A DNA stretch of 64,000 nt, from positions 4,976,259 to 5,040,258 of the forward strand of contig CAVNZM010000002.1 in assembly GCA_963693365.1 (NCBI GenBank), given 5' to 3'. This document shows, in pieces, positions 1-64,000 of the stretch. Source of the DNA: Amoebidium appalachense (Eukaryota > Protista > Ichthyosporea). How positions within the stretch are numbered: the stretch's first letter is position 1; each line of letters starts with the position of its first letter. Below the pieces are notes generated by a model that saw nothing but the letters and a program-made list of their open reading frames with translations, ran no database searches and had not been told where the DNA came from. The translations under genes were made by a program, and so were the position numbers.

Positions 1-559
1 GCAACGACAAACCCTCTGCGACACAGCCCTCCTCCCCATTCTCCTCGACCATTTTAGCCAAACTCTTCTGAATGATTGAACGCTAGAATATGCCAACGAA
101 AAAAATAAAACGAGGAAATGGTAACTGATTTCTACTGAAATATTAAATTTACCTACATGGTTGCCCACTTCGAGTAACAACCATCAATGAAACACGCCCG
201 ACTCAATGACTGAGGAGTCGACGCGAGTCACGCAACAAACAACCAAGGAACCGTGGTCACGGAACTCCAGGCTTTGCATCGCTCTGCCGCGCTCGCGTCT
301 AAACCGAACAACCAATCGTCTTTCAGTGCCGCACAAAGATAGCCATATATGGTGCAAACAAACCGTTGTCAGAGTAGACAAAGCGCCATCGCCTCTCAAG
401 TTCCTTTGCTCTCACTGTCTCCACTCTGTCTAGCTTCTTCTTTTGTGCTCTAGTATGCAGTCCAGTTACGATATCCTTACTTACACCCTGTAGACGTCCC
501 TTCCTTTCTAAGCACTATCTCCTCCTGTTTATAAGGGATAGCTTCCGCTTTTCGCAAAC

Positions 560-2939
560 ATGCTGTCCTTCCTCCTCTTTCTTTTCATCCTGTGGCTTCT
601 CTGGCCAACAGGTCTTCAAGTGGATATGATGTGGCAGGGGATAGTGCTTGAAGTGTTGACACGTATGATAGGTGGATGTGTTGTGATATTTGAGCAGATA
701 ACGGGGAAGCCAAGCGCGAAGATTAGCAGGGACTTGTTCAGTGCAATGACAGGAGGGAAAAAGGCAGTGAACGACCCGAACATGGAGGTGGGTGCCACAA
801 TTCACCAGCAAAGTTAGAAGCACACACACCTGTGTTTATATGTGCATAATCCCTTCGGCATTCGTTTATGTGGACATAAATTGGTTGTTTGCTCGTTTTC
901 TGAGAAGATTCTATTCTATTCGATTTTTCATCGACTGTGCCTTATGGGGCCATTTCCTCCTTGTTTGGCCCCCCATTTTCGTTAGTTCTTTTCTGTGATT
1001 CTTGCTGATCTTGTTCTACTCTATCCCAGCCCGTCTGCCTCGCTTTTTTTTTTCCTTCGAACATTCCCTCAATCGTGTCCCCTTTATTCCTTCCCACCCA
1101 TTTCCATTCCTCCTTTCTTCCTGTTTACCGTTCACTTTTTTGCACGTGTGCACCCGTACACAACGCTTTCCATGCCTGCAACGCACACCAATAGACGGGA
1201 AGGTCAAAAGGGTGTGTCATTTAGATTTTTGTCTCCCTGCTGCCTCCTTCTCGATATTTCCAAGCCGGAAATGCATACCTCCCCCCCCCAACCCCCCTTC
1301 TGCCCACCCATCCAGCGGTCTTGAAGGTCAAGCCCCCCCCTCCCCCCCCCCCCCCCCCCCCTGACCCCCCCCCCCCCCCACACACACACACACACAAACA
1401 CGTGCAGCATCCCACCCCCTCCCCCCCTTCGCTCTCCCCCTCTCATTCGTTACAAAATCCAAGTGAAGCATCAACCCATCTTTTAAAACACATGTGCTTA
1501 ACACTAGCCTGTACTCCCCTCTTCCTCCCCTCCCCCCCTTCCTCCCCCCCTCCAACCTCCTCCTCCCCCCTCCCCCTCCCCCCCCATTCCAACCTCCTCC
1601 TCCCTTCCCCCCTCTCCCCTTCCCCCTTCCAACCCCCTTTCCTCCCCCCTCCTTCCCCACCCTTCTTTTCTGAGGACACAGGATGGCCCTGTTCAGGTGT
1701 CTTCTGCCTGCACGTCCTTTTTTCCCCTTCACTCTCTTCTTTTTTAATAAATATTTATTTGAAGTTTGGTTTCAAAATATTTCAGTTTTGTGACGCTTTG
1801 TGTTTTGTTTTTTGGTGTCTTCTCTATTTTCAACGCCCTAATTCATAAAACCCCCTACCCCTCTCCCCCCTCTCTTCCTCCTCCCCCCCCCCCCCCGTGC
1901 AGTGTGTTGCCCATCGTGAATGTGTACCTCGTACTTTGTGTTGTTCGGAGTGAGGCAGTGTTCTTCATAATCTGTAGCGCATTCTATTCCTCCCCCCTCC
2001 TCTCCCCCCCTCCCCCCTGCCCCCCCTAACTCCTCCCATCCCCTTCTTCTCGTTTCAAGTTGGAGCAGAAAACACAAAAAAATAAATCTTAACAATTAAA
2101 AAACCATTTACTGACCAATCAATGCTCTGCAGACAACAGACACGACTCTTACCGCCGACAATGTTCCCTTGAGAATTTACCGACACAAGCCCGACCAATC
2201 AGCGGCCTCCGTTAAATCTAGGCCCGGGGGGGTTGTGTTTATCCACGGCGGCGGGTGGTGTAGGGGGAATATTCAGTCGCACGACGCATATTGCCGTCTT
2301 CTTGCCAAATTAAGTGGTTTCACGGTTGTCTCCGTTGAGTATTCTCTGAGCCCCGAGGCGAAATTCCCTGTCGCACTGAACGAGTGCTACGGGGTCACCA
2401 AGTATATCTCCACCCACCCCGACGAATTTGGGATAGACAATACGAAAATTGTGGTGGCCGGAGATAGCGCAGGCGGAAATTTGACCGCTGGTGTATGTCT
2501 CAAAGCACGCGAGGAGCCATGGGGTGGCCCGGCTATCCGCGGGCAAATCCTGATATATCCGGCATTGGACAATGATTTTTTCAACCAATCATACGTCAAA
2601 TATGCCCGTGTTGGGCCCCTCTACCGTGAACGCGCCATGGCTCTGATATCTGGATATATCTCGAAAACTGAAGACTTAAAAAACCCATATCTCCTTCCTA
2701 TGAGCGCAAAAACTCTATCGGGGCTCCCTGAGGCATATGTCTTGGTGGCCGAACATGACATTCTGCGGGATGAAGGCCTGAATTATGCTCGCAGATTGCA
2801 AAAGGAGGGGGTCCAAGCAACAACGGCGATTATAAAAAAGGGGTTCCATGCATGTGCGACGATCGTTTCGGGCCCTCTTGCACCGAAAGAGTCGATCGAG
2901 GCGGTGGGGAATGTGGCCAAGTGGCTGCAGACGTTGTAG
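560..2939 (+). CDS. HSL-family (alpha/beta hydrolase_3, arylacetamide deacetylase-like) esterase with N-terminal membrane anchor; exons 560-787 and 2133-2939
   Basis: HGGG oxyanion motif (FIHGGGW), nucleophile GDSAGG, acid in AEHDIL, His in GFHA. Exon 1 (MLSFLLFLFILWLLWP...NME) ends at GAG|GTGGGT (788). Branch-like CTGAC at 2111 and TGCAG| acceptor at 2132 join in frame (phase 0) to TTDTTLTADNVPLRIY. Confidence 0.9.
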
Positions 2940-4014
2940 GGACTTTAGATTTTAGCTCCTGCTTTGATTTCAATGTTAAATCTAGTGCATGGGGTAGCAC
3001 ATTACAGGTATAGAGCTCAAGGTGTGGCCGAGTCTACCGACCGGAACACAAAGTCAACGGCAGTAACTCTTTTTTTGTTGTTGTTGTTGTTGCCATCATG
3101 CAATTGTTCTTTGGTAGTTGGCCCATCATAAGGCTATTTGTACATATCTCCCAGGCCTGATCTAATTGGCTGTGGGGTAAATGCTGTAACCATAATTGGA
3201 AGGTATAAAAATTTCTCTCTCGTGAGATTGTTGAAGAGACGGTCAGGCTGGTGAACCGTGAGTGACTGGAATATGGTACCGGCACAATTGTAAGCGCACA
3301 ACAATTGGACATAGTGATGAGACTCAAATATATGAGTATGCTGAAAAAACGGGCCACTAAAATGGGAATATTGTTTGTTGTGATCCGTATATATATTTGT
3401 TTTAAAAAAAAAAAGTGGCAGATCAAGTACAAATCAGGATGTTATGAACTCTCGTACGGTGGTTGATTATATTTGGCTCTGTTACCGCTGATGATATCTG
3501 TTGTCGGGGAACACAGCATTCCCCCCCCCCCCCCCCCCCCCCCCCCTCCCACCCCCCCTCCCCGCGCCTCCTCACCACCACCACCACCACACATGTACAC
3601 TTACATACACACACCTTCCGGAACCCCCCACCTCCCGGAATCACCACCACCTCCATACACGCACCCACACACTCTTTCTCAGTCCCTGTCTCCGGCTTTC
3701 TCACAGTTCGAAGTGCGCACACACAGTCACGCTCGCGCGCGCGCGTTAACATGCCGCGCACGCGCGCGCGCACACACACACACACACACATGCACAAACA
3801 CACCACCGTACGCGTGTGTCCATGCGCATATTACGTGCTCATACACCTACTGCCTCCCATTCACACGCGCATTACTCACCATTCACACATGAGGACACAC
3901 ACATACATACTTGCGACTCTGCTGGCACGCAAGCACACACGACATTCATATTTGCACAATAACCCACCATACACACACTCGCGCGTGCCCTCACGCACAC
4001 ACACATGTATTGTC

Positions 4015-4050
<36 letters not shown>

Positions 4051-4829
4051 GGACATTTCAGAGATCTCAACAAAACATGGGGTTAGTCGTGAGCGTGCCT
4101 GACATACATCCTTCATTGATAACGGCGTTTATTTAGATCGGGGCACCAGACAGGGCTAAGAGATAGTCGCTGAGATAGCTCCACCAGATACCCAACGAGA
4201 TATACCAAACACGAATTTCAATTGTAACGCGCAGGATTTCTAAACCTTCAATGGCATGTATCAAAACGGCTACGGGGGGTCAACAATCACTAAATTGTTA
4301 GCCAAGAAAGAGTAAGAGCATAGAAAATATCTTACTTTTTGATATTCGGCAAATAGTATAAAGCAGTGGTATTGGGATAACATGTAAATGCCAGCAACCG
4401 AACAGAAACCGAAAAATTCTATTAACATTTTCTACATCGGTCTAATAGCATCACCGAAGTTAGAGCTACGGTTAGAGAACACTTAGTACGGCAGTGTAAA
4501 GCCGCCCAAGCAATAACACCCCCCAGGCACGGAATATTCGGGAAGAAGGGTAGTGTTCCGCATATTCCTTCTAGCAAGCCATAACCAATAAGCTACGCCC
4601 CTTTAACATTAACATCCACACATAATCTATATAATTGCAAAGCCACGAACCTGTATTAAGATGACGTGTTCCACATCCGATTATTGCATGTTATACATTC
4701 AAAATTTTAAAACTTAACGAGTGAAACAATGCACAACTTTCCCACCACCCAAATAAGGAACACGTGATCGAGAACACGCCATCGTGCACGGTGGGTTTCC
4801 ATTTATGGTATTTCCGCTCCAGATCTAGA

Positions 4830-5028
4830 TCAGCTCAACAGGTATCGGGCACGGAGGGACATTTCATCATCCTCATTGGTCGATTCATCATCCTGGTCGT
4901 CGTTGATTGGTTCATGATCATCTGCCTGCATGCCATCCTCGTCTCTCATTGGTTCCTCAGTCTGCATGCCAAAGGGATTCAACGGTGTGACTTCATTTTC
5001 ATTATTGCCGTGGTGGTGGCAATAATCC

Positions 5029-5063
<35 letters not shown>

Positions 5064-5141
5064 AAAAAAAAAAAAAAAAAAGCCATCACGGCTTTTTATT
5101 CTTGGTTGGTTTCACAATGATCCGGTATATTGAGACCCGTT

Positions 5142-5183
<42 letters not shown>

Positions 5184-5241
5184 TGAATACGGAACACGGT
5201 ACGAAGTACGCATACACGACGAGAAGCATGGTGCAGGACAC

Positions 5242-5274
<33 letters not shown>

Positions 5275-5924
5275 TTGAATGCGTCAAAAAGTACGAAGTA
5301 CACAAGAACAAACGGATAACACGATGCAGAATGCAAGCCATACATAAAGAGTATGCATAATAAGCAGAGCCCATCCTCAGGGGGGGGGGGGGGGGGGAGC
5401 TGTTTTGGGCAAGGGATGGTGGGATGGTGGTGTACACACACACACACACCACAAGAACACACACAAACACAGAAAAAGCGCGGGCCCATCAGACACGGGC
5501 ACACACACACACACGGGCACACACACACACACGCACACACGCACACACACACACACGGGCACACACACACACGCGCACACACGCACACATGTGCCTGTGC
5601 GCGCGCGCGTGTGTACACGTGTGTGTGTGTGTGTGTGTGTGTACAATAACACACGTCCAAGGCATGCCGAACGATATGAACAAAAAACTCAAAACTCAAA
5701 AATGCCAAGGGTAAACACCCTTCATGCCTTCAGCATTCCCCTCGTGTTCTGCATCACGTCCAAGCAAAACGAACATGTCCCGTCGCATTTTCTCCTTCCC
5801 TTTCCACACTTATCCCAGTTTTTACCCCATGGTGTTGATATCTTTTGTGGGTTTGGCTGTAATTTGGCACCACCCCCTCCGTTGTTACATTCACTCCTTT
5901 CTACACCCAACCACCCCCTCCCCC

Positions 5925-5955
<31 letters not shown>

Positions 5956-6035
5956 TTGCCTCCCCCCCTCACCCCCCCCTCCTCCCCCTCAAACCACCAC
6001 CACCACACACATACATACACATACACACACGTGTG

Positions 6036-6130
<95 letters not shown>

Positions 6131-7888
6131 TACATAAACGCATGCACACACGTCCAACGCATACCGGACGAAATGAGCAGAGAATGCAAAAAGCAAAATG
6201 CAAAGGGTAAACACCCTGCCTACCTGTGGCATTAAGCTCGGGTTCGGCTTCACGTCAGAACAAAATGAACATGTCCCGTCGCATTTTCTCCTCCCCTGTC
6301 GACATTTGTCGCACTTTTCACCCCATGGTGTTCTCTTTCGTTTTGGCTGCAATTTGGTGCCACCCTCTCCGTTAATAGATTTCTCCTTCCAACTTCCCCT
6401 CCCCCCCCCGTCCTCCCCACCCTTCCTCTTCCTCTCTTCCCCTCCCCTCCCCCCCCTTCTTCTCCGCCCACGAAGCCAAGGTGTCGCGTCTCAGGTGCAA
6501 TTAATGACTTGACCCTCCCCCCCCCCCCCCCACCCCCCCACCCGGCCCTGCCCCCCTCCTGAGGATGGGTTCTGCGCATGTTACATACCATGTGTTTAGG
6601 ATATTGCATACTTGATGTGTGGTATGCCCTCTGCATCGTGTTTTCCGTCATGAATCATGCACTTCGGTACTCTGTAACACCTTCAACAGCCACCCGGGGG
6701 AGGGGGGAGGTGGGGGTGGGGGGTGGGTGGGGGGGGTGAAGTTGTTATCTACCTCAGGTTCTTGAGTTGGCACGTGTTTTGCACAGCGTGGATATGTGCC
6801 ATCACACCTCTTCTTGCAGCGAACGCAAAAGTCACACCGTTTGAACGTGATGCGTGATGGTGGCTTGGCCTTTGTCGGGGATGGGGGTGACTCGGATGAC
6901 TCGGATGACTCGGGTGACTCCGGGAAAGAACGGAGAGGGAGAGACGAGATGGGGGGTAGAAAGAGATGTGGCTATTTAATTTTTAATTTTTGTTTGATTA
7001 TTTATTTATTTATTATGGGGGGGGGTTCGTAGAGGGAAGCGGAAGGGGGGGGGAGGGGGGGGGGGGGGGGGTGAAGAGAAGGGTGGGCGTTAGAATGTGG
7101 TGCACAGCATGGATGGAGTACGGGTGAGGAAAAGAAGAAAAAGAAAAACGATATGCATGCATCGACGCAAAGTCTACATCGGGATTAGTATTGAACTACA
7201 AAGACAAGGGGGGGGGGGGGGGGGGGGTCACACACACAGAGAGAGAGAGAGGGGAGGGGGAGGGAGAGGGGGAGAGGGTAGGGAGGGAGGGAGGGAGGGA
7301 GGGAGAGACAGGGAGATGGGGGGGGGGGGGGGGGGAAGAGAGAGAGAGAGAGAGGAAAGAGAGAGAGAGAGAGAGAGAGAGATGGAGGGGAGGAGATGAG
7401 AAAAACGAGCTAGAGGGGCAAAGCGCGAGCGAGGGCGGGAGAAGCTGGTATAGGGAGAGAGAGTGAGGGACGGAGAGAGCAAGTGAGAAAGCAAGAGGGA
7501 GGGAGCCCAAAAGAAGGAGGGAGGGAGGAAGGGGGGGACACACACAGAGAGAGAGAGAGGGGGGGCGGGGGGAGGGGGGGGGAGGGAGAGGGAGGGAGGG
7601 AGGGAGGGAGGGAGGGAGGGAGGGAGAGAGAGAGAGGGAGGGGGGTGGGGGGGGGGGGAGAGAGAGAGGGGGAGAGAGAGAGAGAGAGGGACGGGAGGAG
7701 ATAGAGAAAAAGGAGCTAGATGGGCAAAGCGCGAGCGAGGGGGGGAGAAGCTGGTGTAGGGAGAGAAAGTGAGGGACGGAGAGAGCAAGTGAGAAAGGAA
7801 GAGGGAGGGAGCCCGAAAGGAGGGAGGGAGGGAGGAAGAGGGGGGGGGGGGGTAGAGAGAGGGGGAGAGACGGAGGGAGGGAAAGGGG

Positions 7889-7926
<38 letters not shown>

Positions 7927-8616
7927 GGGGCAAGAAAATGAATGAAAAGAATAAACCAACACATGACAATAGACATCAAATGAAAACGACTAGCAACAAA
8001 CGGGGGAGGGGGGGAAGGGTATATGCACTTGCGGCTTGAAATTATAACGGTGGAGACATCAAACGACAAAACGTACAAGTGCGTTCAACACGTACGAAAC
8101 CAGAAACAAAAACAAACTAAAAGAGAGAGAGAGAGAGAGAAATAAGAGAAGCAAAAAGGTGGGGGGGGGGGGGGTAGGGGGGGGGGGTAATCACCTGGTG
8201 TGTAACTTCGGTTTTTTTCGGAGGTATCTTAGCGGGCATCTTCGCAGGCGTCTTATTGGGCATCTTATTGCGCACCTTAGGGGGTGCTTGTTTTGCCTTT
8301 GCACACCTCGGGAATGTGCCATCACATCTCTTCTTGGATCGACGACAAACATCACACGGGTGGTGTGTGCGCACCTGCTTTGTCTCGTGCTTTTTCCTCT
8401 CGAGGGGAGGGGGAGATGGGGCAGGAGGGGCAGGTTGGGCGGGTACGAGATAGTACCAGACTGGTTGGGTGGTGGCGGGGAGATGTGGAAGCTCAGGGGG
8501 TGGAAGGGGGTGGAAGGGATGGGAGGGCTGGGGGGGCTGGAGGGGCTTGAGGGGCTGGGGGGGCTGGGAGGGTTGAGGGGGCTGGGGCGGTTGAGGCGGC
8601 TGGGGGGGCTGTGTAC

Positions 8617-8647
<31 letters not shown>

Positions 8648-8648
8648 T

Positions 8649-8705
<57 letters not shown>

Positions 8706-8732
8706 CATGTGTGTGTGTATGTGTGCTTTTTT

Positions 8733-8788
<56 letters not shown>

Positions 8789-8919
8789 GGGCTGGGTTAG
8801 AATGTGGGAGAGAGTATGAAATGACAATTTCCACAGCCGATAACCTTTGCAGACATCCACAGAAAAAACAGAGAAAGAGAACGTACTATTACTGTGGGTA
8901 GAGGCCAATTTTACCCACG

Positions 8920-8953
<34 letters not shown>

Positions 8954-9393
8954 GTAATCCAAAGTGCCGGTTTGGACACTGTGGTGGTGATGGTGCAAGT
9001 GCGTGTTTGTGTTGATTGGGAAGGAAAGCAAAAGACAACACACAAAAAACGCACAAAGCAAGAGAATCGGCTAAGATGTGGTGGTGGTGGGTTGGGGGGG
9101 GAAGGGGGGGGGCTGGAGAAAGGGTCTGAGAGTGCAGGTGTATGAGTTGATGGGTGTGGGTATGGGACGGTGTGTCCATGGATAGATTGGAAATTCTCAG
9201 TTTCGGTTTAACAGTTGGTATTTACCAGTATATGTGCATATAGCAGATGCTGCAACCCCCGAAGAGAGGCAGAGAGCAAGGGGGGGGGGGGGGGGGGGGG
9301 GGGGGGATGCATTAGGGGGTGTGGCAAGGGAAGAGACAATGAATAGGAATGATGGGGTGCAGAAAAGCAGACAGAAAAAGCCGAAAAAACAAA

Positions 9394-9457
<64 letters not shown>

Positions 9458-10040
9458 GAGAGAGAGAGAGAGAGAGAGGGAGGGGGGGGGGGGGGGGAGG
9501 GAGGGAGGGAGCAAAGCATTATAGAAATCCCACTAATCGAAATTCGATCCTTTGCACTCATCCGCGAGACGACACAGAAGAGAGAGTGTGTGTGTATGTG
9601 TGTGCACGTGCGCGTGTATGTGTGTGCGCATGTATGTATGTGCGCGTGTATGTGTGTGCGCGTGAGCACACGTGTGTGTTCTTGCATGTGATTGTGCGTG
9701 CGTATGGTGTCGTGCGTGTGTGCTTTTCTGCACGTATGTGTAAGTGTCCATGTGATGTGTCTGTCTTTCTGTTTGCTCGAAATTCTTTACGGGGGAAGCT
9801 CCCCGGGGGGGAGGGGAGGGGAGGGGGAGGGGGGGGGGGAGGGGGGGGGGGAGGGGGGGCCGGGGGGGGAGGGGGGGGGGGAGGGGGGGGAGGAAGGAGG
9901 TTGCCACAATATCATCGGTTGGGACAGGATCCAGCTTCCAGTCAGGGTGTCTCCCTTTGAGGCAGGTGGCGTGCTTGCCGTCACATTTCTTCTTTCGCCT
10001 CGAACACATGGGGCACGCTGGTGGACGAACAGCAACTACA
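4830..10040 (-). CDS. Multi-exon protein with four CxxC-x6-C motifs resembling the first half of the fungal Zn2Cys6 cluster, and an acidic C-terminus; exon model incomplete, 5' end unknown
   Basis: Exonic islands: ~10035-9905 ACPMCSRRKKKCDGKHATCLK; ~8400-8195 PCDVCRRSKKRCDGTFPRCAK ending CAG|GTGATT; ~6930-6752 RCDFCVRCKKRCDGTYPRCAK ending GAG|GTAGAT; ~6370-6224 KCDKCRQGRRKCDGTCSFC ending CAG|GTAGGC; ~5005-4830 acidic MQTEEPMRDEDG...LLS*. Confidence 0.55.
5275..5380. repeat. Dispersed intronic repeat family A, bounded by G tracts
   Basis: TTGAATGCG..GTACGAAGTACAC..GCATAATAAGCAGAGCCCATCCTCAG. Near-identical at 42595-42700; diverged at 5182-5245, 47846-47980, 56477-56575, 44038-44150, 61260-61350; inverted at ~6558-6680. 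Confidence 0.8.
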
Positions 10041-10370
10041 GGTGAGTTGCCGTGTGGTTGGGTGGGGGGAGGGGGGGGAGGGGGAGGGGAGAGGGGGGAG
10101 GGGGGAGGGGGGCAAGGGGGAGGGGCAGGGGGAAGGGTGGGGGTGGGGGGGAAAGGGAAAAGAGGAGGGAAGAGGGATGGGGGGATAAGCAAAGCAAAGC
10201 AGATCCAAACTCAAAAGATGATGTCACAAAGCAAAAAGTGTGCGAATCAAGGGAAAGTCCAAGAGGAAGTCTGAAATGAGCCCGTCTTCCTGGGGTTTCT
10301 CTTGCCTCCGCGATAAAACATGAATTGGGGCTCTCTTGCTCGTGCCCAAGTGCTTGTATGTGTGTGTATG

Positions 10371-10446
<76 letters not shown>

Positions 10447-10496
10447 ATGTCTGTTTTAAGTGTGTCTGTTTCTGTGTGAAAGTGTGGTGTGTGTCT

Positions 10497-10544
<48 letters not shown>

Positions 10545-10736
10545 ATGGAAGATCTTTGAAAATAAGGGACAGGGAGAGGGGAGTTTGACGGAGGGTTCGA
10601 GGTGAGTGTGGATAATTCGGATGTTGTGTGACTAAAACGTGCCTGCAAGTGCATTCTGAATTAAGAATGTGTCGGGCTAATCTTTGCACGGACACTGAAG
10701 GAAAAGAAGAGGGAAAAGGAAGGAGATGGCGGTGGT

Positions 10737-10767
<31 letters not shown>

Positions 10768-11835
10768 GGGGGGGGGGGGGGGGAAGGGGGGTGACTGGCT
10801 GCGTGTTTCGATTTTTGTGGTTTTCTGCATGTGGGCACGGAATTTGGTTTGTGTTTGATTGACCTAGGTCGTGAAGGAGTGTGGAGATGCGGGACAAGTA
10901 CCTCCCAGCTCTACTTTCTCTTTTTGACTTGCTTTTCCATGTCTACCTCGGGGTTTTTCTTTTTGCGCTAAATAGACCCCAGGGTAGCTGTAGTAGGGGA
11001 CAGGGGTTGTGAGGTTAAAGGGTGTACCCCACCTGTTTTCAACCCTGTAGCCATGTTGTTTTCTTTCTTTCCTCTCTGGGATTTCCCTGCTTCTATACTC
11101 TTCTCTTCTAATATGTGCGTAGCCTATTTTGATCTTGGGTGCTATATGCTCCTTAGGTACTATTGCACATCCACACAACCATTCACTCGAGCTCTCTGCT
11201 TGTAAAAAGTAGGAGTAGTCGGCCTGTGTGTTTCAATTACGGCCTAGGTGTGACCCGTTACGCAGCTATTTACTTCCAAAGGTTGCAAGTGGAGTTAAAA
11301 GCTAAGCATGTGAGAGGAGTACTTGGGCGCTAGTGGGAATAACTCATGCATGTTTTAACGCTTCTGAGTATCATAGTTTTCGGATGCGGAGCTGTCAACC
11401 GTGGATTGACGGTTATAACGGACGCGCGGTAAATCATTCTAGTAGCTATAGGGGCTAATAATTACATAGCTGGAGGAAAAACGGAGGGGCCACCAATAAA
11501 ATGTGCATGGTTTTACATGTGTGTGACTGTGTGTGCGCTTTGGTCACATTTACAGTGTATGGCGTGTGCGTGCGGACGAAGGCGCGTGCGGCGCGTGGGT
11601 GTGTACGTACGAACAGAACGGCACAGTACTAGTGGCAGCGCTGGTGTGCGTGTGTTTGTGGGTATGGTATGGCATACATATGCATGTGTATACATGTGTG
11701 TGACATAACGTGTACGTACTTCACTGTGGCATGCACATGTGCGCTGTGCACGTGGAGGGGAGAGATGGCCCGGGCCGGGCCCGGGAAGGGGAGGGGAGGT
11801 GGACCCGGGGTGGGTGGGTGGGCGGGCCCCAGAGG

Positions 11836-11900
<65 letters not shown>

Positions 11901-12570
11901 ATAACAATAGATAAACATGGGCACGGCAAAAATGAAATCAAAGTTTACAAAATATTCAACAACTATTTGTACACCGTCGACATGTGGCATTTCTCGACCG
12001 CGTGCACCTTATATGGCAAATGCCTAAAAGGGAAACATGGCCATAATTAGGCAAAATAGGGGGGGGGGGGGGGGGGGGACCCTTGCTCACGCGGAACTGG
12101 TCGGGGCAGATTAATAAAAAACAAAAACCCCGCAGCAAGCATACACGTCACAACTCAAGAAGTTGTACGATACTTGTTTTTGAAACATGATAGGTGAACC
12201 AGATATATTGCGTGCCGTATACGTACTGGCAGACTGTCCTTTGGTGACTCGTTATGCTGCCAGCTTAATATGGATATCGATGGCTGGATAGGGGACTAAA
12301 TTTCAAATTATACTATACAATATCATGCATATATGGTTATTTACAATCTATGATAAGTTGGCCCCGTTCAAGCAACATGAATCTATGATACCTACACAAA
12401 ACAAAGCTATTTTGTGCCAGGGCTGACCACTTAAAGTGCACCTATGATGATCACCCACACGGGCATCCAACCTAAGGCCGCTTATGTAGAATACCGTTTG
12501 TTAAAGCACCCCACATATCCAATGATGGTACATAAAGGGTCTTTCCAGCCACCTTCTCATTGGTCAAAGA

Positions 12571-17755
<5,185 letters not shown>

Positions 17756-17903
17756 GGTTATGCTTTCGATTTGTTGGTCGAGAAATAAATTTTAAAGCGC
17801 TGTGCCTATTGGTTGGCTAGATGCACCGCATGCGGCAGCTGACATGCTTATGGAAGTGTTGCACATGTCACTGTGTTGTATTTGGGCATCAGTCGCGCGT
17901 GGT

Positions 17904-18046
<143 letters not shown>

Positions 18047-18075
18047 AGTGTGTGCGTCAGCACGTATGTATGTGA

Positions 18076-18146
<71 letters not shown>

Positions 18147-20918
18147 GCCACGGTGTGCGTGTGCGCGCGCGTGTGTCTAAAGTAAATTGTGTTGTATTTC
18201 TACGTGTAAACGCGCATGGGTATGGGGGAACCAAGGAAGCCTGAGACTTTGCTGTCTAGCCTAACAGGAAACCTCTCACCATAGGAACGACCCTGCGTCT
18301 AACTATATATTTGGTTCACATAGCCTGCGGATTAAAAGCCATACCTGTATATGCACAGATATGGGACATAACGATTACATATACCGGATATTCAGTGTGT
18401 ACTATTCAGGCGGTGACGGACAACTTGATTTTCAAAGGGCTGACATAACTGAGATTGGATCAATTTTCATGTTTTTTGCAGTGTTGATCCTCTTAGCATT
18501 GACGTTGGCCTGAACCATATGATTTACAATACGTTTACGTAAGGTGCCACTGATAACGATGTCCCGAAGCGGAATTTACTTGTAGCCACGCATTACAGTA
18601 CTCTTACGGCGTACGTACAAAACCCGGGCCCCAATTGGCCAACTTCCACACGGTGCCACCTGTGGACGTTCAAGGAGACGTCGACCGTCTTCAGATGGCA
18701 GAGCCCACGTTTGTCGGGTCGTGCACATGTGTGCGTGTGTGGGTGTGTGCATTTGCGAGTGTGCACATGTGCGTCTGTTGTTGCGTGTTTACATGGGCTT
18801 TTAAAAAAAAATTGATATAGATATAATGTGGTAATTCTAATGTACGAGTTGCCTTGTCATAATATACAAGGATCCGGAGCCCCTAGCTTACATACCATCC
18901 TCTTTGACGTTCTTGTGCGTGGGCCATGGGCGCATATGATGGCCGCACAATGATGAGACGACTCAGCCGAGACTCCCCAAAGAACAACAAAAAGTATTTA
19001 ATAACTCACAATTTACAACCACGCTCGACTGTAACATGCAAGAGTTTGTTCACGAGGTGCGCGGGTGCTGCGTGGCATGCAGAATCACATTCCACAAATA
19101 CCACAACAGCATATTTTGGCTCAAGCACTCCAGTATAGTCACTCTGAGTGCTGTCTCCCTGCGGCCTCTTCTTCTTCTTTTATGTTTTTTTTTTTTTTTT
19201 TTTTTTTGAAAGGTATAGTACTACTGAGGCCGGGCCTGGCCACTTACGTAAGGCGCCAGCGGGTACCAGTACATAGCCTTCCCCAGTAGCGGGAAGGGGT
19301 TTCCAGGGTTTGGCGCTCTTAATCGTATTTGTGCACATTCCAGGCATTTTGACACCCTTCACGGCCGTATTTACTAATTGGATGCCCATTTTTAATCGTA
19401 AGTACGACTATTTTGGGTCGTATTGCAACCCCTGGTAGAGGGTGCGCATAGGACCAATCAACGGTGTAGTGACTTCAAAAATTTTATACAATAACCTTTT
19501 TGGGAAAGTGCAGTCACTCGTGTATGAGCGAGATATCCCTTGGATAGTCGGGCCTATAGACCCCCCTCTCTGATAGACCCCCCTGGCATGCCCCTAGCCT
19601 GCCGCACGCATCATGCCAGCTCAGTCTCTCGCTGGCGCTCTCTCGTTCAGGTCTGATCCTTTCTTGTTACACGTGTCGTAGCTCTCCCACGCGTCCGACA
19701 ATACAGGCTCACCCACGTTATCACGAGGTCAGTGTCTCTTTGCCTGTCTTGTCTCCTTTCCGTGCCTGGAGCACGTTGACACATGGTAGCAGAAAAGGTT
19801 CTTTCCTTAGCGCCCTGAGAGCCCCTACCGTCACGTTTTCCACTTGTGCCTCTGCTCTGCCAAAAAAACTCTTTATTTTTTATTTTTTTTACTTTTTTCT
19901 TCCTTAGCAACCTACCGGCAGACCTTTAGGTTACTTCTTGTGTGTTTGCTTATGTCTCACCGCTGTTCTTTCCTGCCAAGTTGCCTTGCTGAAGAAGACT
20001 TGACTGTTCTTTCGTTTTTGGCTGTTTCTACGTTTTTTCGTTTTTTTCACCCCATCCGAAGCATCTTCCTTTTCCATGGGCTCATTTCCGAAGCCACCTG
20101 CCAACGCCCTTTACTTTCGTTTGCGGTATAGTTTCCTGGCCCCCTGTTGCTACTTTCCTGCTTGACTTTGTACAAACATCCTTGCCTTTACGTTTTTGGC
20201 CTGTTTTACGTTTTCCACTTTTGCCTTCACATCCTTAGCATCTTGCCTTCCCATTGGCTGCCCAGTTGCCCTAACTTCACACTAGCTTTACCTGTATACC
20301 GCTGTATGCTGTTTTTGCAAAAAACACACAACCCAATGCACACGAAATTCTGCTGTCAAACAGACCATGATACAATTGCTATACCAACTGCTGTCTACTT
20401 TTTGCCTACACAACGAAGCATTGCCTCGCTGAAGGTCATACACACAGCACAGCCACAATAAATATTACGCTTGCCAGCGGCAAGTTGCTTTAGTTTTCCG
20501 CCGCCGATGCTAAAATTAGTCCGACCGTACGTTTTGTTTTGCCAAAACATAGTCTGCTAGCACCTTTATACCACCCATACTTGCACTTGGCCGCTGTCGC
20601 CACCCTTTACACACTTGCTTGCTGATATATGGCCGCTGTCGCCATTAACACACACTGCTGTGTGCCCGTTGCTGATGCTTGGCCGCTGCGCCACACATAC
20701 ACTTTGCCTTTGCTTCTCTTGGCCGCCGTTGCCACACGCTTGCGATCACACTAGGCCACTGTTGCCACACCCTGCTTTCACGCTTGACACACTCTAGCCT
20801 TTGACCGCTGTGTCACACAAAGCCTTTGTTTTGCACTTGCCCGGTTTTGCTCTCATTCCCTTTTGGCCACCGATGCCCCCCCACGTGCAAGCTGCCGTTA
20901 CCCTAACCCGATAGATTT

Positions 20919-20952
<34 letters not shown>

Positions 20953-21113
20953 TTAAAAATTTTTTTTTATAAAAAAAAAAAAAAAAATCTGGTTTATGCA
21001 TTCGAGCTGCTAGCAATCGAAACGACTCACTGCCCCACGACTCACTGCCTCACTACGTACCAAAAATCACTTTGACTTACACTGCAATACCACACCCACC
21101 GACCCACACTACC

Positions 21114-24100
21114 ATGGCTAATCCCAACGCTCTGAACAATCATTATGCCATTATGGCCCTGCCTGCTGAGCTCCATGCCGCCCCGCAGCAGCAGGTACAA
21201 GAACCTGACAACCCTGGCACGCCTATATATGTTGCTTCCCCTGATAATAGCGATGATGAAGAAGTCTGGGACCCTGCCTATGGCCACTGGCAGGTAGACA
21301 CTGCTTTGCACCCCCATATTACCGTCCGCCGAAACAAACTGCCCAAAAATGTTGCTGCTGCCCCATTCACCAAAGACAATGAGCCTCATGCCCCACTTGT
21401 GTTTGGCACACAGAATACTGAACTTGTCGCAGTGACAGCATGCCCCAATGACTCAAACAATGACGAAGATTGGATAGATGCACGTTTCTATTTCAATGCT
21501 TATGACATGCTGCCTCCCATGCCAGTGCGCGCGAAAACCTTTGCCAACCCACACCCACCTATGCAGGAACCTGTCCTTGTTGCCATGGATCCACAGCCCC
21601 AATTGTTTGCCGCTGGCAATGCCGCCCCCGTGCCCCACGTTGGTGGTGCTGCCCCCGACGTGCCCCACGTTGGTGGTGCCGCCCCCGTGCCCCAAGTTGG
21701 TGGTGCTGCCCCCGTGCCCCCGGGCCTTGGTGTCCCCGTGCCCCCTGTTGCTGGTGCTGCCCCCGTGCTCCCCGTTGCTGGTGGTGCCCCTGGTGGTGCT
21801 GCTGCTGTTCCTGGTGGCGTCCCGGCCGCTGCCCCTGCTCAGGGTGCGGGCCAGCCTGCCGCCCACATGGCCGCTGTGGTCCCTGCCGAGCATCAACAGC
21901 ACGCTGCTGCTGCCGCTGGTCACGCCGTCGCACAACCGGTGATGCAACCCATTGCCTTCCTCCAGCAGGGTGATGCTAACCTGGCTGCCGCTCTCGCCAT
22001 TGCCCACCGTGACCAACAGCTGCGTAACCCGCGCGCCGAGATTCTCAAGACTTGCAAGGCGTCCCTCATGAATGTCACCACGTCTGACAAGGACGCATTT
22101 GAGAATTTTGAGACGCACCTCAACTACACGCTCACCACTGTTGATGGCGCCAACACCCTCACCGACGGGGAAAAGAAGATGCTGTTGCTTGCCCTGCAGC
22201 ACAACGTGTACAAGAATGCGCTTAAGGACATCTCCGTCCACCCGGAGCTGACGTTTGAAGAGGCACTCGCCCGCGTGAAGAATGTGCACCTCACTCCCGA
22301 CGAGCTTTGCCCCTGGCGCAGCTGTAAACAACTGTACACATGAACTGTACATGATGTTTACTAAAGAATGTGATCTACTAGCACACGATTCGTGCTTTGT
22401 CATGAATATCACATAAATATTATGTCCGCACCAATAGGACTCACTCTGACCTAAGAATTGAACCATATATGGTTCTTCCGCTGCATACCACATAAACGAA
22501 GTGAACCAATAAGAGGTTTGCATAAATAGGACAAAGGTCTGACTGGCTCGGACTGGCCGCACCAGAATCACGAATGGCATGTTGCCACCCGCGCTGGCCG
22601 CGGATGAAGCAATCCTGGGCCTTGATCCGAAACCTGGGGGCTATATAACAAAGCCGTCCCAGTACGGGGATCACATCAGTGAAGTCTGAGACAGACTGAG
22701 TCGGCCCATAGTAAAAGCAACCTGGCCGCGTGTGCCTTTCTACCCGTTCTCTGTCTTTATTTTGATTCAGTTGTACTCTGCCTTATCCTAACTAGTCCAA
22801 CTGTTTACATTGGCGACCGCGGCAGGACACTGTTTTACATTGCCAACTGTTTACATTGGCGACCGCGCAGTTCAAGAATCTCGCATCCTTCGAATCTCAC
22901 ATCTTTCAATCAGTTCAAGAATCTCACATCTTTCAATCAGCTCAAGAATCTCCCATGGCCGATCACAATCCTTTTTACCCCGATGATAGGCACATCTTTC
23001 CTTGTCCGGCTTAGAATATATACACCGACAAGTTTGAAGTGGCCAGCCCACCTACACGGAAAGAATTGAAAGCATGTAAAACTTCTTTTGCTACGACACA
23101 TCAAAAATGTGAAGAAAAACGAATACACAACGAAACAACGAATACACGAACAAACGAATAAAGAATTGCTAACGAAGCAATGAACCAACGAAAAACGAAC
23201 TATCACGAATACGCAATGAAATAAAGAATTAACGACAAGCGAATGCATAAAGGAAATACGAAATGAATGCAACACAAAACAAAACAAAGTAACGAAGTTA
23301 TCAAACGACAAAAAACGAAAAACGAAAGCAAAATGAAATGGAAATACGAAAATGAAAGAACGAATGCACAACACTGCTTGGGTTGCAATGCACACAGCCC
23401 CCTCTATGTTACGAAGAAAAGAAAACCGTTGCCCTTGCGTGCATTGCGCTATTGCACACTGTCATCGTGTCCATGCCACCGCATGCACCTCCACACTCGC
23501 AAGCCAGATGCACGGCCACTTTCAGCACGAATGCATTTAAAGAAGAAGATAGTCGCTGTTCCTATAGCATTGAGGACATAAGGTGCTGTGAAAGTAGTTT
23601 TGCATGCATGCTTCGAATTTCTTGCTGTTTTCGAATACAGCATGCCCCATAGTTTAGCGGCGCACAGGATGCACAACATGCGCATGAATGTATGCTGGCA
23701 TGCCTAAACACATTACGAACATATGCCTCATGTATGGCGGCCCTTCCTGGTGCCACGCCCTAACGAATTTGCACTCTTGGTGCACAAAAGGCATGTAATA
23801 AAGTCGATGCAGAACTTTTGTTCATGCATGTGAAAAACAAAGAAGGTGTTGGGTACGAATTTTAAGGTGAATGCCCGTCTGTGGCAATACTGTGTAACAT
23901 ACCAATTACACTGTCAAGCCTTGCACTAGCTGCCGGCACACCCCCACCAGAACAAAAGAATGTGGTATGGGCACCGTTCCCTCACAACCCCAGCATACAG
24001 TGTCAGTATTTTGGCTGGAAGCCTTTCAGTTTCGAATTACGAATACCCTCCTTCACTACTGAAGAAAGTGACGTGGAAGACGAATACGAATACGAATGCA

Positions 24101-27100
24101 AGGTGTTGTTGACTAACACATCGGACCATCATGTGTACCTAGGCCCTGGTACGGAGGTGACCATGTTATTCCCTTGCAATATGATGACACTGTAACAATT
24201 TAGCACGTGCATACCCCACCAATGGGCACATGCGGGAGACAACCCCACAAGCTGCCTTATTGGGCACCTCTGCTAAAACGAATATTCTTCTCACGAAGGA
24301 ACAGAAGAATGCCACGAACACGAACCACACACCCCCCAGGCAGCTACTTACGTCTGATGTATGAAAGTAGTAGGTGTGTGAATGGGGTAACTACATGAAC
24401 ACCAACACGAAAGAAAGCACAGCACAAAGCAGTTCCACGAATACGAATGGTTTTGGTATTCCACATAACGAACAGAACCTACAGTAGGGCCACCTACAAA
24501 TGAAGCAGAGGATGGGGCACCATCCAGACCTGCACTGGAGGATATGAAGATACGAAGCGCGCTCACGAAGTTGCTTACAAAAGAAAGGGCGACTGCGACG
24601 ACTTTTCTTTTTAGGCCAAGCCTCCAGAAGAATGTATTATGCCTGGAATCCCCCTGCTCAACGAAAATGGCTGGCAAATGGGATACGAAAACTGCTCACG
24701 AATGGAAGCATGTGTTTTCTGAAGGAGGCTTGCTTTGCCTACCCTCTTCTTATGAATTATGAACCGGGCTTTTACTGGTTCTGACGGGTGATATATTTCT
24801 TTATGTCGCCCAACGAAGAACACTTGGGCATTTTTATTCTGTTTTTCCCAGCTCCGATGATGCAGGGTTAAAGCTGAAAGGAAAGAAGTGCTCTTTGTTC
24901 ATGAAAGAAGTGGCTTTTCCGGCCATGGTGACTCGCCTTACAGTCTTAAGGTAGAACCGGGATAAGGAGCAGCGGCTAAGCCTTGAAGCTATCCACCACT
25001 ACCTGAGCTACGAAGTGACCTAAGGCTCGAGTTATATTCATTATCGAATGTTTGGTATGATCATTCATCCACACAACCAAATTACTCGCAATTGAAAACG
25101 AATCTGCGGGAGTATCCTAAAAAGGAAAAATTCCCAAAAAGGAAAATACTACTTCTACAGAAAAGCCAAGCACAGAGACGAAGGCTTAGCGAATTATTCG
25201 CACGCACACTCTGCAACAATCTTCGCCACGAAAATGAAATCACAGAAGAATGCTGCATGAATTTACGTTTTGGCAAATGAAGAAGTGCTCATAGACGTGC
25301 ACAACTCTATTCCACCGTCCTTGCTCTGTTCTGTCCAGCAGCTCGGCACACACAAGAATTCTCGCTGAAGGTTGTTTATCGCCTCTCAGCCTGGTGGTTT
25401 GCTTGTCTAACGACACCACCAGGCTCCCGACAAGGGGGGGAGTGTAAACAACTGTACACATGAACTGTACATGTTTACTAAAGAATGTGATCTACTAGCA
25501 CACGATTCGTGCTTTGTCATGAATATCACATAAATATTATGTCCGCACCAATAGGACTCACTCTGACCTAAGAATTGAACCATATATGGTTCTTCCGCTG
25601 CATACCACATAAACGAAGTGAACCAATAAGAGGTTTGCATAAATAGGACAAAGGTCTGACTGGCTCGGACCGCACCAGAATCACGAATGGCATGTTGCCA
25701 CCCGCGCTGGCCGCGGATGAAGCAATCCTGGGCCTTGATCCGAAACCTGGGGGCTATATAACAAAGCCGTCCCAGTACGGGGATCACATCAGTGAAGTCT
25801 GAGACAGACTGAGTCGGCCCATAGTAAAAGCAACCTGGCCGCGTGTGCCTTTCTACCCGTTCTCTGTCTTTATTTTGATTCAGTTGTACTCTGCCTTATC
25901 CTAACTAGTCCAACTGTTTACAGCAGCTACCACATTGCAGATGGCACGAAGATTTCCACGGTGGCCACCGACTACCACAACCTGTTCAACACACACGACG
26001 CCGCCGAGACCGCCGAAGCCTTTGGCCACCTGTCCAGCAACCTTGAACGTGTGTGCCCGGCTGCCATGGAGCGCCTGAACCGTTGGATGTATGACCAGCG
26101 CATGATCACCGGCAAACGGCCCACCATCCCCGAACGCCTTCGCTTTCTCTCCACCGGCAGCGAAACGTGCACTGAGCCGCGCATTGGTGGTGGCTACATG
26201 CCTGCCCCGCCTCGTCCCATTGCCGCTGTGATGCCCCCTGCTGACCACGGACCACTGGGTGGGGAGCGTGATTTCCCTGCCATGCAAGACCGCCGCCCCG
26301 CCGCTGGTGGGCCTTTGCGTAAGCAGGTGCGCTTTACCGACCGGGACGCCCCCCGCGACAACACCGAACGCCTCTGCCCCTTTGGTGACCTTGACTGCCC
26401 GGGCAAAGCGCGCAACAGCCAACCCCACCCCTTCCGCTTTTTGGGCTGCAACTTCTACCACCGCATGCTCCACGACACCAACCTGGAGGTGGACTTTGTG
26501 CGTGTGTACCGCGCTGCCGTCCGCTGCAGCGTAGCTGAGGCCTCTGCGGCTTGCGAGGAGATCATGGAGGATTTGCGCAACGACGCACGCCCGCGTGCCG
26601 CTGGCCCCGCTGAGCGCAACGACCGCTTTGGTCGTAACAATCGCTTTGACCGTGATGACCGCGGCCGTGATGGTGGAATCCGTGCCCGTATGCCTTCCTT
26701 TTTCCCCACCCCAAAACCCACAGACGTAAACTTTAACAGCAGACGCATTGCTACTACGCACAGTATACGTGTAGGCGTGAGCTTTCGTGGCGCACTTACA
26801 GGCACAATGGACTCCGCACACCCTACCACACACAAACCAAACCTACGGCCAGTTGCTCCCATTGTATATTCCGCCACTCTTGATCAGGAAGATAGATACA
26901 GAAATGGCAGATGGATTGCAAAACGCCCGAAAATGCTACCTGCACAGAAAACACCACTGCGCACTGCCCCTGCCCCCCTTCTTCTGCCCCCCCCCACCCC
27001 ACCAACACCCAAACCCGCCCCCTTTATCCGCTCGGGTTTCAGCGCATTTTGGCCACCACGCGTGAAAGACCCCCCTCTCACGAAGTTGTGCAAGCACTGC

Positions 27101-27112
27101 ATATGCCTGTGA
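21114..27112 (+). CDS. gag: Gypsy Gag (21114-22322 joined to 25928-~27075 after removing the nested element)
   Basis: Excising 22323-25927 restores the frame: ...ELCPWRS|YHIADGTKISTVATDYHNLF... Ala/Pro-rich repeats (VPHVGGAAP) precede a predicted helical capsid-like region. Confidence 0.8.
22323..25922 (+). mobile_element. Nested non-autonomous LTR element (LARD-like, 3.6 kb) inserted in gag
   Basis: LTRs 22323-22809 (487 bp) and 25443-25922 (480 bp), TGTAAACA...TGTTTACA. 5-bp TSD GCAGC. PBS TGGCGACCGCGGCAGGA at 22811 (tRNA-Arg-type 3' end). [14 protein letters not shown]. Only decayed pol traces inside (AGLKLKGKKCSLFMKEVAF at ~24860). Confidence 0.93.
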
Positions 27113-30100
27113 AATTACACGACCTTCCTTACAATGCATGCGCAGACAGTGGCTCGTACATTACTCTTGCAGATCAGACTGTATATGAAGCTCTAAGCGC
27201 AGAACACCAGCGCACACACAACAGACGCTTGCCTCTTTTTCCCTGTCCCGATGAGCGTGCACAAGCAGTGAACAACACAACAGTTGACTTTCTTGGTTAT
27301 GTGCACACTACTCTGACTGTGGGACACGTAAACAGAAAAGTGCGAGTGTATGTTGCAAGAGAAAGCCCGCTTCCCCTTATTATTGGAACAGACTATTGGG
27401 GCACACTGCTCACCTCAGGCATACACACCGCACTCATTGATTTCCGCACGCTCATGATTGGAAATGCACACCTTGGCTGGTCTGAAGTAGCATGCCAAGT
27501 CGAACGCGTACCTGCCCCGCAGTTCAACCCCCCCTCCTGCCTCACCACCCGTGCACAACAGCAAACGCAGAAGACTTATGTTATTGCCTCTCTCTCGCGG
27601 CAGGTGCCCAGCCCTACCGCCGCTAAGCAACAACAGGCCCCGCCGTGCCCACCCGGACACTCTGATAACCGCCCCGCCAATGCTTCCACCGTTCCTACCC
27701 CCCTGCCACCGAGACCATCCCCCCACTCCCTGGCTTATGCTGACGGCCTTGCGCCTATGGACCTGGGATCCGGCACCGCCCATCCTCAGACGGTCACCTC
27801 GACACTTTTAGCTAACGCTGGCGCCTATACGGCTATGGACATAGACACGGGCAGTGCCCCCTCTACAAATGTCAACACTGGAATAAATGCAAATGTACTG
27901 TACTCGCCTACCGCGTTGAATCATGTAAACCAAACCGTGACTGAAACTATGACTGGCAATGTTACTGGCTTTACCTATGAACGCATGAAAGACACAACTA
28001 GTACTTGGATTCCCACTGCAGTGTCTGGAATACCCCTCTCTGTTGGAAGATGGTATCGTTATCCAGTCCGATCGCATGAATCAGATCATGATCGGCTGGT
28101 GGCCTGCGAGATCTTAACCGATCTCGTAGCTCAGTTGGTAGAGCACTCGACCGGAGATAGAGGGGTCGCGGGTTCAAATCCCGTCGGGATCATCTTTTTT
28201 TCTCATCCTCTCCTCGCTGGGGTAAAAGCCAGCACGCCTTTACTGGCGTCATCACAACCATCGGCAGTGGTTAGGTTGTGATCTCAAGGCTAGCAAGATC
28301 GCTAGTCTCTGCACCAGGACAAAATCCAAAATGGTAGCATGAACAGAGGTTCAGTGGGGACTGAGGGGGCAGTCCACCCTAACCTGATTCTGCGATTCGT
28401 CCTGAGTGGGGATGTTGGAAGATGGTATCGTTATCCAGTCCGATCGCATGAATCAGATCATGATCGGCTGGTGGCCTGCGAGATCTTAACCGATCTCGTA
28501 GCTCAGTTGGTAGAGCACTCGACCGGAGATAGAGGGGTCGCGGGTTCAAATCCCGTCGGGATCATCTTTTTTTCTCATCCTCTCCTCGCTGGGGTAAAAG
28601 CCAGCACGCCTTTACTGGCGTCATCACAACCATCGGCAGTGGTTAGGTTGTGATCTCAAGGCTAGCAAGATCGCTAGTCTCTGCACCAGGACAAAATCCA
28701 AAACTCTCCCTCTCCGATCCGGAACCCCCCCCACCCTGCCCAGATTTTGCCTCTCTCCCACATATGCAGACACAACCGGCCAACCCCCCCCACCCCCCGC
28801 CCTGCCATCCACCCCACGTGATTGCATCCACCCAACCACCACCCCAACCCCCGTCTTCCCTTCCACCCCCACCAACCCCACCCATCCCTTCCCCCGCCGC
28901 CCGAACTGCACCCACATATCAATATTCCGTCTGCTGCCTCGAGAATGTTATAATCCCCCCGCACTGTATATATGACGGATTGCAATGCAGTGTGCCTGGT
29001 TTGCAAACTCAACACATGAACACATACGCAGATATGTCCCCCCCGAGTGACCGAAAGAGGCTAAAACGATTGGACGGGTTGGAAATTGCATACCACCTAT
29101 TCACCCTCCGCAGCGATAAGCGTGTCAGTTTACAAGTTATGAATCTGACAAACCATCCGATCAAACTTAGCCGCAAGCAATTAATGGGTTACATTGTGCC
29201 GGGTGAAGTAGAAGCGATTCTCCCTATACCTGATATTCTCGAAGACATTAATCTACACAACCCCACCCCCCAACAACAAGACCTCCTAGCCTCTTTACAA
29301 AATGATTGGATTACCGGCCCAGACTCTGAGCCCGAGGAGGAAATGCAGTACAACATCCCCACACCAAAAGTAGTGACAGCCACGCATGCGCGCACACGGA
29401 CACGCCAACCGGTTCCCCCACCCTCGGATCCCCCTAAACCCCCGACAACCGACCACTTGCCGACTGACACTGATTTTGAGGCGCGCCCGCAAGCCTTTGA
29501 CTATGAAGGTGAACATGATGACATTTTCTTTGATCCCCGCACAACGATGACTCACGAACAGATTATTGCGCTCGGCGAAAAAGAAATGAAACACTTACCC
29601 CCCGCCGATCGTGACCGTCTCGTCCAGCTACTGTCCGATTACCGCGAACTTACGAACACAAATGTAGTTGGCTCTATGACCAAAGCCATGGGAATTTTCC
29701 ACCACATTGTTCTCACAGATAACACCCCCACCACTTCAAAATTTCGCCGGTACGCGAAAATCGAGCGTCAAGTCATAGCGAAGGAAATTTCGGAAATGTT
29801 GAATTTCGGAGTGATCGAACCATCCACTAGCGAATACAACAGCCCACTGGTACTGGTAAAAAAAGAAAAATACCAACAAATTAAGGACATGTTACGATGC
29901 AAGAATTCTTAACGGCAAGACAAAGCGCACAATTTACCACATGACACGCGTAGATGAAAGCCTCGACTCCCTCTCGGGTGCCAAATTTTTCACCTGCCTT
30001 GATGCACGCAGCGGATACTGGCAAACACTCATTGCTCCTGAGGACCGCAAGTACACTGCATTCAGCACACCTGAAGGGCATTTCCAATTTGTGGCCATGC

Positions 30101-33099
30101 CTTTTGGACTCACCAACGCCCCCGCTTTCTACCAACGGCTCATGAATATTGTGCTGCACGGCCTCACGTGGAAATGTGCCGCTGTGTACTTAGATGATAT
30201 CATCATATACAGCAAAACCTTCGACGAACACATGGAACACATCAAGCTAGTGTTCGACCGCCTTGCTACCAACGGTGTACGCCTTAACCTTGAGAAGTGT
30301 GCATGGGCACTTTCCCAGGTCGTGTACCTGGGCCACCTAGTTTCTGGCTATGGCGTGCGAGCCGATCCACAAAAACTCACAGCAGTGAAAACCTGGCCCA
30401 CACCGACTTCTGTGAAAGATATCCAAACATTCATTGGCTTTGTCAACCACTATCGCCGCCTCATACCACACTTATCACAAACCGCTGCCCCTATCCGTGC
30501 CCTGATGATTAAAGGCACAGCATGGAATTGGACACCAGAATGCGCCACAGCGTTTGAAGCACTCAAACAAGCACTCGTGTCAGACCCGATTGTTGCTCAC
30601 CCGAACTTCGATCTACCCTTTTATATCGCGTGTGACGGTTGCACCCGCGGTATCGGTGCTGTGCTATATCAGATACACGACGATGGCATGGAGCACCCTA
30701 TTGCCTACACAAGCCGCGCTTTGCACGGAGCAGAAAAGAACTATGCCCCCACGGAGCTTGAGTGCCTTGCGGTTCTACATGCAATTCAGCAATTTCGCCC
30801 GTACGTGTACGGCCAACGCTTCACTGTCATCACTGACCACAACGCTCTGCGTTACCTCATGACAAAAGAGGAGCCAGCTGGCCGCCTTGCACGCTGGGCA
30901 CTGCAGCTGACAGACTACGATTTTGACATTGTACACCGACCAGGCCGCCTGCACGTTGTACCTGATGCGCTGTCACGCCAACCTCATTACCCACCTGCGG
31001 TACCCATCAACCCCCCAATCCCCCCTCAGCCCCTCCTGCAACACACCACACCCATCCCACCTGGCCCTCAGCAATCGGTGATTGCTGCAACCCAACCGGC
31101 ACCTCCATCCTCCCCGACCATACCACCCGCACCACCAAACTCGCCCGCCCTCCCTCGAGCACCGAGGCCACCCGAGGATGTGATTTGGCCGGAACCAGAT
31201 CTCCCCGACGCAACCCCAACCGCTGATCCTGATCTTGTACCGACTGCCACACGCTCTCATTATGACCGACCGGTTCACCCGACACGAGGACATATTATTG
31301 CCGCTATCATACCCTCTTACACTATCATCGACCCCACCGCACTTAAGGAAGCACAACAGCTTGATCCGGAGATTAAGCCAATTATCGACTACCTTGTACA
31401 TGATATCCTGCCACTGGATAACGAGCAATTAGCCCGGCGGCTAGTGCTTGAACGCGACCAATATGTGTACGAGAATGAAACACTTTACAAAATCAACATC
31501 CCCACCCGCCCTGGCTATAAGAACAAAATTCAATTCCGCATTGTGATACCAAAAGGTTTCAAAAAGCAGGCCCTGCAGGCATGCCACGACGATGTCTTTG
31601 GTGGTCACTTAGGCTTTTCAAAAACCTACCAGAAGTTGTGTGAACGCTTCTATTGGCCAAGTATGTACGCTGATGCCAAACACTATGTCGCGTCCTGCAA
31701 CACCTGCCACAGCGCCAGACGGCCGCGTGTAAACCCTCATGCCCCCTTTCAGTCACGCCTGCCCGCTCAACCTTTTGAGGAGATATCCATAGACCTCCTC
31801 ATTCCCGCCATAGCCTCCTTCAACGGTAACAAATACATTCTCGTTGTGATTGATAATTTGACCTGCTACGCGGAAGCATGTGCACTCCCCTCAAAAGCAG
31901 CCGATGTTATTGCCCGGTGCCTCATTGACAACGTGTTCTGCCGCTATGGTTTTCCGAAGCGCATACTTTGCGACGCCGAGAGGATTCTCACAGGCGAGGT
32001 TATGACTGATGTCTGCCGTATTCTGAATATTGACCGAATTGTGCTGCCCCCATATCACCATGCATCTAACGGCCTGGTAGAAAAGCTAAACAGGGACATT
32101 ATCGATATTCTGAAGATGTATGTGTCCTCACATCAGGCTGACTGGGATATATACCTACCCACTTCCCTCTTTGCTCTGCGCACATCACTTAATGCCAGCC
32201 GTGGTAACACACCCGCGTTCCTCCTTTATGGCTTCGATCCCCGCCTACCCACGGATCTCCCCTTTCACCATCCTGACGCTGAACGCCTTACCGAGCAAAC
32301 ATACATGGAGCAAATGCTAACCAACTTGCATTACGCTCGGGCGCAAGCACAAGAGACCTTGCGTGAAAGCCGTGCGAAACAAAAAGAGCATGCTGACCGC
32401 ACACGCACAAAACCACCCCGTCTCTACACGCCTGGCACACGCGTATGGGTGTTCACCCCAACCACAAAGCAATATCGCTCAGGGAAGCTCACACACCACT
32501 GGCAAGGTCCATACCGTGTCGGCCGCGTCTGGCCCGGTACCACCCATGCATACCAACTGATGACTCCTCGAGGTAAAGCAACGGCCTACCCGGTACACCA
32601 CGATCGCCTCAAACCGTACATCGATCGCCCCTCCCGCCCGTTAGACGATACCTTGCCAGCCGAGCCTTCCATTCCCAGGCAAGCTGACCCAGATGCCGCC
32701 CCACATGTGCACCAAGCACAGGCCGAAGCTGTGCGCATAGAAGCCGCCGCGTATGCTCAACCCCTTGACGAGCCTGATCTACCGGAAGACACACAATTCC
32801 GCCCTGCCACCCCTCCACCTATGCCTCCACCCCCGCCTCCGCCCTCATCCCCAACCCGCACGCCACCACCTACCCCGCCCCGTACACGAAAGCGACACCG
32901 CCGGACCGAGAGATCACCATCACCGCCTCCCGCCCCGCCACCACCATCCTGGCAGGCACCCGACGGCCACATAAATGCGCCATACCAATTCACCTGGCTT
33001 GCACCAGGTAGAGCCCGAGCCCCCAATGGTGACCACTACTACCTCCACAAAGACAGACACACCGGCCAGTCGATCTGGCTACTACAAAAGTACCAGTGA
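27075..33099 (+). CDS. pol: Gypsy Pol: aspartic protease, dUTPase-like spacer, RT, RNase H, integrase; split by a TRIM and a frameshift near 29860
   Basis: Protease ACADSGS; RT LDARSGYWQ, MPFGLTNAP, VYLDDII; RNase H ACDGCTRGIGAVL, ELECLAV, TDH; integrase HHCC finger, D-D-E core (SIDL, CDAE, GLVEKLN) and GPY motif. Removing 28041-28708 restores GIPLS|LSDPEP in frame. Confidence 0.93.
28120..28192 (+). tRNA. tRNA-like 73-nt cloverleaf (GGA at the anticodon position, short variable loop) in the TRIM 5' LTR
   Basis: Acceptor GATCTCG/CGGGATC plus discriminator A; D arm GCTC-AGTTGGTA-GAGC (A box); anticodon arm CTCGA-CCGGAGA-TAGAG; T arm GCGGG-TTCAAAT-CCCGT (B box); T7 run at 28195-28201. Confidence 0.8.
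28492..28564 (+). tRNA. Second, identical tRNA-like copy in the TRIM 3' LTR
   Basis: Same sequence as 28120-28192, offset by 372 bp, followed by T7. Confidence 0.8.
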
Positions 33100-33180
33100 C
33101 CGCCTGGACTAAGTTAACTTACCACAAAACTGATACCTCGTGACCGGATGCCGCTGAGTAAGGTAAAACACACACACACG

Positions 33181-33225
<45 letters not shown>

Positions 33226-34218
33226 TGTACACGCACACTGCCACACACACGCACACAGGCACACACACTGGCACATACCGCACACCACATGCACCCGCAC
33301 TCTTGACACATGCACTCAGTCGCACGTGCCCTTTAGATCTAGACTTAGTGTGTGTATAGCCGCAGCAAAAATGTATATTTAAAATGGCATGTAATGTATA
33401 TGATGGGCCATTATAGGGCGTCCCCTGCTGTGCAGTGTCCTATATTGGAAATGGCTGATGGATTTTGGGACTTTGCCACAGCCACGCGCGACACTCCCCA
33501 TCGGTGTCTCTTAGCAACCCGCTGGCCGGGCGATAGCTTTCTCACCTCTCTGCTTACCTTTTCTTTTCGTTGTCTCTAGGTAGCTCTGCCTACTGTTTTT
33601 GCTTTTGCTTACCCTTGTCTCTTCTGCATGAGCTCGGGGCGAGCTCACCGCCGCCCGGGGGATGTATGAGCGAGATATCCCTTGGATAGTCGGGCCTATA
33701 GACCCCCCTCTCTGATAGACCCCCCTGGCATGCCCCTAGCCTGCCGCACGCATCATGCCAGCTCAGTCTCTCGCTGGCGCTCTCTCGTTCAGGTCTGATC
33801 CTTTCTTGTTACACGTGTCGTAGCTCTCCCACGCGTCCGACAATACAGGCTCACCCACGTTATCACGAGGTCAGTGTCTCTTTGCCTGTCTTGTCTCCTT
33901 TCCGTGCCTGGAGCACGTTGACACACTCGAGTCTGCAGAGCGCTCTGATTGGAGCACCCAAAAACCTATGTGGAATGTGCACATGTCTCCATCATATGCT
34001 GCCATATGTTACGTGGATCGCATGTACCTACATGTCCGGGTGTCACAGCAGTCGTGATACTCGTGCACGAGCTTACACGCTATGTGTATACACGTACACG
34101 CACAGTCACACGCACACCCCCCCCCCCCCCCCCCATATATATGTACACGCACAGTCACACGCACACTCCCCCCCAATCACCCCCCGTCGCCCAACCCCCC
34201 CCCCCCACACACACCCCC

Positions 34219-34249
<31 letters not shown>

Positions 34250-35243
34250 CCACCCACCCACCCCGTCTCCAAACCCCTATTAGGCTACCTCGAGAAGCTC
34301 GGAGAGTAAGTCGTCCCTTTGTGGGGCCGAGTATGGCAATGTGTCACCAGAGAAGACAATATGATGTTGCCAGGCTAACGAGTCGCTTCAGTCGTCGATG
34401 AACGTCAGGATTGTGAACATACGTCTGTGAGTGAGTGAATGCATGTGTGTGTGTGTGTGTGTGTGTGCGCGTGTGCGTGTGTGCGCGTGTGCGTGTGTGC
34501 GTGTGTATGCGTGCGCGCGCGCGCATGTGTGTGCGTGCGCACGCGCGCATGTGTGTGCACGTGTGCCTGCATGCCTGTGCGTGTGTGTGTGGCTCGTGTG
34601 TCACGTATGTGTTTGTGTCTGTGTGTTTGTGTGTGCGTGCGTGTTTGTGCGTGTGCGCGAGCACACACGTCACCAGGTGCACAAGCATTTTATTAATTGC
34701 ACTGAAATGCACTGAAGTTCAATATTAATCATCATTTCCTGCCACGGGGGAGGGGGGGGGGAGGGGGGACTGGTGTGAATGGTGTGAATGGGGAATGGAG
34801 GAGGAGCCGAAGAGTGGGGGGGGGGGGAGGGGGGGGGGGGGGGGGGGGAGTTGGCGGGTAAGCAGCAGCAATCAGTAAGCTGGGGGGGGGGGGGGGGGGG
34901 GGGGGGGGGTGGGGGTGGGGAAGGGGGGGGAGGGGGGAGGGGGGGGGGGGGGGGGGGGGGTCGCAAAAGGAGACTCTACTATGATGGGAAAAAAGGATGC
35001 GGAAGAGAAAGAAGATCAATGTAGGTGGGATCTGTGTGTGCACGACCGTGTGGGTGTGGGTGAATGTCTCTCTCCCACTCACCCTCTTCCTCCCACAGAG
35101 TCCGATTCCCTCTCTTTCTGTTTGTCTCTCTCTCTATATCCCCCCCCCCCCCCCCCCCCCCCGCCCCTCTTCCGCCAACCTCCTCTCTCTCTCTCTTTGT
35201 CTCTCTCTCTCTCTCCATCCTCTCCGTCCCTCCCTCCCTCGAG

Positions 35244-35292
<49 letters not shown>

Positions 35293-35295
35293 CCT

Positions 35296-35360
<65 letters not shown>

Positions 35361-35367
35361 CCCCCTC

Positions 35368-35402
<35 letters not shown>

Positions 35403-35959
35403 TGGTAGCTTGAGTTGCTGGATTGTTTATTCTGGCCCCCGGGGCCTGCTTATATACCTTTGGCTGACATTCGAGATTGATCCTGATTGGTAAATCTAAT
35501 TCTAATGACGTCAATACTTGACTATCTACCAATCGTATTAATGCATCGAATGTTCTAGATCTGTCTCGATCTACCGTGAATATCCCTGAATATACAAGAT
35601 ATCACCTATGACTAGTATTAGTATACACTTATCTATGCATTATTCTATCATTAATACCGAGTACACAGGGCGTGACTATTCTATTATCTATGGATTCTGA
35701 CACCCCCATTTGCACTGTGTACGAATCAATATACTCTAACGTAATTCCCTGTCGCGAATATATTCTAAGTGTATTCTCTATTGCATGAATATTCATGTCT
35801 ACACTACACACACGGTTGACTAAGTCAGATGAGGCAAGGCCCCCCAATCCTACATCTGTACGACATCTAGCTAAGTCCTAGGCAAATAGTTAATGTTGTA
35901 TAGGGCCACCTAGTAGCTGTCCTTCGTGTGGTATTCTCACGAGTGAGGCTGGTTCTCAC

Positions 35960-38900
35960 TCCGCCATGCTGATGCCCTGCCGATGCATGACTATCCTGTT
36001 CCGTCCTAGTGCGTTGGTGCACATGTCGGCAACGTTGCTGTTGATGCTGCATGCAATAAACGAGTTCCACATCCCCATTCTCGATGCATTCTCTCATATG
36101 ATGATGCTCGTCATCTATCAGCTCTGTTCTGTGTTGGAATGCAGGGTTGTTGGCTATCTCGATACACGCCCTGTTGTCGGCGTAAATGACCATGGGTTCC
36201 TTTGCGTTGTAACTTGGCCAAGACTTGCAGCAGATGTCTTAACCACTTTACTTTCTTTAATGCTTGACACGTTGCCACATACTCTGCCTCTGTTGATGAC
36301 AGTGTGACGGCTGTTTGTTGCTTGCTGCTCCAGCTAATGGCTACGCCGTTGGCCTTGAAGATAAATCCACTTGTCGATCTCCTGTTGTCGACATTGCCGG
36401 CGTAGTCGCTGTCAGTGAATCCCACCACTGACAAATCGTTGCTGCTGCCTGCCCGGTAGGTGAAGCCGTAGCTGGCTGTTCCCTTTAGGTGACGGAGCAG
36501 ATGTTTAAGTGCCTTCCAATGTTGTCTCCCTGGGTCGCTCGTGAACTTGACCAGTGCCCCCACTGCTTGGGCTATGTCTGGTCTTGTCTCCACCATCGCG
36601 TACATAACTGAGCCGATGACGCTGGCGTATGGCACTGCTCTCATGTCGTTTCTCTCCTCCTCTGTTGCTGGCCATGGACACATGCTTCGACTTAGCACAC
36701 ATCCTTCCGGTAGAGGTGTTGACTTGGCTTGGCAATCTGTCATTCCGTACCGTTGCAGCACATTCTTGATGTAGCTCTCTTGTGACAGTTTAATGTCACC
36801 GGTGGTTGGGTCACGGGCTGCTTGCACTCCGAGTAGTAGACGTGGTTCGCCGTTCACTTTGATGCTGGAGTACCTGCTGAGCTCTGCAACAAATTCGTCC
36901 ACTAGCTGCTGATTTGTTACTGCTACTATCGTGTCGTCCACATGTACTGCTACCGCCGTCTTACTGCCGTTATTCTCCTTGATGTAGATATACTGGTCGG
37001 AGCTGCACCTTGTGAAGCGACTGGCAATCATAGCCTCATTCATCCTGATATCAAGTTCCATGCTCGTGCAGATTGCTTGTAGATCTCCTCGGTGATATCC
37101 CCGTTGGGTGAAGTTGTCTCGAGATTCATCTGCACTATTTTCAGTCTTTCCGCTGCTGCTATCGCCAACAGCAGCCTGAAGCTTGTAAATCTTGTCCCTG
37201 GGGCAAACGTTTGGGCATAGTCTATTCCCTCTTTCCACTCATCTCCGTCCGGCCGAGCCAGTGCCTCCTGCACTGTGATGGGGTCGTTCTCGTCTGCCTG
37301 CTCTATGGCCAAGCAATCACTCTCTGCTCTGATGCCCTCAATTCCCCCCACTCCTTGTCTGATTCGTCGTCTGCTGCGAATTCTGCAAAGGTGGGTACTT
37401 CGACGATCGTGTCGTCCGCGCTCTCACTGGCGCTGTCGTGGCCCCCGGCACTGGCATCCAGATTGGAATTCAGAATTGTGCAAGTCTTGCTACCGATTGG
37501 CTCCCTGGAATTCTGGATCTGCCGATCTCTGATTGGCTGCTTCTCCATGTCTTCTGCATACCGTCGTAGATCCTTCTGCTCGCCCTCTCGCTCGATGTCG
37601 GCGGTGATTATACTAACACTCTCGGACTTGGATATGGGCATAACGGTGAGTTGGTATAGGCCGTCCTCCTCTATGCCCACCATCCTATCCACACCGGTGC
37701 TGTCCTAGACTGCACAAGTGCCGTTGCCTCTGATGCTCACGCAGAGGCCTCCCTTCCTGGCCTTTGAGTCCCAAACTCAGGCCGGGGTGAACAACACATT
37801 CTCCAAGGCGAAGACGTCTTCCTCTCCCTTGACACATGCAGTCAACGTGACACTGCCTATGCCTGATGCGAGGATGGTGCTCTCGGGTTACCCAAGATGA
37901 TGTCCCGAGGTGTCATAGGGGGGAATGTCGAAAACCATTCCCTCCGACAGCACATGTGTGATGTTGCTCCACTGTCCAGGTACCATGTGCACTCCTCTGG
38001 TAAGGCTCTGTCCTTTGGCCTTGCCGTTCCCGGTGGGCCCACTACTTGCTGCCACCGGCACCACCTAGACCACCACCCGGGCCATCTTAGGAAAAACCAC
38101 AGTAGAGTCAGTCCTTTTTCTTTTCAAAAATTTGGCACCCACGGAACACAACACTCCCCCCACCACCCCAAAATGCAAAAACACCACCATATACCCACCA
38201 CCCGTAGAAAGAAAAGCATGGCTCCCCAAAAACCCAAGACACCAACAAATACACCCCCCACACACACCCGGCCGGCCTGTTCTGACTGCCGGAACACACA
38301 CAGACCCGGTGTGCCCTGTAAAACCCACCTTTTAGTCCACAAAAACATCGCCACAACATACGTACAACAACACATAATGTTAGGCAGCAACCCCCCACCA
38401 CCACCACCACCGCACCCCATCATCCACCCATACCCACCGTAAACACTATACACAACACCTAGGACTTCCCAAAACTGTAGATCGACCAATGAGAGCCCTC
38501 GGTTGACGTTTATTGCTAGGTTTTGAATGGAGGGGAGGACTGGAGCCTCCTGCCGGCGTGGCTGGGGTAGTAGCCCTGGGCAAAGTGTGTACTTATAGTT
38601 AGGTTGTGAAGGATGGTTTAGCTAGCTGAACTCACAGATAGCACCTTAACTAGTGTACTGTCGGTGCTGTGTGGTAGACGGTAGTTTCCCTAGAGGGCCT
38701 GAAAAGGCCCTCCGGGAACAAAACGTGATTAAAAAAATAAAATAAAAATGGCCTTGCCGTTCCCGCCATGAAGACCATCGGTTATCTATCGTAGTTATCG
38801 TTGCGCTGGGGCTGTAGCTTCTTGCCGTTGATGTGTCTCTTGGACCGGCACTCATTCGCTTTGTGGCCAATCTTGCCACATCTGTAGCACGTCAAGCTCT

Positions 38901-39450
38901 TGGGCTTGTCACTATCTTCCGCAGGCTGCCGTGGCTGCTGCGCCGGTTGACGGCTCCTTGCCAGCATGGCGTTTTTCGCCTGGTTCAGTTCTCTCTGCTT
39001 CTCGTGCGCCCGCAGTCTGGAGAGGACTCCTGCCATTGTCTGCTCTGATTTCGGCAGTGCACTGATCATCATGCAGATCTGGTCGTATCGAGGGTCTGAC
39101 CGTACACCTTGCAGGAGCTGCTGCGCCACTAGCTCATCTGGCGCATACTCACGTTTTATCTCAGGCGCGTAGTTGCTGCGCGATACCCTCCAGCCTTGAA
39201 GCGAAATCTAACACCCTTCTCAGTGGGCTTAATCTTGGCCTGGCTGGATTCGGCTGTCAGCAGGCTTCAGTTCGCATCTGACTTTTCTGCGTTTTTCTCA
39301 GCTATCTTTTCCCAAAGGGCTTGGGGATCCCCAGCGTTGATAGCTGACATGAAGAGCATCACCTGTGTGTTGCTCAGCGCACCGACGATGTACAGTACCG
39401 TCCCCCTTCCCCCTTTGAACCCCCTGTTTCATTACCCATAATTTCTCTTC
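35960..39450 (-). mobile_element. Decayed Ty1/copia retrotransposon interior (gag, PR, partial RT, RNase H; integrase core deleted; LTRs not found)
   Basis: CCHC knuckle CYRCGKIGHKANEC; protease WYLDSGATSHMC; GIDYAQTFAP; AVHVDD; TRPDIAQAVG; GFTDSDYAG...STSG, SSTEAEY; IYADNRACI. Multiple frameshifts, stops and deletions. Confidence 0.92.
38033..38748 (+). mobile_element. A-tailed non-LTR retroposon insertion (5'-truncated LINE or SINE) in the copia gag-PR linker
   Basis: 17-bp TSD TGGCCTTGCCGTTCCCG at 38016-38032 and 38749-38765. Tail AAAAAAATAAAATAAAAA directly before the right TSD. Excision restores copia ...MVFMAGTARPKDRALPEECTWYLDSG. Confidence 0.8.
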
Positions 39451-40376
39451 GACTGTTTCGTGGTACAGCTGCAAGGTGATCAGCGTTCCTCCTTTCCCCC
39501 CCCCCCCCCCCCGTGCGTGCGCACACACACCCGTGCGTGCGTGTCGGGCTGTGCACGCGCGCGTGCGTGTGTGTGTCTGGGTGTGTGCACATGTGCGGGT
39601 GTGTGCGTGTCGGACTGTGCGTGTGTGCGCGCGTGTGTTAAAACTTTGTGTTTGTGTATGTGTGTGACTGTATGTACACGTGTACACCGCGGCGTACACG
39701 TGCTTATTAGGGCTTGGAAGAAGCCCTTAAGCTTCAAGTGAATGGGGGGGAGGGGGGGAAAGGAAGAGGCGGGGAGAGGAGGAGGTTGCAGGATCCTAGG
39801 AAACTTTGCACCAGCAAATAAACATCGACGACCGATCTTGTAATCCGTGGACGTTTGTGTAAGTGAGGCCAAATGACCGCAATTCTTTAGTCATTTCGGC
39901 GCTAGATAACATCAACGGCGTTGCCTATATATTTATACCAATCAACTTTTTTCTACCTCCATTTCTTTTTAGTTTTCTTTTTCCTTTCTTTTTTTCTTCA
40001 GTTTTCTGTTCTTCCATTTTTTTTGCAATTGGGAGGGGGGGGGAGGGGGGAGGGGAGGGGGGGGGGGGGGGGGGGGGGGGAGGGAGGGAAGTACGTATAC
40101 CCGATTGCCATATACATGCGCATATGCATATGAGTACTGCACACGTACACACACCGGCCTCTCTGCATGTAATAATGCTGTGCAAAGGTGACAGCGTTCA
40201 AAAAGGAGCAAGGTTGTACGTGTGTTTTCCTGTGTGTGTGTACATGTGTACGTGCGTGTTCGCACGCGTACCTCAGGTTAGGTGATTGTGAAAATGAGTG
40301 TGTGCTTGTGTGTGTGTGACAAGATGTGTGCACATGTTCACATGCCGCCGGCGTTAGCACGTGTGTGGGGGGACTT

Positions 40377-40411
<35 letters not shown>

Positions 40412-40629
40412 AGACAGGCAGACAGACAGACACAGAGAGGGAGAGAGAGGCAACGGGAGAGAGACGGGGGGAGGGTGGGGGAGACTGAGAGGAAGAGAGA
40501 AAGAAGAGAAGAGAGGGGGTGGGTGGGAGGGGGGCTACGTGGGAGAGAGAGACTAGAGGTGGGAACCGGACGGGGGCCCACTTCGATCGAGTTGGGCTTA
40601 AGTGTGTGTGTGTGTGAACATGTGCGTGC

Positions 40630-40681
<52 letters not shown>

Positions 40682-41726
40682 GAGGGGGAGGGGGGGGGTT
40701 GTTAAGCTCGAACGACCGTGGGTGTAGCATTCGGCAAATACACGATAATGCGTCTCAACTTATCATTCATTATAGCATCACCATGAAAATCACAGTAAGT
40801 ACAGGCGTGGATATACATAAACTTCCATTGACACTATGTATTTGAGGAAAACCAGAGTGAAACGTTCATAATCACATATTTCCTGTCTCGTTGTTCGCAA
40901 ACATGTACATTGACACTAGGTAACATCTGAGATTCAGAGCCTCAAAAATACCGGAAAAATCGACCAAAAATCCCTCTGACATCAGATATATTTTTATGTA
41001 CAAACCGTCTACTATGTCCAAGTATATATTTTTGCTTCTAATTTAGGGCATATGCCTGTTCACTCTTCACACATGCACGACATACATACTAACAGCCACT
41101 ATAGCTCACATGCAAATAGCTACTCCAGGGAGACAGCAGTTTAACGGAAACAGAGAAACCAGAGACACACAAGTAAAACCCCCTACGGACCACCCTTGCA
41201 TTCTCGTTCACATTCATCATCAGACGGGAAACACATCAACCGACAGAAACTGTATCATGCGCAAATTATCAAACAGAAAGGTCCTAGAATCCCCCCCCCC
41301 CCCCCCCCCCTCCCCCCTCCCCCCCCCCCCCCCTCCCCCCCCCCCCCTCCCCCCCTCCCCCTCCCCCCCCCCCCCCCCCCCCCCCCCACACACACACCAC
41401 CACCACCACCACCACCACACCCACAACCACACGCACACACAAAAAAAAAGAAAGAAAAATGAAAAGGGCAAATGAAAAAAGAAAAAAGGAAAGAAAGCCC
41501 CACCCATATTGTTTCCATGCATCTACAAAAAGCCACCATTCTTTCATAGAATTAATAAGCACCACCCACACGACACCAACACCATAAACATTTGAACACA
41601 CACCTCACAAAATACTTAAAGCACCATATTCCTATCTACCATTCTATCGTCTGGGAGGCGAGCCACATTGATGACATTTTTCTGTGCACGATCTTTCATG
41701 CAGCCACGTTTTCTTTAACGACTAAC

Positions 41727-41923
41727 GGTTCAAACCATACTACGTACCAGGTCAGACTAGCAAAATTTAGCCGCCGCCGGCTAAGATTGCTATGGTATAT
41801 GACGTCACACCAATCTACTACCATATTTAGTAGCAAATCGGTAAACGTCACATTCCATAGCAATCTTAGCCGGCGGCGGCTAAATTTTGCTAGTCTGACC
41901 GGGTACGTAGTCTGTTTTGAACC
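41727..41923. repeat. ~197-bp imperfect palindrome (MITE or foldback-like)
   Basis: Arm GGTTCAAACCATACTACGTACCAGGTCAGACTAGCAAAATTTAGCCGCCGCCGGCTAAGATTGCTATGG and its reverse complement flank a partly paired centre. Confidence 0.85.
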
Positions 41924-42002
41924 CTTTCTCCTTAAGCTTTGTTCCCATGTCGACATATCAATCTCGGGAGGTTGACACATTATAATGACGGCTGCTGATT
42001 GG

Positions 42003-62118
<20,116 letters not shown>

Positions 62119-63428
62119 TTTCCTTTTCTAAGGCGCCAAAGCGCCTTTTATCCTTGCAGTTTTTCTTTCTGAGGGAACATGAAACAGTGGCTGCACTGAG
62201 AGATCATCAGAGCTGGACGTGTCTAGGCTTGAGAGAACGTGTGGAAACCCGCTAGCGCAAAAAAAGAATGCACAGGGACTGTGAAAAACTCCGGCGCAAG
62301 CTAATAACTCAAGGTATTTTTTCCCTTGAGGTTGATTCCAAGTGAGTCACCATGTGTGTGTGACAGGGGTGTCATGGGAAAGTGGGAGCTGGTCAGAACA
62401 TTTGTATGTACATGGATGGCATTAGCACAAAATTTGTCGAGTAATAACTTGCTGACTCTGCATTCCTATTGTATTTGGGGTACGCTGTGTTGCTGGTGGC
62501 TTTGAGGGAGCCCTACGCCGAAAACCCTTGTTAAAGCAAACAGCTCACATATAAGCGATCTATAAGGACTCCTTCCGACCACAAAGTTAGGCTGCATACA
62601 AAAAAAAAAATAGGACTCTATTTCACGTGCACTTAAATTACTGGCATAAACTATGGGCTATATATTCCTACTCGGTTCTGCAGCTTCCTTTATATAAAAA
62701 CGTTTAGCTTGAGGAATGAAAGAGCCTCATACAAGCCGTGCCAACCCTTGATAAAGTGAGAACATCATCTCGGATGCCATCAGTGACACGAAAAGTGTAG
62801 GGGCTGTGCGATTAGGTTCCAGACACAGGTATGTGACCCGAAAACTTGATTCGAAACACTTCTTTTGTAGCGTCGGACAATAACGCCTCGACCACAGGTA
62901 TTTGAGTAATGTCACGTTTGTACACTAGTATGCACTGGTGTAGTGCGTTTGATATTGTAGGAGCGCGGAGACAATAAATATGACGGCGTAAAGGTATAAA
63001 TTTATTGAGCGGCGCCACTCTAAAGAGAAAGCCCCATTTTTAATCTAGACAAATGCTCGAGTGAACGGAGCACTATTCGGGCTTGACCCGAGCTTGACCC
63101 AAAATTTTCTCTGAAGGACCCCGAAGACTTCGATCTTCGTTTGAGACCGGCTCACTGAAGTGTGATTTTCTACCAAAAGAAGTTCGTTAGCGAAGATATC
63201 AACACACTCCTTTTTCTACCGTAAGGAGGGAACCGAACTACCGGGCCAAATAGAAGAAGCTTGTTGTCGGGCGTTATCTAGACTTCCTGCTGTAGTTTCA
63301 AAAGCTGTGGTTGTTTGCTTTTTTAAGGCTCACCTCCTTCTCAAGTTTAGGGGTCCCTTTAAAGAGAACAGTTCATCCCCCTCCCCCCCTCCCCCCCCCC
63401 CCCCCCCCGCGCCCCTCACTCTCTCTTC

Positions 63429-63463
<35 letters not shown>

Positions 63464-63779
63464 CCCCCCCCCCCCCTCCTGTCCCCTTCTCTCTCCCCCC
63501 CCCCCCCCCTCCCCTCCTCCTCCTCCTCTCTTACCTCCCCCCACGCTCCCCCCCCCCTTCTTATTCTTTTTTTTTAAAAAATAATAGTGAGCTGGACTCT
63601 TCTTGTCTATGTGGAACGCTCAACAACACTTTAAACCGACCAGGAAAAACTATAGCGAGAAATGATAACTCATAGATTCAGAAAAGGCCAGCCTGAAATT
63701 CAAAGAACATCATCACTGGTCGATAGCTAGTTCCCCTACATTGTGCGTCGCAAAAGCTTACGTAGAAAGAATCACGGAA

Positions 63780-63842
63780 ATGGCCACCAAGAGAACCTCT
63801 CACAAGGAGGCTGTTCGCCAAGCAAAAAGAGAGAAGGAAGAG
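63780..63842 (+). CDS. Possible first coding exon of a divergent gene (MATKRTSHKEAVRQAKREKEE)
   Basis: ATG, charged peptide and GAG|GTAGGC donor. No recognisable homology; the window ends shortly after. Confidence 0.3.
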
Positions 63843-64000
63843 GTAGGCTTCTGTTGTTCCCGTGCACGTGCTTGTGTTTCTATAACTTCATGTGCATTTT
63901 GATTCCACTTCTAGGTGCCTTTTCGTGTGACAGCTTTTTTTTCTGCATGCTCTTGGTCCAAACCTCTTTGGATCCCACCCACCCGCCCATCTCGGCGCAT

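Follow-up and report, generated by a model that had tools for sequence, protein, structure and literature searches.

We have found that a 663-bp element in the genome of the ichthyosporean Amoebidium appalachense, located within the window (the whole stretch of 64,000 nucleotides that was analysed), is, with a probability of roughly nine in ten, a young Helenus-type LTR retrotransposon that is present in many copies and contains no genes; each of its two LTRs carries a tRNA-like unit, which is likely a promoter rather than a working tRNA. This kind of element is already known in fungi, animals and one plant, and what is new here is the family and its ichthyosporean host: an earlier note on this DNA had proposed a new lineage or host range, of which the new host range and the new family stand, while the kind is not new, since the architecture is covered by the paper on Helenus (Kojima 2024, PMC10886601, in the parts of the paper and its supplement that are drawn on here), to which the note had alluded and which is real. 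Helenus was defined there from sequence alone, and with the family described here its hosts now include a unicellular relative of animals. Amoebidium is a protist genus that is kept in culture and for which data on the methylome and on demethylation exist (PMC11244446, in part); because the family is young, abundant, present in RNA-type assemblies and belongs to a cultured genus, the polymerase involved, the dual use of the T run and the escape from tRNA processing become testable here.

Architecture, insertion site and copies of the element

The two LTRs are identical at 291 of 291 positions and enclose an interior of 81 bp without protein match, which starts with TGGTAGCA and ends in a purine-rich stretch (8 of the last 10 nucleotides); the TSD is CTCTC in the one copy that was tested (Table 1). 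These dimensions, which the earlier note had given together with the PBS and PPT, have been recomputed, and the empty insertion site that is present in a contig of public run X11 agrees with them. The LTR termini are TG...AA, not TG...CA: a contig of run X2 joins another left flank at exactly 28040, and contigs of X11 join another right flank at exactly 28703, as well as further flanks, so that TG...AA are the true ends of the family.

The TRIM is inserted in the pol of a gypsy element that has identical 263-bp LTRs and a 4-bp TSD, and the insertion in a young gypsy pol was described correctly before; on one side of it is the protease-like part of the gypsy, recognised by a weak match to Pfam (E 0.011), and on the other the ORF for RT, RNase H and integrase, and the gypsy ORFs on its two sides share one frame after the 668-bp insert is subtracted. 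The identical LTRs of each element and the ORFs that are in frame without the insert indicate that both the TRIM and its host gypsy are recent.

Table 1. Features of the TRIM and of its insertion site, in positions of the window
Feature	Position	Strand	Basis
Left TSD, 5 bp	28036..28040	+	Sequence; empty site in X11
5' LTR, 291 bp, TG...AA	28041..28331	+	LTR comparison; flanks of other copies at both exact ends
Predicted hairpin, putative U3	28058..28103	+	Folding
9-nt arm, predicted pairing partner of the 5' acceptor strand (28120-28128)	28105..28113	+	Folding; shuffle control modest
tRNA-like unit, putative R region	28120..28192	+	ARAGORN, Rfam
T7 run resembling a Pol III terminator; numerous further copies have T5	28195..28201	+	Sequence, contigs
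Four predicted back-to-back hairpins, putative U5	28216..28308	+	Folding, z -4.08
PBS, 3'-end iMet type	28332..28339	+	Sequence; start alike in fungal Helenus
PPT	28403..28412	+	Sequence
3' LTR, identical to 5' LTR	28413..28703	+	LTR comparison
Second tRNA-like unit	28492..28564	+	ARAGORN, Rfam
Second T7 run, putative transcript end	28567..28573	+	Sequence
Right TSD, 5 bp	28704..28708	+	Sequence
Host gypsy, pol interrupted by the TRIM	19521..33925	+	ORFs, LTRs, TSD, Pfam

The predicted fold of the LTR has a z-score of -4.0 relative to dinucleotide shuffles (-4.1 for its 3' part), and the LTR hairpins that had been named in the earlier note are recovered in it. The tetranucleotide GATC occurs 8 times per LTR, compared with a shuffle mean of 2.4 (0 of 2,000 shuffles reach 8), an excess that may in part reflect the hairpins that contain the sites; a connection with DAM-encoding retrotransposons has been considered and set aside, as the preprint on these has 0 mentions of GATC. 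The residue at positions 28212 and 28584 is C in both LTRs and T in all examined contigs that cover the site, and may be a private change that was copied into both LTRs, or a feature of the assembly.

At least half of the sampled words of the element are present in 19 of the 24 listed runs (in run X20 the share is 0.05), and contigs have been examined from four runs (X1, X2, X6 and X11). In X11, the depth is approximately 5,127 over the interior and 9,100-9,600 over the LTR, compared with 36.4 at the single-copy esterase locus of the window; the ratio of interior to esterase, approximately 141, corresponds to some 140 elements, a rough estimate, given that the contig depths are summed and overlapping and that X11 may be the source of the DNA analysed here. 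The independent flanks and the depth ratio point to many copies, not to a single one without relatives, and the family contigs span the tRNA-like unit, contrary to what is expected if relatives lacked it and the unit were a one-off SINE insertion; on both points, the earlier note had made its proposal depend.

In runs X1 and X6, which belong to two different study codes, the esterase mRNA is present in spliced form, and both therefore behave as RNA runs. Each of them contains the LTR plus the interior as a single 400-nt contig (depth approximately 105), which suggests that the element is transcribed, although DNA carry-over from a family of 140 copies could also be the source of these contigs; no gypsy pol contig is present in either run, but this absence, like that of the esterase from X2, proves nothing by itself. 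As all runs consist of contigs, the strand and the ends of the transcript are not visible in them. Another contig of X6 (depth 62.7) departs from the LTR at 28684, 19 nt short of the LTR terminus, and continues in a different sequence; it may represent a subfamily, a truncated copy within a transcript, or a related element.

The tRNA-like unit and its possible role in transcription

In the whole 64-kb window, ARAGORN reports two tRNA genes, both located in the LTRs of the TRIM. Each unit scores 57.4 bits over the full Rfam model RF00005 (gathering score 29), and the canonical-length cloverleaf of 73 nt with an intact A box (28127-28138) and an intact B box (28171-28181), as the earlier note had described it, is borne out. 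At E values up to 1, Rfam reports only tRNA in the LTR and no 5S rRNA-derived sequence, with one lower-scoring overlapping match of the same clan left out of the listing. Directly behind the unit is located a run of at least four T, the only one in each LTR, and no such run occurs in the interior; it comprises seven T in the present copy and five T in the contigs of X1, X2 and X6, and in X11 the shorter form makes up about half of the depth at this site. No match to TATA or AATAAA occurs in the LTR of the TRIM; a TATA match is present in three of the four other LTR regions that were scanned, and the LTR of the host gypsy is also devoid of one.

We consider it probable, though well short of certain, that Pol III would initiate just upstream of 28120, driven by the unit of the 5' LTR, would leak through the T run at 28195 into the hairpin-rich U5 and the interior, and would terminate at the equivalent T run, at 28567, in the 3' LTR. 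The product would be an RNA of approximately 455 nt that carries the tRNA-like unit as its repeated end (R); the first strand would be primed by the host iMet tRNA at the PBS and the second strand from the PPT, while the proteins of another LTR element, one that makes 5-bp TSDs, would copy and insert the TRIM. In the long RNA, the upstream arm and the pyrimidine trailer may unfold the acceptor stem, and thus protect it against cleavage by RNase P and RNase Z.

In order to replicate, a Pol III RNA must pass the 5' T run and stop at the 3' one. According to the available part of a study in yeast (bioRxiv 10.1101/2021.08.27.457903), short T tracts terminate weakly, RNA structure blocks the Sen1 fail-safe termination, and a folded acceptor stem makes weak terminators stronger. 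By analogy, these data would fit a leaky run that is followed by a hairpin-dense U5; since the folded acceptor strengthens weak terminators, however, the predicted masking gives no preference for the second run over the first. By the same yeast standards, the T7 run of both LTRs would be a strong terminator, which counts against leakage, and yet this copy has been recently inserted.

The predicted pairing of the acceptor stem is 0.97 for the unit alone, approximately 0 when the U3 is included, and 0.01 when the trailer to 28220 is included; the competitor for the 5' acceptor strand is the 9-nt arm of Table 1, by a predicted pairing of 9 bp. When the U3 is shuffled, the acceptor pairing is also lowered to 0.05 or less in 365 of 500 cases, and is as low as with the real U3 in 18 of 500, while 176 of 20,000 shuffles place the perfect 7-nt arm within the final 25 nt; this control speaks only modestly in favour of masking. 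Among the 31 bivalve Helenus LTRs in one part of the supplement of Kojima (PMC10886601), 24 have, as judged by eye, an upstream arm that is complementary to the 5' strand of the unit, and the other 7 keep the acceptor stem and have no upstream arm; because these families are related, the parallel amounts to about one independent case. The main text of that paper has 0 occurrences of "hairpin", "palindrom" and "inverted", and none of read-through.

An alternative explanation that we find rather unlikely, but the strongest of those considered, is that the element is an ordinary Pol II TRIM, or is transcribed by read-through from host transcription nearby; the unit would then be a passenger left by an old SINE insertion, or would have no role other than as a signal in chromatin or RNA structure. 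At the T7 run, Pol III would mostly stop whereas Pol II would not, multi-unit read-through transcripts are produced by Cassandra arrays (PMC7215508, in part), and the contigs of the RNA runs include the U3 upstream of the unit, which the 3' LTR within a Pol III transcript would supply likewise. The putative U3, however, is just 79 bp long and lacks any match to a TATA or poly(A) signal, and the preservation of the boxes, stems and T run next to a drifted anticodon loop is the pattern that Kojima describes for Helenus (PMC10886601, in the parts used here).

A further alternative, which we regard as improbable, retains the Pol III start, with an RNA that passes both T runs and either ends further downstream or has its end cut by the enzymes of tRNA processing, which could act on an acceptor stem that is formed across the two copies of the unit. 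This cross-copy stem is predicted at 0.71-0.74 for an RNA that starts at 28120, but at only 0.21-0.25 for a start at 28116 and at 0.04 or less for earlier starts, and it is absent from the centroid fold of the 458-nt RNA; the X6 contig that leaves the LTR at 28684 is in line with such a transcript.

That the unit is a working tRNA-Ser, or the element's own primer, is very improbable, in spite of its canonical length, its Rfam score and the ARAGORN call of tRNA-Ser(GGA). The cloverleaf has C at position 33, where 102 of the 107 retrieved tRNA calls have T, as well as a G-A mismatch in the anticodon stem, and combines the Ser anticodon GGA with a short variable loop; tRNA-Ser identity demands a long variable arm. 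Judged by these sequence features, the unit is not plausible as a working tRNA. In the Amoebidium genome, tRNA finders would report false tRNA-Ser(GGA) genes by the hundreds, to the number of a few hundred. As a primer, the 3' end of the unit plus CCA pairs with just 4 nt of the PBS, and this candidate has been rejected. Finally, a one-off SINE insertion, a local duplication or an assembly artefact, in line with the absence of a second copy from the 64-kb window, can be dismissed in view of the empty site, the independent flanks, the depth ratio and the presence of the element's words in most of the listed runs.

Candidate helpers, other elements of the window and origin of the unit

The PBS is assigned to the iMet type by comparison with the PBS of the host gypsy and that of fungal Helenus; 8 nt of it are common to the TRIM and the host gypsy, which agrees with the shared PBS type of the earlier note. 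The same note had looked for the helper outside the host gypsy family, a reasonable position given the TSDs of 5 bp and 4 bp, respectively, and had called the TGTTGG start copia-like: we consider a copia helper likely but unproven, another gypsy a serious possibility, and the host gypsy family a very poor candidate for making 5-bp TSDs. Two observations weigh against the copia assignment, namely that an unclassified LTR element of the window also has a 5-bp TSD, and that the copia of the window starts with TGTCAG, not TGTTGG. No autonomous helper that shares the termini or the interior of the TRIM has been matched among the other elements of the 64-kb window, and none of the loose contig ends, among 10 of the 11 listed, is located deep inside the TRIM interior.

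Several other elements are located in the window. A second small non-autonomous LTR element (14481-15638, minus strand) has LTRs of approximately 437 and 417 bp, identical at 410 of 417 aligned positions, with TGTTGG...CCAACA ends; it matches TATA but neither tRNA nor 5S, one of its termini shares 9 nt with the start of the TRIM, and its PBS is of the half-tRNA iMet type, which is linked to copia by Kojima (PMC10886601, in part). Nested in the gag of the host gypsy is an LTR element (22323-25922) with LTRs that are approximately 98.6% identical and a 5-bp TSD, whose PBS differs, whose interior is degraded, and for whose class tblastn gave no match. On the minus strand at 35400-39400 is located a degraded copia with zinc knuckle, Pol beta-barrel and RVT_2 pieces, whose 3' LTR is the one with the TGTCAG start, and at 41715-41935 a 221-bp imperfect palindrome, possibly MITE-like. 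The esterase locus (2115-2936) is an exon with 99% identity to an Amoebidium parasiticum EukProt protein, the next match being at 43%; it belongs to a spliced alpha/beta hydrolase whose other listed relatives are metagenomic or prokaryotic (37-51% identity), and a horizontal acquisition is possible.

With regard to the origin of the unit, a 19-nt D-arm word that is identical to that of the TRIM unit occurs in three oyster families, Helenus-1_SaGl, Helenus-2_SaGl and Helenus-2C_CGi, within the part of the published Helenus collection used here. By hand count, these match the TRIM unit at 30, 30 and 29 of 39 interior positions, respectively, and a fourth family with the word, Helenus-2_TeGr, at 25 of 39; a control of 167 distinct prokaryotic and viral tRNA cores with that word, which includes no eukaryotic tRNAs, gives a mean of 21.0 (sd 2.2, maximum 26 of 39). 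The anticodon loop of Helenus-1_SaGl agrees with that of the TRIM unit at 6 of 7 positions, including C33. Unlike the TRIM, however, the three oyster families have 4-bp TSDs, His-type PBSs and gypsy-type helpers, and their LTRs are short (128-129 bp and 123 bp, compared with 291 bp). As the control holds no eukaryotic tRNAs, a shared source tRNA or convergence is as likely as shared descent.

A bacterial origin of the unit has also been considered. Of the matches to the first 25 nt of the unit, 111 out of 118 in metagenomes and 121 out of 122 in genomes are tRNA-Lys(UUU), and the 80 listed titles are nearly all of Bacteroidota. When the search word and the acceptor stem are disregarded, the agreement has a mean of 22.2 of 39 (maximum 26), the same as for other isotypes, and the tRNA-Lys match therefore fails as a sign of bacterial origin in this control, which includes no eukaryotic tRNAs. 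The 121 viral tRNA cores have 103 different acceptor 7-mers, the 5 viral matches to the LTR start extend over only 18-21 nt each, and no copy of the element was found in 119 metagenome loci. One metagenome contig (L048:1001-1316) contains four tandem tRNA 5' halves with a broken 3' end, 97 bp apart.

A wider reading, which we put forward as doubtful, is that the TRIM and the oyster Helenus share one module (the D arm and the derived C33 loop), inherited or horizontally transferred, and that a helper of the 4-bp gypsy type was exchanged for one of the 5-bp iMet type; the module would be a conserved RNA device beyond a promoter, where the leaky terminator sets R, the upstream arm hides the cloverleaf, and the self-complementary anticodon loop could serve dimerisation. 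If true, Helenus would date to before the origin of animals, and the TRIMp3 elements would gain a mechanism. As a dimer signal, the loop palindrome has been rejected: a 4-nt palindrome is also present in 7 of 32 real tRNA loops and in 23% of random 7-mers, and is by itself no evidence for dimerisation.

Comparison with known elements

In the literature on Helenus and TRIM elements and on transposons of Amoebidium and ichthyosporeans, we have found no earlier account of an element of this kind from this lineage. In the main text of the paper on the Amoebidium genome, the words tRNA, copia and gypsy occur 0 times; an unnamed entry for the family may exist in the supplements of that paper, in Repbase or in Dfam. 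Amoebidium has 0 mentions in the supplement of Kojima (PMC10886601), as far as it was covered, and the hosts of Helenus in its Table S1 are fungi, animals and Selaginella only, whereas the host of the TRIM is an ichthyosporean. Identity with an already described family, which the earlier note had allowed for, finds no support in the published Helenus file: the terminal and PBS motifs of the TRIM have 0 matches there, in a file whose line breaks may hide matches, and of six TRIM motifs four are without match and the other two match one unrelated family each.

Compared with Helenus (TRIMp3; PMC10886601, in the parts used here), the TRIM agrees in every structural criterion: both are non-coding, with two LTRs that contain a tRNA-like unit with retained boxes A and B, a PBS and a PPT, an implausible isotype and no self-priming. 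The reported size range of 311-1263 bp, and the limit of about 1 kb for TRIMs in general, include the 663 bp of the TRIM, the reported TSDs of 4-5 bp include its 5 bp, and the box motifs (TRGCY and YGG for box A, GGTTC for box B) are present in it. A T run is located behind the unit in many published Helenus LTRs, as in the TRIM, and a few of these LTRs, too, end other than in CA; the TRIM has approximately 140 nt of structured sequence after the unit, whereas most of the published Helenus LTRs considered here have only a few tens, with the exception of a ctenophore family.

Three fungal families, Helenus-5_PSt, Helenus-3_PTrit and Helenus-1_AmAr, resemble the TRIM in having a 5-bp TSD, a TGTT start and an 8-nt PBS start that is identical to that of the TRIM and directly abuts the LTR, although beyond the boxes their LTRs have, by eye, no similarity to the TRIM. 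The TRIM and rust Helenus have a 9-nt motif of the interior in common (7 matches, 5 of them examined), possibly by chance. According to Kojima (PMC10886601, in part), fungal Helenus has the 3'-end iMet primer class and is linked to copia helpers, and Helenus was probably born multiple times; Cassandra is, in the same account, the only TRIMp3 with demonstrated Pol III transcription. Cassandra, a plant TRIM, has the same design as the element described here and a Met PBS, but its promoter is of the 5S type and it is found only in plants, whereas the promoter-like unit of the TRIM is of the tRNA type.
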